A stretch of 64,000 nucleotides of DNA. It comes from an uncultured delta proteobacterium (lineage in GTDB: Bacteria; Myxococcota_A; Polyangia; Polyangiales; Polyangiaceae). Each line of letters opens with the position of its first letter. Positions within the stretch are counted from its first letter, which is position 1. A program made the translations under genes and the position numbers. Below the pieces are notes generated by a model, which ran no database searches, had not been told where the DNA came from, and saw only the letters and a list, made by a program, of their open reading frames with translations. The DNA lies in contig CAWKKR010000008.1 of assembly GCA_963850305.1 (NCBI GenBank), positions 672,001-736,000 on the forward strand, in the 5' to 3' direction. This document shows positions 1 to 64,000 of the stretch, in pieces.

Positions 1-117
1 GCCTGGGCGACGACTGCCGGCCGCGTGTACCCGGCGGTCGCGCTCTTTGCGTGTGCCGCGCTGCTGCTCTTCGGCCACACCCTTCGCGACACGATCAGGG
101 CGTGGACGAAGCGGTGA
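1..117 (+). CDS. 3' end of a probable membrane protein (partial)
   Basis: Frame 1 reads AWATTAGRVYPAVALFACAALLLFGHTLRDTIRAWTKR then TGA at 115-117; hydrophobic segment. Confidence 0.5.
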   Translation, partial: AWATTAGRVYPAVALFACAALLLFGHTLRDTIRAWTKR

Positions 118-259
118 CCCTCGCGCGAGCGGAGCCCGCGAGACGGATAGCCATTGCCCGCGTCGGCGGGCGAGCACGCGCATGAGGGCACCGCTCGCGC
201 GCAGCCGGAGGCGGAGCACGAGCGGTCGGTGCGCGACGCTCCCCGCGGGGGAGCAGGAC

Positions 260-589
260 TCACTGAATCTTGCTGTAGAGCAAGAACGACACGGCAAACG
301 CGAAGAGCACCAGCGACTCGATGAGGGCCAAGCCGAGAATCATCGGGGTCTGGATACGGGGCGCCGCGCCCGGGTTTCGGCTGATGCCCTCGAGCGCGGC
401 AGCGGCAGCCCGGCCCTGTCCGAGCGCGCCGCCGAGCGCGGCGAGCGCGATCGCGAGACCCGCACCAAGGGCGGCAGCCGCTTGAACGTTGAACGCGTTC
501 GCGCCCGGGCCCTCCTGAGCAAAGGCGGACGAAGAGAGCAGAGCAGTCACCGAGCCCGCGAGGATGGCGAGCTTCTTCTTGTCGAGCAT
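260..589 (-). CDS. atpE: ATP synthase F0 subunit c with N-terminal signal-like extension
   Basis: GAGLAIALAALGGALGQG...EGISRNP...GLALIESL motif; start reassigned to ATG at 589 (MLDKKKLAIL), upstream AGGAG. Confidence 0.95.
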   Translation of the reverse strand: MLDKKKLAILAGSVTALLSSSAFAQEGPGANAFNVQAAAALGAGLAIALAALGGALGQGRAAAAALEGISRNPGAAPRIQTPMILGLALIESLVLFAFAVSFLLYSKIQ

Positions 590-642
590 TCGTTGGTCTC
601 CTTGATTCGGCCGTACGACGCGCACCGGGTGGTGCGTCGAAA

Positions 643-1415
643 TCAGTGATGTTCTTCGTGCTCGGTGGCGAGCCCGATGTAGATGCAGGTGAGCAGAGTG
701 AAAACGAGCGTTTGCACCAATACGACGATGCAAGCGAGGAAGATGACGGGGATCGGAACCAGCACGGTCAGAAAGCCCATGAAGATCGCGATCAGCAGAT
801 GATCGACGGACATATTCAGCATGAGCCGGAGAGCGAGCGTGATGGGACGCACGAAGAGCGAGATGAGCTCGATCGGGAATACCAGCCACGCGAGATACCA
901 GACCGGCCCCGCGAGGTGCTTCACGTAGCCGAAGCCGTTCTCGGTGAAGCCCCAGAAATTGAAGACGATGAAGACGATGAGCGCCGAGCCGAGCGTTACG
1001 TCGAGGCTCGTCGTCGCAACGGGGAAACCGGGAAGCAACTCCATGACGTTCGCACAGAAGACGAAACAGGCCGATGTCGCGATGAGGGGAAATATTTCTT
1101 CGCCCGCTCGGCGTCCATCACGTCTTTCGCGAGATTGTAGAAGTAGTCGAGGAAGACCTCGACGAACGTGCGAAGGGTGAGGCTCTCGTCCGGAATGATT
1201 GCAACGTCCCCCTGCTCGAGCCGCGACCGAACGAGACCCGCGATGACGAGAAGGATGAGACCGACGAGGATCGACGTCGCGACGGGTTCGAAGCTGTGCC
1301 ACGTCATCGGATGGTGGCCGACGAAGGTCTGCCCGAGCGCCTCGGCGTTTCCCGATAGCGTGTCCTTCATGTGGACGAGTACGAGGTGCGTGAGAAAACT
1401 GGTGTGCTCGGGCAT
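643..1415 (-). CDS. atpB: ATP synthase F0 subunit a (frameshift near 1086-1089, probable assembly error)
   Basis: N-terminal half in ORF 996..1415, C-terminal half (FPLI...RPITLALRL..NM..DH...VQTLVFTLL) in ORF 643..1422; adding one C to a C run joins them. Confidence 0.93.
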
Positions 1416-1418
1416 CTC

Positions 1419-1799
1419 TCAACCCCCCTCGCGCGGAGAAGCGACCGGGAGAAGCCCTGCGATCGTGATACCGATCGGAAGGGCGGCATAGCCGGCCACC
1501 AACGCCAGTACGCTCACGACGCCCCCCTTCACCAGGAGCGCGACGAGCACCAGCAGTGCAGCCGCCTTGAGCAACGCGACTCCTGCCCAGCGCCCGCGTT
1601 CGCCGTCCAGGTATACGCGGACGAGGCGTTCGAGCACCCAGAGATTCGACGCGGCGAGCACCCCGCCGACGAGTACGCCGATCGCAGCGTGCGCGCCGAA
1701 AGCGAAGACCGATCCGGCGAGAAGCAGCGCTCCGCTCGCAGCGACGCTCACGTAGGCGGCCGTCATGCTCGCGTCTCTATCTGTCGTCTTCGTGGTCAT
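1419..1799 (-). CDS. atpI: ATP synthase subunit I-like membrane protein
   Basis: Four hydrophobic segments, directly upstream of atpB. Confidence 0.75.
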   Translation of the reverse strand: MTTKTTDRDASMTAAYVSVAASGALLLAGSVFAFGAHAAIGVLVGGVLAASNLWVLERLVRVYLDGERGRWAGVALLKAAALLVLVALLVKGGVVSVLALVAGYAALPIGITIAGLLPVASPREGG

Positions 1800-2049
1800 G
1801 AAAGTGCTGTCGCGCTGCCCTGTCTTTTCGTTCTTGTTCTTCCGCGTCCCGATTCGCTCGTTCGAGAGCCCTGAGGAGGGTCCGAATGGCCGCGGCCAGG
1901 CCGAATCCGAAACCGACGATCGTGAAGATGTAATGAGTGCCGAATCTTCGATCGAGCCATCGTCCGCCGAACATGCCGACGAGAATGCTCAGCGCGAAGT
2001 CGAGCCCGACCGTCGAGTAACTACCGATCCCTTTCCAGCTGCTGTTCAC
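1777..2049 (-). CDS. AtpZ/AtpI-family protein
   Basis: VGLDFALSILVGMFGGRWLDRRFGT..FTIVGFGFG motif; first gene of the F0 operon. Confidence 0.85.
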   Translation of the reverse strand: MNSSWKGIGSYSTVGLDFALSILVGMFGGRWLDRRFGTHYIFTIVGFGFGLAAAIRTLLRALERANRDAEEQERKDRAARQHFHDHEDDR

Positions 2050-2074
2050 AAATACTGTAAAAAAGGCGGCCTGC

Positions 2075-2103
2075 CATTAACACGGCTGGTGTTCTTGGGT
2101 CAA
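2075..2103 (-). promoter_or_regulatory. Candidate sigma70-type promoter of the atp operon
   Basis: TTGACC, 16-17 nt, GTTAAT/TTAATG on the minus strand, about 30 nt upstream of the GTG start. Confidence 0.4.
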
Positions 2104-2213
2104 TGAGCGCCTGCCCGGTTTGCGACAGCGCGCTCGGAAGCGGCCGTCCCGTGCAGCTTTTGCTCGAGGGATGCTGCGGGGACCATGCGTTGGAGTGCTA
2201 AGTTGTCACGGAC

Positions 2214-3150
2214 ATGCGGAAGTCACGCTTCGGCTTTCCGATGGGGATCTGGCGAGCGGGGGGACTGATCCTTTTCGCCCACGTTTGCCGTGCGCAAGCG
2301 CTGACGCCACCGGACCCGACCCAAATGCCGCGATCCTCGCAACCACCGGCAGCTGCGACGCCGATGGCACCAAAAGCGTCGTCGGCTCCGCCCGAGTCCA
2401 CGCTATCCGCGACCCCGGAACTGCCGCTCTACTACGTCGAACCGGCCCCGCCGCCGCCGGCGGGACCGGGCACGCCGCCTCAGCAGGGGCAATTCTTCGA
2501 AAGTGAACCGCCTCCTCCGACGCCCAGCGATGGCGTGCGCACCACCGCACTTTGGGTTGGCGCGCGCGCGGCGCTCTTCGTTCCATTCGGCAACGTTTGG
2601 TACGATGGGTTTCCGGGGGCCTACGGGACCGCGTACCGAGGCCGCAGCTTCGCAAACTTCGCGGCACCCGGCCCGGCCTTGGAACTAGACGCCGGTATAC
2701 GCCTCGCTCGGCAGTACAACGTGTTCGCTCTTTGGGAACACGCTTCGCTTGGGACGGGCGACCTGCAGAGCGGCAATTTCGCGGGGGGCCAGAATCGTGG
2801 GTCGACGAACCTTTTTGCGCTCGGCGTTCGGTACTCGACGGACCCGACGTCCGTCGGACTCCTGGTGGAGTTTGACATTGGCTATCGTGAGTTCACGACC
2901 AGCTGGGCGGACGACACTCGCTTGAGTCTGAGCCGCGGCTGGCCCGACGCCCGCTTCGGCATCGGAACCGACATTCGCTTGAGCCAGACATTTTCTGTGT
3001 CGCCCATGATTGTCCTCGGCGGCGGATTCGTTCACGAATATCTCCGCGTCCGGGCCGAACGCCGTGAACGTCGCGCGAGGACAGCCCTCCGAGCCCGCCG
3101 ACTACGGAACGCTCAGCCTGCAGATCGGTGCACACGCGGATCTTCTCTAG
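2214..3150 (+). CDS. Pro-rich exported outer-membrane beta-barrel-like protein (frameshift near 3027)
   Basis: Signal peptide, Pro-rich linker, amphipathic strands; removing one T after GGCGGCGGA gives SFTNISASG...LQIGAHADLL then TAG at 3148-3150. Confidence 0.65.
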
Positions 3151-3171
3151 GAACCGCGCGGACCTCGACCA

Positions 3172-3948
3172 TCAATGGGTGCACGAACCGTTCGAGCAGG
3201 TCTCTCCGGGAGGGCAGTCCGAGGTCAGGAGGCACCCGGTGCACTTCCAGGTCTGCGGGTTGCAGTGCGGTGTCGATCCCGAGCAATTCGTGTCCGTCGC
3301 GCACGCCACGCACAGTCCGCCGGGACCGCAGACGGGTAAAGCCCTGGTACACTCGGCCCCGGCGTCGTAGCCGAAGCATTCAACGCAGACGTGCTGGGTC
3401 GTGTCGCATTTCGGCCGAAAGATGTCCGCGGTGCAATCAGCATCCGTATCGCACGTATCGTAGCAGCTACCGTTCACGGGATTGCAGGCGACGGGGCCCG
3501 CGCCGCAATTCGTGTTGCTGAGACATTCGACGCAGGCGCCGTTCGGCGAGCAATACGGAGTGGCGGCACGGCACTGGCTTGACGATGTGCACTGGACGCA
3601 CTTCAGTTTGACGGGATCGCAATAACCAAAGCCGGTCCCTGCACAGTTGACGTACGTCAAACATTGGACGCACGTCGCGCTCGTGGCGTCGCAATACGGA
3701 GTCGGCGGGGCACATTGTGAGTCATGCGCACAAGCGGTGGTCCCCGGCTCGCCGCCGGTGCCGACGGACGCGCCACCCCCTGAGCCTAGTCCCCCCGTTC
3801 CCATAGACGCCCCGCCACCTTTCGCTCCGCCGTCAACACCGAGGGTCGGATCCTTCACCGTCACGCAGCCGCCGAGCATGACCCCCGCGGCGGCGAGGTA
3901 GCAGCCGATCCTGACGCGAAAAAAGCTCTGACTCACTTTTTCAGACAT
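3172..3948 (-). CDS. Cys-rich repeat lipoprotein (myxobacterial type)
   Basis: LGGC lipobox, Gly-rich linker, repeated CxxxxxC...CVxC units. Confidence 0.8.
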   Translation of the reverse strand: MSEKVSQSFFRVRIGCYLAAAGVMLGGCVTVKDPTLGVDGGAKGGGASMGTGGLGSGGGASVGTGGEPGTTACAHDSQCAPPTPYCDATSATCVQCLTYVNCAGTGFGYCDPVKLKCVQCTSSSQCRAATPYCSPNGACVECLSNTNCGAGPVACNPVNGSCYDTCDTDADCTADIFRPKCDTTQHVCVECFGYDAGAECTRALPVCGPGGLCVACATDTNCSGSTPHCNPQTWKCTGCLLTSDCPPGETCSNGSCTH

Positions 3949-4215
3949 GCGATCACGGAGCTCGCGTGGAAGAAAGCCGACCGACCGTAACGCGGAAGTA
4001 CCGCACGGTCTCCGGAAAAGGTTCGTCGCGAAGAGCGGAGTGATTCCGCTGGGATCGATTACTCGATCTTTACGTTACGTTGCGTGCGCCTCACGAATGA
4101 TTCACGCGGGTCGAGCCGCAGGACTGGCGGAAAGTTTGCCGAAAAACGGCGTTCGAAAAGCCCGCCGCTCGTCTTACGGTGCTGCCGAACCGCACGTGGC
4201 GGACAACACCTTCGA

Positions 4216-4968
4216 ATGAATTGCATCGGCCTCGTCGCTCTTTTCGTCGCGCTTCTGGTGGGAAAGCCTGCAGAAGCCGACTTGGCTTCGGCACTTGTGG
4301 GAGCTAGCTCGTCGCAGCACCCGCCTCCCGAAGTCAAAAGTGGCGAGCCCGGCGCGTCACCTCCGGCGCCTCCGGAGGGCAACGGTTCGTCCGACACTAC
4401 TTCCTCGCCGGCGTCTTCAGCGGAGGTCAGCGAGCCGCAGCCGGCGCCCCACGACGGCTCTCAACGAGCAGCCGGGGTTGCAACGCCGCAACCGGCATTT
4501 CCCGAAGACGTCCGTCAAGCGAACGACTCCCTTTACGTCGAAGCACTCGGGCCGGCGATCTACTATTCGCTCAATTACGATCGCATCATCGGGCCCGTCG
4601 CAGCGCGCATCGGCGTCGGCATGATGTTCGGCAAAGAAGAATCGCAGAACGGCGTGGGAGGCTCCGTGCCGACAACCCTTTTGCTGGCGATACCGATCAC
4701 CGTGAGCTACGTAGGCGACGGGCCGCTCTGGGACATGTTCGAGGCAGGCGCGGGAGTCGTCATCACGCATGTCGCAGCCCGGGCAAGCGGGCTCTACATC
4801 AAAGAGAATGCAACGGCCGTGACGGCTCCAATTGCGACAGCGTTCCTCGGATACCGATATCAGCCGCCCGATGGTGGTCTGCTGGTTCGCGTCGGCATCT
4901 CGACCCTGGTCAGTCGATATGGTTTCTATCCCGTTTGGCCATACGGCTCGCTCGGCGTCGCGTTCTAG
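4216..4968 (+). CDS. Exported outer-membrane beta-barrel-like protein
   Basis: Likely start MNCIGLVALF at 4216; Ser/Pro linker; YSLNYDR, GYRYQP; terminal Phe. Confidence 0.7.
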   Translation: MNCIGLVALFVALLVGKPAEADLASALVGASSSQHPPPEVKSGEPGASPPAPPEGNGSSDTTSSPASSAEVSEPQPAPHDGSQRAAGVATPQPAFPEDVRQANDSLYVEALGPAIYYSLNYDRIIGPVAARIGVGMMFGKEESQNGVGGSVPTTLLLAIPITVSYVGDGPLWDMFEAGAGVVITHVAARASGLYIKENATAVTAPIATAFLGYRYQPPDGGLLVRVGISTLVSRYGFYPVWPYGSLGVAF

Positions 4969-6542
4969 CTCGTCGGAGTAATGCTCGGCGGAGCAGCCGG
5001 CAGGTACACCGAAAACCGGGTGCCCTTCGGCTCGAGCGGCGTGGCGCGAATCCGCCCTCCGTGCGCCTCGATGATCTCGCGCGTGATGACGAGACCAAGT
5101 CCAGTACCGTGCCCTTTTGTCGTGAAAAATGGCTCGAAGAGCCGTTCGCGAGCCTCCGCGTCGATGCCGCTTCCTGCGTCGTCGACGGTCAGTTCGGCGC
5201 CTTCGCCGGCACGCGAGACCCCGAGAACGATGCGACCACCTGACGGCATTGCCTCCCGCGCGTTCCGGAGCAAGTTGTAGAGCACCTGGCGAATCTGCGC
5301 CTCATCCACCACGATGGACGGCAAGCCCGGTTGCACCTCGAGGGCAACCGTGATCCCGTGAGCCTCGAGGTCCGCACGCATGAACGTGAGGGCGTCCCGG
5401 CAAATCTGGCCCAGGTCCTCGCTCTCGAGCCGGGGAGGTTTGCGGCGCGCTACCGACAAGTATCTCTCGCTGAGAGCAGTCAGCCGGTCCACCTCGCTCT
5501 TGACGGCGCGGAGCAGCGTCCGCGCTTCCGAATCCTCGGCTATCTCCTCTTCGAGCAGGTCGGCGTTCAGTGCGAGGGACGAGAGGGGGTTTCTGATTTC
5601 GTGCGTGACGTGCGCCGCCATCTTGCCGATGGTAGCGAGTCGCTCGGCGGCAAGGAGCTCCGCGTTCGCGCGAGCGATCGCTCTCACCATCGCTTCGAAG
5701 GTCGTGGCGAGTTCCCCGATTTCGTCGTTCGACGGCGTCATCGGCCGCGGCGTCAGATCGCCGCTCGCAACGGCTTTCGCCCTCTCCGTGACCGCGGCAA
5801 GCGGCGCGAGGACCCGCCGCGCGTAGAGCGCCATGAGGACGCCGACGATTAGTGTGAAGCCGGCTAGAGCAACCAAGAGTCGCATCGCCCACTGCTCCCG
5901 CGTGCGAGCCTCGGCGATCAGAGAATCCACGAGCGTGTCCACTCGCTGCTCGAGCTGGCTCAGGCGCCTCTTCGCCTGGTGACCGCGCGACACGAGCTGA
6001 TCGCGGAGCTGTTCGGCCCGATCTCCGTCACGATCATTCAGGGAGTCGAACAAGCGCGGCAGGAGATCACGGTCCCCTTCCAGGAAATGCTCGATGTCGT
6101 TCGCCTCCGCGGTGAACTCCGAGCCTGCGTGGCGCAGCGCGGGGTCGTCGGACGAAAAGGCGCTGGCGATCGCGTCGCGCAACGCCAGAAAGGTCTGTGG
6201 GCGGCCTCCTCGGAGGGCGATATCGAACCACACCCGCTGATCCGCTGGGTTTTTCGCGGACGTCACGTGGTTCAGCTGCGTGTTCCACACATCCTGACTT
6301 CCCACTGCGTCGCGCAGGGCAAGAGCCAGCGGGAGGTAACCGGAGCGCATCGTCACCGCGTCCCGGGCGGCACTGCGCAGGGCCGCGACGGACCATCCGA
6401 CGACAAGCGAAAACGCGAGCGCGACTATCGCATACGAGATCAGCACCCGCGTGGCGACGGTCCGCTTGCGGCCCCCACGCTCGGTTACGTGGCGGACGCC
6501 ATCCGGGGCGGACGGTTTCGATCCGGACGGACCCGCCGTCAT
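4965..6542 (-). CDS. Membrane sensor histidine kinase (HAMP, HisKA, HATPase)
   Basis: Two TM segments, DEIGELA HAMP, HEIRNPL H-box, FFTTK..GTGLGL. Confidence 0.93.
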   Translation of the reverse strand: MTAGPSGSKPSAPDGVRHVTERGGRKRTVATRVLISYAIVALAFSLVVGWSVAALRSAARDAVTMRSGYLPLALALRDAVGSQDVWNTQLNHVTSAKNPADQRVWFDIALRGGRPQTFLALRDAIASAFSSDDPALRHAGSEFTAEANDIEHFLEGDRDLLPRLFDSLNDRDGDRAEQLRDQLVSRGHQAKRRLSQLEQRVDTLVDSLIAEARTREQWAMRLLVALAGFTLIVGVLMALYARRVLAPLAAVTERAKAVASGDLTPRPMTPSNDEIGELATTFEAMVRAIARANAELLAAERLATIGKMAAHVTHEIRNPLSSLALNADLLEEEIAEDSEARTLLRAVKSEVDRLTALSERYLSVARRKPPRLESEDLGQICRDALTFMRADLEAHGITVALEVQPGLPSIVVDEAQIRQVLYNLLRNAREAMPSGGRIVLGVSRAGEGAELTVDDAGSGIDAEARERLFEPFFTTKGHGTGLGLVITREIIEAHGGRIRATPLEPKGTRFSVYLPAAPPSITPTS

Positions 6543-8491
6543 AGTCGGTTCTTGGGTGCTCCCGCTTTTCGTCCGAGGCGCTTACCGGCGCCCGGCTTGG
6601 TCTGACGCAAGGCGGGCGTGTTTGCGTGCGGCTTCGGAGGCACTGGTGCCCGGACCTGGCCGTTCACGTGGGGAGCGGGAACCTCGTGCACCCCGCCGTC
6701 GGCGGGTTGGGGCAGGTGTATCTCGAAAGTCGCGCCACGGCTCGTCGAGCGGACGTCCACCGAGCCGCCATGCTCGTCGGCGATCTTCTTTACGATGGCG
6801 AGCCCGAGCCCAGTCCCCCCGGATTTGCCGGCGGTAACGAAGGACTGGAACAGTCGGCCTTCGATCTCCTTGGGGACCCCGGCGCCTGTGTCCGAAACGC
6901 CAATCACGAGCTCGCTTGCGTCGAGGCGAGCCTCCAACGTGAGCCGACCGCCGCGATCGGCCATCGCCTCGATCGCATTTCGAACGAGGTTGTGAATCGC
7001 CCGAGCCACATGCGCCTCGTCGAAACGGGCGACTGCTTTGGAGTCGACGACCATCGAGAGCTCGATCGCCTTACCGTCGAGTTCGTGCGCAACCTGCTGG
7101 CGGATGTCATTGAAGAATTTATGGAGGTACACTTTGCGAACGAAGACGCGTCGCTCACCTCGAGCAAACTCCAGCACTTCGCGCTGCATCGCGGTGAGCA
7201 GATCGAACTGACGTAGGATCTGTGCGGCGTACTCCCTTCGTTGATCGGCATCGTCTACGCCCGCGAGTAGCTGCACGTAGCCGCTGATGACCGTCATCGG
7301 TGTCTTGAAGTCGTGAATAACCTGCGAAAGAAGCCTGCCGATGGCGGTCAGCCGTTCACTGCGTTCGCGCGCGGCACTCGCATGAAAGAGCCGTACCGCG
7401 GTCGAAACGTTCGCCGTCACGAGAGCGAGCAAAGAGACGTCTTGATCGGTGAACGATCGGCCGCCGCGCTTGGTGAAGATCCCGAGGGCACCGAGCGCAC
7501 CGCCGTCGCCCTCCAGGGGAAGGGCCGCGATGGACTCGACGGGAAACGTGAATCGTCCTTCGACGCGTTCGTTCCAATCCGACGCCGGGCGAGTGATCTG
7601 GCCCCGCCTGGGCTCGCGTCCGGTCATCACGCGCGAGAGAAACCCCTCGCCATTCTTGATCCCGAACCGTCCGAGGCTATCGGCAATGTCGGCGTCGTGG
7701 ACGTATTGAACCAGGTCGCCGCTCCCCTCTTCTGCGAGGAGAAGTGACGCCCCGCGTGCCTCGCTCGCTTTGGTGGCAGCACGCAGCGCCGCGAGCGCGA
7801 GCTCGTCGACGGTTGCGGCGCGCGCGGTCGAGCGTTCGAGCTCGAAGAGAAGTTCCAGATCCTTCACCCGGTGTTCGAGCTGCACCTTCGTCTCCAGGAG
7901 CTGGCGATTCTTCTGGATGAGCGACAGGAACAGACGTGAGTTGTCTATCGCAACGGCGGCCTGCATGGACAGCGCCGACAGAATTGCCTCGTCCTCGAAC
8001 GTGAACTCTTCGGCGGTCTTCTTGTTCAACACCTGGATGACGCCGATCGTACGTCCCAGGTGATTCTTCAGTGGCGCGGCCAGCATCGTTGTCGTTCGAA
8101 ATCCGGTGAGCATGTCCCATTCCGGCTCGAACCGCGGATCCCCATAGGCGTCGCGGATCCGGATGGGCTTTCCGGTCTTCGCGACCGTCCCCGCTATGCC
8201 GTGCCCGACCTTGAGACGAATCGAGCGGACATGTTGTCCCACCGCGATCCGGCTGACCAAATCGCCGCTGGCTTCATCGAGAAGATAGAGCGTGGAGCGG
8301 TCCGCCTCGAGGAGATCGGTGAGCCGCCCCAGGATGAGCTCGAGCAAATCGTCGAGATCGAGCGTCGTCCCGAGCGCATTGCCGACTTCCCGAAGGGCGC
8401 GGGCGATTCGTTCCTCTCGCGCCAGCGCGCGTCGGAGCTCGACGAGCGCCCCTGTTTCGGCCTTGGCCGGATCCACGGCGCGGCGCACCAT
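6539..8491 (-). CDS. Cytoplasmic tandem-GAF histidine kinase
   Basis: GAF motifs (IGVIQVLNK, FTxxD) twice, HDFKTP H-box, GTGLGL. Confidence 0.92.
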   Translation of the reverse strand: MVRRAVDPAKAETGALVELRRALAREERIARALREVGNALGTTLDLDDLLELILGRLTDLLEADRSTLYLLDEASGDLVSRIAVGQHVRSIRLKVGHGIAGTVAKTGKPIRIRDAYGDPRFEPEWDMLTGFRTTTMLAAPLKNHLGRTIGVIQVLNKKTAEEFTFEDEAILSALSMQAAVAIDNSRLFLSLIQKNRQLLETKVQLEHRVKDLELLFELERSTARAATVDELALAALRAATKASEARGASLLLAEEGSGDLVQYVHDADIADSLGRFGIKNGEGFLSRVMTGREPRRGQITRPASDWNERVEGRFTFPVESIAALPLEGDGGALGALGIFTKRGGRSFTDQDVSLLALVTANVSTAVRLFHASAARERSERLTAIGRLLSQVIHDFKTPMTVISGYVQLLAGVDDADQRREYAAQILRQFDLLTAMQREVLEFARGERRVFVRKVYLHKFFNDIRQQVAHELDGKAIELSMVVDSKAVARFDEAHVARAIHNLVRNAIEAMADRGGRLTLEARLDASELVIGVSDTGAGVPKEIEGRLFQSFVTAGKSGGTGLGLAIVKKIADEHGGSVDVRSTSRGATFEIHLPQPADGGVHEVPAPHVNGQVRAPVPPKPHANTPALRQTKPGAGKRLGRKAGAPKNRL

Positions 8492-8631
8492 CTGCGGATC
8501 GAATCATGGACCCGGCGATGAATCCATTGTCCAGCCGATTCCCCGCGGAATTCTTGCCCAGACCCGACCCCCGTTGCCATCCGTGGGCGACCCGTGTTGC
8601 CCGAGCGGCCGCCCTTGAGTACTAAGTCGAC

Positions 8632-8910
8632 ATGGCCTTGAAGCAGCTGCAGCTGATCATCAGGGGCCGCGTCCAAGGCGTCTACTTTCGCGCGTCTGCC
8701 CAGCGGGAGGCCAAGCGCCTCGGGCTCGGCGGGTGGGTCAAGAATCGCACCGACGGTTATGTCGAGATCCTCGCAGAGGGCGAAGAGGAGGCCATTCGCG
8801 AGCTCTACGGGTGGGCCCAGAAGGGCCCGACCGCGGCGCGGGTCGACCGCGTCGACACGCGATGGCGGAGTTTCACGGGTGACTTCGCGGATTTTCGCAT
8901 CGTGGATTGA
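8632..8910 (+). CDS. acyP: Acylphosphatase
   Basis: GRVQGVYFR...GWVKNRTDG.VE signature. Confidence 0.95.
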   Translation: MALKQLQLIIRGRVQGVYFRASAQREAKRLGLGGWVKNRTDGYVEILAEGEEEAIRELYGWAQKGPTAARVDRVDTRWRSFTGDFADFRIVD

Positions 8911-10475
8911 TGCGAGTTCGTAATCGGCCCGTGCGCGCGCTCCCGAACATGGTTCGTCGCACGCTCAACGCCGCGCCGCTCGTCGGCGCGATCATCATGA
9001 CGGGGTGGGCGCGCGCCGTTCCGGAGCGCACCTCCAGCATCGCCCCCGGACCACGGATTTTCGATCCGAGCACCGTGCCGAGCAACGATCCGACCGGTCT
9101 CTCCCTGAACCCCTTGCCGAAACCTCCGTCTCTGGAGGTTCGGGCGCCGACCCCGGCTTCCGTGGAAGCATTGGATGCGCACCTGGCGCAGCTCGTGGGC
9201 CGCGACGCGTCGGAACGTGAAACAGCGGTCGAAGAGATCCTCGAGGTGGAGCCGGACGCGTTCCCAGCGATCCACGAACGTCTGGGGACGCTCGCGGAAT
9301 CCAGTGACCACGCCGGGATGAAGGACGTGCTCGCTTCCATTCGAGACAGGACCCGCCAAGAAAGCGGCAAGAACGCTCCCGCGCCGGATCATCTAGAAAT
9401 GCTCGAGTCTCACGCGCGGCCAGACTCCAAGAATTGGCAAGAACTGGTTCGCCTCCTGGCGATGAGTCGCATGCTCCAGCAGATCGGGACCGTCCCGGCG
9501 GCGCGTGAGATCATCGGCATCTACGCGCGTTTCGGGGATTTCATGCGCATCGACGCGCAGATCGAGCTCGAGAAACTTGGCGACCGCGCCGTGGCCGCGC
9601 TGATCGAAGCGGAACGGCATCCCGCGCCGAAGATCGCGCGGTGGGCCACGCGGCAACTCGACACGCTGGGCAAGGCGATCCCGAGCGAAGCAATCCAGAC
9701 GAACGACCCAGAGGTTCTCGCCGACATCCTCCGTGCCTACGGCCGCGCGCGCAACCCCGATGCCGCAAGGCTCGTGATCTCGTTCGCCAACAGCGAAAGG
9801 GCGCAGGTTCGCGATGCCGCGCGCGAAGCGGTGGTGCTCATGGGAGAGGTCGCGAACTGGCAGCTCCGCGACACGTACGAGAACGTCGTCGGGAAGAAGC
9901 CACCGCGGGAGTGGTCGTGGGACCGCTCGGCCCGTGAGCTGTTCGCACAATACGATCGGCTGAGGCTCTCTCAGGTCAACGTGCTGTTCGCACAGGGACT
10001 CGCCGCGGAGCGGGCCGGCAAACTCAACCAGATGGTGGACGCCTACGATGCAGTACTCGCTCAGACTCCGATGTTCGAGCGGTCGACAGAGATGATCCCC
10101 GGCTACATTGCGTATGCGAAGATGCACATCGACGAGGCGCCCGACGAGGCGGCGCAAGCACTCCGTCGCGTTACACGACTGTCCGCCGATGGCCCCGAGG
10201 GAAAGCCGGCGCAGAGTCTACTCTTGACACTCGATGCTGAGCGACTGCTGGCGCGTCACGTCGCGGATGAGGTGCTGGTCCGGCGCGCGCTCGAACTCGA
10301 TCCGACCAACGCGCGAGCGCGACGCTTGCTCGAGCAGATGAGTCACGGGGACACCGAGGTGCAGGGACGCGCACGCCGTTACGTTGCGGCGAGCGTCATC
10401 CTCGTCCTCGCCCTCACGGCGCTCGCGTTCATCTTGTTCCGGCGACGACCCGTGTCCGCCGAGTCGTCACCTTGA
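8907..10475 (+). CDS. HEAT/TPR-like helical protein with C-terminal membrane anchor
   Basis: Helical repeats, ALELDPTN TPR-like motif, C-terminal TM followed by RRR; start uncertain. Confidence 0.7.
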   Translation: MMRVRNRPVRALPNMVRRTLNAAPLVGAIIMTGWARAVPERTSSIAPGPRIFDPSTVPSNDPTGLSLNPLPKPPSLEVRAPTPASVEALDAHLAQLVGRDASERETAVEEILEVEPDAFPAIHERLGTLAESSDHAGMKDVLASIRDRTRQESGKNAPAPDHLEMLESHARPDSKNWQELVRLLAMSRMLQQIGTVPAAREIIGIYARFGDFMRIDAQIELEKLGDRAVAALIEAERHPAPKIARWATRQLDTLGKAIPSEAIQTNDPEVLADILRAYGRARNPDAARLVISFANSERAQVRDAAREAVVLMGEVANWQLRDTYENVVGKKPPREWSWDRSARELFAQYDRLRLSQVNVLFAQGLAAERAGKLNQMVDAYDAVLAQTPMFERSTEMIPGYIAYAKMHIDEAPDEAAQALRRVTRLSADGPEGKPAQSLLLTLDAERLLARHVADEVLVRRALELDPTNARARRLLEQMSHGDTEVQGRARRYVAASVILVLALTALAFILFRRRPVSAESSP

Positions 10476-10681
10476 GGGCCGGGCCCTGAGGGCAACGCGG
10501 CGCCGCGCGGGGCCCCGTGCTCGCGAACGCACGGACGGCGATCACGCTGCGGTCGCCGGCGGCGAGGCGAACGCCGACGACGGTGCGAACGACGTGCCTG
10601 ACGTCGCACCCACAAAAGAAGAACGATTCCTTCCGGATTCGGTGCCGATTGACGGCGCTACGAGCGCGGCGACCCGCTCGT

Positions 10682-11152
10682 TCAGCTCTCGGCTGACTCT
10701 TCGGCAGCGGCGGGCAAGAACTCGATCACGCACATCGGCGCATTGTCGCCGCGGCGCGGCCCGAGCTTCACGATGCGGGTGTAGCCTCCGGCGCGGCCCT
10801 GAAACCGTTTGGCGAGATCCACGAACACCTTTTCGACGAGATCGACCTTGCGGCTCTGCTCGCCGTCGTCAGCAACGCCGAAGCGTTGCAGAAAGCGGCC
10901 GACCTGGCGCGACGCGGCGAGCCGGCGTGCCCTGTCCGCGGGGCTCAGCTTCTCGCCAGGTGTGAAGGCCACGTCGCCGAGCCGGATTGCCTGGCTGAGG
11001 AGCCTTTCCGCGACGCGCCGCAGTTCCTTCGCCTTCGCGTCAGTGGTCTCGATGCGCTCGTGCAGGACGAGGTTCGCCGTCAGCGCACGGAACATCGCGC
11101 GTCTGTGGCTCGTGTTGCGGCCGAACTGACGGCCTTGTTTCTTGTGTCGCAT
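10682..11152 (-). CDS. rplQ: 50S ribosomal protein L17
   Basis: MRHKK...HERIETT..KAKELR...GGYTRIVK...RRGDNA. Confidence 0.97.
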
Positions 11153-11185
11153 ATGACCTCTCCTTTGCGAGCGCTCGAACCGGTC

Positions 11186-12212
11186 TCAGCCCGCGGCCTG
11201 TTGAGCCTTCCAGCGATCGACCATCTGCGGCCAGCTGTCGAGCTTCATGCCAAGGCTCAGGCCCATCGTGGACAGGATCTCTTTTGATTTCCTTCAGCGA
11301 CTTCCTACCGAAGTTTTTCGTCTTCAGCATGTCCTGCTCCGTCCGCTGAACGAGCTCGCCGATGAGCGTGATATTCGCGTTCTGAAGGCAATTTGCGGAA
11401 CGAACGGAGAGCTCGAGTTCGTCCACTGACCGGAAAAGGTTCTCGTTGAGCGGCTCGTCATCGGAACCGGGAAGGGAGTACGTCGCTTCCTCGGTCTCTT
11501 CGAAATTGATCCAGATGGAGAGCTGCTCCTTCAGGATCTTCGCGGCGAACGCCACGGCGTCCGCGGGCGTCACAGCACCATTCGTCCAGACCTCGAGCAC
11601 GAGCTTGTCGTAGTCGGTGATCTGCCCGACGCGCGCGTTCTGCACGGTGTAGTTCACCTTTCGAATCGGCGAAAAAAGCGCGTCGATGGGGATAGTACCG
11701 AGCGGCATCGTGGGGCTCTTGTTCCGCTCCGCGGAAACGTAGCCGCGGCCGACACCGACGCTGAGCTCCATCGAGAGCGGGCCTTTCTTGTCGAGAGTCG
11801 CCACCTGGTGCGTCGGGTTCAGGATCGTGAGCCCGTCCACGAGCTGGATGTCGCTTGCGAGCACGGGGCCCGGTCCTTCCTTCTGAAGACGTAGTGTGTA
11901 CTGGCGCGGGTGCTGAGCACGGAATACGACCTCCTTCAGGTTGAGGATGATGTCCGTGACGTCCTCGACGACGTCGTCGATGCTCGTGAACTCGTGCAAG
12001 GCTCCGTCGAGCCGAACCGCCATGATGGCGGCGCCCTGAAGCGACGAAAGCAGCACGCGGCGGAGCGAGTTGCCGATCGTGATGCCATAACCCCGCTCGA
12101 GGGGCTCGCACGTGAACTTGCCGTAGAATTCGTTCCCGCTGTCCTGCTCGATCTGAATCGCTTTTGGACGGATCAGATCGCGCCAGTTGCGGCTCACCAT
12201 TGCATTGACCAT
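11186..12212 (-). CDS. rpoA: RNA polymerase alpha subunit (frameshift at 11282-11285, probable assembly error)
   Basis: [37 protein letters not shown]; removing one A gives [14 protein letters not shown]...QAAG then TGA at 11186-11188. Confidence 0.96.
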
Positions 12213-12416
12213 GTGCTCGTCTCCTTCATTGCCTCAGGGTTTGCGCGACCGTCCCGAGCCGCCGAGGAAACCTGCTTCCTCGACAACTCCGCGGTCTGCC
12301 CGCTCGCATGAGTCGCTTGCTTCGAGCACACGCCAATCTAGGCATGCAGTCTTCGCCATCGCCTCATGCGCATCACTTCGCTCGACTACAAATCCAAAAT
12401 TACCTTCGAGAAAAAA

Positions 12417-13046
12417 TCAGCGAGAATAGTACTCGACCACCAGTTGCTCCCGCATCGACGGCTCGTTGAGTTCATCGCGGGGCGGCATGCTCTTGAGGGT
12501 TCCCGCGAAATTCGCCCGATCGACCTCGACCCACGAGGGAACCTGGCGGCCTTGCGCCGCGGTGAGCGCCGCCGCGACGTACGCGATCTTCCGGCTCTTC
12601 TCGCGGATCTCGATCTTGTCGGAGTCGCCCACGCGGTAGCTCGGGATGTTCACTCGCTTGCCATTCACGAGAATGTGGTTGTGGCGCACCAGCTGCCGCC
12701 CCTGCGCGCGCGTGCCGGCAAGCCCCATTCGGTAGACGACGTTGTCGAGGCGCCGTTCGAGGAGACCGATCATCTCATCGCCGGTTCGGCCCTTCATGCC
12801 AGATGCCTGGTGGTAGTAGAGCCGGAACTGACGCTCCAGCAGGCCGTAAATCCGGCGCATCTTCTGCTTCTCCCGAAGTCGAAGGCCATACTCGGACAAT
12901 TTGAAGCGACCCTGCCCGTGTTGACCAGGCGGGTACGGTCGGCGTGTGACGGCGCACTTCTCCGAGAAGCAACGTTCGCCCTTCAGATAGAGCTTACCGC
13001 CTTCTCGACGGCAGAGTTTGCAAACTGGACCAAGGTACCGTGCCAT
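12417..13046 (-). CDS. rpsD: 30S ribosomal protein S4 (Zn-binding type)
   Basis: [13 protein letters not shown]...[19 protein letters not shown]. Confidence 0.98.
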
Positions 13047-13058
13047 GTGGTTTCTTTC

Positions 13059-13484
<426 letters not shown>

Positions 13485-13490
13485 GGGACG

Positions 13491-13859
13491 TTATTTCTTC
13501 CGTGAAACGAGGCCGCGACGGGGCCCCTTGCGCGTGCGCGCGTTGGTGTGAGTGCGCTGCCCGTGCACCGGGAGCCCCTTGCGGTGACGAAGCCCGCGGT
13601 AGCAGCCGAGGTCCATCAACCGCTTGATGTTCTGCTGAATCTCGCGTCGCAGATCGCCCTCGACCTTGTAGCCACCTTCGATGATGTCACGGATCGCTTT
13701 GACGTCGGACTCCGTGAGCTCGTCCACCTTGCGGTTCTCGGGGATCCTCGCCTTCTGGCAGATGAGCCGCGCCGTCGCTGGACCAATTCCGTAGATGTAC
13801 GGAAGCGCGTAGGCGACGGCTTTGCGTCGCGGCAGGTCTACTCCGGAAATGCGTGCCAT
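13491..13859 (-). CDS. rpsM: 30S ribosomal protein S13
   Basis: [31 protein letters not shown]. Confidence 0.98.
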
Positions 13860-13869
13860 TCTTGGACTC

Positions 13870-13983
13870 CTAACCCTGCCGCTGCTTGTGACGGGGGTTT
13901 TCGCAAATCACCCGAACCACGCCGCGGCGGCGAATGACTTTGCACTTCTCGCAGATCTTCTTGACGCTCGGTCGAACTTTCAT
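13870..13983 (-). CDS. rpmJ: 50S ribosomal protein L36 (Zn type; not in ORF track)
   Basis: Manual translation [37 protein letters not shown] then TAG. Confidence 0.98.
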
Positions 13984-13996
13984 GACGAATTTTCCG

Positions 13997-14206
13997 CTAC
14001 AACTTCTTGGTGATCTGTCCTCGGGTCGGGTCGTTTCGGAGGGTTCGGACGAGAACCTTGTCTCCCTCGAGCAGTCTCACGATGCCGTGACGCGACTTGG
14101 TGTCGACTCCGGCTCTGAGAACGCGACCATCGGCGAGACGGACGCGATACATCGACTTCGGCAGGACCGCATCGATGACTCCGGGTGATTCTGGTGTGTT
14201 GCTCGT
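13997..14206 (-). CDS. infA: Divergent translation initiation factor IF-1-like protein (not in ORF track; apparent ACG start)
   Basis: Manual translation (T)[68 protein letters not shown] matches the IF-1 pattern; canonical adk-infA-rpmJ position. Confidence 0.8.
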
Positions 14207-14224
14207 CGCTTCTCCTCGTTGGTT

Positions 14225-14848
14225 CTACTTGGCCAGCGCCGCCATCACGCGGCTTGTGACTTCTCGTGGAGTGCCGGTTCCATCGATCCGACGAAGGAGC
14301 CCTGCCGCCTGGTAATGCGGGAGAAGCGCCGCCGTCATCGCCTCGTATTGATCGAGGCGAATGTTCACCTTGTCCTCGCAGTCGTCATTTCGGTGTTCCA
14401 AGACGGCGTCCGCGGGCGGCGGATTGTACTTTAGGTGGTAGATCTGTCCAGTCCGAACGTCGGTCCGACGAAGGGTTGCGCGCTCCACGAGGAGCGAACG
14501 AGGCACGTCGATCTGCACGACGTGGTCGAGCCGTGCGCCCAGCTCCGTGAGCGCGTGATCGAGCGCGTCCGCTTGGGGCACGGTCCGTGGAAATCCATCG
14601 AGAATGAACCCCTGCTGCGCATCCGGTTCCCGGAGCCTCTCCCCGACGAGACCAATGACGACGTTGTCCGGCACCAGTTTTCCCGCTGACATGAACTGAT
14701 CCGCGGCTTTGCCGAGATCGGTTCCTGCTATTCGCGCCGAGCGAAGCATGTCCCCGGTCGAGATGTGAGGGACTCCCAGCCGGTCGACCAGCACCTTCGC
14801 CTGCGTCCCCTTCCCGCTCGCCGGCGGCCCCACCAAAACGATCCTCAT
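14225..14848 (-). CDS. adk: Adenylate kinase
   Basis: MRIVLVGPPASGKGTQA, HISTGDMLR, LDGFPRT; start reassigned to ATG at 14848. Confidence 0.97.
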   Translation of the reverse strand: MRIVLVGPPASGKGTQAKVLVDRLGVPHISTGDMLRSARIAGTDLGKAADQFMSAGKLVPDNVVIGLVGERLREPDAQQGFILDGFPRTVPQADALDHALTELGARLDHVVQIDVPRSLLVERATLRRTDVRTGQIYHLKYNPPPADAVLEHRNDDCEDKVNIRLDQYEAMTAALLPHYQAAGLLRRIDGTGTPREVTSRVMAALAK

Positions 14849-14883
14849 GGCGCCCAGCCCGGCACTGAACGGATGCAGGGACC

Positions 14884-15018
14884 AAAGGGGGGCCTTGCCT
14901 CCCGCGGCTCGCTTCGCGACCGCTCCCCCCGCCGCCTTCGGCGGGCTCGCTCCGCTCGCGTAGTTCCGCACCTCTTTGATCCCTCGGTGACGACGTGCAT
15001 CGTCGATGCGGGACTACT
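14884..15018 (-). repeat. Copy of a dispersed GTAG-palindromic mini-element
   Basis: Minus strand AGTAGTCCCGCATCGACG...GGTGCGGAACTAC-GCGAGC...GGGGGG...CCCCCCTTT, closely matching 51189-51323 and related to 46267-46400. Confidence 0.9.
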
Positions 15019-15182
15019 CACGTCCCGGTGCGATGCGAAGCGAGCCCCCGCACGACGATGAGCGTGGCTCGATTGCGAAGACCGCGGGTGTGGCTGGGCG
15101 GGTAAGGCCCGGAGCCGTGCGCAGGCACGGCGAGGACCGAGAGCGCCCAGACGCGCCCGTGCTCGAAGCAAGCGAGCCATGC

Positions 15183-16511
15183 TCATGGCCGACGCCCGCT
15201 GAGGCGTGTGGTCTGCGGCCCAGTCAGTCCCTCGTAGCTGCGCGTGATGAGGTGGGCCTCGATCTGATTCGTCGTCTCAAGCGCCACGCCGACGATGATG
15301 ATGAGGCTCGTTCCGCCAAATTGAAACGGCACATGAAAACCTTGGCTAACGAGGCTCGGGATGATGCAAATTGCCGCGAGGTATGTCGATCCTCCGACCG
15401 TGATACGCGTCACGACCCGTTCGATGTATTCGGCAGTCTGCCGACCCGGTCGAATACCGGGGATGTTCGCTTGTTGCTTCTTCAGGTTGTCCGCGACGTC
15501 GACGGGATTGAACGTGACGGCCGTGTAGAAGAACGAGAAGAAGATGATGAGTGCCGCGAAAAGGACGTTGAAAGCCCAGTCTCCACGGCTCACGAGCGAA
15601 CTGAATGCCGACATCCCTGGCAGATTGAAGTTCGCGAGCGTCGCAGGGAACGCAAGCAAGCTCGACGCGAAGATAGGCGGGATCATGCTCGCCATGTTCA
15701 CCTTGAGCGGGAGATGCGCCGTCTGCCCGCCATACACGCGGCGGCCGAGCTGACGCCTGGCATACTGAATCGGAATCTGTCGCTGGGCGCGCTCGAAGAA
15801 GACCACGATGGCCACGCAAGCGAGCAAGATCGAGAGAAGCAGGAAGATGGTGAGAGGCTGTATATCGCCGGCATTCGCCGAAAAATAATTCGCGACACCA
15901 CCCGGAATGCCGCTGACGATGCTCGCTAGGATGATCATCGACGTCCCGTTGCCGATGCCGCGGTCCGTCGCTTGCTCACCGAGCCACATGAGGAGCGCGT
16001 GGCCCGTCGTGAGCGTGAGAATGGTGAGGAGCCGAAAAGACCAGCCCGGATTACCGACGACATCGGCAAAGCGTCCTCCACCGACGTCCTGATCGTTCAA
16101 TCCCTCGAGCCACATCGCGACGCCGAACGACTGGAAGATGCTGAGCGCAACGGCAGCGTACCGCGTCCATTGCTCGAGCTTCCGGCGACCCGTCTCACCC
16201 TCCTTGCGGAGTTCCTCGACCTGCTTCGACACGAGGCCGAGGAGTTGGAAAATGATGCTCGCCGAAACGTACGGCATGATGCCCAGAGCGAAGATCGAGA
16301 GATTCGCGACGGCCCCACCGGAGAACAAGTTGAAGAGGCCAAGCAGACCACTCTGCCCGCGAACGACCGCTCTCATCACGGTTCGATCGACGCCCGGGGT
16401 CGTGATGAAGACGCCGACCCGGTAAATGGCCAGCATCATCAAGGTGAACCCGATGCGCCGACGCAGTTCGGGTACCTTGGTGATGTTGGAAAAACCGCCG
16501 ACTACGGCCAT
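15183..16511 (-). CDS. secY: Preprotein translocase SecY
   Basis: SIFALGIMPYVSASII, WLGEQ.T.RGIGNG.S, IPGIRPG, FGGTSL.I.VGVAL. Confidence 0.98.
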   Translation of the reverse strand: MAVVGGFSNITKVPELRRRIGFTLMMLAIYRVGVFITTPGVDRTVMRAVVRGQSGLLGLFNLFSGGAVANLSIFALGIMPYVSASIIFQLLGLVSKQVEELRKEGETGRRKLEQWTRYAAVALSIFQSFGVAMWLEGLNDQDVGGGRFADVVGNPGWSFRLLTILTLTTGHALLMWLGEQATDRGIGNGTSMIILASIVSGIPGGVANYFSANAGDIQPLTIFLLLSILLACVAIVVFFERAQRQIPIQYARRQLGRRVYGGQTAHLPLKVNMASMIPPIFASSLLAFPATLANFNLPGMSAFSSLVSRGDWAFNVLFAALIIFFSFFYTAVTFNPVDVADNLKKQQANIPGIRPGRQTAEYIERVVTRITVGGSTYLAAICIIPSLVSQGFHVPFQFGGTSLIIIVGVALETTNQIEAHLITRSYEGLTGPQTTRLSGRRP

Positions 16512-16527
16512 GTGCGGCCTTCGGCGC

Positions 16528-17010
16528 TCAGACCGCTTCGCCCGCGGAGGCGTTCGCCTCGGCGATCACGACGGCCTTGCCCTTCGCGCGTTCGATCTTC
16601 TGCGCCGCCTTCGCGCTGAATCCATGTGCGTGAACGACGAGTTGCTTCGTGAGCTCGCCGGTCGCGAGAACCTTGATCCGGACGTCCTTGCCCTGGACGA
16701 GGCGGGCCGCGCGGAGCGCCGTTTCATCGACGGTCGCGCCGTCCGGAAATCGCTCCAGCTGACCCACGTTCAGAATCGCGGTTTCCACGGGGAACGGCTG
16801 ACGGAACCCGCGCTTGGCGACGCGGCGCTGCATCGGCGTCTGGCCACCCTGGAAGTGCGTCTTGTGAAAATTACCCGGCTTACGAGCCTTCTGCCCCTTC
16901 ATGCCCTTGCCGCTCGTTTTGCCGACGCCCGTCCCCGGACCGCGGCCGAGCCTTCGCACGTTGTGACGCGCGCCCGGCGGCGGCGCGAGGCGAGAAAGAA
17001 TGTCGCTCAT
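16528..17010 (-). CDS. rplO: 50S ribosomal protein L15
   Basis: RLGRG.GTG.GKT.G.G.KGQKAR, FQGGQTP; start ATG at 17010. Confidence 0.96.
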   Translation of the reverse strand: MSDILSRLAPPPGARHNVRRLGRGPGTGVGKTSGKGMKGQKARKPGNFHKTHFQGGQTPMQRRVAKRGFRQPFPVETAILNVGQLERFPDGATVDETALRAARLVQGKDVRIKVLATGELTKQLVVHAHGFSAKAAQKIERAKGKAVVIAEANASAGEAV

Positions 17011-17192
17011 GTTCGATCCTCGCGGATGTCCACCAAGTGGAGAACCTTCTTGATCATGCCGCGAAACGACGGCGTGTTGTCCACCACGACGCTCGAGCCC
17101 AAACCGCGTAGCCCGAGCCCGCGGAGGATCTTGCGTTGCATCTCCGGGCGACCGATGACGCTGACACGCTGCGAGACCTTGATCTTCGTCAC
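17007..17192 (-). CDS. rpmD: 50S ribosomal protein L30
   Basis: S.IGR...Q...LRGLGL...RGMIKKV.HLV. Confidence 0.95.
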
Positions 17193-17752
17193 GCCGCGCC
17201 TCCCTCACGAGCCGGAGGAGTTGCACCGACAGCGAACTTCGACACCGGATAATCCACGGCGACCTCGTCGAGTGTCTTGCCGCGAGCGCTTGCGACGTTC
17301 TCCGGCGAGCGCAGGCCGCGCAGTGCTTCGATCGTCGCGTAGACCGCGTTGTACTTGTTCGAAGAGCCGAGACACTTCGACAGGATGTCTTGAATACCCG
17401 CAGACTCGACCACCGCGCGAACCGCACCACCAGCAATGACGCCAGTCCCCGGCGCTGCCGGGCGCAACAGGACTTTCCCAGCCCCGAAGTGACCCGTCAC
17501 ATCGTGCGGGATAGTCGAGCCGATCATCGGTACCTTGAACATGCTCTTCCGAGCCTGATCGTTCCCCTTCCGAATGGCCTCCGGCACCTCGTTCGCTTTG
17601 CCGAGGCCGACGCCGACATGGCCGGATTCGTCTCCGACGACGACCAGCGCCGAGAAGCTGAAGCGGCGTCCGCCTTGAACGACCTTCGCGACGCGGTTGA
17701 TGTGAATCACCCGCTCCTTGAGCCTGTCTTCCTCGAAGTCCTCGAATGCCAT
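17189..17752 (-). CDS. rpsE: 30S ribosomal protein S5
   Basis: [32 protein letters not shown]; start ATG at 17752. Confidence 0.97.
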
Positions 17753-17774
17753 CGTTGTGTCCTGGAGCTTGCGC

Positions 17775-18134
17775 TCAGAAGCTGAGACCTGCTTCGCGGG
17801 CCGCGTCCGCGAGCGCCTTGACGCGACCGTGATAGAGGTAACCGTTGCGATCGAACACGACCTTGTCGAGGTTCTTCCCCAAACAAATCTTGGCGATGAG
17901 CGCTCCCACCTTTTTGGCGGAGTCCGTCTTGTTATCCTCGGAAGTGGTGCCCTTGAGATCGCGAGAGAGGCTCGATGCCGCGGCGAGCGTCTTGCCCGTC
18001 GCGTCATCCACGACCTGCGCGTAGATGTGTTTCGAGCTCCGAAACACGCTGAGCCGCGGACGTTCAATGGTTCCAGAAATCTTTCTCCGGATGCGCAGCT
18101 TCCGTCGTTCTCGCCCGATGAGCTTCTTTGCCAT
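17775..18134 (-). CDS. rplR: 50S ribosomal protein L18
   Basis: [33 protein letters not shown]. Confidence 0.98.
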
Positions 18135-18143
18135 CCTTGCCTG

Positions 18144-18740
18144 CTACTTCTTGCCGGCTTTGCCGGCTTTGCCGGCTTTGCGCCGGACGTTCTCGCCGCG
18201 ATAGCGGACTCCCTTGCCGGCGTAGGGCTCGGGCGGACGAAACGATCGCACGGTTGCCGCCACCTGACCGAGCACCGCCTTGTCAGCGGAGTTCAGCACG
18301 ATGATGGTTCCCTTCGATTCGGCCGGAATAGACGCCGTCACGCCCTGCGGGAGGGGAAAAACCACGGCGTGCGACAACCCGAGCGCTAGATGGAGGGCAC
18401 CTGCCTTGATCTCGCACCGGTAGCCGGTGCCCACCAGCTCCAATATCCGCTCGTAGCCCTCGGAAGCGCCCTTGACGTGGCTCGCAATGAGCGCCCGTGC
18501 AAGGCCCTGCCAACGAGCGGCGTCTCGACCACCTGCCGAGCTCGTGACCGTGATCTTGTCGCCCGTCTGCGCGACGGTGACCGTTGGCGGAAGCGGCGTG
18601 CTGAGCTTTCCCTTCGGCCCCTGGACGTTCACCTGGCCGCCGGAAAGCGCGACCGTGACGCCCTTCGGAAGCACGATTGCGCGCTTGCCGACGCGCGACA
18701 GAATCTGCTTCTCGGTCGTTGCTTGTACCGCCGCGCCCAT
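18144..18740 (-). CDS. rplF: 50S ribosomal protein L6
   Basis: SRVGK, GPKG.L, RPPEPY.GKGVRY. Confidence 0.96.
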
Positions 18741-19150
18741 CACCACACCTCGCACAGGAGCTCGCCACCAACCTTGCGGCGCCGCGCTTCCTTGTCCGTC
18801 ATGAGCCCGGCAGACGTGCTCAGAATCGAAACTCCGAGACCCGACAGCACGCGCGGAATGTTCTCGTAGCCGACGTAGACACGTCGTCCAGGCCGCGAAA
18901 CGCGGCGAATTCCTGCAAACGCGGAGTCCTTCTCGCGGTTGTACTTCAGCACCACCCGAATCTGGGGGTGCTTGTGCGCGTTTCCCTCTCCGGGACTCTC
19001 TTCCCGCACGTCCGCGATGAAGCCTTCGCTCTTCAGAATCTCTGCGATTGCCTTCTTGATCTTGCTCGCGGGCATCAACGTGGACGCGTGACGAGCCATC
19101 GAGGCGTTACGGATTCTCGCAAGCATGTCGGCGATGGGATCAGTCGTCAT
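18740..19150 (-). CDS. rpsH: 30S ribosomal protein S8
   Basis: DPIADML.RIRNA, SRPGRRVY, GGELLCEVW. Confidence 0.98.
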   Translation of the reverse strand: MTTDPIADMLARIRNASMARHASTLMPASKIKKAIAEILKSEGFIADVREESPGEGNAHKHPQIRVVLKYNREKDSAFAGIRRVSRPGRRVYVGYENIPRVLSGLGVSILSTSAGLMTDKEARRRKVGGELLCEVW

Positions 19151-19156
19151 CGTTCC

Positions 19157-19342
19157 TCACCAGCTCGCCTTCGTGACGCCCGGAAGCTCGCCCTTCAATG
19201 CGAGACTCCGGAAACACAACCGGCACAAGTTGAAGTCGCGGTATACGGCGCGACCGCGGCCGCACGTATGACAGCGATTGTGATGCCGCGTCGAAAATTT
19301 CGGGGGACGGTTCAGTTTCGCCCACTGGGATGCACGCGCCAT
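19157..19342 (-). CDS. rpsN: 30S ribosomal protein S14 (Zn-binding type Z)
   Basis: RC..CGR...CRLCFR...LPGVTKASW. Confidence 0.97.
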
Positions 19343-19347
19343 CTTCG

Positions 19348-19902
19348 CTAGCTCCTGAATGGCATTCCGAGCCGTGCGAGGAGCTCCTTGGCTTCCTCGT
19401 TGGTCGGTGCCGTGGTCACGAACGTGATGTTCATGCCTTTGACGCTGTCGACACTGTCGAAGTTGATCTCGGGGAACACGATCTGTTCCTTGAGACCGAG
19501 GGTGTAGTTGCCCGCGCCATCAAAGGCCTTCGGGCTCGTGCCGCGGAAATCGCGGACGCGCGGCAGCGCGAGGGTGACGAGGCGGTCCATGAACTCCCAC
19601 ATACGCTCGCGCCGCAACGTGACCTTGACGCCAATCGGCAGGCCCTCGCGAAGCTTGAAGTTTGCGATTGCCTTCTTCGAGCGCGTCACGATGGGCTTCT
19701 GTCCGGTGATCGCCTTCAACTCCTCGACCGCGCTATCGATCACCTTCGGATTACCGACGGCCGCACCGAGACCCATGTTGATCACGATGCGCTGGAGGCG
19801 CGGCACCTGCATCGAGCTCGTGTACTCGAAGCGCTTCATCAGCGCCCCCACGATTTCCTTCTTGTAGCGCTCGCGCAGGCGAGGCTCGGGCATATCCGTC
19901 AT
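19348..19902 (-). CDS. rplE: 50S ribosomal protein L5
   Basis: [29 protein letters not shown]. Confidence 0.97.
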
Positions 19903-20219
19903 GATCCACTCTCTCCGACAATCTCCGCGCCGCTCCTCGCGATGCGAACCTTCTTGCCGTCCTTCATCTGGTGGCGAACGCGGGTGCGCTTGCCCGTGGT
20001 CGGATCGATCAACATCACCTTGCTCGCCGGGAACGGAGCCTCCACCTCGAGGATTCCGCCCGGGCGCTGCGGGGTTGCGGCGAGGTGCTTCTTCACGAGG
20101 TTCACTCCCTCCACCACGACGAGGTCCCGCTCGGGGACGACCCGAACGACCTTGCCCTGCTTGCCCTTGTCGTCGCCGTTGATGACCACGACTCGGTCGC
20201 CTTTGCGCACGCGGGCCAT
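19899..20219 (-). CDS. rplX: 50S ribosomal protein L24
   Basis: [22 protein letters not shown] motif. Confidence 0.97.
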
Positions 20220-20587
20220 CAGAGAACCTCCGGCGCAAGCGAAACGATCTTCATGAATTTCTTGCCGCGCAACTCGCGCGCAACGGGGCCGAAGATTCGA
20301 GTTCCGATCGGCTCCTTCTGTGCGTTCAGCATGACGGCGCTGTTGGTATCGAAGCGGATGTAGCTACCGTCCGGGCGACGACATTCGCGCTTCACGCGCA
20401 CGACCACCGCCTTCGCGGTATCACCCTTCTTCACCTTACTGTCCGGAAGTGCCTCTTTGATCGCGACGACGATGACATCCCCGAGTCCCGCGTAACGCCG
20501 ACGCGAACCGCCTAGCACTTTCACACACTGGACGAGCTTCGCGCCGGAGTTGTCGGCGACATCCAGGAACGTCTGCGCTTGAATCAT
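20219..20587 (-). CDS. rplN: 50S ribosomal protein L14
   Basis: [31 protein letters not shown]. Confidence 0.98.
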
Positions 20588-20593
20588 GACCCG

Positions 20594-20896
20594 CTACTCC
20601 TCCACCGCTCGAGCAACGAGCCGCACGACGGTGAAGCGCTTGTGACGCGACAACGGTCGGTGCTCCATGATCTCCACGCGGTCACCCACGCGGTACTCGT
20701 TCTTCTCGTCGTGGGCCTGGTAGCGCTTCCGCACCCGGACGTATTTCTTGTACATCCCGTGCACCTTGAATCGGACGACCTCGACAACGACGGTCTTGTC
20801 CATCTTGTTGCTCATCACACGGCCGATGAGCTTGCGCGGACCGGAATGACCGGGTTCGTGCTTCACGTGGCTTTCTGCATGGGTCGATTCGGTCAC
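20594..20896 (-). CDS. rpsQ: 30S ribosomal protein S17
   Basis: S.KMDKTVVV, AHDE.N, RPLS..KRF. Confidence 0.96.
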   Translation of the reverse strand: MTESTHAESHVKHEPGHSGPRKLIGRVMSNKMDKTVVVEVVRFKVHGMYKKYVRVRKRYQAHDEKNEYRVGDRVEIMEHRPLSRHKRFTVVRLVARAVEE

Positions 20897-21111
20897 GACG
20901 CGCTACCTCCGGTGGAAGCGGGTGCGTTCTTGCGCTCACTGAGGATGCCCGCGATCCGGGCGATGTCGCGACGCGCCTTTTGGATCTGGCTCGTGTCGTC
21001 GAGCTGACTGGTGAAGTTCTTCATCCGGTTCCCGAAGAGCTCTTTCTTGAGACTCGCCTCCAGCTCCAGAAGGTCCTCGGTCGAACGAGCGCGCAGGTCC
21101 TTTGCGTTCAT
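20893..21111 (-). CDS. rpmC: 50S ribosomal protein L29
   Basis: MNAKDLR...KELF..R...RRDIARI; between rplP and rpsQ. Confidence 0.95.
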   Translation of the reverse strand: MNAKDLRARSTEDLLELEASLKKELFGNRMKNFTSQLDDTSQIQKARRDIARIAGILSERKNAPASTGGSAS

Positions 21112-21524
21112 CAGAGCTCTCCTCGGGCCATGAACTTGACTGCGATCGGGAGCTTCGACGCGGCGATCCGGAATGCGTCCTTCGCCTCGTCTGCGGTCAC
21201 ACCGCCCAATTCGAAAAGAACTCGACCTGGCTTCACGACGGCAACCCACTGCTCGACGGAGCCTTTGCCCGAGCCCATGCGCACTTCGAGGGGCTTCTTC
21301 GTGATCGGCTTGTCGGGGAACACGCGGATCCAGAGGCTGCCCTGACGTTTGACTTTGCGAGTAATAGCCATGCGACCCGCCTCGATCTGCCGAGACGTTA
21401 GATGACCGCTTTCGAGGGCCATCATCCCGAAATCGCCGAACGAGACATCGCTGCCGCGCCACGCGACGCCGCGGTTCTTGCCCTTCTGTTGTTTCCTGAA
21501 CTTGGTGCGCTTCGGGGATAGCAT
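21111..21524 (-). CDS. rplP: 50S ribosomal protein L16
   Basis: [33 protein letters not shown]. Confidence 0.98.
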
Positions 21525-21539
21525 CGGGTCCTCGAACGA

Positions 21540-22232
21540 TCACTGGAGGATGCGGCGCGCCTTGCGCTGCAAAACCTCGCCCTTGAAGATCCAAACTTTC
21601 ACGCCAATGACGCCATACGTGGTCCGAGCCTCCGCGAGCCCGAAGTCCACATCGGCGCGCAAGGTGTGGAGAGGCACCCGACCTTCGCGATACGTCTCCA
21701 CGCGCCCCATCTCGGCACCGCCGAGGCGGCCGGCACAACGGATACGAACGCCCTTGGCCCCGAACTTCATCGCCGTGGTGAGGGACTTCTTCATGGCGCG
21801 ACGAAACGCAATGCGGCGCTCGAGCTGCGTCGCGATGTTCTCGGCGACGAGCTGGGCGTTCGTCTCCGCCTTACGAACCTCCTGCACATCGATGAAAACC
21901 TCGTTCTTGGTGAACGATTGCACGCCCGGGAATTTCGTTTCGCCCTTGGCGGCCGTGTCGAGGTTCCCAATCTTCAGGATCTCGATGCCCTTGCCGCCCT
22001 TGCCGATCACCATGCCGGGGCGGGCGGTGTAGACGATGACCTTCACCTTGTTCGCCGCGCGCTCAATCTCCACGCTCGCCACGTTCGCGTTGTAGAGGTA
22101 GTCCTTCACGGCGCGCTTGATGCGAAGGTCTTCGTGCAGCCAGGTGCTGTATTGCTTGTCCTCGTACCATTTGCTGGTCCACGTCTTGATGACGCCGAGG
22201 CGGAAGCCATATGGATGTGTTTTCTGTCCCAT
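21540..22232 (-). CDS. rpsC: 30S ribosomal protein S3
   Basis: [30 protein letters not shown]. Confidence 0.98.
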
Positions 22233-22266
22233 TTCGTTTGCCTGAGTTTGTTCGGCTCGTCGGGTT

Positions 22267-22608
22267 CTAGCGCTGCTCGAGCGCGATATAGATGTGGCTC
22301 ACGCCCTTCTGGATGCGTGTCGCGCGCCCCATCGCGCGTGGGCGCCAGCGACGCATGTGCGAGTCGGGACCCTTGTCTACGGTCGCGACGCTTATAAAGA
22401 GAGCGTCGGTGTCGATCTGAGGATTCTTCTGGCGAGCGTTCGCCACCGCGCTCGCGATCAGCTTCTTCACGATCGGAGCGCCGCTCTTCGGCGTGAAGTC
22501 CAGAAGCTGAAGCGCTTCGGCAGCGTCGCGACCCCGAACGAGGTCCACGATCACTCGAGCTTTGCGCGGACTGATCCGCTGAAATCTGGCTGATGCCTTG
22601 CTTATCAT
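22267..22608 (-). CDS. rplV: 50S ribosomal protein L22
   Basis: ISPRKAR...DLVRG, SAVANA, PRAMGRA; start ATG at 22608. Confidence 0.97.
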
Positions 22609-22838
22609 AGGGCAGTTTCTCCGTGTGAGACCCGCCGTCCCGTGAGGCGCGAATCGCCTCTCAATCCGACGCGGCGAGGTGCCTGAAGCCACCGACGATT
22701 CGCCGCCGCGTTCGGCTGTCGCGAGCCCAGATCGGGCCCGCGAAGAAGGGACCGGCTAACTAGCAGAGTGGTCTCAGCTAAGCAAGCAGAGGTCGAGAAG
22801 GCGCGGGGTCCGTCCGTAAAGCTGTACGGCCTTTCAGG

Positions 22839-23144
22839 CTACTTCTTTCCGGTAGTGGCGTTCTTGGTTGGACCGGCCTTCTTTTTATCCGCAGAGTGCC
22901 CGTGGAAGGTGCGCGTTGGCGCAAATTCCCCGAGCTTGTGGCCAACCATGTTCTCCGTGACGAAAACGGGTACGAATTTGCGTCCATTGTGGACCGCGAA
23001 CGTCAGCCCGACCGCTTCCGGAATGACCGTGGACCGGCGCGACCAGGTCTTGATCACCTTCTTCGCGTTCGCCGCGACCGCGTCGCCGATCTTCTTGGCG
23101 AGATGGCCGTCCACGAACGGCCCCTTCTTGATGCTTCTCGCCAT
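22839..23144 (-). CDS. rpsS: 30S ribosomal protein S19
   Basis: [31 protein letters not shown]; start ATG at 23144. Confidence 0.98.
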
Positions 23145-23146
23145 GC

Positions 23147-23977
23147 TCAGCCCTTTGCCTTCCGGTGCTTCACGATCATCGAATCCGTTCGCTTGTTGTT
23201 GCGCGTCTTCAACCCCTTGGCGAGCTGCCCCCAAGGCGAGCACGGGTGCCGGCCGCCGCTGGTTCGTCCTTCACCGCCACCCATGGGGTGATCGACGGGG
23301 TTCATCGTGACGCCGCGGTTATGAGGACGTCGCCCTAGCCACCGCGTTCGCCCTGCTTTGCCAACTTTGATGTTCTGGTGCTCTTGATTCGACACCTGAC
23401 CGACGGTGGCGCGGCACTCGATGTGCACCTTACGAACCTCTCCGCTTGGGAGCTTCACGGTTGCGTACGCGCCTTCTTTCGCCATGAGCTGCGCGGCGAC
23501 GCCCGCGGACCGCACGAGCTGTCCGCCACGACCCTTCTTCATCTCGATCCCGTGGATCATCGTTCCCACCGGGATGTGCGCGAGTTGAAGGCAGTTCCCC
23601 GGTCGGATATCCGCGGTCTTGCTCGAGATGATCGAGTCCCCGACCTTCAGACCGTCGGGGGCGAGAATGTAACGTTTCTCGCCATCCGCGTAGTTGAGGA
23701 GAGCAATCCGTGCGGTGCGGTTGGGGTCGTATTCGATCGTTGCGACAATCGCGGGCACACCGATCTTGTCGCGTCGAAAGTCGATGACGCGAAACCGCCG
23801 CTTGTGTCCGCCGCCACGGAACCGCGACGTGATGCGACCGAGTGCGTTACGTCCACCAGTGCTGGTCTTCGCTGCGAGCAGCGCCTTGTGAGGCTGATCG
23901 GTGGTTATTTCGGTGAACTCGCTCACCGTGTACTGGCGACGACCATTCGAGGTCGGCTTGTAGGCTCGAATACCCAT
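23147..23977 (-). CDS. rplB: 50S ribosomal protein L2
   Basis: [26 protein letters not shown]. Confidence 0.98.
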
Positions 23978-23983
23978 TTTCGA

Positions 23984-24286
23984 TTACTCCGCGGACTCCG
24001 TGAAGAACTGGATGTCGCTTCCCTCGCGGAGAGTCACGATTGCTTTCTTCCAGTTTCGTCGCTTCGCAAGACCTTTGCCCATTCGCTTCTGTTTGCCGCG
24101 CTGGACGAGCGTGTTCACGCTCGCGACTTTTACATCGAAGAGACGTTCCACAGCCGCCTTGATCTCCAACTTGTTCGCCGAGGTTGCGACCTCGAACACG
24201 ACCTGATTGCTCTCCGCCTTCAGCCGAGCGGCTTTTTCGGTGAGCGCAATGGGACGACGAATGATTTTCTCGGGTGCCGAAATCAT
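23984..24286 (-). CDS. rplW: 50S ribosomal protein L23
   Basis: TEKA, ANK.EIK.AVE.LF.VKV..VNT, WKKAIVTL. Confidence 0.97.
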   Translation of the reverse strand: MISAPEKIIRRPIALTEKAARLKAESNQVVFEVATSANKLEIKAAVERLFDVKVASVNTLVQRGKQKRMGKGLAKRRNWKKAIVTLREGSDIQFFTESAE

Positions 24287-24918
24287 GGCTTCGCCCCTTT
24301 GCAGCGAGCTTCAAGGGCCTTCGCAGCGCCCCGCGATACGACAAGGTGATCGTGCCGGAGGAGATCGTAGACGTTGACTCCCTCCGGCGGAAGAAACTGC
24401 GAATCCTCGATATTGCGAATCGAGAGTCGTAAGGTCTCGTTACCCTTGTCGTCGACGACCAGTGTCTTTCTCGGGGCCTTGAGGGCAGAGAGCACGAGCG
24501 CCAGCTTCTTCGTTTTGATCTCGCCGAGGTCGATGTTGTCGACGACGGTGAATCGCCCCTCTTTCACCAGCAGACTCAGCGCGCTACGAAGTGCGCCCAC
24601 CCGGACGCGCCGCGGAGGCCGATAGCCGTATTCACGCGGGCGTGGAGGATGCGCGCGACCACCACCGACGAAGATGGGGGCCCGGATGTCTCCATGACGC
24701 GCCCCACCAGTGCCCTTTTGCTTGTAGATCTTCGCGGTCGAGCCGCGGACCGCCGCGCGCTCCTTGGCCGCCGCCGTCCCGGCTCGCTGAGACGCGAGCT
24801 GAGCGGTGACGACCTCGTGAAAGAGATGCTCCTTCACTTCCGTCGCGAAGACGTCGTCGGCGAGCTCGATCTCTCCGACTTTTTCGCGCTTGAGATTGAA
24901 GACGTCTAGTTTCGGCAT
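24283..24918 (-). CDS. rplD: 50S ribosomal protein L4
   Basis: QKGTG.ARHG..RAP.FVGGG. Confidence 0.97.
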   Translation of the reverse strand: MPKLDVFNLKREKVGEIELADDVFATEVKEHLFHEVVTAQLASQRAGTAAAKERAAVRGSTAKIYKQKGTGGARHGDIRAPIFVGGGRAHPPRPREYGYRPPRRVRVGALRSALSLLVKEGRFTVVDNIDLGEIKTKKLALVLSALKAPRKTLVVDDKGNETLRLSIRNIEDSQFLPPEGVNVYDLLRHDHLVVSRGAAKALEARCKGAKP

Positions 24919-24928
24919 GAGTGCCTCT

Positions 24929-25240
24929 TCAGCTCTTGATTTCGACGTCGACGCCGGCTGAGAGATCCAGCTTCATCAGAGCGTCGAGGGTTTGCGGCGT
25001 GGGCTCGAGAATATCGATGAGCCGGCGATGCGTGCGCACTTCGAACTGCTCGCGCGACTTCTTGTCCACGTGCGGACCGCGCAGAACCGTGTAGCGACGG
25101 ATACCCGTCGGCAGCGGAATGGGGCCCGCGACGCGAGCCCCGGTGCGTCGCGCCGTCTCCACGATATCGCCGGTCGATTTGTCAAGGAGTTGATGATCGA
25201 ACGCCTTGAGGCGGATTCGAATCTTCGTTGTGTCGACCAT
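24929..25240 (-). CDS. rpsJ: 30S ribosomal protein S10
   Basis: [29 protein letters not shown]. Confidence 0.98.
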
Positions 25241-25248
25241 GGTTTTTC

Positions 25249-26439
<1,191 letters not shown>

Positions 26440-26478
26440 GTTCCTCTCGATTCTGTGACGGCGCTTGGCGACCGGAGC

Positions 26479-28602
<2,124 letters not shown>

Positions 28603-28816
28603 TCGGTTCTCGGGTTCTCGCTCTGTTGAGCCTTAGTTAGACGAAACCCCCTCTGACCTCCGACTTCCCTCCATTCGGGAAGTTCCTTGTCGGTCAGAAG
28701 GGGTTCGGGGTGCATCGGTGGCGTCGCGCGAATGCGGCGCCGAGTGAGCGCAACCCGATCCTATGTCGTCTTGTTCATGAGGTTCTGAGGAGCTCCTTCG
28801 CTGAATTTGCCGTCGT

Positions 28817-29287
28817 TCACCAGCGATAGTGGGCGAACGCGCGGTTCGCTTCCGCCATGCGATGTGTGTCGTCCTTTTTCTTCACCGCGCCGCCGCGGAG
28901 CGCCGCTGCGTCGACGAACTCCGCCGCAAGGCGTTCGCGCATCGTCTTCTCACCGCGGGTCCGCGCGTGGATCACGAGCCAGCGCATGGCGAGCGCCACA
29001 CGCCGCTCCGGCCGCACTTCGACCGGAACCTGATACGTCGCGCCGCCAACCCGCCGGCTCTTCACTTCGAGCTTCGGCTTCACGTTGTCGAGGGCCTTCC
29101 GGAAGACCTCCAGCGGGTCCTCCTTGAAGCGCGCCTTGATGATGTCGAACGATCCGTAAAGGATCCCTTCAGCCGTCGACTTCTTCCCGCCGATCATCAG
29201 CGTGTTCGTGAATTTCGCGACGAGCTTGTCGCGATGGATCGGGTCAGGAAGAATTCTGCGCTTCGGTACTTCGCGTCGGCGAGACAT
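28817..29287 (-). CDS. rpsG: 30S ribosomal protein S7
   Basis: [24 protein letters not shown]. Confidence 0.98.
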
Positions 29288-29292
29288 CTACA

Positions 29293-29691
29293 TCATCCCT
29301 TCGGGCGCTTGACGCCGTACTTCGATCGCTTGCGGTTGCGATTTGCCTTGTTGGTGCTCGATGGCCCCATGGCGCCCGACGCGTCGAGCGTGCCGCGAAC
29401 GACGTGGTAGCGAACACCCGGGAGATCCTTCACACGACCGCCGCGAATGAGCACGACGCTATGCTCCTGCAAGTTGTGTCCCTCGCCCGGGATGTAACTG
29501 ATGACTTCCATTCCGTTCGTCAGACGAACGCGACAGACTTTCCGGAGCGCCGAGTTCGGCTTCTTCGGCGTCGTCGTATAGACGCGGACACACACGCCGC
29601 GCTTCTGTGGGCAGGAGCGAAGCGCCGGAGACGCGGTGCGCGTGCGAATGGCCTCGCGGCCGGTGCGGATGAGCTGCTGTATCGTCGGCAT
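29293..29691 (-). CDS. rpsL: 30S ribosomal protein S12
   Basis: [28 protein letters not shown]; start ATG at 29691. Confidence 0.98.
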
Positions 29692-29720
29692 GAAAAGCTT
29701 TGCAGTATTCGGGGCTGGCG

Positions 29721-29748
29721 AGGTTAGCCGCGTGTCGCGCCTTGTCAA
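29721..29748 (-). promoter_or_regulatory. sigma70-type promoter of the str operon
   Basis: TTGACA-16 nt-TAACCT on the minus strand, 30 nt upstream of rpsL. Confidence 0.7.
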
Positions 29749-29836
29749 GCTCATCCCGACGCGGCAGTTGAAGGATGTTACGGAACGGACGAGCAGGATT
29801 GGGGATCGGGACGGGGAACGAAGCTTACGAACGGCG

Positions 29837-31678
29837 TCAGAGCCGTGCAGATCCGTCGAGAACCTGACGCCACAAGGCGGGCGTCAGCTTCGTGTACCCG
29901 TCGTCCTGTCTCAGAAAGACTCGACCATCCTGGGCGACGGGGTCGATCCCCTCTCGGCGCAAGCTCAGCTTCTGAATCTTGAAAGTGGCGGTCGTGCTGA
30001 GCTCGTCGATGACGCGAACGAACCTCGGCTGCGCATACGCAGGAAGCTCCTGGGCGATCCGCCAGAACTCTTCCGGATCGAACGGCTCGGTGCAAACCAC
30101 CGCGGCAAGACCGGCTTGCCCTTCCATTCCGGGCACGTGAAAGCCGCAGACGGTCGTCTCCCGAACGCCAGGAGCCCGAGACAGCACGTCAGCGACCTCT
30201 GCGGTGGAGACGTTCTCGCCCTTCCACCTGTAGGTATCGCCGATACGGTCGACGAAGAAGAAATAATCTTCGGCATCGTAACGCATGAGATCGCCCGAGC
30301 GGTAATAGCGATCTCCCGTCTCGAACACGTCGCGCACGACCTTCTTGTCCGTGGCAGCGTCGTCCGTATACCCGCGGAACTCCGAGGCCGCACTGCGCGG
30401 TTCATCGTCGAGCTTGATCAACAGCTCCCCGGGTTCATCCACCGCGCATTCGATGCAGAAACCGTCACCGTCCCGAACGTAGTCATCCACGTCGACGTCG
30501 TACCGAACGATGCGCAGATGCGAGAGCCTTCGCATGGGGACACGTCCCACCGAACCCTGCTTACCCGTCAAGTTGACGATGATGCCGGGAGCCTCCGTTG
30601 CGCCGTAGAACTCGCGGATGTCGGGGATGTCGAAACGCTTCTGAAAGGGCCCCCACACGTCCGGCCGAAGTCCGTTTCCGAGCGCCACGCGAAGCGGGTT
30701 GTTACGTTCCGCCTCGCAAGGCGGTGTGTTCACGAGATATCGACAGAGCTCACCAATATAGATCATCGCCGTCGCGTTATAGCGCTGCACGTCGTCCCAG
30801 AACGCCTTTGCACTGAATGACGACCGCATGGCCATCGGCGTTCGGGTCATGATGCACGCTCCGACGCCGAGCAGCAGCGCGTTGGAGTGATAGAGCGGGA
30901 GCACATTGTAGAGCTTGTCGCCCGGCTTGAAGCCCCAGAAAAGCGGACCGAAGCTCGCCCCGCCGACGACGGCGCGCCCATGCGAAACCTTGCAGGGCTT
31001 CGGGAGACCCGTCGTCCCGGACGTGTAGATGTACACGTAGTCGTCGTTGGCGTTCATGGGCACACGCGGGAAGGCGCGCGCCGGAGCTTCCGCGAGCCGA
31101 TCTTCGAAATCCCCATTGTTGAATACGAAGATGCGTTCTAGCTGCGGCTTCAGATCAACGCGCGAGCGAAGGGTTTCCGCACTCTTTGCTTCGACGACGG
31201 CCACCCGGGCGCCGGATGCTTTGACCGCGTGTGAGAGCGGATGCCCCTCGAGATTCGAATTGATCAGCGCGGCGGTCGCACCGACCCGGTTGATGCCGAA
31301 CAGCGTCGCGATGTAGAGCGGCGAGTTCGTGCCGAGCAACGCGACGATGTCGCCTTTCTTGACGCCATGGTTCGAGAGCACGTGCGCGATCTGCGACGTC
31401 TTGTCGTCGAGCGCACCCCACGTATACCGCTCGTCGCCCATCTCGAACGCGAGTCCGAATGGATCGACCTTCGCGTTCTCCAGGACGACCTTCAACAAAT
31501 TCGCGTCGCTCTCCCCCTTGGCGCGAAACATCCACGGCAACGTGTATCGGAGCGCATTCGGCAGAAGCCCGAATTCCGTCCTGAGCGCATCGCGGAACTC
31601 CGCGCGACCGAGGTTACGTCCTAGATCGCCGAGAGCCCCGCGAAGGTTGCCCAGATATCCGCCACCAAGTGCGCCCAC
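29837..31678 (-). CDS. Long-chain acyl-CoA synthetase, FATP/ACSVL type
   Basis: [46 protein letters not shown]. Confidence 0.93.
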
Positions 31679-31681
31679 AGT

Positions 31682-35938
<4,257 letters not shown>

Positions 35939-35985
35939 GGGTTTCGACTCCTGTACGAAGGCTCGTTCGGTTCACGATACGGCGC

Positions 35986-40107
<4,122 letters not shown>

Positions 40108-40287
40108 CTAGCTATCTCCCAAAAACAATCATCGTGACAGAGCGCGGACAGAGACGCGCGCGCCTCACGAGTGGAACTACGCCACCCGTAAGGCACGCTT
40201 GCCGCTTACAGAACGGGTTTGTCGCCTTCGACCGAAGACGGGGCGACAAGCTTCGTGTAGGTCGAACCAAGGCCTGGTCCGTGTCCT

Positions 40288-40674
40288 TTACTTGACTTCG
40301 ACCTTCGCGCCGGCACCTTCGAGCTTCTTCTTGATCTCGGCGGCCTCGTCCTTGGATGCGCCTTCCTTGATGGGCTTCGGTGCACCTTCGACGAGGTCCT
40401 TCGCTTCTTTGAGGCCGAGATTCGTGATCTCGCGAACGGCCTTGATCACCTGGATCTTGTTCGCGCCGCCATCGGCGAGGATGACGTCGAACTCGGTCTT
40501 CTCTTCGACCGCGGCCGCGGCCGGAGCAGCTCCACCTCCCGCGCCACCGGCGACGGCGACGGGGGCCGCAGAGACGCCCCACTTGGTCTCGAGCTCCTTC
40601 ACGAGCTCTGCGATCTGGATGACGGGGAGATTGGAGAGGTAATCGACGACCTGCTCCTTGGTGACTTCAGCCAT
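40288..40674 (-). CDS. rplL: 50S ribosomal protein L7/L12
   Basis: [27 protein letters not shown]. Confidence 0.98.
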
Positions 40675-40758
40675 TTTCTTCTAGCTCCTTCAACTAACTT
40701 GAAACGAATGAAAACCTAAACCGATGAGCCGATGCTCGAGCCTCGCAGAACCTGCGCA

Positions 40759-41277
40759 TCAGCCCTTTTGTTCTTTTGCCCTGAGCGCCCGGACCAGATT
40801 GCCGCCGGGAGTATTGAGCAGCATGACGAATCGCTGCGGGGCGGCGATGAGCGTCGCGAGCAGCATCGCGCGCGCCTCGTTCTTGCCGGGCATGTTCGCG
40901 AGCTGGACCTCGACCCCTTTGCCGTCGAGGACCTGCCCTTCGAGGAGCCCGGCCTTTATCTTGAGCTTCTCGTTCTCCCGGACGAAATCCCTGAGAACTT
41001 TTGCGGCCGCACTCGGCTCCTCGTAGCTCCAAGCGATTCCAGTCATGCCCCGGAGCGCAACGTCGAGCTTTCCGAGCCAGGGAGCGCCGGCGAGAGCATG
41101 ACGAACGAGCTTGTTCTTCACGACCCTGTAATCGACGCCGCGCGCCCGCAGGTTGTCCCGAAGCTTCGTCACTTCCTCGACGGTCATTCCCTGAAAGTCG
41201 ATGAAGACAGCCGAGGTCATCTTGGTGAACCGCCCCTTGAGCTCCGCGATTTGCTCTTCCTTGACGGTGCGTAGCAT
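40759..41277 (-). CDS. rplJ: 50S ribosomal protein L10
   Basis: DFQGMTV...LR, VVKNKL; between rplA and rplL; TGATG overlap with rplA. Confidence 0.96.
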   Translation of the reverse strand: MLRTVKEEQIAELKGRFTKMTSAVFIDFQGMTVEEVTKLRDNLRARGVDYRVVKNKLVRHALAGAPWLGKLDVALRGMTGIAWSYEEPSAAAKVLRDFVRENEKLKIKAGLLEGQVLDGKGVEVQLANMPGKNEARAMLLATLIAAPQRFVMLLNTPGGNLVRALRAKEQKG

Positions 41278-41987
41278 CACCCTTCCTCCTCGCGTGAGCT
41301 GAAGACTGCCGTATCGATTCGAACGCCTGGACCCATCGTGCTCGAGACGGTGATGCTGCGGAGGTAGACGCCTTTTGCCGTGGACGGCTTTCTCTGGATC
41401 AGCTCGCGAATCAGCGCGAATGCGTTCTCCGACAGCTTCTGCGGATCGAAAGAAACCCGGCCGACGCGGCAGTGAACGACGCCGGCCTTGTCGACGCGAT
41501 ATTCGACCTTACCGGCCTTCGCCTCACGCACGGCGCGAGCGACGTCCGGCGTGACCGTGCCGACCTTGGGGTTCGGCATCAAACCACGCGGGCCGAGAAC
41601 ACGCCCGAGCTTGCCCACGGTACCCATCATGTCCGGTGTCGCGATGCAGACCTCGAAGTCGAGCATGCCTTCGGTGATCTTCTTCGCGAGATCATCACCG
41701 CCCGCGTAGTCCGCTCCAGCTTCGAGAGCCTCTTTCTCTTTGTCGCCGCGAGCGAAGACCGCCACGCGGACACTCTTGCCGGTGCCATGAGGGAGCACGA
41801 GCGCGCCGCGAACCATCTGGTCAGCATGCTTCGGGTTCACGCCTAGACGGATCGCGATGTCGACGCTTTCGTCGAACTTCGCGTAAGCGGCCTTCTTGAC
41901 GAGGCCGAGAGCCTCCTCCACGCCAAACCGCTTTTCACGGTCGTATTGCGCAACCGCAACTTTTCTCTTCTTGGCAATCCTGGTCAT
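41277..41987 (-). CDS. rplA: 50S ribosomal protein L1
   Basis: [28 protein letters not shown]. Confidence 0.98.
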
Positions 41988-42000
41988 TTTTTACCTTTCG

Positions 42001-42031
42001 CTGGTCCGCGGCGCCTGTCGGAGCCTCCCAG
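42001..42031 (-). promoter_or_regulatory. Putative L1-binding autoregulatory site in the rplK-rplA spacer
   Basis: Minus strand CTGGGAGGCTCC-GACA-GGCGCCGCGGACCAG: CTGG/CCAG stem with an asymmetric GGGAG loop resembling the L1 mRNA site, just before the rplA RBS. Confidence 0.65.
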
Positions 42032-42048
42032 TCGTTCGGGCCTTGGTC

Positions 42049-42498
42049 TCAACCAACCTCGATACCCATGTTCTTGGCAGTGCCGGCGATGGAGCGCGCG
42101 GCCGCCTCGAGATCTTTCGTGTTCATGTCCTGGATCTTCTCCTTCGCGACCGCGCGAACCTGATCCCAGGACAGCTTTCCGATCTTCTTCTTGTTGGGCT
42201 CGGGCGAGCCCGCACCTGGCTTCTTCGACGACGGCAGGCCGAGCGCCTTCTTGAGGAGCACACTCGCAGGTGGCGACTTCATAACGAACGTGTACGTTCG
42301 GTCTGCGTACACCGTGATCACCACGGGGATGATGGTGTCACCGAGCTTTGCGCTCCTGGCGTTGAAGTCTTTACAGAAGCCCATGATGTTCACGCCGTGC
42401 TGGCCGAGGGCCGGGCCCACTGGCGGCGAAGGGTTCGCTTTCCCAGCGGGAAGCTGCAGCTTGATGAACGCGGAGATTTTCTTCTTAGCGGCGGCCAT
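42049..42498 (-). CDS. rplK: 50S ribosomal protein L11
   Basis: [28 protein letters not shown]. Confidence 0.98.
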
Positions 42499-42507
42499 GA
42501 CTCTCTC

Positions 42508-43086
42508 TCACCGTTTCTCGACGTGGCTGAAATCCAGCTCAACGGGGGTGGGCCGTCCGAAGATCGACACCATCACCTTCAACTTGTGTTTGTCCGGCTT
42601 CACTTCCTGGACGGTCCCGGAGAAGTTCGCGAACGCGCCGACGATGACGCGAACCTCGTCACCTTCCTGGAATTGCTGGCGCGGCTTCGGCTTGACCGCG
42701 CCCTCCGTGATCCCTTTCCGCAGATCTTCGATGTGCGGCGACTTCACCTCTTGGGGCTTTTGGTTGCCGATGAAGCCGGTAACCTTGGGCGTCTCCTTGA
42801 CGAGGTGCCAGGCTTCTTCGCTCATGAACATCTCGACGAAGAGGTACCCGGGGAAGGTCGTCTTCGAGCGGACCCGGCTCTTCCCGTCCTTGTTCGGAAC
42901 CGTGACGCTCTCGGACGGAATCAGTACTTCGCCGAATCGTTCATCCATCTTGTACTGACGGATGCGCTCGCGAAGCGCCTGCTTCACCTTGTTTTCATAC
43001 CCAGAGTAAGTGGTCACCACGTACCACTTCATGCGCCGTTCGGTCTCGGCTGACTCCAGAGGACTGTTTTCGGTTTCGCTCGTCAT
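42508..43086 (-). CDS. nusG: Transcription antitermination factor NusG
   Basis: WYVV.TYSGYENKV, FPGYLFVEM, VSIFGRPTPVELDF. Confidence 0.97.
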   Translation of the reverse strand: MTSETENSPLESAETERRMKWYVVTTYSGYENKVKQALRERIRQYKMDERFGEVLIPSESVTVPNKDGKSRVRSKTTFPGYLFVEMFMSEEAWHLVKETPKVTGFIGNQKPQEVKSPHIEDLRKGITEGAVKPKPRQQFQEGDEVRVIVGAFANFSGTVQEVKPDKHKLKVMVSIFGRPTPVELDFSHVEKR

Positions 43087-43619
43087 GCGCCGTACACCAG
43101 TGTCGTAACGAAGCCCCACAACCGGTCGAGGAGGCCGATGTACACCGTCGCGAGCGCACTCGCCACGACGACCACGATGGTTCCGTTGCGGACGGTCTCT
43201 TTGCTCGGCCAGACGACCTTCGACAGCTCGACCGCGACGTCATCTGACCATTTCCGTAGGCCCGGATTTCGAGCAAGACGGATGACGGTCAGGATGCCGA
43301 GGCCGATACCGAGCACGATCGTGAGCGATGGGCGTTCGTCCTCACCGTAAAGGAGAAGCTGCGGAACTGCCCGGACCGCCGGCGGCCAGGCCGCGAGCGC
43401 ATTCCAGATCCCCGCCAGAACGCGACCGGAGACGAAGGCCACGACGATCCCGACGACGAAGAACGCCGCGTGGACGTACTTCGTCGCGCCCAGGTTCGTC
43501 GGGGATGCTTGTTCGACCGACGGAGCAGGCTCCTCCGCCACGCCGACGATCTCGGTCGGCGAAACGTCGCCCTCGCTGGGCTCGGTCGTGTCGGGTTTGG
43601 TGGTCTGTTCTTCGGACAT
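43083..43619 (-). CDS. secE: Preprotein translocase SecE (long, multi-TM form)
   Basis: ELSKVVWPSK.......TIVV motif; between tRNA-Trp and nusG. Confidence 0.93.
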   Translation of the reverse strand: MSEEQTTKPDTTEPSEGDVSPTEIVGVAEEPAPSVEQASPTNLGATKYVHAAFFVVGIVVAFVSGRVLAGIWNALAAWPPAVRAVPQLLLYGEDERPSLTIVLGIGLGILTVIRLARNPGLRKWSDDVAVELSKVVWPSKETVRNGTIVVVVASALATVYIGLLDRLWGFVTTLVYGA

Positions 43620-43669
43620 CTTATCGATTCCGTCGGGTCACATCCGCTTGCGGCGAGGAAGCAACCCGG

Positions 43670-43742
43670 CAGGGGCGGAGAGACTCGAACTCCCGACCCG
43701 CGGATTTGGAATCCGCTGCTCTACCAACTGAGCTACGCCCCT
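43670..43742 (-). tRNA. tRNA-Trp (CCA)
   Basis: Cloverleaf AGGGGCG...GCGGA-TTCCAAA-TCCGC...GTTCGAGT...CGCCCCTG; CCA tail not fully encoded. Confidence 0.97.
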
Positions 43743-43893
43743 TCGCACGGAAGTCTCGCTTGCTTCGACCTCAGGGCCACCTCGGTGCTCTCGGTGCTCG
43801 GCGCGCATTCGCACGCTTCCGCGCCTCACCCACCGATCTGACCCTGATTTCTGTGCAATCGAACCTTCCGCCGTTGGTTTTTCCTTCGTGTCT

Positions 43894-44076
43894 TTACTTT
43901 GTTTCTTCGTGGACCGTGTGGGTGTCGCAGGCTTTGCAGAATTTCTTGAGTTTCAGGGGCGGAGAGCCATCTTTTCGAGTTTTCGTCGTCTTGTAGTTGC
44001 GCCGATGGCAAACGGAGCACGCGAGCGCGATGCTGATTCTTCGATTTTCGTTCCTGATGCCCCGGCGCTGCTCCAA
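43894..44076 (-). CDS. rpmG: 50S ribosomal protein L33 (Zn type; start uncertain)
   Basis: LACSVC.RRNY.T.K...LKKFCKAC..HTVH.E.K. Confidence 0.92.
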   Translation of the reverse strand: MEQRRGIRNENRRISIALACSVCHRRNYKTTKTRKDGSPPLKLKKFCKACDTHTVHEETK

Positions 44077-44086
44077 GCGGTGTCCG

Positions 44087-45277
<1,191 letters not shown>

Positions 45278-45324
45278 CGTCGCTTACCTTGTCCGCTGTC
45301 GTTTGCTAGGGTTTTGGTCTTTCG

Positions 45325-45397
45325 AGCCCACCACCAGGATTGAACTGGTGACCTCGTCCTTACCAAGGACGTGCTCTACCAACTGAGCTAGGTGGGC
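45325..45397 (-). tRNA. tRNA-Thr (GGT)
   Basis: GCCCACCTAGCTCAG...GTCCT-TGGTA-AGGAC...GTTCAAT cloverleaf. Confidence 0.97.
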
Positions 45398-45404
45398 GCT
45401 GGGC

Positions 45405-45480
45405 TGGAGCGGGAGACCGGGTTCGAACCGGCGACGTTCAGCTTGGAAGGCTGACGCTCTACCAACTGAGCTACTCCCGC
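45405..45480 (-). tRNA. tRNA-Gly (TCC)
   Basis: GCGGGAGTAGCTCAG...CAGC-CTTCCAA-GCTG...CTCCCGCTCCA. Confidence 0.97.
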
Positions 45481-45575
45481 CTGAGTTCTGAGCCGCTGGT
45501 GCCCGGCTCGTCGGCCTGAGTTGTCCTTCGATGCTTCTTGGTGGTCCTCCGGAGTTTTCGCCCATCTCTGGAGGG

Positions 45576-45658
45576 TGGAGGGTGATGGATTCGAACCAAC
45601 GTAGGCTTGCGCCGGCAGGTTTACAGCCTGCTCCCTTTGGCCACTCGGGCAACCCTCC
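45576..45658 (-). tRNA. tRNA-Tyr (GTA)
   Basis: GGAGGGTTGCCCGAGTGG...GCAGG-CTGTAAA-CCTGC, long variable arm. Confidence 0.96.
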
Positions 45659-45745
45659 GGACTTGAAACTAATTCCTTCTTCCTATTCAGATTTTCGTGA
45701 AGCACGACGCCGGAACTTTGGGTGAAGTGAGCCGGGCCAGTTTCG

Positions 45746-45818
45746 AGCTGGCGAGGGGACTCGAACCCCTAACCGCCTGTTTACAAAACAGGTGCTCTAC
45801 CGGTTGAGCTACGCCAGC
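45746..45818 (-). tRNA. tRNA-Thr (TGT)
   Basis: GCTGGCGTAGCTCAA...CCTGT-TTTGTAA-ACAGG...GTTCGAGT cloverleaf. Confidence 0.97.
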
Positions 45819-46043
45819 GGGATCGGCGCGACTGCCGTGAGGTAGAAGAGCAGCTGAAGACGGAGCAGAACGCAGATCGAGCAGCACGCGCACCCGAAGG
45901 AGCGCTGCCGAGGCCGCCAGACGGAAACGTCCTAGCTCGCGTCACTGTTTCGCCGTTTGGAAATTGCCAAAAAGAGGCACTCCCCCCGCCTCCCCGCCAG
46001 ACCTGTTTCGTGACGAGCGGCGGGGACCCGAGAGGACCGCGCA

Positions 46044-46072
46044 TGGGTAGCGCCAGGCCCCAGGGGTGTCAA
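46044..46072 (-). promoter_or_regulatory. Candidate sigma70 promoter of the tRNA-tuf cluster
   Basis: TTGACA-17 nt-TACCCA on the minus strand. Confidence 0.55.
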
Positions 46073-46204
46073 GCACATTCCGTACCGCGACAGACTGCTC
46101 GTGCATTCAGGTACTTAGCACATGATCCCTCAGTAGATGCCCATCGGCGAGAGCGCCTTCCCCGAAGCATGAAGCTCGGGTCGTCGCGTGGACGGTGGAG
46201 TCGA

Positions 46205-46495
46205 GTGTATCCTGCCGCGGCGGCGGGAACGAGGTCGGCCGTGACTTGGTGCCAAGAACCCGTTCAGTAGTTCCGCATCGACGAGCAGCGTCGTCCCCGA
46301 GGAATGAAAGCGGTGCGGAACTACCGAGCGCAGCGAGTACCGGGGGGAGGGGTTGCGTAGCAAGCCCCGGGGGGCGGGCAACGCCCCCCTTTCCTAGTAG
46401 ATGGACCCGGAGCCCTGCGAGCACCCCGAATTGTGACCGCGGGTCGAAAGATCCGGGAGCACGCCTAGTAGACTTCGATGACGAGGGCTCCTCTC
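46205..46495 (+). ncRNA. Putative IS110 bridge RNA, interrupted by a 130-bp insert
   Basis: 5' hairpin 46210-46228 and two parallel internal-loop modules (GTGAC...GAACCCGTTCAGTAGA and GTGAC...GAGCACGCCTAGTAGA) whose variable parts match the target and donor junctions. Confidence 0.65.
46266..46400 (+). mobile_element. Non-autonomous mini-element inserted in the IS110 left end
   Basis: AGTAG at 46266-46270 and 46396-46400; right end TTCCTAGTAG identical to the IS right end; GTAGTTCCGCATCG/CGGTGCGGAACTAC hairpin. Confidence 0.75.
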
Positions 46496-46520
46496 GACGC
46501 GCCGAAAGGAGGAGATGGTC

Positions 46521-47747
46521 ATGGAAGTCATGTATCCCCGTTGCGCGGGCCTCGACGTCCACAAGGATAGCGTCGTTGCCTGCGTGCGCTGCGTCAGCGA
46601 ACCAACGCGGCGCGAGGTCCGAACGTTCGGCACGACCACACGTAGCCTCTTCGAGCTGGCGGAATGGCTCGAGGAGCACGGCGTGACCCACGTGGCGATG
46701 GAGGCCACCGGCGTGTACTGGAAGCCGGTCTGGCACATGCTCGAAGGGAGCTTCGAACTCGTGCTCGCGAACGCCCAGCACATTCGCAACGTGCCAGGGC
46801 GCAAGACCGACGTGAACGACGCGACGTGGATCGCCGATCTGCTCGCGCACGGGCTGATCCGCAGCAGTTTCGTGCCTCCTGCGCGAATCCAGGAGCTGCG
46901 CGATCTCACTCGAACGCGCGCGCAGCTCGTGCGAGAAATCGCCCAGCACACGCTGCGCATACAGAAAACGCTCGAGGACTCGAACATCAAGGTCGCGAGC
47001 GTCCTGTCCAGCGTGCTCGGGACCAGCGGCCGGGCGATGCTCGCCGCTCTCATCGCCGGAGAAGATGACCCCGAGCGCCTTGCCGATCTCGCGGTCGGTA
47101 CCGCGCGCAAGAAGAGGGCCGACTTGATCGAAGCGCTGCGCGGGCGGGTTACCCCTCATCACCGAGCCATGCTGAAGCTGCATCTCGGCGTCATCGGCTC
47201 GCTCGAAGGGGCCCTGGCCGAGATCGATGCAGCTGCGGGAAAAGCGCTGGAGCCGATCCGGGCGCACGCCGAGATCCTGACGACGATGCCGGGAGTGAGT
47301 GACATCGTCGCGAACGTGATCGTGGCGGAGATCGGCGTCGACATGTCGCGCTTCCCGTCTGCGGGACACCTCGTGTCCTGGGCCGGCCTCTGCCCCCGCA
47401 ACGACGAGAGCGCCGGCAAGCGTCGCTCGACGCGCGTCCGCAAGAGCGCCAACTGGCTCAAGACGACGCTCGTCACATCCGCCTGGGCCGCGGTGCGCAC
47501 GAAGGAAAGCTACCTTCGAGCCCAGTTTCTCCGGCTCAAGTCCCGCCGTGGAGCAAAGAAGGCGATCTTGGCCGTCGCCGCATCGATGCTCACCGCCGCC
47601 TTCTACATGCTCCGCGACGGCACTCCCTACCGCGACCTCGGACCCCATCACTTCGACCGCCGCGACCAGAGCAAGACCATCAAACGCCTCGTCCGCCGCT
47701 TGACCGACCTCGGCTGCGAAGTCGAGATCAAACCTCATGCGGCGTAG
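46521..47747 (+). CDS. IS110-family DEDD recombinase/transposase
   Basis: GLDVHK, MEATG, KTDVNDA (D-E-D-D) and NDESAG serine motif; AGGAGG RBS 8 nt before ATG at 46521. Confidence 0.96.
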   Translation: MEVMYPRCAGLDVHKDSVVACVRCVSEPTRREVRTFGTTTRSLFELAEWLEEHGVTHVAMEATGVYWKPVWHMLEGSFELVLANAQHIRNVPGRKTDVNDATWIADLLAHGLIRSSFVPPARIQELRDLTRTRAQLVREIAQHTLRIQKTLEDSNIKVASVLSSVLGTSGRAMLAALIAGEDDPERLADLAVGTARKKRADLIEALRGRVTPHHRAMLKLHLGVIGSLEGALAEIDAAAGKALEPIRAHAEILTTMPGVSDIVANVIVAEIGVDMSRFPSAGHLVSWAGLCPRNDESAGKRRSTRVRKSANWLKTTLVTSAWAAVRTKESYLRAQFLRLKSRRGAKKAILAVAASMLTAAFYMLRDGTPYRDLGPHHFDRRDQSKTIKRLVRRLTDLGCEVEIKPHAA

Positions 47748-47753
47748 AGCTTC

Positions 47754-49067
47754 CTAGTAGCCCCGTCCGCCTTCGGCTCGCGCTCGAGCCCGCCGCTCGA
47801 GGTCGGCCAGGGCTTGCTCGAGGACTTCTCTGGTAAAAGGGAGTCGCGCCAGCGCCGCGTCCTCGTCTTTGACACTCTGCTCCAGCGAGCGTTTCGACTC
47901 GGCGGCCCGCTGAACCCACGCAGAGTGCTCGTCGGCACGATTCGCCATGGCCAGGGTGTGATCCATCATCGCGAGGCCCTTCGTGAGCAGAACCGAATAC
48001 CGGAGCCGCATGGCGCCCTCGAAAAGCTGCGTTTTTGCTGGAGTCGATGCCCCGGTCGGCGGCGGAATGCGCATGAGCTCCGCGTGGAGCTTCTGATAGA
48101 GCTCTCCGACACGGAACCCGGCCATCGCCGACCAGTGGGCGTCGTACGCCCGCATCGTATCGGAGTAGGCGCTCTGCGCGTCGAGCAAAAGCTGGCACCG
48201 GCGCTCGAGGGCGGCGGGGAAATCCCGAGGTAACGGCTGGAAGACGACACGCTCGCCGCGAATGCGCCGTAGTTCCCCGAGCGCGAAGTAGAGCGAGGCC
48301 AGGTCGCGCGGGAGCGCTCCGGCAGCGTCGAGGCGCTCGGCATCCACGACGTCCCGCCCTTTGCCGATGAAGTACTCGGCCGCATCGGGCTGACCGGAGA
48401 AAATCAGCGAAAGTGCCTTTCCCGCGTAAACGGCGACACGGTCGAGGCTCGTGAGTTCGGAAACGCGGGCCATCAGAGCGTCCGCCGTTCGACCTGCCTC
48501 CGGCCAGCGCTCGAGGTACGAAAGAAGTCGGACGCTCCGGACCAACGCTTCGCGCGCGAGCGGATCGCCGGGATATCGTCGGGCCGTCTCTTCGTACCGC
48601 GCTGTCGCACCGTCGAGATCGCCGAGCTGATCGTGCGCAGCAGCGGCGTCGAACCACGCTTCCTCCGCACGAGAGCCATCGGGGTCGAGCGCCGTGACGC
48701 GGTCGAATCCACGCGCCGCGTCAGCGAACCGGCCTGCACCGAGGTCCACCCGTGCGCGAGCGAGGATCTCGTCGACGCTCGTGGCGTCGGTCGGGGTCAC
48801 GACCGTGCGGGGAACGACAATCGGCGTGGCCACTCGTGGGGATGCAGGTGGACTTTCGGCGCGGGGCGTCATGGCGGACGCCGCACAACCACTCACCGCG
48901 TCGCAAAGCGCCGCGAGGAGCGCCACCCTCACGAATGTTGCGACCCGTCGCGCCCGCCCGGACGAATGAAACCCACGTGAAACTGAGCGCGCCGGGACCG
49001 ACTCGCTGGTTCCCGGGCACCGCTCGGTGGTGGGCGCGCGGCGCGTCGAAAACGATTGACCAGCCAT
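47754..49067 (-). CDS. TPR-containing probable lipoprotein (start uncertain)
   Basis: AVSGC lipobox-like motif, TPR-like helices (EEAWFDAA, REALVRS). Confidence 0.75.
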   Translation of the reverse strand: MAGQSFSTRRAPTTERCPGTSESVPARSVSRGFHSSGRARRVATFVRVALLAALCDAVSGCAASAMTPRAESPPASPRVATPIVVPRTVVTPTDATSVDEILARARVDLGAGRFADAARGFDRVTALDPDGSRAEEAWFDAAAAHDQLGDLDGATARYEETARRYPGDPLAREALVRSVRLLSYLERWPEAGRTADALMARVSELTSLDRVAVYAGKALSLIFSGQPDAAEYFIGKGRDVVDAERLDAAGALPRDLASLYFALGELRRIRGERVVFQPLPRDFPAALERRCQLLLDAQSAYSDTMRAYDAHWSAMAGFRVGELYQKLHAELMRIPPPTGASTPAKTQLFEGAMRLRYSVLLTKGLAMMDHTLAMANRADEHSAWVQRAAESKRSLEQSVKDEDAALARLPFTREVLEQALADLERRARARAEGGRGY

Positions 49068-49134
49068 CAGACTTCTCTACCTTGATAACCAGAGCCGGGT
49101 GGTTCTTGGGTCTCACCATAAGGAGAGTCCGCCG

Positions 49135-49341
49135 ATGAAAGTGGCGACGATGACCGCGTCCGATCGAATCCTCGAGCTGGAGTCGGAACATCGCAGCCTC
49201 GATCAGAGGCTTCGTGTCCTGTCGCGCCGAGCTTACCTGACGCCGGCCGAACAGCAGGAAGCAGCCTACCTCAAGCGCCAGAAGCTGTCGGCGAAGGATC
49301 GGCTCCACGCCCTCGCGCGCGTCCACCTCTCCGAAGATTGA
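49135..49341 (+). CDS. DUF465/YdcH-like small coiled-coil protein
   Basis: ELESEHRSLD...LTP.E......LKRQKL..KD; AGGAG RBS. Confidence 0.75.
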   Translation: MKVATMTASDRILELESEHRSLDQRLRVLSRRAYLTPAEQQEAAYLKRQKLSAKDRLHALARVHLSED

Positions 49342-49369
49342 CGAGAGACGACCCGACGGCGGTCACCCT

Positions 49370-49795
49370 TCACTGCTTATCGTCGTCAGTCGGCGCGCGA
49401 GCATGTTCCACGGCGGTGGACGCACTGTTGTCCACGGCTTCGGCCCCGCCGTAGACCTCCTTGTTGAGATCCGCGAGAGCTTCTTCCGTCCGTGACTTCC
49501 AGTCGGCGGTGAGGCCCCCTGGATGCTCTTGCTCCAGGGCCTTGGCGATTGCGAGCCAGTGTCGTGCGTCCGGGCGGAAGCCGAGACGATAATCGGTCAT
49601 GCCTCGCAAGTAGGCGTACCGCGACTGATCGTCGAAGGAGAGCGAGTCCGTGTCGGGCTCGAGGTTACGCCAGAGGGCGAGCGACTTCTCGTACTGGTTC
49701 TCGTCGTACATGCGCTGGCCGCGGTCCAGCTGGTCGCGATACGTCGAGCACGCCCCGACGAGGAACAGAACGAGGACGAGCGAAACTTGTCGCAT
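49370..49795 (-). CDS. Hypothetical lipoprotein
   Basis: MRQVSLVLVLFLVGAC lipobox; TPR-like YLRGMTDYRLG. Confidence 0.75.
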   Translation of the reverse strand: MRQVSLVLVLFLVGACSTYRDQLDRGQRMYDENQYEKSLALWRNLEPDTDSLSFDDQSRYAYLRGMTDYRLGFRPDARHWLAIAKALEQEHPGGLTADWKSRTEEALADLNKEVYGGAEAVDNSASTAVEHARAPTDDDKQ

Positions 49796-49855
49796 GCGTT
49801 TCTCAGCGTAAATGACCGCGCGCGCCACGGCAACGGTCTTCGGGATAAAGCGAGA

Positions 49856-50488
49856 TCAGGCGTCTCTCTGCACGCGCGCGAAGCGTAGCCGCACGACGGG
49901 GAGCCCGTCCGCGACTGCACGGCGCTCTCGCGGGCTCATGGCTCGGTATGGATTCTCCGCGAGTCGCGGGGTCCCCGGCGCATCGCCGAGCGGCGCGAAC
50001 CCTGGCACGTCCGCGACGAGAGCCTCGAATTCGTCGGCGCGTTCCTCGACATCGGTCTGAAAAAAGAGCTCCCCGCCCGCCACCGTGACGCGCGCGATTT
50101 GCCGGAGGAGGTCCGCTGAAGCGACGAGTCGCTTTCGGTGGCGCTTCTTCCACCATGGATCTGGAAAGTTCATGAAAACAGCACGCACGGTCCCGGCACG
50201 CAGCCGGGGCAAGGCGTTGCGCGCGTCTTCCGCGAATACGCGCGCCCGGTCCCCGAAACCGCGAGCCCGCAGGCGTTCGTCGACGATGGTCGCCCACTTC
50301 CGCCGGATCTCGAATCCGACCATGGCGGCGGTCGGGTCCGCCGAGAGGCGCTCGAAGAGAAACCCACCTCTGCCGGGCCCAATTTCGATCTCGACGGGGC
50401 CGACGCCTCCGGTCACGAGCGAGCGCGGCTCCAAATCGTCGCCTGGGGGAAGCGTCGGAGCGTGTTCGTAGCGGTTCGGCTGCGGCAC
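49856..50488 (-). CDS. trmB: tRNA (guanine-N7)-methyltransferase
   Basis: EIGPGRG, FPDPWWKKRHRKR, QTD; start estimated at GTG 50488. Confidence 0.9.
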   Translation of the reverse strand: MPQPNRYEHAPTLPPGDDLEPRSLVTGGVGPVEIEIGPGRGGFLFERLSADPTAAMVGFEIRRKWATIVDERLRARGFGDRARVFAEDARNALPRLRAGTVRAVFMNFPDPWWKKRHRKRLVASADLLRQIARVTVAGGELFFQTDVEERADEFEALVADVPGFAPLGDAPGTPRLAENPYRAMSPRERRAVADGLPVVRLRFARVQRDA

Positions 50489-50639
50489 GACGGAGCGCTC
50501 GATAGCCCGGAACGTCGGGACGGTCCACGGCCGCGTACGACGCGGCGGGATAGAGGACCTCGAGATCCCGGCAGCGCCGGGCCGTGCGCGACAATCGTTG
50601 CCCCTCGCGAAGCGCCGGATGAACAATCACGCACGCTAG

Positions 50640-52961
50640 ATGAACGGCCCCCCGACCTCGTCGATTCGCGTGCCGCGCGCGCTCGTTTACGCCCCCCTGG
50701 CGGTCGCGACGTTGTGGCTCGCCGCGACGACGGTGCGACGAGTCCTCGCTCTTTCGGGCGGAGCTGCGGTGCCCCTCGACGACGCTTACATCCATTTCCA
50801 GTATGCGCGCTCGATCGCGGAGCTCCATGCGTTCGCGTACACGCGCGGCGCGGTGCCCACTCCCGGCGCAACCAGCCTGCTCTGGCCGCTGACCCTCGCC
50901 CCATTTTACGCGCTCGGCTTTCGCGGCGCGCGGATCATCTGGGTCGCCTGGGCCCTCGGCTTCACGTCCCTCGGCCTCCTCGCGCTGGAAACCCGGCGGC
51001 TTGCATCGGGACTCATGCGCCCGCCCGTCGCGATCGCCACGGGTGCGATGGTCATCGCGTTCGGTGGGTTCACATGGTTCGCGGCGAGCGGCATGGAGGT
51101 CGTCCCGTTTGCGTGGCTCTTCACACGAACCGTGCGGCGCGCAGCCGAGTGGATGGAAAGCGCAGGCAACACGGTCCGCGCACCGTCCGTAGGTCCGCAT
51201 CGACGAGCAGTGTCCCCCCTGAGAGATCGAAGAGGTGCGGAACTACGCGAGCCTAGCGAGCACGCCGAAGGCGGCGGGGGGAGCGGGCGCGAAGCGAGCC
51301 GCGGGGGGCAAGGCCCCCCTTTACCTAACGAGCCTAGCGAGCACGCCGAAGGCGGCGGGGGGAGCGGGCGCGAAGCGAGCCGCGGGGGGCAAGGCCCCCC
51401 TTTACCTAACGAGCCTAGCGAGCACGCCGAAGGCGGCGGGGGGAGCGGGCGCGAAGCGAGCCGCGGGGGGCAAGGCCCCCCTTTACAAGAGCTGTGGTTG
51501 CTGGCGGTCCTGTGTCCCCTGATGCGGCCCGAGGGTGCCGTGGCGTCGCTGCTCGTCGCACTCGCGCTCTTCATCGAGCCACGAGGCGGTTCCCGACTTC
51601 GGGGAATGGCAGCCCTGCTCGCACCAGCCACGCCGTCCGTCATCTGCTGGCTGGCGACGGGCCATGCCGTGACCTCGACGGCAACGGCGAAGTGGCTCCT
51701 CCTCAATCCGTACTATCGAGGCGATCGCCTATTTTCCGCGATCGAGAGCAACGTCGAGATCTTCTTCGGCACGCTTCTGGACGGAAAGCTGTGGACCAGC
51801 GTGTTTCTTCCCGAAGGCGGTCGGCCGATCGCCGTGCTGGCTCTCTTCGCCATCCCACTTGCCGGCGCGACCCGCCACCGATTGCCGCGAGCCATCGGCG
51901 TGCTCGTATTCGCTCTCGCTGCACTGGCTCCGACGACCTACGAAACATTCCTCGTCAACCGGGTGCGCTACATCTGGCCGTTCGCGCCCGCCTGGTTCAT
52001 CGGGCTCGGGGCGCTCGCCGAGGTCAGTGGCGCCTGGGCCGAGCGCACGCTCGCGCGGATAGGCGCGCCCCGGGTCGAGCTACCGATCCTCACCGCGGGC
52101 GTCTTCGTGGGCTTGCTCGGGTCGCGGCTCTCCCCGAGCATCGAGGATCTCGCGACGAGCGCTCAGGCGGTCACCCTGCAGCAGGTCTCGCTCGCGAAGT
52201 GGGCCGCCGCGTCCCTTCCGCCGACCGCGCGCATCGGCGTGAACGACACGGGCGCCATGGCGTACTTCTCGAACCGGACGACGTTCGACGTCGTGGGCCT
52301 GACGACCGCCGGGGAAGCTCGATACTGGACGGCGGGGCCCGGTTCCCGGTTCGAGCACTACGAACACCTGTCGCGCGCCGCGCTACCCACGCATTTCATC
52401 GTTTACCCCGAGTGGTTCGCGGTCGAACCGCTTCTCGGCGAACAGCTGACGGAACGCGTCGTGCGTCACACGATCCTCGGAGGGACCACGATGATCGCGT
52501 ACGAGGCGCGGTACGATCTGCTCGGCTCGGGGGAGCGTCCGACGGAGTTCGACGTCGGACGGAGGCAGCTGGTAGATGCGCTCGACGTCGCGGACCTCGA
52601 CGACGAAGCTCGTCACGCATACGCGCTCTTCGACGCGAGCGCGCAGACCGACGTCGTGGTGAGCGGCGCGGAGTCGGCCGACGGCGCCCGCACCAACCGT
52701 CGCGTGGACGCGTTCACGATCGCGTTCGCTCCCGGCGGCGCGCTGGTCGCGCGACTCGGGGCGGAAAACCCGCTGCGGCTCGAGGTGCGTATCGACGGGC
52801 AGGCAGCCGGGGCGATCGACCTCGACGGCAGTTTCTGGCAGGAGACCGTGGTCTCGGTACCGACCAGCGTCGCGAGCGGCGTGCACCACGTCGACGTTCG
52901 AACGACGGGCAACGGCGCGTTCACATCGCTGCACTACTGGTCTTACGCTGCCGCGCCGTAG
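50640..52961 (+). CDS. Polytopic membrane protein (GT-C glycosyltransferase-like) with an in-frame repeat insertion
   Basis: DDAYIHFQYA, GATSLLW, SGME, RPEG, DTGA...DVVGL motifs. Confidence 0.75.
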   Translation: MNGPPTSSIRVPRALVYAPLAVATLWLAATTVRRVLALSGGAAVPLDDAYIHFQYARSIAELHAFAYTRGAVPTPGATSLLWPLTLAPFYALGFRGARIIWVAWALGFTSLGLLALETRRLASGLMRPPVAIATGAMVIAFGGFTWFAASGMEVVPFAWLFTRTVRRAAEWMESAGNTVRAPSVGPHRRAVSPLRDRRGAELREPSEHAEGGGGSGREASRGGQGPPLPNEPSEHAEGGGGSGREASRGGQGPPLPNEPSEHAEGGGGSGREASRGGQGPPLQELWLLAVLCPLMRPEGAVASLLVALALFIEPRGGSRLRGMAALLAPATPSVICWLATGHAVTSTATAKWLLLNPYYRGDRLFSAIESNVEIFFGTLLDGKLWTSVFLPEGGRPIAVLALFAIPLAGATRHRLPRAIGVLVFALAALAPTTYETFLVNRVRYIWPFAPAWFIGLGALAEVSGAWAERTLARIGAPRVELPILTAGVFVGLLGSRLSPSIEDLATSAQAVTLQQVSLAKWAAASLPPTARIGVNDTGAMAYFSNRTTFDVVGLTTAGEARYWTAGPGSRFEHYEHLSRAALPTHFIVYPEWFAVEPLLGEQLTERVVRHTILGGTTMIAYEARYDLLGSGERPTEFDVGRRQLVDALDVADLDDEARHAYALFDASAQTDVVVSGAESADGARTNRRVDAFTIAFAPGGALVARLGAENPLRLEVRIDGQAAGAIDLDGSFWQETVVSVPTSVASGVHHVDVRTTGNGAFTSLHYWSYAAAP
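51189..51488 (+). repeat. Mini-element copy with its 81-bp second module in three tandem copies
   Basis: GTAG...CTAC hairpin followed by units starting at 51249, 51330 and 51411. Confidence 0.92.
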
Positions 52962-53281
52962 CGGCTTCGGCGGCGCTCTGCCCCTCCGTGCAACGCGGCC
53001 ACGTCGATTTCCGCGGTCTGGCCGGACGCATCGTCTGCGAGCGCTTCGTCCGCCAGCACGCTCAAGGCGTCCTGCGACATTGCGAACCTCCGCGCCCATC
53101 CCTCTTCGCTTACCAACTCCGCTTCGAGCGCAGACGAGCAGTTCGCGTCTTGGCGCGGAACGGGCCCACCATGACGCCGAGATCCTGGCTGAGCCACCCG
53201 GCGCCAGGAACGCGACAGGGTCGGTCAGGACTTCGAATCCGAGTGAGCCCGCTCGCGAGGCAATGCTATAGGCGACGGGCG

Positions 53282-54226
53282 ATGCGGTTCCGCCCCCTCG
53301 GAAAGACTGGCTTGACCGTTTCCGAGCTCGCCCTCGGGACGTGGGGCCTCTCTGGCGACGGTTACGGGCCGGTGCCCGAGAGCGAGCGAGACGCGGTGGT
53401 CGAGCGGAGCGTTGCGCTCGGCATCACGCTCTTCGAGACAGCCGACGTGTATGGAGCCGGCTCCATGGAAACGTGCCTCGGCGAGCGTCTGTCCTCGAAG
53501 GAGTCCGTACACGTCGCGACGAAGATCGGGACGGATCGCGAGAGTTCTCCACCCGTGAAGCGCTTCGATACGGCGTATCTTCGCGCCGCGTTCGACAAGA
53601 GCCGCGCGCGACTGAAGCGCGACGTCGTCGACGTCCTTTTGCTCCACAATCCCGTCGCGCGCACGGTCGAAGGCGGTGAGGCCACGACCGCGCTCGCGGA
53701 GCTCAAGGCTTCCGGAAAGATTCGAGCATGGGGCGTGAGCGCGGGGTCGGTCGAGGTCGCGAGAGCGGCGATCACGAAGGGCGCGGACGTCATTTCGCTC
53801 GCCCACAGTGCAGTGTTTTCGGGAGATCTGCGCTCGCTCCACGAGGACGTCGAAAAGAGTGGCATCGGGGTGTTCTCGCACAGCGTGCTCGCGCACGGGC
53901 TCCTCAGCGGCTATTGGTCACTCCACAAGGAATTCGCGCGGGGAGACCACCGGAGCGATCGGTGGACGCCGGATGAGCTTCGCAGGCGCGTGCAACAGCT
54001 GAGCGCGATCCGCACCCTGGTGGGCGGCCCGATCTACACGATGCGCGCCGCCGCGCTCCGGTTCGTCCTGTCGAACCGCGACGTGAGCTCGATCCTCCTT
54101 GGACCGAGGAGCTCGATCCAGCTCGATCAGCTCGTTCGAGAAGGCTCTCCGGAGCTCCCTTACCTGAGCGAGGATCAGCTCAAGAGTCTCGCCTTTCGAC
54201 TCGAAAATGCCGGGGTCACGTCATGA
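53282..54226 (+). CDS. Aldo/keto reductase
   Basis: MRFRPLGKTGLTVSELALGTWG, ETADVYG, ATK, LLHNP, GKIRAWGVS. Confidence 0.93.
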   Translation: MRFRPLGKTGLTVSELALGTWGLSGDGYGPVPESERDAVVERSVALGITLFETADVYGAGSMETCLGERLSSKESVHVATKIGTDRESSPPVKRFDTAYLRAAFDKSRARLKRDVVDVLLLHNPVARTVEGGEATTALAELKASGKIRAWGVSAGSVEVARAAITKGADVISLAHSAVFSGDLRSLHEDVEKSGIGVFSHSVLAHGLLSGYWSLHKEFARGDHRSDRWTPDELRRRVQQLSAIRTLVGGPIYTMRAAALRFVLSNRDVSSILLGPRSSIQLDQLVREGSPELPYLSEDQLKSLAFRLENAGVTS

Positions 54227-55044
54227 CGGCCATCCTGGAAACTCTACTCGAGATCGCCTTCGAAGCCGCGGCGGTGGTCCGCGAGGTCTACGAGACACCA
54301 TTCGCGGTGGACTGGAAGGGACCGAAGGATCCGGTCACCGCCGCCGACGTTCGCGCGAACGACCTCATCTGTCGCAGGTTGGCGAACCATTTCCCGGGCG
54401 TGCCGGTGGTCGCCGAGGAGAGCGATCCCTCGAGCTTCCTGGACTACCGAACCGCATCGCGCGTGTTCTTCGTCGACCCTCTCGACGGCACCGCGGAGTT
54501 CGTCGACCGCAACGGCGAGTTCGTCGTGATGATCGGACTAGTGGAGGACCGCAAATCGACCACGGGGGTTGTCGTCGCTCCAGCGACCGGGCGCGCGTGG
54601 GCGGGCCGGGTCGGAGAAGGAACTTTCACGGTCGCGCCCGACGGGACCAGAAGCCCGGCGAGGGTCAGCGACGTCACGGCCCTCCCGGCGGCGCGGATCG
54701 TCGCGTCCCGCTCGCACAGAAGTGCCGCCCTCGAACGCGCGCTCGCCCTCATAGGAGGAAGCGAGGTTGTGGCGATCGGGAGCGCCGGACTCAAGGGAGC
54801 CGCCATCGCTGCAGGACGCGCGGACATTTACGCCGGCACGGGGATCGTCGGTAAACGGTGGGACGTGTGCGCCATCGATGCGCTGATCACGGCCGCGGGT
54901 GGTCGTCTGACGGACTCTTTCGGGCGGGCCTTCGACTATCACGCGGACAGCCTCGTCAATGACCGAGGCGTGGTAGCGGCGAACGAGCCGTTGCATCCGC
55001 TCGTGATCGAGCGTTTGGCCGCACTGGTTGCCGGATCGAACTGA
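54223..55044 (+). CDS. Inositol monophosphatase/CysQ-family phosphatase
   Basis: PVTAAD, AEES, VDPLDGT, SRSH, GSAGLK, WD. Confidence 0.9.
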   Translation: MTAILETLLEIAFEAAAVVREVYETPFAVDWKGPKDPVTAADVRANDLICRRLANHFPGVPVVAEESDPSSFLDYRTASRVFFVDPLDGTAEFVDRNGEFVVMIGLVEDRKSTTGVVVAPATGRAWAGRVGEGTFTVAPDGTRSPARVSDVTALPAARIVASRSHRSAALERALALIGGSEVVAIGSAGLKGAAIAAGRADIYAGTGIVGKRWDVCAIDALITAAGGRLTDSFGRAFDYHADSLVNDRGVVAANEPLHPLVIERLAALVAGSN

Positions 55045-55214
55045 TGCAGCGCGTTAGCACCGAGTTGCTTCGTTGACAGACGCGATGCGAGCGGCGTACG
55101 GTCCGGACGCGCCGGGAAACCGAGGGATTGCAGGCATTTTGGCGGGCTCTGCCGTCGCTTGCCCTCGCGGTAGACCGAGCGACAGTCGCTCGCTTTCACC
55201 CTGGAGAATTCGAC

Positions 55215-56961
55215 ATGCTCCGTTCCTCGCGCACTCTCGTGTCGCTGGTTCGTCTGTTGACGTTCAGCGCGCCCGCCATCGGCGCGCTCGCCATTTCAAC
55301 CACCCTGGTTGGTTGCAAGGACGAAGGGCAGCCGGATTACTGGGTCGAGAAGCTGCAGGATCGCGCGTGGCAAAGCAACGCCGTCAAACGGCTCGAGCAG
55401 TTCTTCGACGACACCTTCACGAGGACGAACAAGGATCTCGACGGCGCCGGACATGAAGGCGCTCGCCGACAAGGTCGTCGAGCCGCTCTCGAAAATGTAC
55501 GTGGACGACTATGGCGATCTGGACGACCAGACGCGCGAGTCGGCACTGAAGCTCATCGCCGCCTTCCGGGATCCGCGCGGTGAACCGGCGCTGAAGAAGG
55601 CGTTCGACGAATTCGCGAAGACCGGCAAGGGCGAAGCGGACGTGAGATGGGCCGCTCGCGCGGCGGGTGAAATGAAATTGCCGGGGCTCGCGGAGCCGAT
55701 GGTGCAGGCTTTCGACAAGCTGAAGGCCGCCACCAAGGAGGGCGCCTACGTCTACCGCGACCTGAACGAGGCCATGCTCAAGATGCCCAGCCCGAGCTGG
55801 AGTGGGACGCTGAAGTCCAAGCTTCAAGATGACATCGTTCCGCCGGGCGACGGCAAGGACCCGAACGCCGTCGATCAGTTCAAGAACGAGCTCTTCTGGC
55901 AGACGACCTCGGCCCAGCTCCTGGGCGAGCTGAAGGATGACTCGGCGATCGAGCCGCTACTGAAGATCATGCTCGACCCGGCGAAGGCGGACGTGCAGCC
56001 GACGGCTGTCCTGGCGCTCGTGAAGATTGGCAAGCCGGCTGCGGCACGCGCAATGAAGCTCCTCGCCGACCAGGATCCGGATCTTGCAGCCTATTGCATC
56101 GCGCGAGTGCAGAAGGTCACGGGCTCGAAGGACCCGCCCAAGGACAAGCCTTACATCGGCATTGCCGCCGTCATTCTCGGCTCGATGGGCCGGCCCGATA
56201 CCCTGGATGCCATGGTGACCGCGGTACACGACACGAAGGACGCGTCGACCCGCGCCATCATCGCGCGGGAGATCGCCAAGATCCCGCCGACGGCCGCGTC
56301 GAAGCAGGCGTTCCGCGTGGCGTACGAAGCGACGACGATCGACGACCAGATCCCACCCGGCTCCAATGCGCTGGAAACGCTCACGAACGCCGTCGGCATG
56401 TTCTACGACGCGGACTTCGTGCCGTGGCTCCTCGAGCGCGCCGAAAAGACGAAGGGTTCGGGCGAAGAAAAGACGGAGCTCCAGAGCATGGCGACGTTGA
56501 CGTCGGTCACACTCATGAAGCCCGAACAGATCGGGCTCGTGCAGGGCGCGGTAAACAAGTGGGGCACGCAGATTGAAAAGGACGCGTTCAAGCAATCGAG
56601 CGACTTGCTCCGGAGCTGTGGGGATCGAGTTCCTTGTTATCTGGCGGCCATCCAGAAGGGGGACAACCAGGAGCGGGCCAACCAGACCATCGGCGTCAAG
56701 GCGGGTTACATGATCGGCATCTATGGCGACGACAAGGCGCGCGGCGATCTCATCGACGGGCTGGCGGTGATCGACAACGCGACGGTGCGCGCAATCGCGG
56801 CGCAAACCATCGATTTCCTGTCGCCCAAGGGATCGAAGGAGGCGGCGGACGCCCTCGAGAAGATCATCGACAAGGACACGAAGACGGCGGACAAGGACAG
56901 GATTGCCGGCGATGCGCCGCTCAAACAGATCATGTATCGAATCCGCGCGCGCGCGGAGTGA
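55215..56961 (+). CDS. HEAT-repeat lipoprotein (frameshift near 55440)
   Basis: MLRSS...LVGC lipobox in one frame, continuing as APDMKAL... in ORF 55309..56961 after one extra G. Confidence 0.75.
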
Positions 56962-57033
56962 GCCGCTTCGAGGAGGCTGGCCCATCACCATACGGGGCCT
57001 TCGCCGGAAGGCGTCGCGAGGCGTGCCGGAAGC

Positions 57034-58972
57034 ATGATCCGCGTGCGGCTGGAGGTCGTACGCGCCGGCGAACCGACACGTGTCTTCGAGCCGGAAACAG
57101 ACGTCGTCCGCATCGGCCGGAGCTCGACATCCGAGCTCCGGATCGAAGACCTGGCGCCGCAGCATGCGCGGATTCGAATCGACGACGACCGAGTGTCGCT
57201 CGAGGATCTCGGGGTCCGGCGGCACCACCTCGATTCTCCGGGACGGCACACCGACCCTTCTCGACGCTGAATCCAGGAGCGCGGAGCTCGGCTCGGGCGA
57301 CGTCGTGGAGCTTCGCGGCGGCGACAGCGGCGCGAACGTCGAGCTCCGCGTACATTTCGACGTCGACTCCGAGGAACCGCGCATCGTGGAGATGCGACCG
57401 CTCGCGGAGCTGCCCGGCGGAGCTGCAGCGCCGCACCGAGGCGATCCGCTGCTGCGCACGCTCTGCGAGGTGCAGCGCACGATCGGGTCCGCCAAGCGGT
57501 TGCCGGGCGTTCTCGGCGCGGTGGCGGACGCGGCTCTGCTGGTGGTATCGCGCGCGACCCATGCGACCGTACTGTTGCAAGAGGACTCTCTACCGGGCGA
57601 TGGCGTCCTATCCGCCGTGACGCGAGTCCGCGGCCCGAACGGCGCAGGAATGGCGCCGAAAGACTCCGTGCGCGTCGCGCGGAGCGTCTTTCGCAAGGTG
57701 GTCCGCGAGCGCGCGGCGGTGCTCGCCGCGGACGCCCCCTCCGGCGAACTCTCGTCCGAGTCACTGCTGGGTGCGAGCATCCGGAGCACCATCGGCGTCC
57801 CGCTCTGGCAGGGCGAAGAGATTGTCGGCGTTCTTCAGATCGACAACCGCGCAGCGCCAGGGATGTTCACGACCGCGGATGTGGATGCGCTGGGCGTCCT
57901 CGCCGCAAACGCGTCATTGGCCGTCGCGAACGCCCGGCTCATTCACCGTCTCGAGTCGGCGGAGGAGCTCCTCGAACGCGAAAATCGGTTCCTCAGGAAT
58001 CGTGAACGTGCACGACGCGGGACCGCCGAGGTCGTGGGAAAAAGCGCGGCGTTCACGGCCCTCCTGTCGCAGATCGGCAAGGTCGCCGACACGCGCGTCT
58101 CCGTACTCATCGAGGGCGAAACGGGCAGCGGCAAGGAACTCGTCGCGGCCGCGCTGCATTACCGCTCGCGACGCCGCGAGCGCCTGTTCGTCGCGCAAAA
58201 CTGCGCGGCTCTGCCCGAAGCTCTTCTCGAGAGCGAGCTCTTCGGGCACAAGCGCGGCGCGTTCACGGGCGCGACGGAGGATCGCAAAGGGCTCTTCGAG
58301 CTCGCCGACGGCGGCACGCTGTTCCTGGACGAAGTGACCGAGACGCCGCTCGCGTTGCAGGCGAAGCTGCTCCGCGTTCTTCAGGAGGGTGAAGTGCGTC
58401 CTGTCGGCGCAAACCATCCGAAGCATGTCGACGTTCGGGTCGTCGCCGCAACGAATCGCGACCTCGAGAAGGAAGTCGCGGAAGGGCGCTTCCGAGAAGA
58501 CCTCTACTATCGACTGAAGGTTTTCCCCCTGCGCGTCCCACCGCTTCGCGAGCGACGCGAGGACGTGTTGCTCCTGGCCGCTCACTTCCTCGCCCGCTAT
58601 TCGGCGGAGATTGGACGACCCGTCGCCGGCTTCTCGCAGCCGGCGCTCGACCTCATGGTCGCCTACGCATGGCCCGGCAACGTGCGCGAGCTCGAGAACG
58701 AAGTCCAGCGACTCGTCATCCAGGCCGACGTCGACAGTTGCATCGAGCCCGAGCTCCTCAGTCCCAAGATCCGACAGATAGAAGGGACGATTCTCGGCGC
58801 CGGAGTCCCGCGCACGGAAGCCAACCTCAAGAAGATGATGGACCAGGTCGAACGCCATCTCGTCTCCGAAGCTCTGCGCACCCACGGCAACAACAAGACC
58901 AGCGCCGCCAAAGCGCTCGGCATCACGCGAGAGGGTCTGCACAAGAAACTCAAGCTGCTCGGGCTGGGATAG
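57034..58972 (+). CDS. FHA-GAF-sigma54 enhancer-binding protein (frameshift at GGGG 57211-57214)
   Basis: IGRS...HARI...[32 protein letters not shown]; Fis-type HTH. Confidence 0.9.
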
Positions 58973-59036
58973 CGGAGGGATCCCTGTCGTGGCGGGTGCG
59001 ATTGAAGTAGCGCGCACTGCCGCTGCAGAGGTTCCG

Positions 59037-60347
59037 TCAGGCGGCCGGCAGGCGGTCTCGCGACACTTTCCGCTTGTTGACCAGCGTCGTGTTGATGACC
59101 TGCTGCGATACCTCGAAGTGCTTTGCCGCGAGTTCGACGCCGTCCTCGTCAGTTCCGTTGTCATCCGTGAAAGCGTCTAGTTCTGTCCACGGACAAAGGA
59201 GCTCCTGCGCGAACGACCGCTGAAACTTTTGGAGCGCGGTCCCCGTGTCGCACACAGGCAGAACGTGCTCATCGGGACCCAGGAGCATCGCGCAGCCGAT
59301 GATTCTCGCTAGATCAAAACGCTGGCGTACGCCAGCCCGCCTGACGACGACAGCCGTTCGCCCATCCTGGCTACCGCTTCGAAAGCCGCCCTGCAGTGAA
59401 ACCACGGGTCCTGCTGAGGCCAACGAAGGGAGAGGCAGTTTGACGTCCAAGGACTGCTCCAGCACGGCATTCGTCAAGGGACCCGACGTGACGCCGAGGC
59501 GATGTCGCATCTCGGTCGCCAGCGCGGCTCCTTTCTCCCACGGCAACTGACCAGGACGAAACGCACGAGTCGTGCTTGGCACAGTCTCGAACTTCACGGT
59601 GGTGGGCGAGATGCGCATCGCTCCAACGACATCCGCCGCCGCGCCGAGTCCCCCCTTCAGGTTAGGCACTGCGGCCATGAGCTCGTCACCGGACACCGGT
59701 CCCGCGATTCCGACGAGCGTTTTCGCACCGTCCAGCCATTCGGGCGGGGCTGAACCGGGATCGATACCGGCGAGCGCCTGAAGTCGGCAGAGCTCCGCAA
59801 GGTGGGGCTTTGCTCGTTCATCACAAAGCTCGGCTCTCAGCTCTAGTAGCTCATCGGCCTTTCTAGACAGCCCCGCGAGCCTACCCTGCACGAGGTCGAG
59901 AAATGCTTCCACGGCGGTTTCGAAATCCGCGGCAGGCACATCGACGGTCAGATCTCGCAGATATCGCACCGCGGAGACATCGGCTTGAGCTTCGGCCTTG
60001 ATTTGCAGCTGAAGAAACTGCCCATCGCTGGACAGCTGGAGTGGAGGCCAAGCGTAGCCACCTCCTATCGATGCCAGCGAGTGCGCTTGGCTCCAATCTC
60101 GGCGCGGGTATTTCGACGACGGTTCCCATCGGAGCCGCCACCAGTTCACGAGCAGCCATCTGGCCAGGGCATACGCAGATACATTGATGTGCGGACGCAC
60201 CGTGCGGGCGATCGTGTCGTCAACTTCAGTTAACGGAATTTGGTCGGACCCGACGAGAATGGCCAACGACGCCACTGTCGCATCCTCGACCGACGCGCTG
60301 TCTGCCGGGCCCAGCCAGGTGAGCACGTTGAACTCGAGCTCACGCAT
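59037..60347 (-). CDS. Uncharacterised protein with a degenerate ImmA/IrrE-like C-terminal domain
   Basis: WLLVNWWRLRWEP N-terminal motif; RQRFDLARIIG and QRSFAQELLCP resemble the RxRFTxAHELGH...ANxFAAELLMP pattern. Confidence 0.7.
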   Translation of the reverse strand: MRELEFNVLTWLGPADSASVEDATVASLAILVGSDQIPLTEVDDTIARTVRPHINVSAYALARWLLVNWWRLRWEPSSKYPRRDWSQAHSLASIGGGYAWPPLQLSSDGQFLQLQIKAEAQADVSAVRYLRDLTVDVPAADFETAVEAFLDLVQGRLAGLSRKADELLELRAELCDERAKPHLAELCRLQALAGIDPGSAPPEWLDGAKTLVGIAGPVSGDELMAAVPNLKGGLGAAADVVGAMRISPTTVKFETVPSTTRAFRPGQLPWEKGAALATEMRHRLGVTSGPLTNAVLEQSLDVKLPLPSLASAGPVVSLQGGFRSGSQDGRTAVVVRRAGVRQRFDLARIIGCAMLLGPDEHVLPVCDTGTALQKFQRSFAQELLCPWTELDAFTDDNGTDEDGVELAAKHFEVSQQVINTTLVNKRKVSRDRLPAA

Positions 60348-60780
60348 GTTGCTGAACCCACGCGGCGCGAATCTGATCGAACAAGGGATCGCTTCGTCGG
60401 ATCGGGTACCCGTGATAGCGGCCGATCACGCTCCCACCATATATGGCCTCGAATACGCGACCGTGTTCGTCGACGACCCAGAGCTCTTTCGGGAAGCCGG
60501 GCGCTCCGATGGGATCGCTCACGAGGCCACCCTCGATCGCTCTCGCCAACAGGTCCGTCGCGACGGCCCTGCTCGCGACACCGGCTTCATCGCACAGCGT
60601 CTTGTCCGGGCGCGGTGCGGCGGGAGGGGTTAGCCCGAAGTCTCCCGGATTTTTCTTATGATAGGCGCTGCCCTCGTACGCGGCGTTCAGCCGAAGGTAC
60701 GCCTTCTCCGTGTCGGAAAGCGGGGTCGAGCGAATGGTGCGGACCGTCGCCTTCTGCACCTCGAGCGCCTTCCTTCCCAT
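60340..60780 (-). CDS. Small uncharacterised protein, putative toxin/nuclease
   Basis: 146 aa from ATG 60780; YEGSAYHKKNPGDFG...FPKELW...YHGYP; ATGCGTGA overlap with the next gene. Confidence 0.75.
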   Translation of the reverse strand: MGRKALEVQKATVRTIRSTPLSDTEKAYLRLNAAYEGSAYHKKNPGDFGLTPPAAPRPDKTLCDEAGVASRAVATDLLARAIEGGLVSDPIGAPGFPKELWVVDEHGRVFEAIYGGSVIGRYHGYPIRRSDPLFDQIRAAWVQQHA

Positions 60781-60924
60781 GTGATCTCGCCGAGTTCTGG
60801 GTCGCGTGGAGCGTACCCTGTCGCGATACGCCGATCCAGGGGCTCGATCCCTTCTACCACGCGGCCGATACCGGGTACGACGCGCCTGCAGCCAGACAGC
60901 GATTTGACCAACCTGGTCAGCCTG

Positions 60925-61025
60925 GTCCGTGGGTTCGCCGAGGTGACGGACTAAGGGGGCGACGTTCGGGGGCGCGGTGATGAGGGCGAGGAGGCGTATG
61001 CAGCCGCCGCACCGGGGACAGTCTC
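60925..61025 (-). pseudogene. C-terminal remnant of an IS91/ISCR-like transposase
   Basis: CPRCGGCIRLLALITAPPNVAPLVRHLGEPTD resembles the CPxCGGxMRLIAxIT...ILxHLG tail of these proteins. Confidence 0.55.
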
Positions 61026-61144
61026 GAGCTTCGCGTCCCTTCTCGTCTTCGGCCCCGACGCGCATGGCAGTGAGCGACCTGGAGCGTATCGGCCACATCA
61101 GTGGTCGAAAGTCGAGAAAGGGTCCGGAACTCGAGACAGGCTCA

Positions 61145-61417
61145 CATCCGGAGCGTCGGCTCTTGCACCTGGAACGTCGGCTCTTGCACCTGGAACGTCG
61201 GCTCTTGCACCTGGAACGTCGGCTCTAGCATCCGGAGCGTCGGCTCTTGCACCTGGAACGTCGGCTCTAGCATCCGGAGCGTCGGCTCCAGCACCTGGAA
61301 CGTCGGCTCTTGCACCTGGAACGTCGGCTCTAGCATCCGGAGCGTCGGCTCAAGCACTTGAAACGTCGGCTCAAGCACTTGAAACGTCGGCTCAAGCATC
61401 CGGAGCGTCGTTCCAAG
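61145..61417. repeat. 21-bp tandem array, 13 units
   Basis: Units CACCTGGAACGTCGGCTCTTG, CATCCGGAGCGTCGGCTCTTG and CACTTGAAACGTCGGCTCAAG, no spacers. Confidence 0.95.
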
Positions 61418-61465
61418 CGCTCGGCGCGCGCTTCCGGACACGTAACTCGCCTTACCGCGCGCTGA

Positions 61466-61675
61466 TGTCGACGCTCCGCGTGTCCGGGCCGCCTTTCCCG
61501 ACGCTGGTGCCGACGCTCCGCGTGCCCGGGCCGCCCTTCCCGACGCTGGTGTCGACGCTCGGCGTGTCCGGGCCGCGTTTCCCAACGCTGGTGTCGACGC
61601 TCCGCGTGCCCGGGCCGCCCTTCCCGACGCTGGTGTCGACGCTCGGCGTGTCCGGGCCGCGTTTCCCGACGCTTG
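61466..61675. repeat. 42-bp tandem array, 5 units
   Basis: Unit TGTCGACGCTC(C/G)GCGTG(T/C)CCGGGCCGC..TTCCC(G/A)ACGCTGG. Confidence 0.93.
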
Positions 61676-61765
61676 GCTCGCGTTGCCGGACGTCGGTGTC
61701 GCTTTCCCGAGCGCTCGGCGCGCGCTACCGCTGGCACGGCGCGCGTTGCCGGAGGTCCGGCACGG

Positions 61766-61939
61766 GTCCTCGAGTCCGAGATCCTGCAACAGCAAGCCGC
61801 GAACAACACGAAAGAGCAGTTCGCCAACTCACCGGATCTCGCTCTCGAGCTCGTGAACGCGATCATGGGCGCGCTCGACGCGCACACCGCGATGAGCACG
61901 CAGGCGCTGAACTCGAACGCGGTGCAGAGTGGGATGAAG
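61766..61939 (+). pseudogene. hsdR: C-terminal fragment of a type I restriction subunit R
   Basis: LESEILQQQAANNTKEQFANSPDL..ELVNAIMGALDAH..MSTQALNS, recognised from memory as an HsdR C-terminus. Confidence 0.65.
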
Positions 61940-61941
61940 GT

Positions 61942-62316
61942 GGCATCGTCGTCTTCGATGAGCTGGAGAAGAGCCAGAGCCACGTCCTGATCAACCAGAT
62001 GGCCGAGTACTTCGTGCGCACGGCGAACGGCCGTCTCCGCGCGTCCCGAATTCTGCCCGAACCTCTGTTTGTTCACGGCGAGCTGACGAGCCTCGTTCAG
62101 GTTGCGGACATCGCCGTCTACGTCATCTCCTGAGCGGTGCGGATCAAGGGGATGGACCCGCCCGCTCGCCCCGAGCTGGCAGACTTGGCGGACGCCGTGC
62201 GCTACCTGCGGTATCGCACGTCCGAAGAAACCCCCCACGGCACATACGACCGCTGGAGCTTCGCCTTTCTCGATGACCTGCGCCCGCGCCACGACAGGGG
62301 GGCGGAGACGAAATGA
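61942..62316 (+). pseudogene. DUF3800-family C-terminal fragment with internal stop
   Basis: IVVFDE...PEPLFVH.ELT..VQVADIAVY motif; TGA at 62131-62133, frame continues to TGA at 62314-62316; N-terminus absent. Confidence 0.7.
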
Positions 62317-62350
62317 AAAAAGGCAATGAAGATTTCTCTCCAAAGCCTCC
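62316..62350 (-). ncRNA. Candidate small RNA hairpin convergent on DUF3800 (alternatively a terminator)
   Basis: GGAGGC-UU-UGGAGA-GAAA-UCUUCA-UU-GCCU-UUUUU; TTGACG-17-CATTCT upstream at 62386-62358. Confidence 0.5.
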
Positions 62351-62536
62351 ATACGGGAGAATGAACCGCGGCAAAGGTATCGTCAACCCCCGGACTGCCG
62401 GCCACCAGACGAGGCTGCGTAGTGATCGACCTTTCGGACGTGAAGCGACGGATTGACGGACACGGGAATCCCCCGATCCCGTGGACAGCAGGCGCTTCGT
62501 TTCATCCTTCGGGACGACGCGCGCGTCGATGCGGGA

Positions 62537-63148
62537 CTACTTCGCGCCCAGGGCGGCCATGACGTCGGTGACGTGCTTTTCGGGGGCGCTATCCGTGAAG
62601 ACGGAGACGACCTTGCCGTCACTTCCCACGATGAAGGTCGTCGGCCTGGCGCGACCTCCGTCGATGGGGACGCCGAAGGCCCGCGCAATTTCGAGCTTGT
62701 CGTCGGCAACGAGCAAGAAGGGGAGGTCCTCTTCCGTCGCGAAGTCGCGATGCATGATGCGGTCGTCCGCAGAGACCCCGAGGATCATCCCGATCTTGTC
62801 GTTCAGATGAAGCCAGGCGTCCCGGAATCCCGTGGCCTCCGCCACCGCCGCCGGCGTCTTGTCGGCGCCATAGAAGTAGACGACCACTGGCTTCGACAGG
62901 AACGCAGAGAGGCGCACACGCATTCCCGTGTGCGCGATCCCTTCGAAGTCCGGCGCTAGATCGCCGGCCGCGAGCAATCTGGCAGGATCGCGTTGCCAGC
63001 TCGTGTCGAGAGGGGCGGGAGGCGCCTCGTGGCCCGACGACACGCTAGCCGCGGGCGACGCGTTGCCCGCGGTGGACGACCAATGGCACGACACCACGGC
63101 GAGGCACGCGAGCGCGCCCACGGAGCGAGACCCGACTCGCGTTTTCAC
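62537..63148 (-). CDS. Peroxiredoxin BCP/PrxQ-like lipoprotein lacking the peroxidatic Cys
   Basis: GDLAPDF, VVVYFY..D.TP, ILGVS.D, PFLLVAD, ARAFGV, TFIVG.DG; LAVVSC lipobox. Confidence 0.85.
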
Positions 63149-64000
63149 TGGATCCCGTACTCGCGCAGCCGCCGATAAAACGTGCGGCGCGGAATGCCAC
63201 TCAGCCGCGCCGCCTGCGCTCGATTCCAGTTCGATGCGCGAAGCGCGTCGAGAATCCTCTCCCGCTCGTCGCGTCGATGATGGGATGCCGTGTCACTCGC
63301 TCCCTCCGTACGGTGAGCTCGCTCCGAAGCAGGCTTCTTTGGCGGTCGCCCCGGCACCCCTGCGACATCGCCCGGTCGTGCCCGGACCTCACGCGGCGCG
63401 GCGGAGTCCACGGGTCGCGGAAAGGTCTGGCCTTCGGGGAGATCGAAGTCCTCGGGCGCGAGGACCGGCTCGTCCGAAAGCACCCATGCATTCAGGAGCA
63501 CGTGCTCGAGCTGGCGAACATTCCCCGGCCAGTCGAACGCGGCGAGCCGGCGAAGCGCCGCGAGCGAGACGCTGCGCTTGTCGCGCTTGTACCGCGCCGC
63601 GAAGATCCCGAGGAAGTAGTCGACGAGGGGAGCAATATCCTCCGTCCGTTCGCGGAGCGGCGGCAGATGAAGGATGACGACGTGGATCCGGTAGAACAGA
63701 TCCTCCCGGAAGGTCCCCGCGCGCACCATGGACTCGAGATCGCGGTGCGTCGCGAACATGAGGCGAACGTCGATGTTCTGCTCTTCGTTACCGCCGACAG
63801 GCCGCACCTTTCGCTCCTGAAGCACCCGGAGAAGGCTCGTCTGCATCCGTTGCGGCATCTCGCCGATCTCGTCGAGGAGCAGCGTGCCGCCGTGTGCTTC
63901 ACGAAATAGCCCCTTCCTTTCACGATCGGCGCCGGTGAAGGCGCCGCGGGTATGCCCGAAGAGCTCGCTCTCGAGCAGATGCTCGGGCACGGCCGCGCAA
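63145..64000 (-). CDS. sigma54-dependent enhancer-binding protein (3' part; start outside window)
   Basis: [30 protein letters not shown]-terminal HTH. Confidence 0.93.

What the first reader, a model, noticed from the sequence alone, without database searches (positions are those of the whole stretch)
46266..46400. Mini-element carrying IS110 ends: candidate non-autonomous passenger of a bridge recombinase, inserted into the bridge RNA itself
Seen: a 130-bp element sits in the IS110 left end, flanked by the same AGTAG duplication as the IS. Its right end TTCCTAGTAG is identical to the IS right end (47751-47760). Its left end TAGTTCCGCATCGACGAG matches the IS left end TAGATGCCCATCGGCGAG at 14 of 18 positions. 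Both insertions follow TCAGTAG. Relatives lie at 14884-15018 and 51189-51488, but these lack the full CCTAGTAG end. Known: IS110 recombinases join a donor junction to a target using a bridge RNA with donor and target guides. Inference: the repeat family is mobilised in trans by an IS110 recombinase, and it landed here because the target guide in the bridge-RNA gene is itself a target-like sequence. The insertion splits the target loop and puts a donor-like CCTAGTAG next to the closing stem, which could disable or retarget the element. Alternative: a RAYT-associated REPIN (GTAG...CTAC doublet); no RAYT gene is in this window.
Basis: partly seen in the sequence, partly recalled or inferred. Interest (0 to 1): 0.88.

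Follow-up and report, generated by a model that had tools for sequence, protein, structure and literature searches.

The report
Passenger mini-element inside IS110 bridge RNA
A short gene-less repeat that borrows the ends of an RNA-guided jumping gene has landed in the stretch of that gene's own guide RNA that spells its target, probably disabling the targeting half, while the intact jumping gene in turn sits mostly at the start of such repeats; hitchhikers of this kind are known, this mutual targeting is an unusual twist.

Summary
Confirmed. The 130 bp (46271-46400) is an insertion: 6 of 8 genomic copies of this IS110 lack it. It belongs to a family of 70 mini-elements in this genome (also in congeners) whose ~45-bp left end and CCTAGTAG right end match this IS110 clade. 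Covariation across homologues shows the insertion point is the 3' edge of the left target guide of the bridge RNA; the core is the last AG, so AGTAG is not a target-site duplication but the shared tail of target and donor guides. No RAYT gene was found. New twist: a mini's left junction is itself the IS's predicted full target (TCAGTAG-TY; 10 of 12 such sites are mini starts), and 7 of 8 IS copies, plus a 95%-identical relative, abut a mini. The insertion most likely disables, not retargets, the target loop. Circles and trans-mobilisation were not shown. Closest known: ISPpu9/MITEPpu9; this scan found IS110-derived mini-elements before in two other genomes. New variant of a known kind.

The parts
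46130..46136 (+). Left half of the IS target (TCAGT) plus core AG (46135-46136)
   Evidence: TCAGTAG precedes 7 of 8 IS copies; covaries with the guide in homologues
46137..46180 (+). IS left-end box (A-box: AT start, CATCG, hairpin, CCCCGA..ATGAAG), homologous to the mini left end
46219..46501 (+). Predicted bridge RNA (outer stem 46219-46228/46492-46501, target loop, donor loop), split by the insertion; this copy also has a private T>G at 46223 that breaks one outer-stem pair
   Evidence: consensus fold of 34 homologues with compensatory changes in the outer and donor-loop stems; SNP table
46243..46246 (+). Right target guide GACT (reads core + T-C/T)
   Evidence: position covaries with right flank: 1.20 vs 0.52 of 2 bases in shuffles, n=44
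46263..46270 (+). Left target guide TTCAGTAG; its DNA is the site at which the mini inserted
46271..46400 (+). 130-bp mini-element (one core AG counted at its right end)
   Evidence: absent from 6 of 8 IS copies; family of 70
46271..46324 (+). Mini left-end box; 46314-46324 is complementary to 46267-46277, so it pairs with the last four guide bases
   Evidence: folds
46325..46389 (+). Single internal GC-rich palindromic unit (0-11 units in other copies)
46391..46400 (+). Mini right-end box TTCCTAGTAG, identical to the IS right end and matching the left donor guide
46401..46402 (+). Dinucleotide AT behind the guide, equal to the first two bases of the IS left end (handshake-like)
   Evidence: equal in 80 of 84 homologue loci, 12 of 13 where it is not TT
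46429..46432 (+). Putative right donor guide AATT (position by analogy; weakly constrained)
   Evidence: alignment; not tested by shuffles
46464..46471 (+). Left donor guide CCTAGTAG, intact
   Evidence: covaries with right ends of homologues
46515..47747 (+). IS110 DEDD recombinase, 410 aa, open frame
   Evidence: PF01548 and PF02371; IS621 transposase is the only PDB match
47748..47760 (+). IS right end; the only one of 8 copies not followed by a mini
51193..51489 (+). Related mini (3 units, decayed right end), 297 bp in frame inside ORF 50640-52961
   Evidence: absent from 5 of 5 congener orthologues
14884..15018 (-). Related mini (1 unit, right end lost)
62498..62536 (-).
   Evidence: HMM positions 1-39, E 3e-7

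Best explanation
The element is a non-autonomous passenger of an IS110-clade bridge recombinase (a MITEPpu9-type module): left-end box + palindromic filler + right-end box. Shown: it is an insertion at the 3' edge of the left target guide; its ends are those of this IS110 clade; the family sits behind a TCAGTAG-like host motif. Inferred: recombinase plus intact bridge RNA from one of the six whole copies (or a close predecessor) excised a mini as a circle (junction CCTAGT-AG-TT), and inserted it at the guide's own DNA, which is an 8/8 match to the guide and so a built-in target. Inferred consequence: the target loop is dead (guide moved 130 nt from its closing stem and half of it paired into the mini's hairpin) while the donor loop stays whole, so this IS copy depends on other copies for targeting. 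Because the mini starts with TT and this IS's right guide reads AG-TY, each mini inserted at TCAGTAG rebuilds a full target at its left junction; this explains IS-mini fusions and mini tandems (I put independent targeting plus later gene conversion at about 55%, co-transposition of IS+mini at about 35%). Most copies are older than this IS and were probably spread by earlier clade members with the same two long guides.
For: 6 of 8 IS copies lack it. Only IS110 family in G000: 8 matches, all this element. Guide covariation: left target guide 4.95/5 non-core matches vs 1.45 shuffled (40 distinct guides), left donor guide 4.74 vs 2.29 (23), right target guide 1.20 vs 0.52 of 2 (44; 0 of 10,000 shuffles). 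Left flanks of 52 independent minis follow the guide at positions -7..-1 (T 30, C 28, A 43, G 49, T 45, A 52, G 49 of 52) but not at -8, the same signature as guide-target pairs in homologues (3 of 40 at -8); same bias in 30 congener copies. The motif is host DNA in two testable cases: end of a gene whose G000 orthologue has the same codons without a mini (L185), and the in-frame copy at 51193. Of 37 CCTAGTAG octamers in G000, 15 are mini right ends, 8 IS ends, 8 guides, 6 other. Minis start TT in 56 of 70, as do 68 of 84 homologous IS left ends; 23 of 105 parsed homologue loci carry the same two long guides. TCAGTAG-TY: 10 of 12 genomic sites are mini starts; 7 of 8 IS copies and L086 (95% aa) abut a mini. 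In G169, guide-coding DNA of a related bridge RNA gene forms element ends in 4 loci. Precedent with experiments: PMC12288879.
Against: No mini or IS circle junction seen; contigs of 4 runs gave only the read-through and IS-to-mini joints. Right ends are often decayed: 10 of 70 match 8/8, 25 of 70 at least 7/8. Right flanks of intact minis begin with T in 1 of 19, so they were not placed under this IS's present right guide; the bridge RNA site itself (AG-AT) mismatches that guide at one base. No identical source copy: nearest differs at about 2-3 positions. Five congeners with the family hold no close IS110 in their draft assemblies. The internal unit also occurs in 37 of 92 clusters without the left-end box, some with other heads. 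The guide-flank values for the two long guides are biased upward, as junctions were picked by best match (2 left junctions under 5/7 and right ends under 6/7 dropped). IS-adjacent minis share private variants (spacer 23 of 28 occurrences), which independent targeting alone does not explain.
Confidence: 0.75

Rival explanations
1. The family is an old, now passive repeat left by extinct IS110 relatives; the present IS only uses it as a landing pad (as IS621 uses REPs), and the copy in the bridge RNA gene was placed by a different clade member or by a recombination accident, not by this IS.
For: Family is genus-wide and diverged (5 of 6 congeners) while IS copies are 99.7-100% identical; mini starts TT, this IS starts AT; right flanks do not fit the present right guide; the two interrupted copies fall in different IS haplotype groups, so conversion between copies occurs.
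Against: The insertion is precise at the core, has perfect ends, belongs to a young subfamily (6 other copies within 3-10 differences), and postdates the common ancestor of near-identical IS copies; no other IS110 was found in G000.
Confidence: 0.14
2. RAYT-associated REPIN (GTAG...CTAC doublet) moved by a HUH tyrosine transposase.
For: An 11-bp inverted repeat beginning GTAG closes a strong hairpin (z -3.4); Y1_Tnp-like genes exist in 3 of 5 congeners, 13 matches in G006.
Against: No PF01797, NF047646 or tblastn match to two congener RAYT-like proteins in G000 (94.8% complete); no mini hit in the 10 RAYT-like loci fetched of 16, whereas RAYTs are described as always flanked by their REPs (PMC2817692); the leading GTAG varies and is host-derived where testable; a REPIN would not carry an IS110 left-end box and right end.
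Confidence: 0.05
3. Classical MITE of a DDE transposase with a 5-bp target duplication AGTAG.
For: AGTAG flanks both sides here; integrase-core and DDE_5 elements are present in several copies in G000.
Against: No terminal inverted repeats between the two ends; left and right 5-mers do not co-vary; ends match the IS110 instead.
Confidence: 0.03
4. The 130 bp is a native part of the IS or an assembly artefact.
For: Repeat-rich region of a metagenome-derived assembly.
Against: 6 of 8 copies and all other loci lack it (pattern found in 5 of 202 loci, all from the two G000 copies); it occurs twice, on different contigs with different flanks. Run contigs did not bridge the filled junction, so read support for the filled form is missing.
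Confidence: 0.03

Closest known systems
MITEPpu9 (ssr9 module) of ISPpu9, IS110 group, Pseudomonas putida KT2440 (PMC12288879; PMC8450116)
   Same: Gene-less module flanked by copies of the IS's ~43-bp left box and short right box; AG core; fused behind most IS copies through a shared AG (5 of 7 there, 7 of 8 here); orphan and tandem copies.
   Different: 8 copies there versus 70 here and a genus-wide family; variable internal tandem units; in-frame gene insertion; insertion into the bridge RNA gene; left junction equals the IS's predicted target. ISPpu9 targets REPs; circles were shown there, not here. Sequence relationship to ISPpu9 not tested (box sequences are in supplements not seen).
IS621 bridge recombination system (PMC11208160; PMC13626964)
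   Same: DEDD + Tnp recombinase, bridge RNA in the left end, target loop then donor loop, core dinucleotide, handshake-like dinucleotide.
   Different: [quoted passage not shown] Core AG, not CT. Whether this layout is among the six structures of Extended Data Fig. 10c could not be seen.
Expanded IS110 loci with non-coding repeat units and partial circles (bioRxiv 10.64898/2026.08.14.744561)
   Same: Repeat units accumulate beside the recombinase; one-sided boundary matches; partial fragments reintegrate.
   Different: [quoted passage not shown]
REP/REPIN-RAYT systems (PMC2817692)
   Same: Abundant palindromic intergenic repeat, GTAG at the start, used as an IS110 landing site.
   Different: No RAYT found in the genome or beside the repeats; ends are IS110-type.

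Membership tests
MITEPpu9-type IS110 passenger | Non-coding module bounded by copies of the cognate IS110's left and right boxes | tested here: met
MITEPpu9-type IS110 passenger | Occurs fused behind the IS via a shared core, as orphans and as tandems | tested here: met
   7 of 8 IS copies; tandems at C7:290986, C8:1022309, C1:546052
MITEPpu9-type IS110 passenger | Forms circles, dependent on the recombinase | not testable with these tools
   only contigs of 4 DNA runs; no circle joint listed
MITEPpu9-type IS110 passenger | Expresses a small RNA | not testable with these tools
   no RNA holder listed
IS110 group (host element) | DEDD_Tnp_IS110 plus Transposase_20 domains | tested here: met
IS110 group (host element) | Two-loop RNA in the left end whose guides covary with target and donor | tested here: met
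IS110 group (host element) | Guide order as in IS621 (long bottom-strand guide 5' in each loop) | tested here: not met
   long guide is 3' here versus text of PMC11208160; a clade variant, not a family criterion
REPIN | Cognate RAYT gene in the genome, flanked by the repeat | tested here: not met
   genome 94.8% complete
REPIN | Two inverted REPs with a fixed GTAG head | tested here: inconclusive
   11-bp inverted repeat present but the leading GTAG varies and is host-derived in 2 of 2 informative cases
Classical MITE | Terminal inverted repeats and target-site duplication | tested here: not met

The most novel reading that the evidence does not exclude
A closed loop between an RNA-guided IS and its own parasite: an IS110-derived mini-element spread through a genus, this IS lineage then acquired a right guide that makes every such mini a landing pad, and the mini in turn inserts into the guide-coding DNA of the bridge RNA (an unavoidable self-target), converting IS copies into donor-loop-only helpers that may favour donor-to-donor joining and so build the tandem arrays. 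Guide-coding DNA as a natural recombination hot spot would be a general weak point of bridge systems (second instance in G169).
Probability: 0.3. Interest if true: 0.72.

Novelty: new variant of a known kind. Interest (0 to 1): 0.52.

Why it matters
It suggests that abundant bacterial palindromic repeats can be spread by RNA-guided IS110 recombinases rather than by RAYTs, and that a 'REP-like' landing pad can be the IS clade's own derivative. It gives a natural case of a bridge RNA gene being hit at its own guide, a self-targeting risk relevant to bridge-editing constructs, and a small ready-made test system (intact and interrupted RNA, two donors, one target) for cargo mobilisation, donor-loop-only activity and a clade with swapped guide order.

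Tried and rejected
True 5-bp duplication: rejected. Core at the first AG: considered from decayed right ends, rejected by homologue covariation. Retargeting by the inserted CCTAGTAG: rejected on position. AT/AT change as self-avoidance or as a precondition for targeting TT: not upheld, since L106 has AT/AT with another right guide and L119, L124, L132 have GACT with TT. Single-sequence fold of the intact left end was uninformative (z 0.69). Rfam: 0 matches. Promoter/terminator scan: 0. Paralogue search for empty sites within G000 gave no clean pair. Congener empty sites: 7 of 31 loci gave flank pairs, 1 informative at base level. Preference for stop codons: 17 of 42 versus 23% background, weak. 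No RNA holder listed. No circle joint in run contigs (contigs cannot show absence). Viral contigs: 0 matches to the filled junction. Strict left-box pattern in 301 genomes of the order: many copies only in G000 (41) and G006 (37), single hits in 4 others. Literature searches listed no paper on this repeat family or on insertion into a bridge RNA gene; the library lacks most subscription papers.

Full report
Observation. The host is an IS110 (410 aa; PF01548 and PF02371) upstream of a tRNA/tuf cluster. Contigs of two of four soil runs skip exactly these bases. These 8 are the only PF01548 matches in the genome.

The family. An HMM of the left end gave 83 hits; 70 are mini starts and 8 are the IS left ends, which match over about 40 positions. 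Copies have a left box, 0-11 GC-rich palindromic units of about 70 bp, and a right end resembling TTTCCTAGTAG; 10 of 70 keep the terminal octamer exactly and 25 of 70 at 7/8 or better. Several are head-to-tail tandems sharing one junction. The family was found in 5 of 6 congeners and marginally elsewhere among 60 relatives; a strict pattern found many copies only in G000 and G006 among 301 genomes. The internal unit also occurs without the left box in 37 of 92 clusters, so it may have a history of its own.

Bridge RNA. I collected 123 loci (one G000 copy, one congener, 41 genome and 80 metagenome loci), parsed 105, and called a left junction in 84 and a right end in 67. The octamer behind GAnCCCG matches the left flank (4.95 of 5 non-core bases versus 1.45 shuffled; 40 distinct guides), the octamer behind GAGCACG matches the right end (4.74 versus 2.29; 23), and both end on the core, which is therefore the last AG. 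These two values are inflated by best-match calling; the right target guide, on which nothing was selected, gives 1.20 versus 0.52 of 2 bases (44; first base paired in 32 of 44). The two bases behind the target guide equal the first two bases of the left end in 80 of 84 loci, as expected of a handshake guide (concept from PMC13626964, sections 6 and 11). A consensus fold of 34 homologues gives an outer stem and two loops, with compensatory changes in the outer and donor-loop stems; the target-loop closing stem is nearly invariant. The long guide lies 3' in each loop, opposite to the IS621 description (PMC11208160 passages and section 12; figures not seen). The mini sits exactly between the left target guide (46263-46270) and the handshake bases. 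AGTAG on both sides follows from target guide TTCAGTAG and donor guide CCTAGTAG sharing five bases.

Is the family placed by these guides? Left flanks of 52 independent minis (tandem-internal, IS-adjacent, one duplicate and two off-register rows dropped) match the guide at -7 to -1 and not at -8, as do 30 congener copies. Two cases show the motif is host DNA: a G006 mini follows a gene end whose G000 orthologue has the same last codons and no mini, and the copy at 51193-51489 is a 99-codon in-frame insertion absent from 5 of 5 orthologues, the flanking codons lining up with the G003 protein. Minis begin TT (56 of 70) like most homologous IS left ends (68 of 84), and 23 parsed loci share both long guides. 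Against present-day placement: right flanks of intact minis start with T in only 1 of 19, and congeners hold no close IS110 in draft assemblies. I infer an old family spread by earlier clade members, with a young subfamily still mobile.

The reverse relation. The guides predict the target TCAGT-AG-TY. Of 12 such sites in G000, 10 are mini starts; 7 of 8 IS copies are followed directly by a mini, as is L086, a 95%-identical element from another metagenome with a different mini subtype; runs X2 and X4 show the same joint. The seven IS-adjacent minis share private variants near the IS but all end differently, four or more without an intact right end. This fits independent insertion followed by gene conversion better than movement as a unit, but does not exclude the latter. 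Conversion is also suggested by the two interrupted copies falling in different haplotype groups, so their number does not prove that a crippled IS transposed.

Effect of the insertion. In the predicted fold the last four guide bases pair with the mini's inverted repeat, and the closing stem is 130 nt away; single-sequence folds of this region are unreliable, so this is inference. The donor loop is unchanged apart from private substitutions in the C5 copy. In IS621 efficient insertion needs both loops but the donor loop alone showed activity. In G169, related left-end fragments end exactly at the donor guide (2 loci) or the target guide (2 loci), inserted in a repeat whose empty form was also found, independent evidence that guide-coding DNA is used as a recombination site in this clade.

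Rivals. RAYT: none in G000 by two family models and tblastn; congener Y1_Tnp-like genes are not flanked by the mini in 10 loci. DDE MITE: other IS types exist but there are no terminal repeats or duplications.

Known systems. ISPpu9/MITEPpu9 has the same architecture and shown circles (PMC12288879: introduction, results parts 1-2 of 4, section 17, discussion part 1 of 2; supplements not seen; PMC8450116 passages). The 2026 preprint on expanded IS110 loci (sections 5, 8, 9) reports repeat accumulation beside IS110 and says insertion does not regenerate a target. PMC3733652 passages name no myxobacterial family. Searches listed no report of insertion into a bridge RNA gene. Two earlier scan notes describe IS110-derived minis in other genomes. 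Verdict: a real, well-defined new variant of a known kind; the mutual targeting is the part worth testing.

Noticed in passing
G169: L216-L223, L226, L227: A multicopy repeat ahead of an HNH-like ORF (label recalled, not tested) is the target of an IS110 of this clade; empty sites and fills by several fragments are present: left end to donor guide, left end to target guide, and left end plus recombinase 3' end plus right end. No whole copy was seen among these loci.
   Followed up: partly
window 50640-52961: 773-aa ORF without Pfam match carries a 99-codon in-frame mini insertion (three repeats of a Gly-rich peptide) absent from five congener orthologues.
   Followed up: yes
bridge RNA of L004, L011, L023-L165: This IS110 clade has the long guide 3' and the short guide 5' in each loop, the reverse of the IS621 description.
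   Followed up: partly
G000 C6:40887, C6:150575, C6:153067, C4:375118, C4:380281, C7:219862, C1:792291: A second repeat family uses the same internal unit with a different head and tail and no IS110 boxes; mobiliser unknown.
   Followed up: no
G006 L066, L069, L071-L075: 13 Y1_Tnp-like matches in one congener, none found in G000.
   Followed up: partly
L163 and L029/L031: Homologous IS110s followed directly by their own left end (tandem insertion).
   Followed up: no
G000 C8:864851-866350: One IS copy has a single-base insertion near the recombinase 3' end (frameshift or sequencing error).
   Followed up: no
G000 C1:738974 and C6:178335: Two different minis share a 99%-identical right flank, one ending with and one without the last TAG.
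   Followed up: no
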